Shown here piece after piece: positions 1-64,000 of a stretch of DNA of 64,000 nt; the stretch's first letter is position 1; each line of letters opens with the position of its first letter. A program made the position numbers and the translations under genes. The notes beneath the pieces were generated by a model that did no database searches, was not told the DNA's origin, and saw nothing but the letters and a program-made list of their open reading frames with translations. The DNA is from Octopus vulgaris (taxonomy: Eukaryota), in assembly GCA_951406725.2 (NCBI GenBank), contig OX597821.1, positions 21,948,001 to 22,012,000 on the forward strand, read 5' to 3'.

Positions 1-100
1 CTTCCTCACATTTTCTCCGTCTTTCTATCAAAGTTTCCGACAAAAAAGCTCAGCTCGAAAAGTCTAACACACCTACACATTATCTTTAATCGTTTTATTA
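1..100 (+). mobile_element. Degenerate PLE-type tail (P1/P2-like) truncated by the window edge
   Basis: tttccgacaaaaaagctcagctcgaaaagtc resembles the ctgacgaagagctccgctcgaaacgt motif found in other copies. Confidence 0.4.
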
Positions 101-204
101 AGCTTTAAACAAATAATTACAATCATAATAGTTTGCACTTCATTTTCTGTGTGTTGCTATTTTCAAGTTTTAAATAGAATTTTAAATCCATACGTGTGCT
201 TGAG

Positions 205-209
205 AGTGA

Positions 210-272
<63 letters not shown>

Positions 273-334
273 CGTGTGTGTGCGTGTGTGCATGTGTGTG
301 TGTCTGTGTGCTTGATAAACGGAGAAGCAGAAAA

Positions 335-381
<47 letters not shown>
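205..381. repeat. (TG)n and (GATA)n microsatellites
   Basis: Direct reading. Confidence 0.95.
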
Positions 382-460
382 TTTTATCTATCTATAGATA
401 GATACGCTCTTCAGTCGGTACTTTTCAATGTTTCCACATTACGGTTGTGTGCATGTATAA

Positions 461-498
<38 letters not shown>

Positions 499-756
499 TC
501 CAGGTATGCGAAAATATTAGCATATATGCACGTGCAAACTTTGTGTTTGCTTATTTTATTCATTATTGAGGACATTTCTGCTTTTGTATAGACGTCAATA
601 ATTTTGCATGATCAAATATTGGACACAAGTGTCAATATATTCCTTCCTCTCAATATACATACACATATGCGTATGTCTGTGTTTGCGTAAGGACCGTGTA
701 TATATATGTGAGGTTGTAAATCCGTCTATGTATTCAAATAACAATGCATATATATA

Positions 757-800
<44 letters not shown>

Positions 801-968
801 TGCACGCGCATGTGTATGGTGTATGTATATATTTACATAGTTACACTCACGTATGAATGAAGTGTTTGTGTGAGTAACAGATTGATATATATGCTTGTGT
901 AGTCAGAAATACGGGTTTTCTTTGACTGTACTTTAATGTGAATGCATTTATGCATTCACACAAGAATT

Positions 969-1023
<55 letters not shown>

Positions 1024-1139
1024 CAAATATATTTGTATGTAACGTAGATATGTACACGTTATATATAGGTATATCTACATATATACAAATATATATAAGC
1101 ATAATTATTTTAGCTTTTAAAAAGATAACATATGCGGTC

Positions 1140-1785
1140 GAAACACGTGGCACAAGGCTGAATTGGGTTAGGAAGCGATGAAATTGAGGCGGTAAAGTGT
1201 ACGTCTACCTAGGGTACACAGTGAATATGCGTTGAGGTATGGGTGCTGAAATCTCAGAGAGAAAAAGGGAGGAGGGAAGGCATTTAACTCAATAAAGGAT
1301 GTGCCCCAAACGAAGGTAGACAATGTCGTATATGCCGGTCTCTTCAATTGTACCGTCTTACCTGTGTTATTATATGCAAGTGAGACTTAGTCAACTACGA
1401 ATAAAACATTGATTTCGGATAAAACATTGATTGGCTACGATGCAAAGGACCATGGAAAGATTGATGCTTAGAATATCATTAAGAAAACACATCCAAAATG
1501 AGATAATTCGAGAAAGAAATGGTGTGAGCGATGTGATCGCTGAGTACTGCAAACACAAGATCCGCTGGTTCGTACATGTTACAAGGTACACAGACAACAG
1601 ATTGACCCATGCAGCTGCTGAGTGGAACCCAGGGGAACGGAAAAGACCAATTGGAAAGCCTCCACGGCGATGGGAAGATGACTTAGTCAATCAATTAAGG
1701 TAAAGAGGGAAATGAATGCCGCAATCAAGATGAATTGGAAGCGTATTGTGACGAGCGGTGTATAACAGCATCCCATGGGCTGATA
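1140..1785 (+). mobile_element. RTE-clade LINE 3' fragment (RT C-terminal region), degraded
   Basis: Conceptual translation YVYLG..VNM, LFNCTVLPVLLYASET*, MERLMLRISLRKHIQNEIIRER, KIRWFVHVTR, KRPIGKPPRRWEDDL; stops and frameshifts; ends at a TA array. Confidence 0.9.
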
Positions 1786-1894
1786 CATATATATATATAT
1801 ATATATATGCATATTTGCGTATGTGTGTGTGTTCATGCGCATAAATATAAGACACACACACACACATAAACACACACATACATACATACATACA

Positions 1895-1930
<36 letters not shown>

Positions 1931-1935
1931 TAAAC

Positions 1936-1968
<33 letters not shown>

Positions 1969-1974
1969 AATTCT

Positions 1975-2065
1975 CACTAGCTCTTCGACCTGTAACCAGT
2001 TTGGTAAGTGTCAAAGAACGAAACCCTCGGCCGTTGAGTCACTCTATTGCTTCTGCTAAATAACA
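1975..2065 (+). mobile_element. Short PLE-type tail with degenerate U3-A8 hammerhead-like motif
   Basis: agt-TTGGTAA-gtgtcaaagaac-GAAAC...gaGTC-act; shares gagtcactct.ttgcttc with 41241-41300. Confidence 0.45.
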
Positions 2066-2087
2066 ATATATACAGATACATAGATAC

Positions 2088-2200
<113 letters not shown>

Positions 2201-2205
2201 CAGCC

Positions 2206-2236
<31 letters not shown>

Positions 2237-2254
2237 TGTATGATGGGTTCTCAC

Positions 2255-2885
2255 GTTGTGAACGACAAATGAGGGTTCAGTGAAATAAAGCGTTGATCAT
2301 GTTCTATGGACACGCCTGTCTCTAGAGGCCTGCTGGTGCCTTGCAAACCTTTTGTCAAATGGAACAAACTGAGGACTAAGGGGCTCGAGTGCTTGTGGAT
2401 CATTTGCTATGTGTTTTCTTCAGTGGACAGTAGGGCCTGCTTTACCTTGTGCAACAAAACCACAATAGCAGGTAAGATTTTCACTTGGCGGAGCAAAGTT
2501 TTGCCAGCAAAGTTTCATGCTTACACGAAATTGCTCCCCTTGTTAGAATTGACTTTGCTCAAATCTGTGAACTGAGTGGAAGCAGGACTGGCGCCAGTTC
2601 CTGCTTTCTGGTGCTTTGTTTTCCGAGTGTGAAAAGGGAATGTCACATCACTTCAGATTGTCTTTTAGTTTGTCTTTGAAGCGCAAGGGATGCCTCCCAA
2701 CTGACCTTCCGCTTGGGAATTGACCAAACACAAGTTACTTCGGAATTCTGATATCACTCATCCATCAAAGATTATCCGACCATCTAAGCTGTAAGTTGAT
2801 GAAGATGGCTTCAAATACCTGATATGTTGCATTTCGTTAACACCTCACTTTTACGAATATGGTCACTCGGTTTTATGTTGGAGAC
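2255..2885 (-). mobile_element. RTE-clade (BovB-like) LINE 3' fragment
   Basis: Minus-strand translation DHIRKSEVLTKC, QLRWSD, MSDIRIPK*LVFG, GRHPLRFKDKLKDNLK, ESRNWRQ. Confidence 0.85.
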
Positions 2886-3409
2886 AGTACGCAAGCATCG
2901 CATAGTATACCGCATAGTATATCACATCGTACATCGCAAGCATCGCATAGCATATCGTGCTACATACATTCATACTTACATGTATGTAGCACCTAAAGAG
3001 TCAAACTTACGCTACCAAGACATTCTCAATATTTTGGTTTCAAGGTGACAAGTTACCATTTCTCGGTCTCCTTCAAGTGATGAACTATAAAACAACATAG
3101 AGTTCACCATAGGATTTGACTGAATAAAGAGGTGCGCCACATATTGCCTGCTGGATTTCCTTTATGAATACCTTTCAAAATAGTAATACATACAGATAGC
3201 CCAATGTGTATAATTCCAATAGCCCAATGTGTATAATTCCAAACGGCTGTATTGTACAAGCTACATGATAATGGACGACTAACGAACTCGTTATACTTAT
3301 TAACATAACGAAATTTACTTAACTATATTTGTTTCAACTCCTTGTGTTTCGTTTCTCTGCTACCTTACTATTATTATTGTTGTCTTTTGCATAGCATGGT
3401 ACTTAACCT

Positions 3410-3682
3410 GTCGCCTTCTTTGGCGGAACTGCTATGTTACGGTGTTATAAATATACCAATTCCGGTCGTCAAGACGTGTTCGGGGACAAACAGATAAAAA
3501 AAGGCACACATACGTGTGTATTTGTGAGTGTATGTGTGTGTGTGCGCGCGTGTGCGGGCGCCCATGTGTGTGTGACTGTGCGAGCGCGCGACGGGCTTCT
3601 TTCAGTTTCCGTCTGTCAAATCCACTCAAAAAGCTTTGATCGGTCCGAGACTAGACAAGACACTTACCCAACTTGCCACGCG
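3410..3682 (-). mobile_element. SINE family B, partial
   Basis: Reverse complement of ggatttggtagacggaaactgaaagaagccc found in full copies at 49945 and 54938. Confidence 0.8.
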
Positions 3683-3856
3683 TATAGACATACGTACATG
3701 GTTACACACACACACACACACACACATACATATATATATATGCATGTTTCCATTAGTACGTTTGTAAATATTCATGTACTAATATGTGTACTAATATATA
3801 TATATATATATACACATACATATATGCATATATACATACGTACATACATACATACA

Positions 3857-3888
<32 letters not shown>

Positions 3889-4346
3889 GATGAGTGTTAT
3901 GTAAACAGCTCACTCGACCCTACTCTTTCCTCACTTGAGAATTTTCTCTTAAATATGTACTTATGTATTTACAATTATATATAATTATATATGTATATAT
4001 AATTATATATCTGTGTGTGTATATGCGCATGCATGTAAACATATACACATAATTATGTATGCTTGATAATGTATAAAGTTTATATATTTATGTGTATATA
4101 TGTGTATATATGTGTATATAAATATGCCTGTATGAATGTATACAAGCTTACGTTCAGCTACGCATAACCGTATATATGCCTACACGCGTGTAAATGCATA
4201 AATGTGCACGACTTTGAGATTGTGGCTGTGTTGCATGTGCGCGCTGGTGTGTCTGAGTGTATGTCAGTGCTTGTATGTGTGTGTCTGTGCTGTATGTGTG
4301 TGTCTGTGCTGTATGTGCGTGTGAGTGAGTGTGTGTGTGTGTAGTG

Positions 4347-4390
<44 letters not shown>

Positions 4391-4686
4391 TGTATATGAG
4401 TACTTGTGTATACAGTACCATACACCATCTACCTCTCTCCACCACACTTGAATTATTACAAGTGACACTCGATCAAAATCGATTAACAAAAGAGAAGCAC
4501 TTCGAGATGGAAATTTTCATGAATTGTCTTGAAATGAATGCTTGAAGTGGGATTCTTCAAGTGTCTTCGCACCAACCAATGACGTCTTGTCGACTGGGCG
4601 TGTGCAGTGGCGCAGCAGTGTACATGTGTATGCACATGTGTTGGCGTTTGTATGCATGTATGCGTGGCATGTTTACATGTGTATAT

Positions 4687-4722
<36 letters not shown>

Positions 4723-5257
4723 TTATAAACACATGTATGTATGTATATGTATATGTAAGCATATATATAAAATATTATTTAATATATATATGTGGATATA
4801 CATATATTCATAACATACGTTCATAATTATATTCACATATGTATATGCATACATCTATATGTCTATATATGTATATATATATATATATATATAAGTACTT
4901 ATATTATATATATATGAAAATATGCCCATATATATACGCATGGAAAAATATGGGTGCTTATATATATATATATATACATATATATATACATATATACAGG
5001 CATAACGTCACGTATGTATGCATAAATATTACCTGTGTATTTACATGCGTAATATTATTATAGGCATATATATGAATATGTATATACTATGCAATATAAT
5101 GAATATAATTATACATATATACATATGCATATACAACTATATATAATACTATATGTATTCACGCACACTCGCGCACACACACACGTTTGTGTGTGTGTAT
5201 ATATATATGTATGTATGCATGTATGTATGTATGTATGTATGTATGTATGTATGTGTG

Positions 5258-5291
<34 letters not shown>

Positions 5292-5520
5292 TATCATGTG
5301 TGTTTATGTGATGTATGACGCGTGTATTTGAACAAGGATAAATGCGATTTTAGTGGTTTTCATGCAGAAAACCCTTGATTATGAGTAGGAGGTATATTTG
5401 ACATCTTCGATATCTGCATAATAATAATAATAATGATAATAATAACAATAATAATAATGATAATAATAATAATAAAGGTTATTGTTATTATCATCATCAT
5501 CATCATTATCATCATCATCA

Positions 5521-5544
<24 letters not shown>

Positions 5545-5559
<15 letters not shown>

Positions 5560-5750
5560 TATGTTTGACTTTTGCTTTATGTCTGTACAAGTTGGCTCCA
5601 AGTCTCACCCAGAGACCTCAAGAGACAACAGGTTGGAAGTTCTGTGCCATATAGTTGGGGTTTTTTTTTTGTTTTTTTTTTTGGTGTTGTACTAGTGAAT
5701 GTCTAATACATAAAAATAAAAAATAAATAAATAAATTTTTTTTAAAAATG
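5545..5750 (-). mobile_element. Dong/R4 LINE 3' UTR fragment in a TAA array
   Basis: tttgacttttgcttt...ccaagtctcacccagagacctcaagaga is nearly identical to 32965-33030. Confidence 0.8.
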
Positions 5751-5755
5751 TATTA

Positions 5756-5819
<64 letters not shown>

Positions 5820-6080
5820 TATTCTAGCTGGTCTTGTTATAGCTATTATCATTATCAATATTGTTTGTGTTGTTGTTGTTGTTTTAGTTGTTTCCTCCAT
5901 TATCATCATCATCATCATCGACATCATTTTCATGCAGTAGTCTTCCTTTTTCTATGTCATTCCAGTGCACTACCGAGTGCAACTCTGTAGGTCATGGGTA
6001 TGTGTGGTGGTTTGTTTAGTTGTATTGAGATTACTGTACATAGGATGCTTGCGGTGTCAAACAGTGTTATTTTCTGCATA

Positions 6081-6145
<65 letters not shown>

Positions 6146-6151
<6 letters not shown>

Positions 6152-6957
6152 TGAGCTTTTTTAGAAATTTCACTTCCAGTGAATAAAAGCATGTATAAAA
6201 GTCAATAGACAACATATTCTTAATATAAAATAGTGTACATTTAAACTCAAGAGAAAACTGCCTTCAGCAGGCAGTTTTTACACGCTAGAAGAAGTAGTCA
6301 AACCGACAAAAACTACATTTAAGAGCAATCTTCAAAAGAATGAAAAATAAAAACTTTTACCTCGTTATTTTATTCCGGTCATCCGAGGTTTCTAATTTTT
6401 TTTAGGAAATGGAATAATCTGATAGGCGAATTTTTCATCAGTGACCGCGCCATAACACTAACATATAATTAAGAGACAATTTACTCGGGTCGCTTCTTTA
6501 TACATAATATTTTTTCAAATTCACCGCGCAAGCGCAGTTTTATTCGGCAGTAAATGATTAACTGCCGAATAAATCTTTAAAAATTGCTAAAAACATATAC
6601 GTAAAATATATAGAGTAATGAGTAGTTAATCACTTACTGCCGAATGAAACTGCGCTTGTGCGGTGAATTTGAAAAATTATAATGTATAACGAAGACACAC
6701 GTCTTAATCGTCTTTTAATTATATGTTAGTGTTATGGCGCGGTCACTGATGAAAAATTCGCCAAGCAAATTATTCCATTTCTTAAAAAAAATTAGAAACC
6801 TCAGATGACCGGAATAAAATAACAAGGTAAAAGTTTTTATTTTTCATTCTTTTGAAGATTGCTCTTAAATGTGGTTTTGGTCATTTTGACTGCTTCTTCT
6901 AGCGTGTAAAAACTGCCTGTTGAAGGCAGTTTTCTCTTGTGTTTAAATGCACACTAT

Positions 6958-6958
<1 letters not shown>
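6146..6958. mobile_element. Head-to-head palindromic PLE-type tail insertion (~335 bp arms) between TA arrays
   Basis: Arms 6229-6563 and 6624-6958 are reverse complements; each carries ggtca-CTGATGA...GAAAC...tgacc. Confidence 0.75.
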
Positions 6959-7034
<76 letters not shown>

Positions 7035-7099
7035 ATATATATAGTGTACTGTTGTGCCATGGTAGGATTAAAAAAAGAGTACTCCGTCTGGTGAGGCAT

Positions 7100-8340
7100 A
7101 AATATCATTCAATAAACACAATATATATTTTTTTATGAGCAACTATTAGATTTTAATGATGAATCCAGCTCAGACGGCATTCTTTAACACGTCTAGTACA
7201 TTAGTGCAATCCTCAGATTGAGCCCAAATAGCATATCAAGCTAAAAATAGAACGATAGGGTGAGGGCAAAAAACTAGAATAGGCAAGAAGTGGGTAGATA
7301 TAAATGGTGGGAGGTTGAAAAGCCGGATATTGAAAAAGAAAATCGAAAAAAGCAAGAACAGTTAGAATGAGACCGTAAAGTCATATGGATGAAAGTATAG
7401 TGGTCTAGCGTCTGCGGTACAACATCCTAATCCGGAGAGAGTGATACTTTCTAATTCGCCGATAGGAACTTAATCATAGGTTTACAACCGCCGAAAATTT
7501 CAGGTCTGGAACTTAGCAGTGCGGTAGAGCTCATAGATCTGAAAAGGATCTGTGTACGAAAACTTACATTCTTTTTTATCCGTTGACATATGGTGTGGTC
7601 TTTTCAACTATTTCCACTTTACTCTATATGGTATGGCGTTAGACTTCAAATCCCATACGTCTCTAACCAACTTAATGGCTTTACTCATGTTCCTGTGTCG
7701 GAAGGAAAATATGTAGTTAGCATAGCGATTTTTGAAGTCGTTTTCACATAGCTCAATGTAGGCCTTCTTTTCGGTTGTTATCACCATGCGTTGCTGTAAC
7801 GTCTGCTACCCATATGAGACATGTTCCTAAGTTTCGACAGTTACAACTGGGAGTAGGCTCTAGGTATGTTTGCGTGTAATGATGCTGTTCAGCCTGGCGC
7901 AACGGCTATGTGATAATTTAACAGAGCGCTCTTAGAATATATTTCTGTACCCGCGATTTTCAGGAAAATGTTTGTCTAAAAGAGACAGGAATGTTTTACC
8001 TCTAAAAGAGACAGGAATCTTTTATCTCTGTTGATTTTAACACTAAGGGAAAAAGTGAGGTCAACCAAATTATTTATTTTGGTCTATTTTAAGCTTTATC
8101 ATTATCATTCGTCTAATTATAAGAGGAGTTGTATTTTAATACGTCCTTAGGCTAGAGCATTGTTGTAGTGAGTGCTGCCTCCTCGAAAATTTCTTTAGAG
8201 AAAGAGAGGTTGGATACTCTGTTAGTAACAGACCTAGACTCCACCTCTTATAAACATAACCATGGGCCCAACGAGAAACTTTCCTGTATGCACAAACAAT
8301 CTTGCCATCCCGCCTCATAGTAGTTAAAAGCTAGATAGCT
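7100..8340 (-). mobile_element. Penelope-like element remnant (RT thumb, Cys-rich linker, GIY-YIG, 3' UTR), Neptune-like
   Basis: Minus-strand peptides NRVSNLSFSKEIFEEAA, GKTFLSLLDKHFP, CNCR, KAYIELCENDFKNRYANY.FSFRH, VWDLK..Y.VKWK; many stops. Confidence 0.85.
7168..7223 (-). ncRNA. Degenerate type I hammerhead ribozyme in the PLE 3' UTR
   Basis: gctca(at)CTGAGGA-ttgcac taat gtac-TAGAC-gtgtt aaag aatgc c-GTC-tgagc; stem I gctca/tgagc; GAAA is mutated. Confidence 0.55.
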
Positions 8341-8417
8341 AAAGTTAGTAATAAAGTATCTCACTTCTCTTCCTCTACAGAAATATATACATACATATCT
8401 ATCTATCTATCTATCTA

Positions 8418-8459
<42 letters not shown>

Positions 8460-8658
8460 TGTGTCTAAATATTCATATATACATATATATCTCTATGTTT
8501 TTGTGTTTGTGTTTTCGTTTCTCATTGTGTTCAACGTTTTGTTTTATGTCCTGTATATATATTTGATGCCCCGTATATATACATATATATGTAGGTATGT
8601 ACAAATATGTATGTATATATGCATATATCTATATTATTTATATTATATATATATATAG

Positions 8659-8706
<48 letters not shown>

Positions 8707-8709
<3 letters not shown>

Positions 8710-8910
8710 TAATCCAAACATGAAAAAACAACAAGGCGAGGACATGGAACAAGTATAGTGTTATTGGACGCTCAGGAAAGAAGGAAAGAAGGAGGGTTTA
8801 ACGTTTCGAACAGAGCTGTTCGTCAGAAACATAGGAAAAGGAAAGATCCAAAGAAGGGAAGGCGGAGGAAAAAGAAATGCCAACGGTACACACGCGGTCA
8901 CATTTTGAAC
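8707..8910 (-). mobile_element. P1 mini-element with hammerhead-like motif, 3' end at a TA array
   Basis: Minus strand gttt-CTGACGA-A-cagctctgttc-GAAAC-GTT-aaac; homologous to 27870 and 41632. Confidence 0.75.
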
Positions 8911-8930
8911 TAATTAGTTAAACTAATGAA

Positions 8931-8993
<63 letters not shown>

Positions 8994-9600
8994 TATATCA
9001 TTCATTAGTTTAACTTCGAATTAGCTCAAACGCGCTAACACAAAATGCAGTATCAAAGGGTAATTAATATGGTTAACCAAAGTTTATAAGCATTTCAGTA
9101 GGCTTTGTATGCCTTGCACTTCTGGTCGTTTCGAAATGTTCTTCCAACCTTATTCTTTGTTAAGCATCATGCAGGGGTGTTGTCTTTTTGCATGCACAAA
9201 CGATTTACAACGCTTAGATATTTCGAAACCGTTCTCCAGGACAAATAGGTAAATTTAGTCAATTTGTGTGATTTATCTCTCTAGGCAATGATTTGCTTTG
9301 CAAAAATATTGCATTTGCGTCGCACATATGACAGTACAAAACACGTATCCAACTGATTTTTTTTCACCTCAACCGTTTTTTGAATAATTCAATAAGAATT
9401 TTAAAAATATTACATCTCTTTTAATCTGAATTTTAAAATATGCCTCTTAAAATTGGCTTCTCTGACACGTCGTTAACACTATTTCGCTATCGTATCTCTC
9501 AATTTCTTCTTCTCTCCAAATTTCGACTTCTACTCGTCTCCACTCTTACTGAACGCTTATCTTTCGTAATATATGCAATAATATTTTCAAGTTACTCATT

Positions 9601-9641
9601 GCGATTCTGAAGATTCCACAGATGAAACTCTAGTAAATTGT
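9601..9641 (+). ncRNA. Minimal type I hammerhead-like motif
   Basis: gcgatt-CTGAAGA-ttccacagat-GAAAC-tcta-GTA-aattgt; stem I has 6 pairs including G.U; stem II is weak. Confidence 0.55.
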
Positions 9642-9834
9642 CACCTTGAACCTTTCTACTTCATTACATATCTACGTTATGCCACCTACTGTACAGCATT
9701 CTTTGTCTCCATTGGCGATATAATCGACTTTAACGCTCTTTCTCGATATGGGGCGTTGTTTCTATGTGACGAATTATTGTTGTTATGATTATTATTATTA
9801 TTATTATCATCATCATCATCATTATCATCATAAT

Positions 9835-10378
9835 TACTGAGCGAGAGAGCAGTGCATGCCATCACAGTAACATTTGCATACAAATATACGAAGCCCAATA
9901 TACCCATCATGACTACCCGTCTGATAAAAGCATATACATCGCAACCACATGTGAGCGACATGGTGATCTCATATCAAGATAACAGTGCATGACCTTGCTG
10001 GTGGAGCCCCGTTAAGATTTTCTTCCAGTTGAGTAGCCCATCCCGCTCAAAAGGTCCCTGAATAAGGGTTGTTTAAGGATGATGTATAAAACACTTATAT
10101 TTCCAGAGGTGAATTATTCAAACCTCAAAGAATTCCTTTCAACATATGGCTATGATGCTCCCCCATCACTTCTGCTCGTGATCAGAGATGCACATATTGC
10201 CAACCAGCAAATGACATGTTCAACTAGTTAACATCAAGCAAATGGCAAATAAATCTGTGGTATTGAGCAGAATATTTGCTGTAGTTCATCTTTTACACCA
10301 AGACTAAATTTGTACATGATAACACTTCCAATCAGTTAAGATCAATAACCATGAGAGCCACTGCTTGGTACGGCATTT
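9835..10378 (-). mobile_element. Interspersed repeat X, probable retroelement 3' region abutting a TAA array
   Basis: Second copy at 47440-47960 (gagagagcag.gcatgccatca...tatacgaagcccaatatacccatcatgactac); no ORF recognised; strand inferred from the TAA tail. Confidence 0.65.
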
Positions 10379-10762
10379 TATCATTATCATTATTATTATT
10401 ATTATTCTTATTATTCTTATTATTATTATTATCATCATCATTGTAGCCATTTGTGTATCATTCTTAAGGCAAGTCCGCTACGAATGGCAAATTAACTACG
10501 GTATTCGTTTGGAAATTACTTTTTTAAAAAAAAGCAAGAGTTTATCAGTAACAGACTATAATGGACCACCAGCTGTGGTGTAAAACACCGGAAGCACATT
10601 TCTGCCTTTCTCAGTCTTGTCAGCAGCTTTGTACACACTGGCAATCACATGCTTAAGACACATTCGTCGACACTGATAGAGTAATCAACGACTGAAATAT
10701 CACTGTTGTTGCAATTAGCCGTCCAGCTGAATAAAAAGTACGGTGAAAGGCAACAGAAGCAA

Positions 10763-10831
<69 letters not shown>

Positions 10832-10900
10832 CAGCAGCAGCAGCAGCAGCCACACCACCAGCAGCAGTAGCAGCAGTAGTAGTAGTAGTAGTAGTAGTGG
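10763..10900. repeat. (AGC)n/(AGT)n compound microsatellite
   Basis: Direct reading. Confidence 0.95.
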
Positions 10901-11060
10901 TCAGGGTGTTACACTTACGATCGTGGGATCGGAGTTTCAATTCCTAGACAGAGTGTTCTTAAGCAAAACACTTAATTTCACATTTCTCTTTGATCACTTC
11001 GACACCTGACGCGTGGTAAGCTGTGCACACCTGTACGGGCAACGTCGAGTCGTTCGACAA
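10900..11060 (+). mobile_element. Degenerate tRNA-head SINE (family C-related)
   Basis: gtggtcagggtg...ggagtttcaattcctagac...cttaagcaaaacacttaatttcac. Confidence 0.5.
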
Positions 11061-11100
11061 AAGCTGAATGCTCATACTTCGTCATCGACGGGAGAGATCA

Positions 11101-11102
<2 letters not shown>

Positions 11103-11141
<39 letters not shown>

Positions 11142-11201
11142 TGTTTGTGTGTGTGTGTTTGTTTGTGTTTGTGTGTGTGTGTGTTTGTTTGTGTGTGTGT
11201 T

Positions 11202-11237
<36 letters not shown>

Positions 11238-11247
11238 TTTGTGTGTG

Positions 11248-11282
<35 letters not shown>

Positions 11283-11403
11283 GTTTGTTTGTTTGTGTGT
11301 TTGTTTGTGTGTCTTGTCTGTGCGTGTGTGTGTTTATTTGTGTGTGTGTGTGTGTGTTTTGTGTGTCTTGTGTGTGCGTGTGTGTGTGTGTGTTTTGTGT
11401 GTC

Positions 11404-11442
<39 letters not shown>

Positions 11443-11472
11443 GTGTGTCTTGTGTGCGTGTGCGTGTGTGTG
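11103..11472. repeat. (TG)n-derived compound array
   Basis: Direct reading. Confidence 0.95.
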
Positions 11473-11774
11473 TATTTTTACAAACGAGGAAGTACTTGAT
11501 ACATCTGTGTAGAATTTTTTCATTAAATTCGAAGCTGATGCTAAATTCCATCTTGTGACTTTAACTGCACAATACATACCTAGGTATGTGCGCGCGAGTT
11601 TGTGCGTGTAGCCATAGGGAATACAAATCATGGCTTGAAGTTTCACTGACAGAAATATTGAATAAATCATTAGACGACAAAAATATAACAGTCCGCGAGC
11701 ATATCAGCAACTTACATTTTTTTTCTTTTTTAACTGTCAGTGGTCTTCAGAGTTTCCGGTTTAGCTTGTTTGCG

Positions 11775-11990
11775 ACTCGAGCTGGCAGAAACGTTTGCAC
11801 GCCGGGCGAAATCCTTAGCAGTATTTCGTCTGTCTTTACGTTCTGAGTTCAAACTCCGCCGAGGTCGACTTTGCCTTTCATCCTTTCGGGGTCGATAAAT
11901 TAAGTACCAGTTGTGCACTGGAGTCGATCTAATCGACTGGCCCCCTACCCCAAAATTTCGGGCCTTGTGCCTAGAGTAGAAAAGGATGAG
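11775..11990 (+). mobile_element. SINE family A
   Basis: gagctggcagaaacgtt, B-box gagttcaaa, ccgaggtcgactttgcctttcatcctttcggggtcgataaattaagtaccag. Confidence 0.9.
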
Positions 11991-14222
11991 CTTAACTCAA
12001 TGTATACTGGTTGTTGGTTGGAGTTATTTCCCCTTTGTTTATACAAAAAAAATGTTCATGAGTTGGAGTAAGGTAAGTGGTCAATGACTGAGTTTTTGTA
12101 TGGCTCTGTGAGTAAACATGGATTCACGTGCACGATCTTCGTACAGCGCTGAAGGAACCACGAAGTTAAGAAGGAATATCTTAGAGTAACGCAAAACTCG
12201 GAAGAAAAATAAAGAGTACATTTGCTCATGGTCATTCAGTTGGTTTGTGTTGTAATGATTCTGTTTTTTCGGCAAACATTTATTGAGATGGAAACACTGG
12301 TTACAATTTCCAGAGTAACATTCTCAGTCCACAAATGTGCTGCAGTTATGCAGTATGACATACTTTACAACTCTGCTATCCATTATCTTCCTTGTTTTCT
12401 ACAATTTCTTTTGTACTTTAAATAGTTCAATAATCTTCTGCTTAATGCCGAGTGTAGTGGTATGATCTTTAAAATTATAGATGTAATTCAATAGTTTTGT
12501 TGCATTCCTCTCAACTATATTTCTGGAAAGAAGTGTACTTTAAAATTGGTGTCTGAATTTATCTTCACAGTAGATATATAGTATTTATGTACTATATTTA
12601 GATTTCAGTTGATGAAGGTGTCTTGTGCCTCGCAAAAGATCGCTTCAGCGTTGTACGGGTATCATGCACTTGTATTTCTCTCCTCTGCGTGCAGTTAACT
12701 TCAATTAATGTTAATGATATACATATTAAGTTTTTCATATTAGTAATACAAGTGTACCTTTTGTTTTAGATATTTTCTATGAATAATATTCGGTATCGGT
12801 GATTAATAACAATATTAAACTTAATATTTAAGGAAGATGTGTTGAACCGATAATATTACAGTGTCCTTTCCTAATATTTGATTATGGGTTTAGTAAACAA
12901 GTAATAATGTGATCTTGTCTCTGAATCCGCTGCTTCGAGTATTTTATTGTGACAGCGAGCCGTATCATCGAAGATACCACCATTCAATGGTACGCTAATG
13001 ATTTTCTACTCATATTATTAATCAAGGTTTTTTTAGAAAATTATGTACCAGTTGTAGGAATCTGTATTAATATATATATGAATGTTCTATTAGATTTATT
13101 ATGTGGTTTATATTTGACTGTCTAAGCTGGTGGTAACATCCTGTTATGGAAAATATTTAGGTTAGTGGTGACAATTATTTATAATCCGAAATTATTGAAA
13201 ATATTAATTAAGAGTTTTCTAAACGTATTTAATATATATCCATTGTATACTGGCTATATCCAACCCATCGTTACGATATATCCCTCTATCTATTGCACTG
13301 AGTTTCTTATTGAGTGCGTCTATGATATTCAGATCGACGGAATAACGTATCACTGAACCCCATATTGAAGAAGCAAGAAACCAGTGGCTCTGAATGTTTG
13401 TAATCTAGATAGAAAGTTTGTTGAAGAACAAAGTTTTTCTAGTATACCTAAAAATATCTATTACACATCTATATTGCTAAATATTTTAATGAATTCTAAA
13501 GCTCTTATCAATAGTGGTTTCCAAATAGGAGGAAAATTTCAGTAATTTAATCATGTTTATTATTAATATCATTTACCCAACTAATGATTGTACTACTATA
13601 ATTATATTGCTGTTGGTTGGTTACTTTTCTAATCTTGCTGCTAGTATTGATTAAGATTTTCATAGCAATTAATCCGGTCTTTGTTTTTGCGAGAGTGATT
13701 GATCTGGGTATATGATTAGAGGCAAAATTCTTCTTATGTTACTTAAACGTGACGTGTGATTCTCATTTAACTAAGCGATCTAATCTACAGTTTATTTGAA
13801 GTTTGTGATCTCTATCTTACACGTTAGCATTTATACTATTGCAAGCGTGTGCACCAGTGCACACTTTTTATACTTACAGTAACATTTACAGTGTTTTTTT
13901 TTAGTTTTTAGTTTTCATATACGGGGCAATTTCCTTATTTATTAGATAAGTATAAGTACTTGTAAAGTATCATCTTATGTTAATCTGATCTACGGCACTT
14001 GAGATACCCAATATAGCATTAAACAACACGCTTTTTATTGCTATCTGTCGGTGTCTTTACATAAGTAACAATCTCTCACTTTTATCAACTAAAAGCTTAA
14101 GTCATAAAGATTTTTAGTTTTATCTAAGAATATCAATGTTTTTATTAGGTGTATTATTTGTAATGTACTTGAAAATGAGATTTAACTTTGGTTTGGAAGT
14201 TATTGATGTACTTCCGGAAATT

Positions 14223-14287
<65 letters not shown>

Positions 14288-14483
14288 TAGGCTTCAAATA
14301 GTACCTGGTACATGGCTTTAGGAAAGCAGCTACGCGTCTTTACTATCAGTAGTAGTAGTAGTAGTAGTAGTAGGAGGAGGAGGAGGAGGAGGAGGAGGTG
14401 GTAAATAGGTAAGTTTGCCGGCATTTATAATACAACACCTGTCTCAGCTTCATTTGCGCGTAGTATCTCTTAAATAGCAGTAA

Positions 14484-14602
14484 TCGGTGAGATGGGAGAA
14501 TCGTTAGCACGTCGGGGGCGAAATGTTTAGCGACATTTCGTCTGTCTTCTCGTTCTGAGTTCAAATTCTGCTGAGATCCATTTTGCCTTTCATCCTTTCG
14601 GA
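14484..14602 (+). mobile_element. SINE family A, 5' part
   Basis: gaatcgttagcacg...gagttcaaattc...gcctttcatcctttcgg. Confidence 0.8.
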
Positions 14603-14984
14603 TGTGCCAAAATCACAAATAATATGATGCGATTTATTATATGAGTTTAAAAGTTTATAGTAATTTATTGAAAAATCTGCCCCTAACCAAATCATATTTT
14701 ATTATACTTACATTTTTATATCTTTATTATTTTGAACCAGCCGATGGAAAATAACGTAACCCTGTTAATGATTACTATATAATGAAATACGCCTCCTACA
14801 ATTTGTTAGTTTATCACGCTATTCACAATAATCTATAAATATTTGTCTCTGCTATTTCCGTGTGGGATTATGGATTATTTTTAATGTTCGATGATAATTA
14901 AGCTTCCATAAATAGGAAACTTCAAATCGCGTTGCATTATTATTATTATTATAAATATATATATTCATTATTTTCATGTTGAAC

Positions 14985-15195
14985 CGTTAATCCCCACACA
15001 TTTTTATCTCTCACCGTTTTTATTTATTTATTTATTTATTTTGTTCTCTCTCTTTTTTGTTCCTCTCATACCTTTCTGTCGAAGAGTGTACGGTAGAAAC
15101 GTCAAAAACTTTTCCATTCTTCCCGAGTGTCAAACTAACGTATATGCTGTTGTTCCTTCACCTATCTTCGTCTTTTTTTTTTTGTGAATTCTCCC

Positions 15196-15196
<1 letters not shown>
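14985..15196 (+). mobile_element. P2 mini-element with hammerhead-like motif ending at a TA array
   Basis: cttt-CTGTCGAA-gagtgtacggta-GAAAC-GTC-aaaa; 3' end gtgaattctccc is shared with 24955 and 57825. Confidence 0.7.
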
Positions 15197-15262
<66 letters not shown>

Positions 15263-15304
15263 ATATATATACACGCGCACACAAACATAGATAGACAGAC
15301 AGAC

Positions 15305-15361
<57 letters not shown>

Positions 15362-15499
15362 CTGGACTCTCCGTCGAAGACAGCGTATAAACATTCAGCT
15401 TTTGTCGAAAGACCTGCACAAATAATTTGCATTTTGTCATCAAAAGTATGTGCGTACATTAACTTATTCCTTCCATAAAATCGATGTTGCCTGAACAGA

Positions 15500-15645
15500 T
15501 GCACGGTGTACTACGGCCAGGTCTCGAAGTGATAGGAGAGCAGTGTGAGATGAAGTGTTTTGCACAACGCACCACCCGGTTTAGGAATTGACACCGCGAT
15601 TCTGCGATGAGTACAACACCCTAACCATTAGGTCATGCGTCCTCA
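15500..15645 (-). mobile_element. tRNA-head SINE (family C-related), degenerate
   Basis: Minus strand ggacgcatgacctaatggttagggtgttg...gtcaattcct. Confidence 0.55.
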
Positions 15646-15689
15646 CACACACGCATACATACATATATATGCATGTATATCTATTTATT

Positions 15690-16065
15690 AGATTGCGGCC
15701 ATGCTGGGGCACCACCTTCAAGAATTTTAGTCGAATGAATCGACAGCAGTACTTCCTTTTTTAAGTCTGGTTCTTATCCTATCGATAGCTTTGGTTGAAC
15801 TGCTAGATTACGAGGACCTAAACACGCCAACGCTGGTTGTCAAGCGACACACAGACATAGCTATATACATACATATATGTGTGTGTATGTGGTGCGTGTG
15901 AATACGACGGGCATTTTTCCTGTTCAGTGTACCAAATCCACTCACAAGGCTTTGGTCGATCCGAGGCTATAACAGAAGATACCTGCCCAAGGTGTCACGC
16001 AGTTGTGCTAAACACGGAACCATCTGGTTGGGATGCAAGCTTCTTGCCACACAGCCACGCCTGCC
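15690..16065 (-). mobile_element. SINE family B
   Basis: Reverse complement of head ggcgtggctgtgtggcaag and tail cccagcatggccgca. Confidence 0.85.
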
Positions 16066-16154
16066 CGACATTTTATTCACACCACACACACTCACCAAAA
16101 ATGTTTCCAACCCTACTTAACTACCATTAGATGTTAATTACCAATTAATTACCA

Positions 16155-16385
16155 TTAGCTAGCAAAAATGTTAGCGCATGGGACAAAATGCTTAGCGGAG
16201 TTCAAATTTCACCAAGGTCATCTTTGCCCTTTGTCTTTTGGGGTCGATAAAATGAATACCAGTTGAGCACTGGGGTCGATCTAATCAACTTAACCCCTCT
16301 CTCGAAATTGCTGGTCGTGTACCAAATTTTGAGACCATTATTATTATCCCGAAATTTCAGACCTTGTGCCTATAATAGAAAGGAT
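16155..16385 (+). mobile_element. SINE family A, degenerate
   Basis: gagttcaaatt...ggggtcgataaaatgaataccagttgagcactggggtcgat. Confidence 0.75.
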
Positions 16386-16399
16386 CATTATTATTATTT

Positions 16400-17255
16400 A
16401 CTTTTAATCTGCATGTTTGTTACTATCACTTGCCGGAACATACCCAGTGTCCTGGGACGAGTGAAGGATAAGAGATGTTACAGTATGACTGAAAGCCTAA
16501 GGAGGGGAAGCAGTAGCGAAATATCTTCATGTAATACAACACTGACACTTAAATCGGTAGAGTTCTTCTAAGGATGTGGACAGTACTTGTCAGCACAATC
16601 TTTTGGAATTCTCTGAGACATGGTCCTCCTGGGATATTATCTAGATCTTTCAGACATTCCTTTCTTATCATACGTAGGGAAGCCACTATAACAGGAGCAA
16701 TTCTCGTTTTAAAATGCCACATCTTTTGTATTTCAGTTTCCAGGTCTTTATATTTACTTAATTTGTCAAATTCCTTTGCAGATATATTTTTATCAGTGGG
16801 AACACCTACATCTATTGGTTTACAAGTATTTTCTTTCCTGTCTCTAATGACTAAGGCTAACCTGGAAAGTGCTGCCGGTGTTGACTGGAAAGTCTCAGAG
16901 GATAGTGACATTTTTACCTTCAACGACTGGCTCAGGACGCTGTTCATACCAGCAAGCAGGAATGATGATTTTGTAGTGTTTACATATTTTCCAATGTAAA
17001 TAATTTTCTACCCTATTATGGCGATTTTTGTATTCGTTTGGTGTCAGGACAGGACATTCCAAGACGAAATGTCTATTCTTTCATCAAATGTATCGCAGAA
17101 TCTGCATTTAGGCTCAGAACCGTTTTGAAGAACATTAGCCTGGTAGTTTTTGGAATGCAAGCTTTGACCTTGCGCCGCAAATATAAAACCTTCAGTCCTC
17201 AGTTACTCAGTCACTGACAGGTTATTGCTTATTGTCTACATCAGCATTTTGCCTT
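16400..17255 (-). mobile_element. Dong/R4-clade LINE 3' fragment (CCHC motif and restriction-like endonuclease)
   Basis: EGFIFAAQ, PKCRFC, IDVGVPTDKNISAKEFDKLSKYKDLETEIQKMW, TVHILRRTL; TTA arrays on both sides. Confidence 0.9.
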
Positions 17256-17259
17256 CGAA

Positions 17260-17260
<1 letters not shown>

Positions 17261-17312
<52 letters not shown>

Positions 17313-17329
17313 CATCATCATCACCATTC

Positions 17330-17372
<43 letters not shown>

Positions 17373-17435
17373 CTTTAGTCCTCAGTTACTCAGTCACTGA
17401 CAGGTTATTGCTTGGTCTACATCATCATCATCATC

Positions 17436-17481
<46 letters not shown>

Positions 17482-17503
17482 TTAATTAACATCATCATCA
17501 TCA

Positions 17504-17577
<74 letters not shown>
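17261..17577. repeat. (TTA)n/(TCA)n arrays
   Basis: Direct reading. Confidence 0.95.
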
Positions 17578-17579
<2 letters not shown>

Positions 17580-17970
17580 AGCGGTAAGCTGACAGAATCG
17601 TTATCACGCCGGACGAAATGCATATCGGTATTTCGTCTGCCGTTACGTTGTGAGTTCAAATTCCGCCGAGGTCGACTTTCATCATTTCGGGGTCGATTAA
17701 ATAAGTACCAGTTACGCACTGGGGTCGATATAATCGACTTAATCCATTTGTCTATCCTTGTTTGTCCTCTCTGTGTTTAGCCTCCTGTAGGTAGTAAAGA
17801 AATAGGTATTTCGTTTGTCGCTACGATCTGTGTTCAAATTCCGCCGAGATCCACTTTACCTGCCATCTCTCCGGGGTTGATGGAATAATTACCGGCTGAG
17901 TACTGACGTCGACACAATACTAGATCCCGTCCACAAATTTTCAGTCCTTGTGTCTATAGTAGAAAGGATC
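17578..17970 (+). mobile_element. SINE family A (full copy followed by a partial second copy)
   Basis: The ttcaaattccgccgag module occurs twice (about 17656 and 17833). Confidence 0.85.
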
Positions 17971-17971
17971 G

Positions 17972-18026
<55 letters not shown>

Positions 18027-18070
18027 TATCATCATCATCATCATCATCATCGCTATTAATATTAATATCC

Positions 18071-18143
<73 letters not shown>

Positions 18144-18166
18144 TTTATCAACATCATCATCGTAAA

Positions 18167-18206
<40 letters not shown>

Positions 18207-18263
18207 TTGATAATAAAAGTATTGTTATTGTTGTTGTTGTTGTTGTTGTTATTGTTGTTATTA

Positions 18264-18309
<46 letters not shown>

Positions 18310-18325
18310 GATTATCATTATCATT
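17972..18325. repeat. (TCA)n/(TTA)n/(TAA)n/(TTG)n arrays
   Basis: Direct reading. Confidence 0.95.
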
Positions 18326-18677
18326 AACCATTACCTAACTTGGTTGCCAGTCTCACCTGTCGGCCGTCCTGCATGGAGATGATGAGATCAGCTGACTACT
18401 GAGAGATGCAACTAGCAACCTGTCTTGCACACACTTTAGCTCTGCTAAATCACAACAGCTGTTTAGTTTTGTCATTAGCTCTGTGTGACATACCTTGCAA
18501 ATTTTACCTGAACGTCCTGTTGCCTTTACACACACACACACAAACACACACAAACACACACACACGCACACACGCATGCACGCACACATTTACATACATA
18601 TGAGTGTATATATATATATATATATTTCTCATGCACACACTAATTTTCCATATGTAGCGTCATCTGTCTATTTGCTT

Positions 18678-18719
<42 letters not shown>

Positions 18720-18752
18720 AAGTAGATAGAATGATGGATAGATAAGCAGTTA

Positions 18753-18796
<44 letters not shown>

Positions 18797-19119
18797 CTAA
18801 CTGCTTATCTATCCACCATTCTATCTACTTGACTATTTGTCAATTTAGCATATTGTCCTTCTATGCAATCACAAACAGCTGATTAATTCTTCTAGGTGCA
18901 ACATACCTGTACTAACTATCTATTGATCCATCCCATTATCAGTCGATCCCTCAGTATCTTTCTACCTCTATCTTATCATATATAATTTATCAATATAATT
19001 AATCTATCCGTCGATCTCTTTATCTATCTATTGCTATTCTGATATATGCCTATCTATTCAATTACTTTCTTACATACCACGACTAATCATTTCTCCTACT
19101 CACCGCATCCTTCAGCCGA

Positions 19120-19128
19120 TCTATCTAA

Positions 19129-19203
<75 letters not shown>

Positions 19204-19585
19204 ATCTATCCATCTATATATCTATCTATCTATCAATCTCTCTATCAGTCTATTTCTATATCTATCTTTCTGTCTCTGTCGATTTTTCTATTTCTATGGC
19301 TATATATCAATATGTCAATGTATCCAACATCCCGAGCTATTTCTCTTCCCATTTATCGTTTATGTTTTTCCGTTTTATGTTCATATTGTTTTGCATATAA
19401 TTAACTATTCTTATACATATAACTAGCGAAGTTTTTTTGATTATTCATATGTGTGTGTATGCATTTATCTAAATATCATTTTTCTTACCTATCCATAAAT
19501 CTACCTGATATTTTAGTCAGTTATCGATTCATCGAAATCACAACCAATCCAACCATCTGTCGGACAATTATCTATCTATCTATCC

Positions 19586-19656
<71 letters not shown>

Positions 19657-19691
19657 ACTCTATCTATCTATCTATCTATCTATCTATCACA

Positions 19692-19724
<33 letters not shown>

Positions 19725-19728
19725 CATA

Positions 19729-19799
<71 letters not shown>

Positions 19800-19800
19800 T
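19120..19800. repeat. (TATC)n arrays, partly degenerate
   Basis: Direct reading. Confidence 0.9.
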
Positions 19801-20192
19801 GATGCATTTATCTATCTTTCCATTTTGCTATTCAAATGTATATCTCTTCATATCAGAATCACAACTTGCATTCACAGCCACACACAGACACACACACACA
19901 CATTTATACATACTTGCATACACACAGGCATACATTGTTTCATACACACTCATACTTTACTCCATATTACATACTTATACACATACACGCCAAACATCTT
20001 GACAGTTTGATATAACTATATACATATATACTTATATCCTAATAAATATACATATGCACATAACATAGATATATATGTATGCATACATATATATAGATAC
20101 ACACACACACATATATATATATATACATATACATATATATGTACATATATATATATATATACATATATATACATACATAGATATATATATAT

Positions 20193-20259
<67 letters not shown>

Positions 20260-20479
20260 CACTTTCACTCACATACATTTAGACATACATTTACTTAGAA
20301 ATGTAGTTATATCATTGACCGTTATATACCTCTCTCTCTCTCAATATATATATATATATATATATATACATACATACATACATACATGCATTCATACATA
20401 CATATTAAAGACGTACATACGTCCGAGTACATGCATATATTCACAGACACACTTACACAAAGACACACACTCTCACTGT

Positions 20480-20689
20480 AACATAACACGGTCTTCATCT
20501 ACCTGGTCCACGCACATCCAACAGCAGCAGCAGCAGCAGCATCTCACCGTCACCACCCATTTACAATCCACCTCCACCGCCACCTCTACTATCACACTTC
20601 ATTCTATTTTCAACTCTCCTTACCTCTCTCTCTCTTTCTGTTTAGCTGTCTCTGTCTCTATCAATCTATCTATCTATCTATCTGTCTCC

Positions 20690-20741
<52 letters not shown>

Positions 20742-20875
20742 ACCCACCTCCTGCATCATTATCAGTTGACCGCCATCATCCCGAGCGGTGACAGATATAC
20801 CTGCTCCGATCTTCTTCGCTCTCACCTAGATTCATCTGAGACGGACTGGACAAACCTCACTTGGTCACTTCCTCT

Positions 20876-20927
<52 letters not shown>

Positions 20928-20978
20928 CTTATCTATCTCTATATAGTTATATCTCTATGTATTGAGCCATCTCTCTTT

Positions 20979-21027
<49 letters not shown>

Positions 21028-21320
21028 GATCCCTCATCTCTCCCGACACATTTCACTACTAATCCCGAGTGCAGTGATCGAATACTACCTACCGAGACTT
21101 ACCTCATTAATAAGCGGACATTTAGTGGGCAGTGGAAGGAAAGAGGAGTGGGAGAGGAGAAGAGCTGGAGAGTAAGAGAGGAGGAGAGAGGTAGAAGACC
21201 TGATATTTGGGGGGTGGGGGTGTCGGACATGATAAGAGCTTGGCCAATGATGTCGAACAAGCGGTCAGTGAAACCGGGATGGTGTACACCGTGGACAATG
21301 GTAGGTGACATAATATCACT
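20480..21320. other. Non-TE, GC-richer island between (CT)n tracts; possible promoter or first exon
   Basis: No TE similarity recognised; consensus donor GAG|GTAAGT on the minus strand at 21103; CCAAT at 21244. Confidence 0.25.
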
Positions 21321-21843
21321 CTCTCTCTCTCTTTCTTTCACTTTCTCTCTCTCACTCTTTCGCCCTCTCAGTCATTCTCTCTCTCTCTTTCTCTCTCGTT
21401 CTCTCTCTCATTCTCTCTTTCTCTATCGCTGTCTTCCTTCTCTTTCTCCCCTCTCTCTATTTCACTCTCTCTCTCTCCACACTATCTATCTATCTACCTA
21501 TCTATCTTTCTATATCCCTTTCTCTATCTTTCTGTCTATCTTCCATTCGTGTGTATGTGTACGTGTACTATATATATATGTGTGTATGTGTGTGCATATG
21601 TGTGTATGTGTGTATCAGTTTCGCTATTTAACTGTATATCTATCGATCTATCTGTCTGACTATCTATCCCTGTCTATGTATCTATGTATTTTCTGTCTAT
21701 TTTTCTATCTATCTATCAGTCTATCTATCCATCAATTTATCTCTCCATCTATCTATCTAACAATTTATCTATCTTTTTATCTATCTGTCTATGTATCTAC
21801 CTAAAGGATTGTCTATTTTTCTATCTATCTATCTATCTATCTA

Positions 21844-21881
<38 letters not shown>

Positions 21882-21949
21882 CTACCTATCTATCTATTAT
21901 CTATCTATTTATCTTTGTCTATGTATTTATCTGACTGTCTATTTGTCTG

Positions 21950-21981
<32 letters not shown>

Positions 21982-22767
21982 CATATCTATAAATCTATCT
22001 ATTTATCTATCTGTCCATTTATCTATCTATTTATCTATTTGTCTGTCTATCTATTCTTCTACCTCTTAGTCTACCTAACAATCTCTCTATGTATGTATAT
22101 GTCTTTTTGACAGTCCGTCGTTTTTTGTATCCATCGATGCATGTCTTTATCTATATATCTGTCTTTTTATCGATCTGTTGAGCTATGTATCTATTTATCG
22201 GTCTATTTGTCTTCTAACCATGTCTTTCTAACTATCGATCCGTCTAATAATTCATATTTTTGTTTATCTACTCCAAGGTCTATCTCTCCAATTCTATCTC
22301 TGTTCCTTCTTCCGTTTTGCTCTCCACGTCAATCGCTCTCTCCTCCACACCCATATACGTGTACAAGCGTATGCGTCTTTATATAAGAGAGAGAGAGTGT
22401 GAAAGAGGAAGAGAGAGAGAGTGTGAAAGAGGAAGAGAGAGAGTGTGAAAGAGGAGGAGAGAGAGAGAGAGCGAGAGAGTGAGTGAGTGAAAGAGAAATA
22501 GACCTTTTGTCGTAATATTTGTCTTTCTATATATTCTGTAATGTTATTTAATTTAAAACTAATTAATAAATCCAACAATCTCCCTGTTTTCGTATATACC
22601 TCAAAGTACCCTTAAATGTATAAGCATTTATAAGTACGTTTAAAGGACTGCGATATGGATGTGTGTGCACGTGTGTGTGCGTGCGTCCATCTGTTGGTCA
22701 ACTGCTAGACGTTTCTTTCATTTTTTCTTTACTTTGCATTGTGTTAGCAGTTACCCCGCTGGGCCCT

Positions 22768-22804
<37 letters not shown>

Positions 22805-22949
22805 TTTTTTCTCTCTCAATTTCTCTTTATCTCTCTCTCTATCTCGCTACGTCTCAATCTCTTTGATGCGAAATGTGTAGTATAAGTGTGTGCATGCGTG
22901 AATAAGAGAGATTGAGAGAGGAAGTGAGAGACAGAGAGATGGGGGTAGA

Positions 22950-23150
22950 CTCAGAGACAAACAAGGACAGACAAACGGATTAAGTCGATTACATCGACCC
23001 CAGTGCGTAACTGGTACTTAATTTATCGACCCCAAAAGGATGAAAGGCAAAGTCGACCTCGGCGGAATTTGAACCCAGAACGTAACGGTAAACGAAATAC
23101 GGCTACGCATTTCGCCTGGCGTGCTAACGTTTCTGCCAGCTCGCCGCCTT
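22950..23150 (-). mobile_element. SINE family A
   Basis: Reverse complement of ggcggcgagctggcagaaacgttagcacgcc and the central domain. Confidence 0.9.
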
Positions 23151-23277
23151 CATATATGTCTAGGAAAGTGAAAGATGTGTACAGAGACGCGGACAACAAA
23201 GAAAATAGGTAGAAAGGAAGAAGGAAAGATAGGAAGAACAGAGATAAGATGATGTGAAATTATATTTTGTGTGTGTC

Positions 23278-23488
23278 TTTGGCACTCCGTCAACAACGAC
23301 GACGAATGTTCCAGTTGATCCGATCAACAGTCTGCTAGTTGAATTAACCCGCTGAGTGGCTGAGCATCCCTCATACACACGTAACCTTAATGTAATACTC
23401 AAGGAGTTTCCACGTAACGCTCGGAATGTGACAAGGTTGGCCCTTTGAATTTACAAATACAACTCATTTTTGCCGGCTGAGTGGACAA
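23278..23488 (-). mobile_element. SINE family C, 3' part
   Basis: Reverse complement matches 44850-45008 (gctcagccact, gttgatcggatcaac, gacggagtgc). Confidence 0.75.
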
Positions 23489-23599
23489 ATATATATATAT
23501 ATATACAGAGAGGGAGAGAGAGTGAGAGAGAGAGATAGATGAGAAAGACAACTAGATAGACAGACAGACAGAAGACAGATTAAAGCAGTATAGAAAAGG

Positions 23600-23690
23600 C
23601 AAACAGCTTTGGAAGACTTGAGAAAGACATTTAATTTAACTTTATAATAAAAAGTTTAGATTATCTCTGACAGCTGTTTCTAGAACATCT
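23600..23690 (-). mobile_element. PLE-type tail with hammerhead 3' half
   Basis: Minus strand GAAAC-AGCT-GTC-agag at 23665-23680; the 5' half is absent, with a SINE B copy adjacent. Confidence 0.4.
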
Positions 23691-23694
23691 CAGC

Positions 23695-24050
23695 TCTAAG
23701 AAGCTTGCTTCCCAGTCACATGGCTCAGTGCCACTGCGTGGCACCTAGGGCAAATGTCTTCTGCCATTGCCCCGGGCCGATCAAAGCCTTGTGAGTACAT
23801 TTGGTAGACGGAAACTAAAAGAAGCCCGTCACATATATACATGGATGTAAATCCATGTGTGTGTTTTTATGTCTGTGTGTACGCCTCCACCACCGCCTGA
23901 CAACCGGTATTGGTGTGTTTGCGTCTCCATAACTTAGCGGTTCGTCCAAACATGCCGATGGAATAAGCACTGGGGTCGATTCATTCGACTAAAACAAATT
24001 CAAACACTGCCCCGCAGACCGAAACAAGTACAAGAACAACAGATTAAAAG
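23695..24050 (+). mobile_element. SINE family B, degenerate
   Basis: ccactgcgtggcacc...ggtagacggaaactaaaagaagcccgtc...cttagcggttcg. Confidence 0.85.
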
Positions 24051-24070
24051 AAAATATTTATGTGTGTGTG

Positions 24071-24121
<51 letters not shown>

Positions 24122-24228
24122 TTATATAACTACCTACGTACACATATGTACATATATGTATACATATAGGGTTCCATATTTAAATGTGCGTGTATATATA
24201 TCTATATCTATATATCTGTCTCTCTCTA

Positions 24229-24278
<50 letters not shown>

Positions 24279-24649
24279 TTATATATGAATATATAAATTA
24301 TATATATATAAATTTATATACAAATACATAAACTTATATGCGTTCGTGTTTTTGTTTGCGTGTACTTGAGTCCATGGATTCATTGTGTTCATGTTTAGCC
24401 CCCCCACCTAAACACCTGTAATGGTATTTCTTATACGAAGAAATAAAAAACAAACGTGAGCAAAGTGCCATATTTAATAAATTTATCCATGATGAGGAAT
24501 AATGAATAATTAATATGGATGCAAATTCTATTTTGGTTTTTCCTGTTTTCGTCTTTTTTATTTTACTTTTTTAATTAATAATGAGTGGCGAATGTGCAAA
24601 ATATTTCACACACTCACATATGAATATACATATGTTTATATATAATATA

Positions 24650-24765
24650 GGCGCGTTGTTCTGTGGTTAGAGTGGACTCAGGATCTTATGATTCTGGTTT
24701 CGATTCCTGGACCAGACGATTCGTTGTGTTTTTGAGCAAAGCATTTCGCTTCATTTAGCTCTAGT
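24650..24765 (+). mobile_element. tRNA-head SINE fragment (family C-related)
   Basis: gtggttagagtggactc...ggtttcgattcctggacc. Confidence 0.55.
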
Positions 24766-24853
24766 CGTAAATAATTTTCCCAAGTGGACAATAATGACTT
24801 TATATGACTCGAGAAGGATCTTCACCATCTCGATCTCTTTTTTTGTTTCTGTC

Positions 24854-24916
<63 letters not shown>

Positions 24917-24954
24917 CCCTCTCCCCCTTCCTCTCTTTAAATATACATATATTT

Positions 24955-25080
24955 TAATGTGGAAGAGCGTAGGCTCGAAACGTTAAAGACATTTTCACTT
25001 CCTGAGCGTTATACTAATATATCTGTTTGTTGTCTACACCACCTGTCTTCGTATTTTTTTTGTTTTGTGAATTCTCCCTA
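24955..25080 (+). mobile_element. P2 mini-element
   Basis: gaagagcgtaggctcgaaacgttaaagac...gtgaattctccc followed by TA. Confidence 0.75.
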
Positions 25081-25218
25081 TATATATTAATCAGCCGAAA
25101 TTACTACGATGATCCGGTTCTTGACTGAAGACTGAGGGTTTCGAATGTCCTGTCCGTGTTTATTGTATCGTCTTCTAAGAGTTATACGTTCTTGTCCATG
25201 TTGTATTTTTCTACATAC

Positions 25219-25256
<38 letters not shown>

Positions 25257-25385
25257 GAACACACACGTTCACTGTCTGTGGCATTTGTTATATTTGTTAC
25301 ATATATTTGTGTGTGTGTGTGTGTGTGCGTGCATATGTATGTATATGTATATATATAGATAGATAGATAATTATACCATATGTTA

Positions 25386-25678
25386 CATACTTATTATATC
25401 ATAACCTTGATACGGTGTGGTCTAAGATCTCCGTTGACAGGCCACTGGTATTTATAGAGTGTTAAACACCTTCGGTATGCAAATTAGGGATTCTTTCATA
25501 AAGTAACTGCTACATTTGTTGAGTATATAAACAGTTTGGCTGCTTGTTTCTCTGGAGTCTGTTAGAATGATGTAGACGCCACTGATGAGAACCCTGTAAG
25601 TTTCAAAAACCGATTACGGTTGTTCATTATTTGTTTTCCCGTTTGCGGGGAAATAGCTAAAATTTGCCCCGTTTATAA
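25386..25678 (+). mobile_element. ~290 bp non-coding insertion with hammerhead-like motif and 14-bp flanking direct repeat
   Basis: tataccatatgtta at 25372-25385 and 25679-25692; CTGATGA at 25582. Confidence 0.55.
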
Positions 25679-25693
25679 TATACCATATGTTAT

Positions 25694-25767
<74 letters not shown>

Positions 25768-26029
25768 ATATATCACTTTAGCAGCATTGATTAGGTTTGA
25801 GTTCCACTGCGCAGCACCTTGATCAAATATTTTTCTGTAATACCTTCGAGCCAACCAATGCTTTGTTAATGAATTTGGTAGGCAGAAATTGTGTGAAGGC
25901 CCGACGCATATGCATATGTGTGAGGGTGCTTTATGTGTGTGTGTGTGTATGTGTGTGTGTGCGCACGTCTGGAAGCCTATTATTCTTCTCTTTGAGCGTC
26001 ATTGACGTAAAATACCTGATTAGCAATAG

Positions 26030-26450
26030 GGGATGGCGTTTCGGAACCGTAGTAGCGATATAAAGAACAGGATGGAAAACACCTTGAGAGTTAATTCTTC
26101 GGGCAACGAAGGGATTCCCTTTGTCCTTGTGAAAGATACTACATAATGGACGCGTGAGAAGTGCAATGCTGCATGGCAGCGAGTCGTAGAGCGTAAGTGC
26201 AGAAGAGGTTCCAATACTAGAAAGAAATTTAGTTATCCTAGGCCTTTGGTTTGGAGGTATAATCTTAGAGCAAACGAACGATGAACATCAACGCACTGAA
26301 AGGAAAACAGAATATCAGAGAAATTAATTGTAGTGTGTAGAGGAACATGTCTGTGTCGATTGTATGAACGTTGTGTATGCGGAGGTTATTTAGGTAAGAA
26401 AATGATCCAGAATGGAGGGAACAGGTGCAGCGAGAAGCACAGATTATATA
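26030..26450 (+). mobile_element. Degraded RTE-clade LINE fragment
   Basis: RTGWKTP*EL..ATKG, VRSAMLHGSES*SV..EE...LERN matches the RTE MLHGSETW block. Confidence 0.7.
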
Positions 26451-26735
26451 CATGTGTGCAATACTCTGTGTGTGCGTGGGGGGGGGGGTTAATGTGCGTC
26501 TATAAATCTGGGGAAAGAGACCAAAAGTTTATTTATACAGATGCGCGCATGCATGGAATAAATTTATGCACACATGCAATCATACACACATACACACACA
26601 CACACACACACATTAAAGAAATTACTAGAAATAGGTTTTCTGATAATTTTTCAACATTAATAATTGGACGTTTATTACATACATACATGCATACATACAT
26701 ACATGCATACACACATACATACATACATACATACA

Positions 26736-26800
<65 letters not shown>

Positions 26801-27869
26801 TCGAACATACATATGTGCATACATACATGCATATATGCATACATAAATACAAGCATATTTACACGTACACGTGCCTATAAACACACACACGAACACGGAC
26901 ACACACGCACGGATTGCTGGTTGTCCACGCGCTTGGCTCTGTGTGTATGCCTGCATGTCTGCTCGTACATACATATGCATCTGTAGATATGTCCACGGAG
27001 CTTTTTGCCTATGGTTATAGCTAGAGAAGCATAAACACATACACAAACATTTATATCATATGCATATGTGTGTGCGTGTGCGTGTGTCTATATCAGTATA
27101 CATAAATCCATAAATTATTAAATATGTACAAGCCAATACAGTGTTATTTGAGTGAGATTTGACTGCCATTTCTAATAAGCCATGTGTGTGTATGCGTGCG
27201 TGCGTGTGTGCCTGTGTGTGTGTGCATGTGTGAAGGTGCATATGTTAGGTTATTTGGCTCACTATCTTAGGGTCATGATTTCGATTACCGGAAGCGCGTT
27301 GTGTGCTTGAACAAGACACTTTATTTCATGTTACTGGCAAGAATGAGTTATACCATTTTTATTAGGCTCCCAATGCCAGTAAAACTCTGCGTGTAGAACA
27401 GACTGTACATTCTCTAATCATCATAAGTACAGCAGTTGTTTTCCTATGACATAAACAACAGCGATTAGCGTATTTGCGTTCGAGTATGCCGGAACGTATT
27501 AAGAATCAGTATGCAAATCATCGATAAATTAAAATTAATCAGTAGTCTTAGAAGCTGTCATTGGATGATACTGGATGAGAAAATTTTTTAAATTCACAGC
27601 GTAGCCTTTCCTTTCAAACATGAAACTCACTCCTCTCTTAAATTTTGGCTATTTGAGTATTCACTTACAGTTTAGTAATTTGTAATATCACGGCCTGTAA
27701 GCTTTCCCACATACATGCGCTTTAAAGTGGACGCAGTGTTCGAATCCCGAAGGCGGCACTGTAATTAATTGCTGGGATCTTCTATACGCTTGTTTCTGTG
27801 CGCAGGTAAAATGTCGAACGAAGCAGTCTCATTGATACACAAACACACACACACACACACACACATATA

Positions 27870-28068
27870 TAGTTAATCCAAACAAGAAAACACAACAACG
27901 CGAGAACGTGGAACAAATATAGTATTACATGAGGCTCAGGAATGAAGGGAAGAAGGAGGGTTTAACGTTTCGAGAGGAGCTCTTCGTCGGAAACATAGGA
28001 GAAGGAAAGATCCAGAGAAGGGAAGACAGAGGAAAAAAAAAATCGCCAACTGTACACACGAGGTCACA
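27870..28068 (-). mobile_element. P1 mini-element with hammerhead-like motif
   Basis: Minus strand gttt-CCGACGA-A-gagctcctctc-GAAAC-GTT-aaac; TA repeats on both sides. Confidence 0.75.
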
Positions 28069-28090
28069 TATATATATATATATATATATA

Positions 28091-28481
28091 CTAGCAGTAT
28101 CGCCCGGTGTTGCTCGGGTTTGTAAGGGAAATAACTATATAAGCATTTTTAGAGAGTTATAGCCAAAAATAGCAAAAAAATGCATTAAAAATGGAAAAAA
28201 AATTATGGTAATTTTTTTTTAAATCGTTGACTCATTGTAGACATTTTTAGAGAGTTACTTCCCTTATATAATAGCGAAAAAATGCATTAAAATGGAAAAA
28301 AATGCTGGTAATTTTTTTTAAATCGTAGACTCATCGTAGACGCGCGCTAATACCCAGAAGGGCTCGATATGAATCACGACTATAAGATACCCGGTTTTGG
28401 TTAAACTGCACCGCAAAATGTAGGAGTAGTTAGGAATCTAAATCGTAGGAGACAGACACACAACTTCACTTTTATATATAA

Positions 28482-28484
<3 letters not shown>
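28091..28484 (-). mobile_element. Non-autonomous Helitron
   Basis: Minus strand starts TC (a|tctttatatataaaa) and ends with hairpin cccgagcaacaccggg plus CTAG|t; inserted at A|T in a TA array, no TSD. Confidence 0.85.
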
Positions 28485-28553
<69 letters not shown>

Positions 28554-28834
28554 AGCAGTTTGCAATATTTCACCAAAAAGAAGAAGTATAATTGTCAGTA
28601 AATGTGACTAGGGTGTTAGGAAACGCCTACGTTGCTAGAAAGAAGAGCAAAACCGTTCTAATATGCTGTAGTTAACACACATGAATGAAGAGATATACAC
28701 TTTCCAAACCTAATATTTACACGCTATTAACGAGAGCTTTATTTGCTTCAAGATTCAGCGTTAGCAAAATGAGTTGATTCACGTTCTCGAAACCTCTAAA
28801 TCATTATGACGTCATGTATCTGTTTATATCGATA

Positions 28835-28879
<45 letters not shown>

Positions 28880-29097
28880 ATGTGTGTATGTGTGTGCGTG
28901 TGTTATGTATTTCTATGCGCGTTGTGTACGTCAACTTTCCAAATAAAGGAATTCTAGACGCTTCAAAAGTATTTCTCCCTTCCTAATTCACTAAATTTAC
29001 ATGTACACCTATACACATAAAATATTTTGTTTATATCTAGATTTCTCTCTTTCTCTCTTTCTCTCTCTCTCTATCTCTATCTCTGTCTCTTTCAACG

Positions 29098-29150
<53 letters not shown>

Positions 29151-29197
29151 GTATGTATGTATGTATGTATTTATGTATGTATATATGTATGTGTGTG

Positions 29198-29231
<34 letters not shown>

Positions 29232-29651
29232 TGTATGTATGTATGTATGCATGCGTGCATGTATGTATGTATGATGTATGTATGAGTTTCTAGATGGATA
29301 ATCTGGTCAGAAACATCTTATGCAATATGATAAATAATGATTAAATTGTGTAATGGAACGTTCAGATCGAAGCCACGTTGTGAGAAAGTGATTATCGCGA
29401 GATCGTTTCTAATATGAACTTTCTAGGATATGAGATAAATATGCTAAAGTAGTTATTAGTTTCTTGTTATGGCTCTCATCCCCTCTCCCTCTCTCTTTCT
29501 CTCTCTCTCTCCCTCCCTTCTTCTCACCTACATTTATATATAAACATATATCTGTAGATATATATATATAGATATATATACATGTATATATTATACACAC
29601 ACATACAAATATACACGCGTATATTATACTTGTAGCTGTGTACCCGTACGC

Positions 29652-29682
<31 letters not shown>

Positions 29683-29823
29683 CTCCTATATCACATATGT
29701 ATAAATGCATAATATATATATTATATGTCACAAATAAATAGATGGATGGATAGATAGCTATCTAGCTAGCTAGCTAGCTAGCTAGATAGATAGCTAGATA
29801 GATAGATAGATAGATAGATAGAT

Positions 29824-29875
<52 letters not shown>

Positions 29876-30382
29876 TAATATGCACAGCAAAGAGCAAATA
29901 TATTATCTAATATATATTTTAGAATTTGTAAGAAAATTTAATTCTTAAATTTTCTATAATCATTTAAACGCTAAGGGGATCTCGGAATTTGACATAAATC
30001 TGTATGAGTGTTAGTATATATGCGTATGCGTATGAAGAGAGACATACATACATATATACGTTCATACATACAGTGAATAACAAAGATTATGAAACCGGTT
30101 AGGCTGTAATTCACATGAACATTCAGCGGGCGTTTTGGGTACGCTAAACTATTAACAAACAGCGCTACGGAGAGTTCAGTCTGCTCCATTGGTCTTCGCA
30201 ATAAAAACCAAACTCATACCATCAGAGCTGAATAACTAATATGCAAAGTGAGTAAGCATGCATATTCAGAATGAGTAAATTACTCAAACATGCGTAACTT
30301 AAATTTCCATGTGGAAATTACGCAATTGAGTATTTTTTATGCTCAGTACTCATTTTGAGGTACTTTTATGTGTATGCATGTA

Positions 30383-30417
<35 letters not shown>

Positions 30418-30447
30418 ATGTGTGTGTGTGTGTGTGTGTGTAATAAG

Positions 30448-30635
30448 GTGACATTTTTTCGGACGTAACATTGCCGTTAGGACAGCAGAGATAATAGGTA
30501 AACTATCCATACAAGGCGAAAAAGTTGTCAACAAACAGCAATGGCTGTTTGTTGACAACATTTTTCGCCTTGTATGGGTAGTTTACCTATTATTTCTGCT
30601 ATTCTAACAGCAATGTTACGTTCGAAAAATATCAC
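30448..30635. repeat. ~92 bp-arm palindrome with 4-nt spacer
   Basis: ...gttgtcaacaaacagc-aatg-gctgtttgttgacaac... Confidence 0.9.
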
Positions 30636-30744
30636 TCTCTTGTTTGTATCGTACAATACACCTTTCGACGCCTCTAATAAAAACAAATGTAAATTTGTGT
30701 GTGCGGGTGTGTGTATGTGTGTGTGTGTGTGTGTGTGTGTATAA

Positions 30745-30930
30745 ATCGAATAAATAAACATTAAAAGTAACAAAAACAACCAACAAGAGGACGTGCAAAT
30801 GGAATGTATTAGTTTAACGCACAGAAAAATTTGATAGCTTTTGACGTTTCGAGCGTAGCTCTTCGTCGAAAAGGAAAACCGAGAAGTCCAAAGAAGGAGA
30901 AAAAATCAGCAATACGACGTGTGTAGTTAC
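30745..30930 (-). mobile_element. P1/P2-related mini-element
   Basis: Minus strand cttt-TCGACGA-A-gagctacgctc-GAAAC-GTC-aaaag. Confidence 0.65.
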
Positions 30931-30966
30931 ATTGCTAGGTTAGGTCGTCTCTGAACCTTTGATTTC

Positions 30967-31020
<54 letters not shown>

Positions 31021-31994
31021 GTGTGTGTGTATGTATGTATGTATGTATGTATGTATATATATATATATGCATATATACATATGTGTATGTGCGCGCGTGC
31101 GTAGGTGTGTGTGTGTTTGTTTATGTCTGTATTTTTCCCCACCACTGGATAATAACTGTTGTTATTAAGCCGTTTGTCAAAAATGAACGATAAAATAAGT
31201 ACAGGGCTTTAAAAAGAATAATGCATAATTTTGCTTTTAATTGAAATATGACATTTCTCAGTGAAGCAGAACTAACGTTGTTTTGTTCCTTCGATAATGG
31301 ACTTTGTCTTTTATAATATAAGTACCGGTCACATCCTAGTGCCTATTTAAGTGACTCTACACTGCTCTGAATTTTTGGAAATTTTGATAATGCGAGAAAT
31401 TATTGCTGTAACGAAAAATGTAATGAATAAACACCTTGTATTCAGTTGTGTAGCTTCAAGTTCTGGGTTCTAATCCCGTCAATGTCGGCTTCAAGTTTCA
31501 TGGTTCCAGAGTTGATGAATAAGTTCCATTCAAATGAATATTCGAATGAAAGACCCTACGGGGTTTTACGTGCATCTATTTACTCTCTGTATTTAAGTCT
31601 CATCGACGTGGACTTTTCATTTTATCCTTTCTTTCTTCGATAAAAATAAAGTGTCAATCAAGTACAAGAGTCGATCAAAACGATTTCACATCCTCCAGGA
31701 TACTTGGCTTTTAGTTTAGATCAGAAATATATAACTTCGCGATTCTTTGAACCAGAGTGTGCTAGTGCAGTTGAGAAAGGATGCCGAGGGGCAGATGAGT
31801 TGCTATAAATAATTTCCAACCCATAACTTTGCTAAATGCATTATTTAAGATTTAGCAAGTGTTAGTAAAGAGATTGGTGCTTTTTGTCGAGGATATGATT
31901 TCTAAATCGCAAACATTTAACATATGCTTGCAATATTCCTTTCATACGGTGACCCGTTAGCAAATAAGATAACTTTCTGTTAATATTATTATTA

Positions 31995-32352
31995 TTATCA
32001 TTCAGTAGTTTTATTTTTATAGTGTGCTTTCACTTCACTACCGAGCGCAGCTCTGTGTGCCTTGGGTATGTGCTGTGATTTGTTGTGATGCTCTGATGGT
32101 TATTGTATGGAAAGTGTTCTGCGTAGGATGTGTGCAGTGCCTAGTAGTGCAATTTTCTGTATGTTATATGTGTTTGTAAGTCCTGGTGTTTTTGTTATGT
32201 ATTTGTCTGAATATTTTTTTATCATGCCTAATGCACCTACTATGATAGGAATTGTTTCTGTTTTTAGATTCCACATTCTGGTTACCTCTATTTCCAGGCC
32301 TTTGTATTTTGAAAGTTTCTCCATTTCTTTTAGAGACACGTTGTCATCTGCC
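31995..32352 (-). mobile_element. Dong/R4 LINE 3' fragment
   Basis: KLSKYKGLEIEVTRMWNLKTETIPIIVGALG...LGTAHILRRTL, 3' UTR, TAA tail. Confidence 0.9.
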
Positions 32353-32403
<51 letters not shown>

Positions 32404-32447
32404 CATTTTTATTTTTATTTTGACCATCATTATTATCATTATCATTA

Positions 32448-32730
32448 TAAGGCGATTAACTGGCAGAATCGTTAGCAGCCGGGCGAACTGCTTAGCAGCA
32501 GTTCATCCGTCTTCGCGTTCTGAGTTCAAAGTCCGCCGAGGTCGACTTAGCCTTTTATCGTTTTGGGGTCGGTAAATCGGTAAATTAAGTATCAGTGAAA
32601 CACTGGGGTTGATGTAATCGACAAAATGAGTATCGGTCGATAGGATAAGTACCAGTTGAGTACTAGGATCAATGTAATCGCCTTACCGACTTCCTCGTAA
32701 TTGCTGACCTTGTGCCAAAATTTGAAACCA
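32448..32730 (+). mobile_element. SINE family A
   Basis: ctggcagaatcgttagc...gagttcaaagtccgccgaggtcgac. Confidence 0.8.
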
Positions 32731-32896
32731 TTATTATTATTATCGTTGTTGTTGTTGTTTATAACGATGATGATGAACGTGTTGTTTGCTGTTGCTGATG
32801 TTGATGATGTTGTGTTTGCTGCTGCTGCTGTTGTTGTTCTTCTTCTTTCTTCTTCTTCTTTCTTCTTCTTATTCTTTTGTCTTCTTATTATTATTA

Positions 32897-32957
<61 letters not shown>

Positions 32958-32959
32958 TA

Positions 32960-35450
32960 TCTTATATTTGACTTTTGCTTTGCATTTGTACAAGTTAGCT
33001 CCAAGTCTCACCCAGAGACCTCAAGAGATAACAAATTGGAGGTTCATGTTGGTGTTATGCCTAGGGTGTGATATATTTGGTTTTGTACATAGAATTGTTC
33101 TCGAGAATGTTTAAGAAACCATTAGAAAATTATCAGTTTGTTTTAAAAGTTGAAATTACATAGAAAGTATTTTACTTGGGATATGGGCAGTTCCCACGAA
33201 CACTATCTTTTGAATTTCTGTCATTTTCGGGTTTCCTGGTATATGAGCTAGGTAACAACCAGCCCCTTTTGCTATCATTCCAAGGGCACCTATGTTTTAA
33301 TCTTCAGGTTCCACATTTTGCTAATTTCTATTTCAAGATCTTTATATTTGCTCAGTTTTTGGTAGGTCTTGGCAGATACGTTTATATCGACAGTCATATC
33401 AATGAGGAGGCATGCTTTTTATCAGAAATCTTTCAATATAATGTCTGGCCTACTTGCATCTATCTTTCTGTTTGAATGGTGAAGTTCCAGAGGAGTGAGA
33501 TGTGATCATTTTCAAGCACTGGAAGTGGTTTGTGTTCCCACCAGTTTTTATCATGGGACAGGTCCGGGTTTGTGCAAAATACCCAGTGAATATATTGTGC
33601 AGCTCTATCATGCCTGTTGAGATACTCTGTAGGCGCTAGAAGACTGCATTTGGAGACAAAATGATAAATGGCTTCATTTTTATTGTTGACATACACGACG
33701 GGCTGGGAAGCTGCCGTTCTTTAATATGTTGGTCTGGTAGTTCCTTGTAGGTAGGCATTGATCTTGGGCTGCTATGAAAAACTCTTCTGTTTCAGATTTT
33801 AAGCCAGAAGCCATTGATGGGTAAGGTCTTTGTCAACATCGGCATTATTAGCTCTCTTTGGGTATTTGCCATTGAGAGGTTTTTCTTACCATGTATTAGT
33901 CAGAATATCTAAGGCAGCAGTTTTAGCACAGGTTTTCATACGCTTAGCTTTTTCTTTGCTTGTTTCTAGTACGTCAAATTATGGAATTTGTATTTGGAAT
34001 TCACTTATATATTCCTTTTCCTGTTTTGTTACTGAATATGATGCTTTCTTGTTTTCATGTCTTGAGACAAGTTTTAACATCCAGTCCTCAGAGTTTTTTC
34101 AGGTTGGTGTCTAGGTCAATTGTGGCAATCTTCATTGTTAATGCCATTTGTAAAAGTCCACAGCCTCCCTCTCTTCTTGGCAGGTAAAGTCGTTCTATAT
34201 CTGCCTTAGAGTGGTGCATTTTATGCATTGGCAACAATTTTCGTATTTTTCTGTCAAGATTATATATTTCAGTAATTGACCAGTTAATGATATTGAAACT
34301 GTAAGTTACGATTGGTATGGCTAAAGTATTGATCTTGTTTCTGGCATTCAGCTCCGTCTTTAGTACTGCTCTCACACTCTGATAACATTCTCTTCTGATC
34401 CTTTCCCTCATCACTGAATGTTTGATTCCGTCCCCTTCAAATACCCCTAGGTATTTGTAGCTCTCTGCTGGTTCTAACTCTTTTATGACATTCTGCTGAT
34501 CAAGGTTAACGTTAGATGTTTCTGTCATTTTTCCTTTGATAAAGGTAACTTTTGCACATTTATTGAGGCCGAACTGCATCCTGATCACTGAATTGTTTAA
34601 CAATCGCTTGAGTTGTTGGTCATTTTTTTGCATAAAGAGCTTTATATCATCCATATAAATGAGATGATTTATATTTTTATCAAATATTTTATAACCGTAC
34701 TGTACATCATTGAGCCATTTCGAGAGAGGTATTAAGGCTAGACAAAAGAGGAGTGGTGATAGTGAGTCACCCTGGAAAATGCCACATGAAGGCATTCAAC
34801 CAGAAGTTAGGAATTTTATCCTTTCCTGGAGACTTCCGTTTGCTTGACCTCCTGAGAGAAGATCTTACATCTTCTACCTTGACGCCCTCCCACGTTTTCT
34901 CTTCTAAGAAGTCTAAATCTGTAGATATTCTATCAATCCAAGGGGACTTTTTCATTGTGTGTTTTTTTTCTTTTGTCCAAATTTTATTCCAAAATTCCTG
35001 CACTTCTTTTGATGGGACAGACTTTACTGTAACTGGTATTTTCCCCATATTCCTATAAAAATTTTTGGAATTATTTTTGAACATGTTGTCCGTGAAGAGT
35101 CTAACGCGCTTTTCGTACCTTGCTATGCGGGCAGCTTTAGCACATACCTTTTGCTTGATGGTTTCTATGGTGATATCAATGTCAAATATGGTTTTCATAT
35201 TATATTTTTTCTTTAATTTTCTGGGTTTTGTAGGTTTGATAGCCTTGTCAAACTTAAGGTTTTTTTTAAACATTCTATGTCAGACCTAAGTAGCTTAATT
35301 TGGTGTTGCAAACGCTCTTACCAAGAAGACTTTTTGTGGAAATGTTGTCGTTTTCTAATCTTTTCACAACATAGAATCCTTGAGATTTTCGCGGATGCAT
35401 AATGCAGATGGTTGAGATCTGTAACATTAACATCATTAACTGAAATTATA
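32960..35450 (-). mobile_element. Dong/R4 LINE, ~2.5 kb, internally deleted and frameshifted (RT plus RLE)
   Basis: KSPGKDKIPNFWL, GIFQGDSLSPLLFCLAL, HLIYMDDIKLF, YKYLG, RLYLPRREGG.GL, RHDRAAQYIHW; (TAA)n at both ends. Confidence 0.93.
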
Positions 35451-35453
35451 TCC

Positions 35454-36643
<1,190 letters not shown>

Positions 36644-37522
36644 TCATTATTATCATCATCATCATTATCATTATCATAATTATAATTATTATTACCACAG
36701 TATTCGTTACCAACATCAGTAGTACGACTACGTCTACAGACACCATCACTACCACCACCATTATCATTATTATCCTAGTTGCTGGAATATTCTTGTAGTT
36801 ATTTAATACTTTAGTTTCCAAATATAAGGCCAATTTCTGTACATTCTAAAGAAAATTTTTGTTTTATCCGATAGAAATAAGAATCATTTTACTACAAGAA
36901 TTGTTAAAATCTACTTTATTATTCTATTTCCTGTTAACAGTTCACAACTCAATGCCTCTCCTTTTTATCTCATTCTTTTTTAGTTTATCTCTAATCCTCT
37001 TCATCTTCCTACAATTGTGAGATAAGCAACAGCAGCAAAAACAAAAAAAAAACAATTACACTCCCAAAATCAATTTCTTTATCGTTATCCCATATTATTT
37101 TTTCATTACCAACGGTGTTCCTCAGACAAGCATTGAAATCATTTCACGATTATATATCAAAACGCTCCGAACTCAAAACTACAGTAATTGTTAAATAGCT
37201 TTATAATCTTACGACCGTTTATCCTTTATCCAGGCATTTTTTTTCTGTTTTTTTCTGTATTATGTGCTCTGTGTATATATTTTTTTTGTTGATAAAGATG
37301 AAATAATATTAATCGTTTTGTGGTAGTTCTTGACCGAAGAGGTTTAATAATATATGTCGGCCATCTTGTCTTGCTCTTTTACTTTTTTTCTACTCCAGTT
37401 TCTTTCTTTTATATTTCATATTGTTTTTTATTAATATTTTTGCTCTCATCATCGTTTAACTCTACGACACTTACACCCCTGCTTATATATATATGCGATG
37501 TTTAAGTATGTGAGTGTGTTTG

Positions 37523-37580
<58 letters not shown>

Positions 37581-37835
37581 TTGTGTATTTGTATGTGTTT
37601 GTGTGCGTGTGTGTGTGTATCTATGTGCAGATATATATATATATATATAAGATATATAGACATAAATACATGCACACGAACATATCTTCACTATTTACAT
37701 ATGTGTGTGTATATGTGTGTGTGTGTGTATGTATGTATGTATATATGTATGTGTGTGCATATACTATATCAAATAAGGTTTACTTGGAATTAATACCGCT
37801 CATCTTCTCGTTCTCTTTCTCCATATATATATATT

Positions 37836-37889
<54 letters not shown>

Positions 37890-38106
37890 GGGGGAGTGGA
37901 GTAGAGAGAAAGGGGTTCTGAGCTAGAATTGGTTCCTTATAAAAATAATGTGTGTGAGACGTGTGCCAATATGTGATTGTGTATCTGTTTGTATGTGTGT
38001 ATGTGTGTTTGTGTGCGAATGTGTGTGTGTGTGTGTGCGCGCGCGCGCGTGCTTGTGTGTGCAGAGTAAATATTAGACCTGATTTCTGCGTGTCTAAGTT
38101 GGCTGT

Positions 38107-38167
38107 AATAAAAATAATAATGACAATAATAATAATAATGATAATAACAACAACAACAACAACAATG

Positions 38168-38208
<41 letters not shown>

Positions 38209-38219
38209 TGATAATAGTG

Positions 38220-38265
<46 letters not shown>

Positions 38266-38294
38266 TAATAGTGATGATGATGATAATAATAATG

Positions 38295-38337
<43 letters not shown>

Positions 38338-38369
38338 TAATAGTGATGATGATAATAGTGATGATGATG

Positions 38370-38433
<64 letters not shown>

Positions 38434-38465
38434 TAATAGTGATGATGATGATGATAATAATAATG

Positions 38466-38504
<39 letters not shown>

Positions 38505-38505
38505 G
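38107..38505. repeat. (AAT)n/(GAT)n array with higher-order periodicity
   Basis: Recurring gataatagtgatgat blocks. Confidence 0.95.
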
Positions 38506-39012
38506 TAACGATGATCGTGATCATGATAATGTTGATGATTGTGATCATGATCGTAAGGACGATAATTTCTTGAACATGAACAAATCAAAAGCATAAATAA
38601 AGCAAGTAATTTGTATCGCTTAAAGAGAATTTGTAATAATTATTACAGAAAATAAATTTGCAAATTTTCTGAAATGTTATTCTCGAAATTCTTCCTGGAG
38701 ATCAAAGAACAACCAAAATGGACATTTCTTTGCTCTGTGCGTGTGTATGTGTGTGTTTGCCCGCGCGCACGTGAGTCTGTGTCTTTGTGTATTATTATAT
38801 TTAATCGGTTAAAATAACTAGTGATATTATTATATATTATAAAAGTATGGGCACATTTATAAAATGGGGGAAATAGTTAAACGTGAAATATTTTACGAAG
38901 GAAAATAGCAAAACGCTATCGATCGAATGGAAATACAAGGAGTTTGAAGAAGAAAATGATAAAAAGAGATTCATGATTTTGTTACACATACCCAGGAACC
39001 ACATCACACCTA

Positions 39013-39098
<86 letters not shown>

Positions 39099-39161
39099 TA
39101 TATATATATAGATAGATAGATATATACATATATATATATACATACATATATATATATATAC

Positions 39162-39206
<45 letters not shown>

Positions 39207-39252
39207 ACATACATATATATATACATACATATATATATACATATATACTTAT

Positions 39253-39314
<62 letters not shown>

Positions 39315-39734
39315 ATTTATTCAGATAGATAAGTAGATATAGGTATGGTTACATATATATTTGTGTATAAATATACATACGCACATATTCATGGACTTAT
39401 ATATAAGAATATATATATATATAAGAATATATATACGCACACAAATATATCAAATATATACAAAAATATGTGTTTGTGTATGTGTGTGTGTGTCCGCTAT
39501 GCGATTATAAGGCTCATATGCGCGGAATAGAGTACACGTGAACTCATAGTAATCGAAGTGTAATTTGTAAATGGGCTCAAGAAATGATTACAGGTAATTA
39601 TAAATAATTTGGGGTTGCGATATTAGTCTCAAGTAAGAAATGAAACGGGAAAGAAATTTCGATATACCACATTAAAGGAAACATGTTTATTAGTACAGTT
39701 TCACTTCTTTACCTTTATCTCCTGTTATTACATA

Positions 39735-40895
<1,161 letters not shown>

Positions 40896-40913
40896 AATAT
40901 ATATATATATATA

Positions 40914-41082
40914 CCAGACGAGATGGTGAAGATGCCGACGACCGCTTTGTTCAAAGCCTCCCTGGACCTCAAGTGGCCTGAACTCTTTACATGAACACCA
41001 CCCTGTACTTAACTCCATGTCCCCCTACATGGCCTTGCTATTTGCTTTTGAGCCAAATTAACTAACTAACTAACTAACTAAC
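40914..41082 (+). mobile_element. CR1/L2-like LINE 3' end with (TAAC)n tail
   Basis: PDEMVKMPTTALFKASLD resembles the CR1 terminal LP.EVV.A.S...FK..LD motif. Confidence 0.7.
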
Positions 41083-41087
41083 ATATA

Positions 41088-41414
<327 letters not shown>

Positions 41415-41427
41415 TATACATACATAC

Positions 41428-41458
<31 letters not shown>

Positions 41459-41631
41459 CATACATACATACATACATGTACTTATTATCAGTATGTATCA
41501 GTAGAATGCTTAATAATTGCTAAGCTTTACTATGAAACTAATGACAGCATTCTAAATCCACTAATAAAGATTATAGTACGTTTTCATGTGTGTGTGCATA
41601 TATATATATATCACCCATTCCCTTCTGGTCA

Positions 41632-41829
41632 TTCAATATGTGACCGCGTGTGTATCGTTGGCGATTTTTTTCCTCCGTCTTCCCTTCCTTGGACCTTTCC
41701 TTTTGCTATGTTTCTGACGAAGAGCTCCGCCTGAGACGTTAAATCCTCCTTCTTTCAATAACACTACACTTGTTCCACGTCCTCGCGTTCTTGTGTTTTC
41801 TCTTTGTGTTTTCATGCTTGGATTAACTA
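41632..41829 (+). mobile_element. P1 mini-element
   Basis: gttt-CTGACGA-A-gagctccgcct-GAGAC-GTT-aaat; ends ttggattaac followed by TA. Confidence 0.75.
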
Positions 41830-41854
41830 TATATGCACACACATATATATATAT

Positions 41855-42475
41855 CTTCTTCATCTTGGGGTCGTTGGTATCTTTGAGTGGCACATCGGGC
41901 AATCAGTGATCGCCAATTATCTCCGTCTCTGGCCAACCGGTATGGTGTGTAGGTCTTCCTTCAAGGTACTACGCCTTGTCTTCCTGGCCGAGCACTTTTT
42001 CTCTTACCTTCCAGCGGCATCCATCCCATCGCTGTTTTGACAAGCATCTCCTCTTGCAATCTTAGTATTTGTCCAGGTATTTTCATTCGTGGTTCAGTTA
42101 CAGCTGCTTGCAGGGGCCTTAATCTTGCTACTTGGAGTACGACTTCATTTGTTACTATGTCTCGATAAGTGATTCTGAGGCACCGCTGATGATATACGTC
42201 GAATGTAATGCTAGTTGGGAAGCAAGTAGAAAGCGAACCAGTGAAAGTTGGACAAGAATCAGTTGAAGAAGTTACAAGCTTCACATATCTGGGAAGCAGA
42301 GGGACAAGCAACGGTGATGTAGAGAGAGATGTAAACTTCAGAACTTGCAAGGCAGCGGCAGTATTTAGGAGACTGGCAACACCTTGGTGTAGCGATAACA
42401 TATGTATAGAACTGAAGATTCGTCTGTACAAAATAGTAATACTGCCAATAGCGATCAATGTAGATCAGACCTGGA

Positions 42476-42478
<3 letters not shown>
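41855..42478 (-). mobile_element. RTE LINE with 5' inversion
   Basis: Minus 42203-41855 FDVYHQRCLRITYRDIVTNEVV...WRSLIARC; plus 42204-42478 VEEVTSFTYLGS...KIRLYKIVILP...DQTWK. Confidence 0.85.
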
Positions 42479-42522
<44 letters not shown>

Positions 42523-42530
<8 letters not shown>

Positions 42531-43348
42531 ATGTTACATTACTCGGTAGTCAAGATAAAACTCTGAGTTTCAGATGCCGAAGTGGAAATCCACAACACCA
42601 TCTCTTCGGTTATCTGGCTATTTGAAATGGTTATGAAAAAATACCGTTAAATAAAGGGAAATTACTATGTTATAACTCTGCTTGCCTGCGTACTTATACA
42701 TCGCTCGCATTTTTCGTCATAAAAATTATATAAAAATACATAAAAAATATATAAAAATATATAAAAATATATAAATTCTTCTTGGGACATAGAGATAAAG
42801 GTGTCGATTATAACATACAATGGAAGATTTTGGCTAGATATAAGCCCTATACTAACGGCAGCGGAAGGTGCGGTCTATGCGACATGGAGAGATGGCTTAT
42901 CTGGAAAAGCAGCTTAGACCCTACCACATGTCTAAATACAAGGACAGAGCTTTTCGGATCATGCCCACATGTGACTAAATTTCTGTTACGTTTTTGGTCC
43001 TCTAAAGAGAACAGATAGAACATGCTTTCTATGTTATGTCCCAAGAAGAATTTATATATTTTTATGCATTTTTATATAATTTTTATGACGAAAAATGCGA
43101 GCGATGTATAAGTACGCAGGCAAGCAGAGTTATAACAGAGTAATTTCCCTTTATTTAACGGTATTTTTTCATAACGTTTTCAAATAGCCAGATAACCGAA
43201 GAGATGGTGTTGTGGATTTCCACTTCGGCATCTGAAACTCAGAGTTTTATCTTGACTACAGAGTAATGTAACATATTGTATAGATAAATTTCCTCTATTT
43301 ACATAATATTGAGGTCTCTTTCTTTCTTTTGTTATCTTACCGTTTTAT

Positions 43349-43352
<4 letters not shown>
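42523..43352 (+). mobile_element. PLE 3' fragment (GIY-YIG C-terminus plus hammerhead tail) with an inverted copy of its tail at the 5' side
   Basis: DKGVDYNIQWKILARYKPYTNGSGRCGLCDME...LNTRTELFGSCPH..KFLL; arms 42523-42791 and 43035-43282. Confidence 0.88.
43191..43251 (+). ncRNA. Type I hammerhead-like motif (C4 variant); mirror copy on the minus strand at about 42553-42614
   Basis: gataa-CCGAAGA-gatg...catc-t-GAAAC-tcaga-GTT-ttatc. Confidence 0.55.
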
Positions 43353-43400
<48 letters not shown>

Positions 43401-43406
<6 letters not shown>

Positions 43407-43559
43407 GAAAGAAGGTTTGAAAATGCAATTTAAAAGATGTGTATTTACTTTACCGGTTTCACTCTTTGGAAAAAGATTGTCAAAGATTTCCAAAGAGTGA
43501 AACCGGTAAAGTAAATACACATCTTTTAAATTGCATTTTCAAACCTTCTTTCGTATATA
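43401..43559. mobile_element. Head-to-head palindromic PLE-type tail (~72 bp arms)
   Basis: Apparently perfect arms with a 14-nt spacer; each contains GAAAC-CG-GTA. Confidence 0.8.
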
Positions 43560-43595
43560 ATTCCACTCGTGCGGTACCCCACAACTCCACTTTGT

Positions 43596-43652
<57 letters not shown>

Positions 43653-43685
43653 TTTAAATATACATACATACATAAATACATATAT

Positions 43686-43735
<50 letters not shown>

Positions 43736-43819
43736 CGCATACACATATACATATTTAGAGAGATAGAATGAGTGATTGTTTCTAAGAAGCAGTCATTTTT
43801 ACCTGTTCTTATGATGAAA

Positions 43820-43975
43820 TGGTGGCAGGAAGCAAAATCTTTTCAGCATCAGACAAATGCCTTGAGTAATATTTCGTGTCTTAGCGTTCAACGTTTAAAA
43901 TTTGAAGGTTCGGAGACCAAATTGACCTTTCATAATTTTACCGAGGTCGATAAAAAAATGTACCACTTAAATATT
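43820..43975 (+). mobile_element. Old SINE family A, interrupted
   Basis: Degenerate head and ccgaggtcgataaa...gtacca. Confidence 0.6.
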
Positions 43976-44205
43976 TATATTTCTTTACTGCCCTCAAGGG
44001 GCTAAACATAGAGGGGACAAACAAGGACATACAAAGGGATTAAGTCGATTAAATCGACTCCAGTGCGAAACTGGTACTTTATCTATCGACCCCGAAAGGA
44101 TGAAAGGCAAAGTGGACCTCGGCGGAATTTGAACTCAGAACGTAACAACAGACGAAATACCGCAAAGCATTTCACCCGGCGTGCTAACGTTTCTGCCAAC
44201 TCACC
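43976..44205 (-). mobile_element. SINE family A with 17-bp TSD
   Basis: tgtaccacttaaatatt at 43959-43975 and 44206-44222. Confidence 0.92.
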
Positions 44206-44243
44206 TGTACCACTTAAATATTGCGTTACTTTTCTCTCCCCAG

Positions 44244-44317
<74 letters not shown>

Positions 44318-44628
44318 CTTTGCTGTCTGACTCTTCTGCACTTTCTGGAGCTATAAACTGACGAAGGAAAAATTATGGCCGTGTGTCTTCTTGGAATATT
44401 CCAGATTTTACGAAATAACTGTCTTGTAATTCAGTGCTGCATTTGTTCTTCCTTTTAGTCCGCTAATCTTTAAGAATCCCATAATCATTGTTGGTCATTC
44501 ATATATCCCTAATGACTTGGAGATCCACGGATATGATACTCTGTCAGACCTTTTTCATAATTTACCCAAACGTTCTACATGATCTTCTCTTTCTGAAGTT
44601 TGCTAATACTGTTTTACTTATACGTAGT

Positions 44629-45013
44629 GGAGGCGCAATGGCCCAGTGGTTAGGGCAGCGGACTCGCGGACATAGGATCGTGGTTTCGATTCCCAGACCG
44701 GGCATTGTGAGTGTTTATTGAGCGAAAGCACCTAAAAGCTCCACGAGGCTCCGGCAGGGGATGGTGGTAATCCCTGCTGTACTCTTTCACCACAACTTTC
44801 TCTCACTCTTACTTCCTGTTTCTGTTGTACCTGTATTTCAAGGGGCCGGCCTTGTCATTCTCTGTGTCACGCTGAATATCCCCGAGAACTACGTTAAGGG
44901 TGCACGTATCTGTGGAGTGCTCAGCCACTTACACGTTAATTTCACGAGCAGGCTGTTCCGTTGATTCGGATCAACCGGAACCTTCATCGTCGTAACCGAC
45001 GGAGTGCTTCCAC
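44629..45013 (+). mobile_element. Full-length tRNA-derived SINE family C with 13-bp TSD
   Basis: A-box tggcccagtgg, B-box-like ggtttcgattcc; acttatacgtagt at 44616-44628 and 45014-45026. Confidence 0.92.
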
Positions 45014-45649
45014 ACTTATACGTAGTATTATTACGGGCGGTGCGATGGAAAATGGTATTTGTACCGGAGCGTGAGCAAAATGGTATTTGTACCGGCTCTT
45101 TACGCTCTGGTTTCAAATCCCATCGATGTCAATTTTTTTTCTTTCATCCCTCCGAGATCTATAAAATAAGGTACCAGTTAAGTATTGCTATCAATGACAT
45201 GAACTAATCACCTCCTCTCAATGTTCCTGACCTGATACATAAATTAGATAATAAAAGCTTATATATTGCTATATCCACTTCAAAACTCACCGTTAAAATA
45301 ATTCATTTCACATCTTGAAACTTCTACGTTTTCACTATCTACATTTGTTTGTTTTAATGCTAGTTTGTTTTGTGCTTTTAATCTATATGAATTTTATCTC
45401 AATCTATTTTTCATTTTCTTTCATATCTTTAATTCATTCCTTTCATTTATTTGTGTTATCACGAATAGTTCCAACCCATACAGTATGAGATTTAGAGTTA
45501 TCTGTTCTTGGCTTAAGTTCTCTGTTGGGTTGTGTATTGTATTACCTTTATACACTGATATGATGTTCGCCATGTTTGTCTTGTCATTTGTTCTATCGGT
45601 TCTACAGTTTTATTTTATCTTCATATTTTTTTTCCTATGGCAAAATGCT

Positions 45650-45790
45650 TACTGAGTTCAAATTCTGACGATGTTGACTTTTCCTTTCACCCTTTCGCTG
45701 TCGATGAAACAAGTACTAGTTGAACACTGGATTCATTGTTATCGACTTTCCCCTTCCTAAAATTGCTGGCCTTGTTCAAAATATGAAATT
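45650..45790 (+). mobile_element. SINE family A, degenerate
   Basis: gagttcaaattc...cctttcaccctttcg.tgtcgat. Confidence 0.65.
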
Positions 45791-46782
45791 AATATTTCTC
45801 TTTCCTATATTCTTCTGTTCAGCTATGGTTATCCTTTCGTACTTTTTTCTATATATTTTCATGCTACATTATTGCGGTGAAATTTTGTATTTGTTTCTTC
45901 GTCAAATTTGTTAAGTTAACTCTGAAGGGCTTAGTTTAGCCGAAAGATTGTTTTCATAACCCCGAAGTATCCCGCGTGGATCTATTTCCACCTAATCCTT
46001 TTAGTTATGTTGTTGATTTTTTTGTTACTATTTAGTAACAGCTGGTGACATTCTCTCTCACTTGTGGTTCTATTTGGCTAAATCTAATTCACGAATTATT
46101 TCCTTGTTTAGCTTGCAGTTCCAGACATTTTGGGAACGACATTGCTATAATAGCTGCTAGACGGATGATAAGTCGAGAAAATCTAATAATTTAGATAATT
46201 CTAGATATATTTAAAAACCCTCGAGTTGATAGGTCGCATTTTTCTCAATAGACGAAGAGTGTGTAATGATGGCTGCAAGTGAATGTAGAATAAACAAACA
46301 CCAAACTGGCATTCAAATTAAAACTCTTCGTTTCGTTATGAGAACTAAACATTTGACAACCCGCTAAATACCACTGACAATCTGTTAATGATTTATTTCA
46401 ATTAAAGATGATATATTTACAGTCGTTTTTTTTTTTTGTTTGTTTGTTTGCTTTTTATTTTTCTCAGGAGCACATTAAATATTTGTAAACGTAAACAATT
46501 ATTGAGATCACAGATGATGTTTTCGAAAAGTACACTTTTTTCTTTGACACAGCAATCTTCGTGACAACTATTTTCGTTTTATACACTGCTATAACTCTTC
46601 TCCCTTTTCCTCGGAGCTTTTTAAAATTTTTTTTTTTTAAAGTTTTGCTCTTAAAGACGGTAATTCATTGTAGCCTTTCAGCTTTCATTTCGTTCGCTTG
46701 CTTTATTTATTATTATTTTTCAGTAGCTCTTTCTTTCTTGGATCATCGAAAAATCTTTACATACCCTCAACCGAATATTCCG

Positions 46783-47151
46783 CTTCTTCTTCTTCTTCTT
46801 CTTCTTCTTCTTCTTCTTCTTCTTCTTCTTCTTCTTCTATTTCTTCTTCTTCTTCTTCTTCTTCTTCTTCTTCTTCTTCTTCTTCTTCTATTTCTTCTTC
46901 TTCTTCTTCTATTTCTTCTTCTTCTTCTTCTATTTCTTCTTCTTCTTCTTCTATTTCTTCTTCTTCTTCTTCTATTTCTTCTATTTCTTCTTCTATTTCT
47001 TCTTCTTCTTCTTCTTCTTCTTCTTCTTCTTCTTCTTCTTCTTCTTCTTCTTCTTCTTCTTCTTCTTCTTCTTCTTCTTCTTCTTCTTCTTCTTCTTCTA
47101 TTTCTTCTTCTTCTTCTTCTTCTTCTTCTTCTTCTCCGCTTTCTTCTTCTT
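46783..47151. repeat. (CTT)n array with periodic ATTT interruptions
   Basis: Direct reading. Confidence 0.95.
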
Positions 47152-47333
47152 GCTATTATTAAGATGGTAAGCTGACAGAATCATTAGTGCTTCAGTCAAA
47201 ATGTTAAACCATATTTCCTCCGGCTCTTTATGTCCTCGTGTCAAATCCTGCCGAGGTCAACAATAGGATCGATGAAACCAACTAATCTCCTTCCCATAAA
47301 AGTGCTTGCTTTGTACAAAAATTTGAAGCCAAA

Positions 47334-47367
<34 letters not shown>

Positions 47368-47404
47368 GTTGTTGTTGTTGTTGTTATTGTTGTTATTATT
47401 ATTA

Positions 47405-47439
<35 letters not shown>

Positions 47440-47960
47440 GAGTGAGAGAGCAGCGCATGCCATCAAAGTGACACTGGGGTAAGATATACGAAGCCCAATA
47501 TACCCATCATGACTACGAGTCTGATAAGAGTACACCAGGTACATATATCTCAACCATATGTACGCGACATGATGATCTCATTTCAAGATAAACAGCTCAT
47601 GACCTTACAGGTGTGGCCCAGTTAGAATTTTCTTCATGTCGAATTGCCAATCCTGCTCAAAAGGTCCTTGAATATGTGTTGTTTAAGAATGTTGAACGAA
47701 ACACCCACGTTCCCAGAGATAAATTATTCAAACTCCAAAGAATTTCTCTTAACACATTTCTAAGATGCTCCCCTCCCCACTACTTCTGTTCAGATAGGCA
47801 CAAATCGTCAGCCACCAAGAGCAATGCTCAACTGGTTAAGGTCCAGCAACTGACTAGCAAATGTGTGGTACTGAGCAGAATATTTGTTGTAGCCCATCTT
47901 TTATACGGAGACAAAACATTACATGATAACATTTTTAATCAGTCAAGATCAGAAGCCATT
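47440..47960 (-). mobile_element. Interspersed repeat X, second copy
   Basis: Homologous to 9835-10350; abuts a TTA array and stops at the DNA transposon. Confidence 0.65.
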
Positions 47961-47965
47961 TATTA

Positions 47966-49538
47966 CACTGGTCTACAAGGATTTTGGTGTTTAGGAAATA
48001 GATATTCCTACACAAAATCGGTCTCCTGAATCCAAATATAGCATTCTTTTCGGCCTACCAGACCTAGTTTTTAAGTTATTGAGCCATATAATCACGTGGA
48101 TGACTGCTATTTTTGTAGCCTAAATTTGAAGGGTATTAACCGGAAAAAATCGACTAACACTTGTCCATCCTAATCTTGCCTCTGCTATTAGACCGGTTCT
48201 ACACAATGAAGAGGTTCCTGTTCCTGTTTTGCCTCAGATAACTTTACTCTCAACCAAAGAAGATCCATCACCTGAAATTGACACAAGAGATCAAGACTTT
48301 TCAGTTGAGACTTTACCTCAGCTATTCTGCCAGGTAGATCTGAAGGATCAACTTCGTGACTTGAACCTCAAAAAAATTCCTGCAGAAGAACTGTTGGCTT
48401 CCCGACTGAAGGTGAAGAATCTTCTAGAGAATGGTGTCCGTATAACCTTTTATCGGAGTCCGTATGAAGAGTTTCGTTCTTTCTCCACAAAAGAGGAAAA
48501 GCTGGTTTACTGCAGAGATGTCAGTGGGCTTCTTAATAAACTTGGAATTGAGGAATACAAAGCAGAGGAATGGCGTCTTTTCATAGACAGTTCTAACCGT
48601 AGTTTAAAATGTGTAAAGTTGCACAACGGAAATGTGTATGGTTCTGTTCCACTCAGCCACTCAACAACTCTGAAGGAAAAATACGAAGAAATTCTAAGTT
48701 GGCTTTAGAGAAGATACTGTATCATGAAACAGGAGAGACTGAATAAACCACTATGTTAAGAATGACTGACTGCCTCGAACAAATATGGCTCCATTGGAAG
48801 AACCTTTAATTGAGCGAGGTAAGATCATTTTCCCCCTTTCCACATCAAACTCGGATTCATCAAGCAATTTGTCAAAGTTCTTGACAAAAGTGGGGAGTGC
48901 TTCAAGTATGTCTGCAGTGTATTTCCAGACTTGACTATTGAAAAACTTTAAGCAGGGGATTTTTGATGGACCACAAATTCGTAAGCTATTGAATGACAAA
49001 TTTCGTAAAAACGATGAGCGAAAATGAAGCATCAGCTTGGCTACCATTTGCAGAAGTAGTGCAAAGTTTCCTTGAGAAACACAAAAGTGAAAACCTTTTA
49101 ACCAACTTGATATCAACTTTTCATGATATTGGCGCGAATATGAGCATCAAAATGCATTATCTTTTTAGTCATCTTGATCGTTTTTCTGAAAATCTCGGAG
49201 ATGTTAGCGATGAACAAAGCGAACGATTCCATTGGGACATCAAGATTGGAACTCGGTACCAAGGACATTGGGACGCTGTGATGATGGCAGACTATTGCTG
49301 GTTTATAAAATGAGAGGCTCCTGTTGCTCAACATTCAAGGTGCAAAAAGAAGCGTGAATTCATTCTTTGAATTTTCTGCCAAAAATCTTTGCCAATGAAT
49401 ATTTTCAATTTTGAACTTTATTAGTACTTTGTTTTGTTTTGTTTTGTGTTATGGAATCGCAAAATTCAAGAAACAAAATTCGAGTCATTCAGCTCAAATT
49501 TAGCCTCATCACTCCAAAACATCTTTGTCGGAGCACTT
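47966..49538 (+). mobile_element. Chapaev3-like (CMC) DNA transposon, degraded transposase
   Basis: PNLASAIRPV, WRLFIDSS.RSLKCV.LHNGN, HIKLG..KQFVK, GIFDGPQIR, SDEQSERFH.DI, RYQG.W...MADYCW; 5' CACTG and imperfect TIR-like right end. Confidence 0.8.
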
Positions 49539-49944
49539 ACATCTTTTAATTACCACTCACGAAGCTCCATTCTCCGGTCCGGATTATCTTCATTGACAGC
49601 ATACACACATTGAATAATTATAAAGACAGTGTTTATTAACTTACACGACATTTTCAAAATTTAATAGAATCTAATGGTAGAACTTACATTTTTTTTTTAA
49701 TGAAATTGGTGACCATCCTAATCCATGCAGTGCTGCTAATGCGAAGCAATGGAATAGAAAATTCAAGAACCATTTTGCTCAGCATCTCTGCACATCCTCG
49801 TTCAGTAGCTTCCTTCATTGATAGTATGAACCATTCTTAGAATGTAACTTTTCCAACTTCAAAATGCAAGGGACGCTTGACTGAAATCTCCATCTCACAA
49901 TTTACTGGATGCACAGTGTACAGATTCTCATAAAATCTGTCAAT

Positions 49945-50121
49945 ATGGCGCAGGAGTGGCTGTGTGGTACGTAACTTGCTAACCAACCACATGGTTCCGG
50001 GTTCAGCCCCACTGCGTGGCATCTTGGGCAAGTGTCTTCTGCTATAGCTCCGGGCCGACCAATGCCTTGTGAGTGGATTTGGTAGACGGAAACTGAAAGA
50101 AGCCTGTCGTATATATGTATG

Positions 50122-50186
<65 letters not shown>

Positions 50187-50385
50187 TTGTGTGTCTGTGT
50201 TTGTCCCCCTAGCATTGCTTGACAACCGATGCTGGTGTGTTTACGTCCCCGTCACTTAGCGGTTCGGCAAAAAGAGACTGGGCTTACAAAGAATAAGTCC
50301 CGGGGTCGATTTTCCTCGACTAAAAAAAAGGCGGTGCTCCATCCAGCATGGCCGCAGTCAAATGACTGAAACAAGTAAAAGAGTA
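49945..50385 (+). mobile_element. Full-length SINE family B with internal (TA)n(TG)n
   Basis: ggcgcaggagtggctgtgtggta...ggttcagcccc...gactgaaacaagtaaaagag. Confidence 0.92.
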
Positions 50386-50855
50386 ATAATTTTCCTGTAC
50401 TCTTCCTTCCAGAACGCGTCGATATCTGTGATCTTCCAGGACGCTACTTGAAGATATTCTGGTCAGTTCCATCTGCTCCAAACCTATCTCTAATTCGAAT
50501 GAATGGTAAACCGCGAAGATGGATTTCACTGTAAATCCCTCCTTATACTGATCTCCCTTTACATTAATCTCTCTTTGTTCTCATCTCTCTTTACACTCCT
50601 GCTCTCCCCCTCCCCTTTTGATCCTGGTTCTCTTTCTATTCTACACGTTCTTTCTCGTTCTCGTGTTCATTATTTTTCTTCTCATTCCTTACTGTTGTCT
50701 CTTCGCGTTCTCCTTCCTTTCTTCCTCTTCTGTATTATTATCGCTCTCCTCTCTCGTTCCTTTTTTCTTTCTCTCTCGTTTTCCCTTTTTTTCTCTCGTT
50801 TTCACTCTGTATCTCTATCAATTTCTTCCTTCACTCACTTTGGCTGATGTATTTC

Positions 50856-50914
<59 letters not shown>

Positions 50915-51042
50915 ACCGTGTATGTTTCTCCCTCTTTGTGTGAGTGTATGTGTGTTTTTCCCATCTCTCTCTTTTTTACACTATATACAAGTATATACAC
51001 TATATATATGTATATACATGTATATACACTATATACATGTAT

Positions 51043-51097
<55 letters not shown>

Positions 51098-51101
<4 letters not shown>

Positions 51102-51219
51102 CGTGATCACCGTGACCGACCAGGCTATCAGATGTTGCTACACATCGCTGGTCACAATGTGCTTCGCATTGTTTTAGCCTTTAAATGACACCACCCCGCT
51201 GGCTAAGCGAGCAGGCCAA
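51098..51219 (-). mobile_element. Short retroposon 3' end related to the RTE tail, inserted in a TA array
   Basis: Minus strand gaagcacattgtgaccagcgatgtgtagcaacatc resembles 1738-1773; terminal cacggtgat repeated twice. Confidence 0.55.
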
Positions 51220-51319
51220 TATATATATATATATTTCTCTCTGTCTATCTATCTATCTTTCTAACTATCTATCTATTTATCTCGATGTATTCGTCTCTCT
51301 TTGTGTGCATATATGTGTT

Positions 51320-51374
<55 letters not shown>

Positions 51375-51486
51375 ATATATATATATATTTATCTATCTTC
51401 TGTGTGCATGTCATTCTATATTTCTCACTATCTGTTTCTCTAAATATTTATATCTGTCTCTCTGTCTCTGTCTGTCTCTGTCTCTG

Positions 51487-51552
<66 letters not shown>

Positions 51553-51858
51553 CTTCAACAGACATAGTCCGTGTCGTCGACCTAATCTATTTACTGTGTA
51601 ATAAAGGGGACACAGTAGGATTCTGGATGTATGCAGTTGTATGGCATGTAATTGATACCGCCACAAAGACAAGGGACACACAGACACAGACATACATACT
51701 CACGCATACATACACATACGTATATATAAAAACATCGTATACACACATACTCATGCATACACACATAAACTTATATATATTTACTCATAACCACCAACAC
51801 ACATTCACGCACACACACACATGCAGATACAGCCACACACACAAGCATACATCCATAA

Positions 51859-51917
<59 letters not shown>

Positions 51918-52182
51918 TGATAAACAAATATATATATATACATATGCGTACATACTATGTGTATATATATATATATACATATATATATGCATATATTTGC
52001 ATTTATATGCATATACATGTATATACATACATATATAAATATATATATACATACATATATATGCATATATGTGTGCATGTATGCGTAAATATCTGCATGT
52101 ACATGAATATATATATATATATAAATGAACACACATACATATATGTATAATATATATGCATACATCTACATATACATACAAA

Positions 52183-52297
<115 letters not shown>

Positions 52298-52391
52298 CAT
52301 ATACATATATGTCTATGGACACAAATACCTTTGTTTAAGTATGCACATACATATGTGTATGTATCTTTCGATACACACAAACACACAAACT

Positions 52392-52452
<61 letters not shown>

Positions 52453-52979
52453 ATATATCTCTGCATAACACATGTATATTATACACATACAATCAGTTGT
52501 TCAATGATATCTTACTTTGGATCCGTCGCTAGGATACGCAGTTGAGTCAACCATAATGCTCTCTCTTCCAAAATCAATATAATTCTCTGTGTATGTGTGT
52601 GTCTGTCTGTGTGTAGGTGTAGGTGTGTGTGTGAGTGTGTGCGTGCATTTATACCTTCACCGTGGACTCATGTGCGCATGGATGTGAATATGCACATGTT
52701 GCATTTCGCATTAGTGTTTGTGTGTGTGTGTGTGTAGTGTTGTCATAAATGTGCAAATGTGTCCCGATACGTATATGCATGTGTCTGTGTGTGCGTACGT
52801 GTGCGTGTGTCTTTGATTGTGTGTGTGTGTGTGTGTGTGCTCGTCTATATGCGTATATGTGGTGTTGGTGCCTGCTTGTGTCAGAGTGTTTGTGTGTTCT
52901 CTTTACGAGTAACTGTACAGTTGTGTATATAAATTGGATGCGTCTGAATAGAAGTGTAATATGTATATATGCATATAAT

Positions 52980-52982
52980 TGT

Positions 52983-53020
<38 letters not shown>

Positions 53021-53480
53021 GTGGTGGTAGTGATGATGGTGGTGGTGGTGGTGGTGCTGCTGGTACTGGTGGTGGTGTTGGTGGTGTTGGTGATGATGAT
53101 AACGTTGATGATGATAACGTTGATGATGACAACGACGACGACGACGATGACGTCGACAATATGACGATGGCAAAGATGAGGAAAACGATGGCGGCTACGG
53201 AGATGATGACGTGACAACTACAACGATGATGACGAAATCAACAACCATGATGATGATGATGATGATGATGATGACCTTGATCATAATCATGATCACGACG
53301 ACGACCACGGAGACAATGACGTTGTACTTGTTGCTGCTGCAGCTGCTGCGGATGTTATAGTTGTTTCTGCGACTGCAATTGGTTTTGTTGTTGTTGTTGT
53401 CATCGTTGTCAGTGCAATCGTTGTTGTTGTTGCAGTGATGCTAGTGGTCGTTTGTTTTCTTGTTGTAGTTGTTGCTTGCA
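52980..53480. repeat. Compound trinucleotide low-complexity tract (GAT/GGT/GAC/GTT)
   Basis: Direct reading. Confidence 0.85.
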
Positions 53481-53589
53481 TACATGTCCCCGGTGGAGAA
53501 ACGTTCCCTAAAGTACAATGAGATATCCTACCATCCTCTTCCGAACTACCTTGTACTTTCCGATCCTCTACCGTACTCTATCTTGCATA

Positions 53590-53800
53590 TATGTTTGTGT
53601 GTCTGTGTTTGTCCCCCTAGCATTGCTTGACAACCGATGCTGGTGTGTTTATGTCCCTGTTACTTAGCGGTTTGGCAAAAGAGACCGATATAATAAGTAC
53701 TGGGCTTACAAAGAATAAGTCTCGCGGTTGAGTTGCTCGATTAAAGGCTGTGCCCCAGCATGGCCGCAGTCAAAACGGTAAGATAACAAAAGAAAGAAAG
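53590..53800 (+). mobile_element. SINE family B, 3' half
   Basis: ccctagcattgcttgacaaccgatgctggtg...cagcatggccgcagtc. Confidence 0.85.
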
Positions 53801-53861
53801 AGACCTCAATATTATGTAAATAGAGGAAATTTATCTGTAAAATAATGTGACAATTATTCAA

Positions 53862-53965
53862 TAGCTCGTGGAGTTTTAGATGTTTTCGCTCAATAAACAC
53901 TTACAACGCCCGGTCTGGGAATTGAAACCGCGAGTCCGCTGCCCTAACCACTGGGTCATTGCACA
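53862..53965 (-). mobile_element. SINE family C head
   Basis: Reverse complement gcaatgacccagtggttagggcagcggactcgcggtttcaattcccagaccggg. Confidence 0.8.
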
Positions 53966-53970
53966 TCTAT

Positions 53971-54020
<50 letters not shown>

Positions 54021-54023
54021 ACC

Positions 54024-54057
<34 letters not shown>

Positions 54058-54062
<5 letters not shown>

Positions 54063-54240
54063 CAAATAGATATAGTTCAAATTTACAGAAAACAAAAAAC
54101 AGGTGTATCAGTTTAACGCTCGAGAAGAATGGAAAAGCCTTTGACGATTCGAGCCTACGCTCTTTGACAGAAAGCTTTGAGAGGAAGAAATGGAGAGTGA
54201 ACGAGAAAAAACGGAGAGAGGTATAGGTTTTAACAGTTCA
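54058..54240 (-). mobile_element. P2 mini-element
   Basis: Minus strand cttt-CTGTCAAA-gagcgtaggctc-GAATC-GTC-aaag. Confidence 0.65.
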
Positions 54241-54644
54241 ACATGATGAATATATTAGAAAATTACAGTGAATACAGAGATTAGCATATTTGTATATTGT
54301 TTACTGACAGTGCGAGTAAGCTTGGATTTTCAGAAAAATTATCAACTAACTCGCACATTACAAATACAATTCGTAAGTGGAACCGTAAAAACATGCAAGA
54401 CATTTTCTAGAATGTAACATTGTTTTCGCTATGTACTTTCCAATGCTGGATGTTTGTATCTTTCATAGAAACCAGCTCCTTCTGCAAAGGAGAAATTTAA
54501 ATTAAAAACAAAAGAGAACCATACATACATACATACATACATACATACATACATACATACATACATACGTACGTACGTACGTACATACATACATACATAC
54601 ATACATACATACATACATACATACATACATACATACGTATGTTC

Positions 54645-55700
<1,056 letters not shown>

Positions 55701-55725
55701 TAAGTGTGGTGGGGATAGTGGCAGG

Positions 55726-55781
<56 letters not shown>

Positions 55782-55995
55782 GTATGTGTCGGTATTTACA
55801 AAAGAAAATTAACAACCATTTCGAAGTCTGTCCTATGCTTTGCTTTGTCAATGCGATGAAACCGTGCGTAGGCGAATGTTCGAAGACACTGTCTGTTTAA
55901 ACGTTGCATCTGTTTAAAGAAAACTTTACTCTACATAAACATATTGAGGACTTTTTCAGTTAATTTCTTAATATCTGTGTGAAATTATACATAAA

Positions 55996-56035
<40 letters not shown>

Positions 56036-56199
56036 GCGTGTGTGTGTATGTGCGTGTGCGTGTGTGTGTGTGTATGCATATGTTACATATGCATGTATCT
56101 GTGTCTGTGATCGTGCGTGCATGTATGTGTGTGTATGTGGGTGCATGAGTGCCTGCGTGTGTGCGTGTGTGTATATGTGTGTGTTTTTGTGTCTGTGTG

Positions 56200-56425
56200 T
56201 GTTTGTCTTTGTGCTTGTGTCTGTCACCCACCACCAGCACCACCACCTTAAAACCGTTGTTGGTATGTTTACGTCACCGTAACTTAGCAGTTCGCCAAAA
56301 TGAACCGATAGAATAACTACAACCAGACTTTAAAAAAAAAAGTACTGAGTTCGACTGTTCGACTAAAACCCTTTCAAGGCGATGCCCCACTATGGCCGCA
56401 GAGCAATGACTGAAATAAGTAATAA
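56200..56425 (+). mobile_element. SINE family B, 3' half, degenerate
   Basis: aacttagcagttcg...ccgatagaataa...tggccgca...tgactgaaa. Confidence 0.7.
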
Positions 56426-57824
56426 AAAAAATACCGATAAAAGTTACAGAAATAAAACAAAAAACAAACGGGGAGACGATTTGAAAAGATCCTGAATGAA
56501 TCCCTCAGTATCAATCCATATTCTTAGACAAAAATCTGATCTTTGTGTGTAGACAGCGATCAGATTTTTTCCCCGAATTATATTCAACTACTGGGCCTGG
56601 CGTAACTGCTATAAAATCTTTCCTAATGCAGTTTGACATTATTTCATAGGGAGAGGAGAAACTTCATCTTTTTATCTTTACCAGTCCCCTTGTGGGTATT
56701 TAGAGATCGAAGATGGGTTTGTTGGTAGTGTATAATTGGCCTTGCATTCTAACTTCAGTGTCTGCTGGTAACAGATGAATCATTATTTTATTGAATATCT
56801 TCGTATGTTCACATTGTGATTGTGCAGTCTTCTTCGCCCGACTGTTTCTATCATAATTTCATTTAGAACTAAGATACTTAATAGGAATATTATGTCGACC
56901 CTAGTATTTAACTGGTACTTTATTTTATTAACACCTGAATGATATAAAGCAATGTTGACCTGAATGGAATTTTCATGTTGAACGTGAAGATTTATATCTA
57001 AATACGGCAGAGGCTTTGACTGACGTTCGAACGATTATAACCATTCACGATTTACAAATATCAACGCTTCGTACATATATAGAATATTGAAAAACTAAAA
57101 GATGCTCACGCCGTTTTACATGGTATAAAATCATCTATACAGATGTTACATAACCATGAATATAATAAAGAAGAAAAGAGATAGTCCTTGATATGTCTTT
57201 ACAGCTGTTTCAAAATTTCGGCCACTGGTTGGTACAATATTGTCTATTATGCAAACAGTGACCGAATGACGCAACAAAACGTAACAAACAGGCAAAGATT
57301 GATGTCAACATATTAGTACAATACGTAAAGCAATCACCAGACATTTTCGCAACCTTTTCATCAGAAGGAAGATATGCAAAGACAAGCATTAATCCGGTGC
57401 TTATCTATTTGAAAACTTTATTAACGTCTTCTTACACACTGTATACGTGATTGTGTGTGCGCGCGCATGTGTCTAAGATACCTTACTGAACCAGAACAAC
57501 TCAGTAGCCTTATCCTTGGATAAACATTTGTGGTACTAAGAAGTGACTTGCATGGGCAGCTGAGGACTGTGCCTACACGTGCAAATGTATATATAACTGT
57601 GCGTACGTGTGTGTGTTTCTATATGCATGTGTATGTGTGTTTGTACGTGTGTTCAAGAGAGAGAAAGAGAGAGTGCGTACGTGCGCCTTTGAATTTGTGT
57701 CTCTTATTATTTGGTAAACGTGCGTTGGTTTGTTCACGTCCTCAAAGCATAACGGTTGAACACAAAGAAGCCAATAGGAAGAGCACAAGACATATAAAAG
57801 AAGCACTGGCGCTACCCCAAGTAT

Positions 57825-58006
57825 AGTCGGTAGCCACTACACACATTTTTTTCTCTCCTTGTTTTTTTTCTGTGTCCCTTTCTGTAGAAGAGCGTAGGCT
57901 CGAAACGTAAAAGACTTTTTCAATTCCTGAGCGTTATACTAATACATCTGTTTGTTTTGTACACCACCTGTCTTCGTCTTTTGTTTCTTTCATGAACTCT
58001 CCCCTA
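57825..58006 (+). mobile_element. P2 mini-element
   Basis: cttt-CTGTAGAA-gagc gtag gctc-GAAAC-GTA-aaag (57878-57913). Confidence 0.75.
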
Positions 58007-58058
58007 TATATATATGTGTGTGTGTGTGTATATATATGTATATATATATATATGTATT

Positions 58059-58104
<46 letters not shown>

Positions 58105-58129
58105 AGTATATATATATCTCCTTAAATCC

Positions 58130-58222
58130 TTAAAATCCTTCTGTCGGAGAGCGTAGGCTCGAAACGTAAAATACTTTCTCACTTCCCGAACGTTAAACTA
58201 ATACATCTGTTAGTTGTTTACA
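58130..58222 (+). mobile_element. P2 mini-element, partial tandem copy
   Basis: ctt-CTGTCGGA-gagcgtaggctc-GAAAC-GTA. Confidence 0.7.
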
Positions 58223-58225
58223 CGC

Positions 58226-58251
<26 letters not shown>

Positions 58252-58257
<6 letters not shown>

Positions 58258-58657
58258 TCATACGCTCAGCTTGTTGGGGACATATTGCTGAAGTGATCTC
58301 TTGTATGGCTAAATTCTGCAAAACATTTATTGGATCCTGCATGGTTTAAGATTGCTGTTGAGCCTCCTGGGGTGACTGGCCAGGAGCAAGGCTTTTTGGA
58401 GGTATGCCCTGGGGAGATATCCCTTGGTTTACTGCATCAGATGCAGCCTGTGTACGTTTCTTAGAAAGTTCAGACGCATGGATAATTATCCTGGATAAAT
58501 GGTCCAAATATTCCTCCTTAGTTTTGTACTTTTGATGTAAACGATTTTCCATTTTCACACTGGATTTAGGAATTTTGGTTCCAGATTGCTTCAAGGCATT
58601 TTCAATCTGTATGACAACGCTGTTACGAAATTCCATGGTTTTCCACTCATTCTACAT
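58252..58657 (-). pseudogene. MED15: Intronless, disabled copy of the Mediator subunit 15 N-terminus (KIX domain)
   Basis: M*NEWKTMEFRNSVVIQIENALKQSG..KSS..MEN....K.KTKEEYL..LSRIIIH...*TMQDPINVLQNL aligns by eye to MED15 W...FRQK.V.QIE.A...KSS.DME..V..KAKTRDEYL...RLIIH...DPMNALQ; in-frame stops at 58654-58652 and 58348-58346. Confidence 0.85.
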
Positions 58658-58724
58658 TTCTAACATAATGGAGATACCATAGAATATTCCTCTGTTGTGA
58701 CAACCACTCTGATCACGTGTCCTG

Positions 58725-58835
58725 GGACGTGGTTGTGTGATAAGGGCTTGCTTCCCGACCACATGATTCCGGATTCAGTCTCGAGCCGACCAAAGCCATG
58801 TAAGCGGATCCGGTAGACGGAAACTGAAAGCCCGT

Positions 58836-58892
<57 letters not shown>

Positions 58893-59185
58893 ACATGTAT
58901 ATATATATATATATGTATATGTGTATATATATATGTGTGTGTGTGTGTCTGTGTGTGTGTGCGTGTGTGTATGTGTGTCTGTGTTTGTTCCTTCCACCAT
59001 CGCTTGCCAACCGATGCTGGTGCATTCATGTCCGCGTAACTTAGCAGTTCGGTAAAAGATACTGATAGAATAAGTACTAGGCTTGCAAAGAATAAGTCTT
59101 AGGTTCGATTTGTTAGACTAAAGGCAGTGCTCCAGCATGACTGCAGTCAAATGACTGAAACAAATAAAAGTATAAAAGAAAAAAG
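58725..59185 (+). mobile_element. SINE family B
   Basis: Head, internal TA/TG array, tail gactgaaacaa. Confidence 0.85.
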
Positions 59186-59186
59186 A

Positions 59187-59222
<36 letters not shown>

Positions 59223-59409
59223 ATAAGCTGAAAAATATACGTCACTAAAGTGAACAAGGGCACTAATCAGCACCAGTATTGCTAGAAATAAGAGTCAAAA
59301 CGACTCTATCGTCGCAAAAGCACTTTCTTAATGAGCTAACAAGGGATACAAACTCCTCACGATCGCAAATATGTATGTGTTTATGCGCATATATATATAT
59401 ATATATATA

Positions 59410-60473
<1,064 letters not shown>

Positions 60474-60614
60474 CACACACCAGCGTTGTCCACCCATCCC
60501 ATTTTCTGCAGGTACTGTGATGGATGCGTATGTCATTGATGATGTTGTTAACGTAGGGAGATCGTACATTTGATGATTTTGTTATTATTACGGCTGTAAT
60601 ATTACTGTCTTTGT

Positions 60615-60800
60615 AAGTCGGTGTGCTGGCAGAATCGTTAACACGTTTGGCGAAATGCTTAGCGTCTCTTAGTTCAAATTCCGCCGAGGTCAACTTTGCC
60701 TTTCATACTTTCGGAACGATAAAGTAAGTACCAGTTGAGCGCCGAAGTCGATGTAATTAACTTTTCCCAATTCCGAAATTACTGATCTTGTACCAAAATC
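60615..60800 (+). mobile_element. SINE family A
   Basis: gctggcagaatcgttaacac...agttcaaattccgccgaggtcaactttgcctttca. Confidence 0.8.
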
Positions 60801-61122
60801 TTTGTTAATTCATTGACATAATCATATCAACTCTGGATCTGGGAGACTGTATCCAAATCCATCATATACAATGTATTTTGTCAATTTCTAAATATAAACA
60901 TAATAGAGTGTTATTTTTAGGGATAATATGACTGCTATTTCCAGCAGTTCTTGCAACCCCATGAATGCATTTTCGTTTGTTTCTACTCCTTGTTGGAGAT
61001 TCGGAGTTCTGTAACCTAAAGTTTGTATCGTGTGACACCTGTTGAGCAGCAAAAGATGAATCGATGGCGGCTGTCTGCAATGTCATTATGCTCGTTTCTG
61101 TGCCCCATACCAAAACCTTCCC

Positions 61123-61268
<146 letters not shown>

Positions 61269-61455
61269 TGGTTGCCTAATGGACCGCATATAGAGAGAAT
61301 CTGAATAGCGACAGTGATTCCTCCAGCGTATATATCTAAATATATAGTGTTGTTTGTGTATGTGTATGTGCGTGTGTTTACATATATAATAGCCAGTCAT
61401 TGTGTTACCTCGGACACGAGTGAACAGCTATTATCTGTATATATGAGTGTGTGTG

Positions 61456-61503
<48 letters not shown>

Positions 61504-61837
61504 TGTTTGTATGCCTGTATATATATGTATATATATATACATATGTATCCATACACACATATATATACATATATATATATACATACATACATATATACAT
61601 ACATACATATATATGCATACATAGTTATATATATATAATATATATACATATATATACATCTATGTATATATGCATACATACATACACACATATAAATGTA
61701 TATATGTGTGTGTATATATATGCACACACATATGTACTTATGTATATGCATATATATAAGTATATATGCGTACATATATAAATATATATATATATATGCA
61801 GACATACACACGTATATATGTGCATGCATATATATAC

Positions 61838-61889
<52 letters not shown>

Positions 61890-62699
61890 ACACATCCATA
61901 AACTCACATACATAGATGGTGGGATGAAAATAACAAACAACTAAACTACCAGCACTGACAACTACTTTATACCGAAGATAAGGCATTAATTATTTAAAAC
62001 ACAGTTTGTATCATAAATAACTAATATTTCAAAGAAAAGCCTTCAACACAAACACAATGACTGTTGTGTGTTAGTGAATACACGATTTTCTGCTTTATTT
62101 CCAATATCCTACAACTATATAGATTTCTTAATTCCACAGAGAAAATTAACCTACAAATTATTTATTACTTTGATGGGTATTTTCTTTTTTCTTTTCTTTT
62201 TGTTTATTCTTGTTTTACTTTTGGTTATTTCTTCTTTTTTTTTTTATTTTTTTTGTTTGTTTTTCTTTGAAACGCAGTGATGTATGGTTCGATTCGGTGA
62301 TGCGGATTCATCAAACGCAAATATTTTCATACTTGACTTTTGGGCAATATATAAACGCACCTATACATGCGTACATGCAATACCCACATATACAATACAT
62401 GCGCACGCATATGCGCATATACATGCACGCACACACACGTACACACGCACACATACATACGCACTCACATTTGATCACACACGTATGCACACACTCACGC
62501 ATACACACACACTTAAACTATAAGTGTGATGGTCTACTGGTCGATTGGTCTGAGAGTTAACGAGGGCTATATAAAGATTTGTTAAACCCCTAGCAAGCAA
62601 AAAAAACAAACGTAGAAAGGACACCCTAATCTTTGACATGATGCACATGCATAAACAGACATACATACATACACTCAGACATGCATACATGCATACATG

Positions 62700-63250
62700 G
62701 TGGCTGTCCCCTCGTTATCGAGTATGGCCATTGCACGAAACTTAATCAATGTTGTTATCGTGCAATGCCTGTGCAAGAAGATTTTTTTAAGTGGGGAAAG
62801 GCTGTGCACTGAATCAATCCCACTCACTAAGCAACAGCAGCCATAATCCGATAAGAAGAACAAGTCAACATCATCGATAACCACTGAGCCACAGGTTTTA
62901 TATAGGAGTTATCCCAGTTACCTGAGTTACCTTCTCCTAGAAGGATGCCCTAACAAAGGCTAGGAGACCTTCACTCCCAATGGTTTAACTGCGCGATCGG
63001 GTATTCAGTCCGGTTATTTCTATGTCCCCGCGCATGATCCAGCCTTAAGACATTTATTGGATGGCCGTGGACTCTCAAGAGTTCCTCCGCCCTTTGACGG
63101 GTTTTGTTTTTCATCCCGCAGGGTGTCCAATAAACACCCTCCTCACCAAGCAAGCTTGGTGGGGTTGCCGGTTTAGTCGCCGACGACGCGACAATGCAAC
63201 AGGTTGTACTGTGTTACATGTTACCAGTAGCACTCAAAAGTGATCTGACA
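62700..63250 (-). mobile_element. Probable non-autonomous RTE-derived element (UTR-like, no ORF)
   Basis: Minus-strand end atactcgataacgaggggacagcca resembles RTE 3' hairpin ends; balanced GC island between microsatellites. Confidence 0.4.
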
Positions 63251-63326
63251 CATACATACATACATACATACATACATACATACACATGCATACATACATA
63301 CAAACAAACATACATACATACATACA

Positions 63327-63362
<36 letters not shown>

Positions 63363-63399
63363 TATACATGCGTGTGTGCGTAGTATTTCCCATTGATAA

Positions 63400-63602
63400 C
63401 GGCTAAAGCGTTTGTTCCCACCACTGCTTGACAACCGGTGTCAGTTTGGTTACGACCAAATAAACCAGCGGTTTAGCAAAAGTGGGCTAGGAAATAAATA
63501 CCTGGCTTAGAGAAACCAAAATAAGCACTAGGGCCGACGAAAACCTTCAAGGGGTTACCCCGGCTTGACCGTGGTCCAATGACTGAAACAAGTATGAAAC
63601 AA
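63400..63602 (+). mobile_element. SINE family B, 3' half, degenerate
   Basis: ctgcttgacaaccggtg...tgactgaaacaagt. Confidence 0.7.
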
Positions 63603-63772
63603 GATACACATTTGAGTGTGTGCTTGTATGTATGTGCGGGCGTGCGTGTGTGTGCGTGTGTGCGTATGTGTGTGTCTTTTTGGTTGTCCTTCGTTTGACC
63701 ACTGATGTTTGTTTGTTTACGTTCTCGTTAGCTAGAGATTCAACATTCAGAAAATGTACTAGACTTAATAAA

Positions 63773-63985
63773 TACGTCCAAACGCTTCGATGCACTGCCC
63801 CAGCATGACTACAGTTGAAGGAGTTGAAAAAGATAAACGATAAAAGAAGGAAAAAATACATATATTTATTTATTTACTAATTCTCTGAAGCAACAGAGTG
63901 ACTCTAAGACAGAGAGTTTCGTGCGTTAGTATTTATAAAACTATGTATACCAACAAACCTGTGTGTGTTTGTGAGATTATATGTA
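63773..63985 (-). repeat. Inverted second copy of 41205-41414
   Basis: Near-identical reverse complement. Confidence 0.85.
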
Positions 63986-64000
63986 TATATATGTATGTAT

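What the first reader, a model, noticed from the sequence alone, without database searches (positions are those of the whole stretch)
42523..43352. PLE 3' end capped by an inverted copy of its own hammerhead tail, linking the palindromes to PLEs
Seen: a GIY-YIG C-terminal coding fragment (42792-43018) is followed by a tail with a hammerhead-like motif (43191-43251) and preceded by the reverse complement of the same tail. Both 3' ends point outward into (TA)n, and one arm is ~70 bp longer. Established: PLEs are known to produce inverted terminal segments. Inference: both ends of a break in a TA array were primed on element RNA and the two cDNAs were joined centrally. This ties the ORF-less palindromes in this window to PLE retrotransposition.
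Basis: partly seen in the sequence, partly recalled or inferred. Interest (0 to 1): 0.7.

Follow-up and report, generated by a model that had tools for sequence, protein, structure and literature searches.

The report
Head-to-head Penelope insertion, two fixed ends
This 825-base stretch is two cut-short, back-to-back tail ends of a young and abundant Penelope-type jumping gene sitting in a TA repeat, a known layout; the simple pairs of this family that were counted all have one long and one short end, which likely means that the two sides of a DNA break were primed from two different fixed sites on the element's RNA.

Summary
Observation confirmed. 42527-43351 is a 5'-truncated copy of a young 2.58-kb Penelope-like element (intact 708-aa RT+GIY-YIG ORFs elsewhere; Hydra-clade motifs), joined head-to-head to an inverted copy of its own 3' end between TA arrays. 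The layout (inverted pLTR, one-sided tail, TA target) is published, and this scan has noted it many times on other DNA of this genome. Added here, for an autonomous family: 51 of 51 outward-facing end pairs on contig C1 join one long and one short end (65-73 nt apart; 48% expected if independent). Arms share source variants (182 shared, 7 discordant at common sites). Either arm can be the longer (19 vs 22). The central joint is variable, with microhomology or inserted bases. 27 of 128 arm 5' ends fall within 33 nt just upstream of the hammerhead-like motif, and 26 of 64 pairs are ORF-less palindromes. Best model: twin priming of a double-strand break from two fixed RNA start sites (about 0.65); fold-back plus later deletion is not excluded. 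Three other window palindromes have similar anatomy, but no parent ORF was found and one breaks the rule. Not a MITE; an artefact is very unlikely. New member of a known kind.

The parts
42479..42526 (.). left (TA)n flank (target array)
   Evidence: sequence
42527..42791 (-). inverted arm: 3' UTR/pLTR of the element, ending at the SHORT end (element positions about 2314-2571 of a 2579-nt unit)
42554..42614 (-). hammerhead-like motif, mirror copy
42789..42793 (.). central head-to-head joint (1-nt overlap by BLAST); not seen in the 29 other top-scoring copies, 27 of which run on into upstream ORF sequence
42791..43018 (+). C-terminal 74 codons and stop of the PLE ORF (endonuclease end with CxxC..E and N..CxH motifs)
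43019..43278 (+). 3' UTR/pLTR of the direct arm; 43035-43278 is mirrored by the inverted arm
43160..43192 (+). window equivalent of the family-wide hot spot of arm 5' ends (candidate RNA 5' end or transcription start; inferred)
   Evidence: 27 of 128 arm 5' ends at element positions 2453-2485, none at 2391-2452
43191..43251 (+). type-I hammerhead-like motif, non-canonical core, palindromic helix III
   Evidence: no Rfam hit
43279..43351 (+). 73-nt 'tail' between the short and the LONG end; in tandem copies it continues into the 5' leader of the next ORF
43352..43405 (.). right (TA)n flank, shared with the neighbouring palindrome at 43406

Best explanation
The stretch is a single insertion of a Hydra-type Penelope-like retrotransposon: two 5'-truncated 3' ends joined head-to-head in a TA array, one ending at the family's short end and one at its long end, likely made by priming both ends of a double-strand break on the element RNA. 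Inferred steps: the RT-endonuclease, probably a dimer, cuts both strands of (TA)n. One 3' end starts cDNA at the short site and the other at the long site 65-73 nt downstream, each helped by 2-4 nt of TA-like complementarity. Both copy RNA from one source, most simply the same molecule, with the downstream-primed RT displacing the first cDNA. Each stops independently or runs off a common RNA 5' end just upstream of the hammerhead-like motif, which gives ORF-less palindromes. The two cDNA ends are then joined by microhomology-mediated end joining and second strands are filled in.
For: Parent element: tandem unit of 2579 nt with intact 708-aa ORFs. Exact motif counts in G000: 3705 hammerhead 30-mers, 1277 long ends, 989 short ends, 150 tandem read-throughs; reversed-pattern controls 0. 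End rule, unselected test: among the first 100 long and 65 short ends on C1, 51 of 51 outward-facing neighbours within 15 kb are mixed; none is long/long or short/short; 48% mixed expected if independent. Of 20 inverted loci picked on the hammerhead 30-mer only, 19 are simple long/short pairs; the 20th (L049) is such a pair plus a third piece. Either arm reaches further 5' (short 19, long 22, within 30 nt 23, of 64), and in 5 of 64 the arms share no template, so simple fold-back cannot make at least 19. Same source: over 48 loci and 26,710 aligned nt, 93 arm differences (0.35%), 182 shared non-reference variants (23 private), 7 differences at common polymorphic sites; within-locus distance below the median to other arms in 30, equal in 15, above in 3. 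Joint: 27 of 41 insertion-free joints overlap by 2 nt or more vs 18% null; 23 of 64 carry inserted bases, several copied from nearby. Near-equal 5' ends among long arms 6 of 34 vs 1.5 permuted, p 0.003. In vitro precedent: a Poseidon PLE cuts and extends both strands, starts RT at two adjacent internal sites that bound the tail, and is predicted to be a dimer (PMC11167929).
Against: All evidence is from finished genomic products; no intermediate was seen. Fold-back followed by lopsided deletion of the palindrome centre, or gene conversion between arms, could give the same-source signal and symmetric arm lengths. PMC11167929 reports no strand preference for either start site and start sites not homologous to the cut DNA, whereas here both sites have short TA-like matches and the pairing is strict. 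8 of 20 re-fetched 'single' hits have no inverted partner, and 3 are complex. The window's family-C palindrome (40410-40890) has two long ends. BLAST end extension inflates some joint overlaps. 38 of the 64 loci (L131-L168) were picked for having both end motifs, so they do not test the end rule.
Confidence: 0.65

Rival explanations
1. Fold-back (self-priming): one cDNA is primed at the long site, its 3' end snaps back and is copied back to the short site; unequal arms arise later by deletion across the unstable palindrome centre. A self-priming model on an antisense template was proposed in PMC3846280.
For: Arms come from one source. 23 of 64 pairs have 5' ends within 30 nt of each other. It explains one-long/one-short without two RT start sites. 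Passages.
Against: It predicts that the long-ended arm always reaches further 5'; it does not in 19 of 64, by up to 2.9 kb, and 5 pairs share no template. Loci with no arm differences are already strongly lopsided (L161: 0 of 1399 nt differ, short arm 801 nt longer), so deletion would have to be immediate and large.
Confidence: 0.2
2. Twin priming on two RNA copies (two molecules from one source, two units of a concatemer, or a hammerhead-made circle read round by both RTs) instead of one linear RNA read twice.
For: Both arms can be multi-unit (L031/L032: about four units facing two; further arrays). A 2578-nt contig, one unit long and circularly permuted, lies in run X20, which is only guessed to be RNA.
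Against: Two equivalent templates do not by themselves explain the strict long/short pairing. The sharp 5'-end peak and the near-equal 5' coordinates (centred on 0, not on +68) point to a shared linear end. The hammerhead core is non-canonical. Tandem DNA gives the same unit-length contig.
Confidence: 0.12
3. A MITE or other fixed-terminus DNA element with terminal inverted repeats.
For: The outer ends are fixed and inverted; TA flanks would hide a TA target duplication.
Against: The two ends differ by a 73-nt tail; the interior is a variable 5' truncation of an RT-encoding element; this joint is absent from the other 29 top copies; pair lengths run from 136 nt to 13.8 kb.
Confidence: 0.01
4. 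Assembly fold-back artefact.
For: No read or contig across this joint could be shown (uninformative).
Against: The arms differ by 5 substitutions and a 21-nt indel; the inverted arm ends at the family's biological short end; the same rule holds at dozens of other loci.
Confidence: 0.02

Closest known systems
Hydra clade of C-terminal EN+ Penelope-like elements (Craig et al. 2021, PMC8557442)
   Same: Under 3 kb, single ORF, RWK and DKT motifs, CxCx5C linker, CxxC and CxH around the conserved E and N, hammerhead in the pLTR, (TA)n target.
   Different: The hammerhead core is non-canonical in the young copies. No tree against reference Hydra proteins was built. Mollusca is listed there as a host phylum, but the passages read do not describe this family.
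Inverted-pLTR insertions with a one-sided tail (Pen2a_Av etc., PMC3846280; Fig. 2 legend of PMC8557442; opposite-strand hammerhead pairs 100-700 bp apart in PMC4209133)
   Same: Inverted 5'-truncated copy at the 5' end, head-to-head, tail on one end only.
   Different: The tail is 65-73 nt, not 30-40. Those papers call the tail optional or often one-sided; here it is on exactly one end in every simple pair counted.
Poseidon_Ac in vitro system (Frangieh et al. 2024, PMC11167929)
   Same: Two adjacent internal RT start sites bounding the tail; AT-rich target; both strands cut and extended; hammerhead cleavage not needed.
   Different: There the sites lie in the ORF start and show no strand preference; here they lie in the 5' leader, about 170 and 105 nt before the ATG, have short TA-like matches, and are used one per end.
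L1 twin priming (recalled, from no call)
   Same: Second target strand primes a second cDNA; inverted piece joined by microhomology.
   Different: In L1 the two pieces copy different, non-overlapping RNA parts from a variable internal site; here both starts are fixed and the arms usually copy the same RNA stretch.

Membership tests
EN+ Penelope-like element | single ORF with RT and C-terminal GIY-YIG endonuclease | tested here: met
   708-aa ORF with YKDD and YVG motifs; weak Pfam GIY-YIG hit at residues 603-632 (E 0.014, below cut-off); 840 homologues at E<=1e-20, many carrying PF26215 or PF28514; window fragment 97% identical
EN+ Penelope-like element | partial tandems (pLTR), 5' truncation, inverted 5' copy, tail | tested here: met
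EN+ Penelope-like element | target-site duplication | not testable with these tools
   both flanks are (TA)n; no relative's genome or empty site is held
Hydra clade | RWK and DKT motifs in the N-terminal part | tested here: met
   RWK at 37, DKT at 114; in 92 and 112 of 120 homologues; criteria from PMC8557442 section 11
Hydra clade | CxCx5C linker in place of CX2-5CxxC; CxxC and CxH flanking the conserved E and N | tested here: met
   CxCx5C at 557, no CX2-5CxxC, CxxC..E at 660, N..CxH at 682; 118-119 of 120 homologues share them
Hydra clade | length under 3 kb and (TA)n target | tested here: met
   unit 2579 nt; both ends in TA in 61 of 64 pairs
Hydra clade | canonical hammerhead ribozyme | tested here: inconclusive
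   three helices and palindromic helix III present, but core CCGAAGA and an extra U; 2 of 12 aligned copies read CTGAAGA; no Rfam hit; cleavage untested
Hydra clade | placement in the RT phylogeny with reference Hydra proteins | not tested
   no named reference proteins were fetched
MITE / TIR DNA element | fixed equal termini and a constant interior | tested here: not met
Non-LTR retrozyme | short non-coding tandem unit with a hammerhead in each repeat | tested here: not met
   the tandem unit is 2.58 kb and coding; definition from bioRxiv 10.64898/2026.07.22.740005

The most novel reading that the evidence does not exclude
Penelope-like elements insert as palindromes by design: an asymmetric RT-endonuclease dimer loads one RNA so that each end of a double-strand break is obliged to use a different one of two start sites, the trailing RT displaces the leading cDNA, and the many ORF-less hammerhead palindromes are 'strong-stop' products of both RTs running off the RNA 5' end about 100 and 170 nt away. 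This young, intact Hydra-clade family is a ready substrate to show it.
Probability: 0.35. Interest if true: 0.65.

Novelty: new member of a known kind. Interest (0 to 1): 0.4.

Why it matters
The single locus is ordinary. How PLEs make tandem/inverted structures and their one-sided tail is named as an open question in PMC8557442 (section 15). The family-wide counts turn it into sharp predictions (one start site per break end, same template, run-off at a fixed 5' end) that a purified-protein assay with two marked RNAs can decide, and the family offers intact ORFs from a clade for which no biochemical study turned up in the searches made. It also gives a concrete origin for thousands of short TA-flanked palindromes that could be mistaken for MITEs or assembly errors.

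Tried and rejected
Read support for the joint: contigs of 4 DNA runs laid on 42527-43034 skip 42727-42777 as repeat and none bridges the joint; uninformative. Expression: no RNA holder listed; contigs of 4 runs only guessed to be RNA cover most of the unit but cannot show strand, start or level. Parent ORFs for the other window palindromes: none within 1.5 kb in 60 loci by tblastn apart from the window's own neighbours; a profile of 60 homologues over 14 loci of 9.5 kb hit only L172 and L183; the L172 ORF is an old decayed copy, 71-77% to its relatives, beside a young B copy, so treated as chance adjacency; a search for B tails running on into G/C-containing sequence found 0; family E loci gave no ORF hit and no ARAGORN tRNA in 10 of 10. 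A family-profile search of the genome and a gapped two-end pattern for a genome-wide long/long count were not available, so the end rule rests on contig C1. My first clade guess (Nematis, recalled) was dropped after the motif test. A second peak of 5' ends at the predicted hammerhead cut (8 of 128 within 2537-2556) cannot be told from the general skew to short arms. Dropped before the 64-locus count: L031/L032 (multi-unit), L049, L112, L113, L117, L135, L139 (three or more pieces or interrupted), L118 (script found no pair; short/long by eye) and the 8 single-arm loci. One 'common-site' difference in the window copy (position 2446) is an alignment artefact.

Full report
Observation. The sequence shows (TA)n at 42479-42526, an arm at 42527-42791 that is the reverse complement of 43035-43278 (229 nt at 97% plus 31 nt at 100%, with a 21-nt length difference in an A/T repeat), a unique core, a 73-nt extension at 43279-43351 and (TA)n at 43352-43405. 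The core is the last 74 codons of a PLE ORF (97% by tblastn). A loose hammerhead descriptor run over the whole window hits only 43191-43251 and its mirror; the core reads CCGAAGA with an extra U before GAAA, Rfam gives no hit and the fold alone is not unusual.

Parent element. The direct arm has 1741 first-look candidates in the window's genome G000; the 40 scored are 95-100% identical. All 30 fetched top copies reach the same long end, 29 followed by TA-type repeats and one (L024) running on into the next unit; 27 of the 29 non-window copies run on 5' into ORF sequence, so the window's joint is its own. Tandem arrays give a 2579-nt unit with intact 708-aa ORFs. The tail continues in tandems into the 5' leader of the next ORF (150 exact read-throughs). 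The protein has RWK, DKT, CxCx5C, CxxC..E and N..CxH motifs and lacks CX2-5CxxC, as do most of 120 homologues. These are the Hydra-clade criteria of PMC8557442 (section 11 read). No tree was built.

Layout across the family. A 30-mer in the hammerhead has 3705 exact hits. The first 100, on C1, form 66 clusters: 25 head-to-head, 1 inward-facing, 2 tandem only, 38 single. Of 20 singles re-fetched, 9 are short/long pairs whose partner lacks the exact 30-mer, 3 are complex and 8 are lone arms, 7 long and 1 short. Long ends number 1277 and short ends 989; the short end has two sub-sites 4 nt apart (33 and 67 of the 100 listed, my count). Among the first 100 long and 65 short ends on C1, all 51 outward-facing neighbours within 15 kb are mixed; none is long/long or short/short, against 48% mixed if ends were independent. 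Of 20 inverted loci chosen on the 30-mer alone, 19 are simple long/short pairs and one is such a pair plus a third piece. Both ends lie in TA in 61 of 64 pairs.

Inside the pairs (64 two-piece loci, 38 of them picked for holding both end motifs; dropped rows listed under Tried and rejected). The short-ended arm reaches more than 30 nt further 5' in 19, the long-ended arm in 22, and 23 are within 30 nt. In 5 the long arm is tail only and shares no template with the other arm. Among 34 pairs with both arms reaching beyond position 2400, 6 have near-equal 5' ends against 1.5 by permutation (p 0.003). 27 of 128 arm 5' ends fall at 2453-2485, just upstream of hammerhead helix I, and none at 2391-2452; 26 of 64 pairs contain no ORF sequence (my count from the table), so this family itself makes ORF-less palindromes. 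Joints: 27 of 41 without insertion overlap by 2 nt or more against 18% expected (BLAST extension inflates a few), and 23 of 64 carry inserted bases, several copied from nearby sequence. Arms of one locus come from one source: 182 shared non-reference variants, 93 differences in 26,710 nt, 7 at common polymorphic sites, over 48 loci. The window copy is among the older ones (5 substitutions in 192 nt).

Mechanism. Shown: two fixed ends used once each, variable microhomology joint, common source, TA target. Published (PMC11167929, parts 1-2 of 4 read): a Poseidon PLE protein cuts and extends both strands, starts RT at two adjacent internal sites that bound the genomic tail, is predicted to dimerise and does not need hammerhead cleavage. 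Inferred: both ends of one break are primed, one per site, most simply on one RNA with strand displacement, and the cDNA ends are joined by microhomology-mediated repair; the 5'-end peak is run-off at the RNA start. Fold-back self-priming (PMC3846280, passages read) cannot make the 19 pairs with a longer short-ended arm unless large deletions follow at once, which I cannot exclude. Multi-unit arms on both sides and a unit-length contig in a run guessed to be RNA keep a concatemer or circle open as template.

The other palindromes of the window. They share no sequence with this element and belong to other high-copy families. B (43406-43600): 10 of 10 head-to-head partners among 20 long-ended copies end about 41 nt short. 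C (40410-40890): canonical hammerhead by eye; of 15 loci with an inverted partner among 20, 13 (two of them duplicates of each other) end 83 nt short, 1 is cut off and 1, the window's own, has two long ends. D (6146-6957): hammerhead with long helix II by eye, 77-nt tail, 5 clean short/long pairs among 19 loci, the rest single or complex. E (30455-30629) belongs to a roughly 300-nt tandem unit with a tRNA-like head by eye, head-to-head in 4 of 12 other loci. No parent ORF was linked to any of them.

What is known. Inverted 5'-truncated copies, a tail often at one end only and TA bias are described in PMC8557442 (passages and sections 11, 15, 20 read) and PMC3846280; opposite-strand hammerhead pairs in PMC4209133 (part 1 of 4 read). 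bioRxiv 10.64898/2026.07.22.740005 (part 1 of 5 read) covers retrozymes. I found no statement of a strict one-long/one-short rule or of twin priming for PLEs in searches; older reviews and supplements were not seen. Earlier notes of this scan report the same layout at many places in this genome, one with two fixed start points for a non-coding repeat; none matched this family's sequence. One note calls the genome an octopus; not tested here.

Verdict. Real, not a MITE, very unlikely an artefact; a new family of a known clade showing a known layout. The value lies in the counts, which make an open mechanistic question testable with an intact element. Interest 0.4.

Noticed in passing
window 43406-43600: Palindrome of a young family (2360 candidates) with a 41-nt tail and a hammerhead-like motif of altered core (by eye); longer copies extend over 1.5 kb of non-coding, CA-rich sequence; shares its TA flank with the finding.
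   Followed up: partly
window 40410-40890: 481-nt palindrome of a young AT-rich family with a canonical hammerhead; this copy has two long ends, the only clear exception among 15 inverted loci; possibly later palindrome correction. Unexplained.
   Followed up: partly
window 6146-6957: Older (about 85%) family with a hammerhead of long helix II and a 77-nt tail; no parent ORF found.
   Followed up: partly
window 30455-30629; L189, L192, L194, L195, L197: Part of a roughly 300-nt unit with a tRNA-like head (A and B boxes by eye; ARAGORN negative) that forms partial tandems and head-to-head pairs with unequal ends: a candidate PLE-mobilised tRNA-headed element.
   Followed up: partly
window 53772-53852 (-): Lone 81-nt piece of this family's tail region, 95% identical, not in a TA array.
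   Followed up: no
window 7463-8000 (-) and 12682-13244 (-): Old decayed fragments of related PLE endonuclease and RT genes (about 29-40% protein identity).
   Followed up: no
window 41961-42470: Decayed coding-like sequence left of the TA array that resembles a LINE RT C-terminus (recalled resemblance; no Pfam hit).
   Followed up: no
window 18717-18833: Small 38-nt inverted pair separated by a TA array, one arm running on into unique sequence.
   Followed up: no
L031/L032 (G000:C1:57.208-57.223 Mb); also C3:37.23 Mb, C11:13.70 Mb: Head-to-head arrays of several full units (units 99.4-100% alike in L031/L032), with intact ORFs in L031: candidate source loci.
   Followed up: partly
L032:4510-6780, run X20: A 2578-nt contig, one unit long and circularly permuted, in a run guessed to be RNA; fits a tandem or circular template but equally tandem DNA.
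   Followed up: no
window 43270-43310 equivalent: The short end lies on the 5' side of a predicted stem-loop at the start of the tail (no shuffle control).
   Followed up: no
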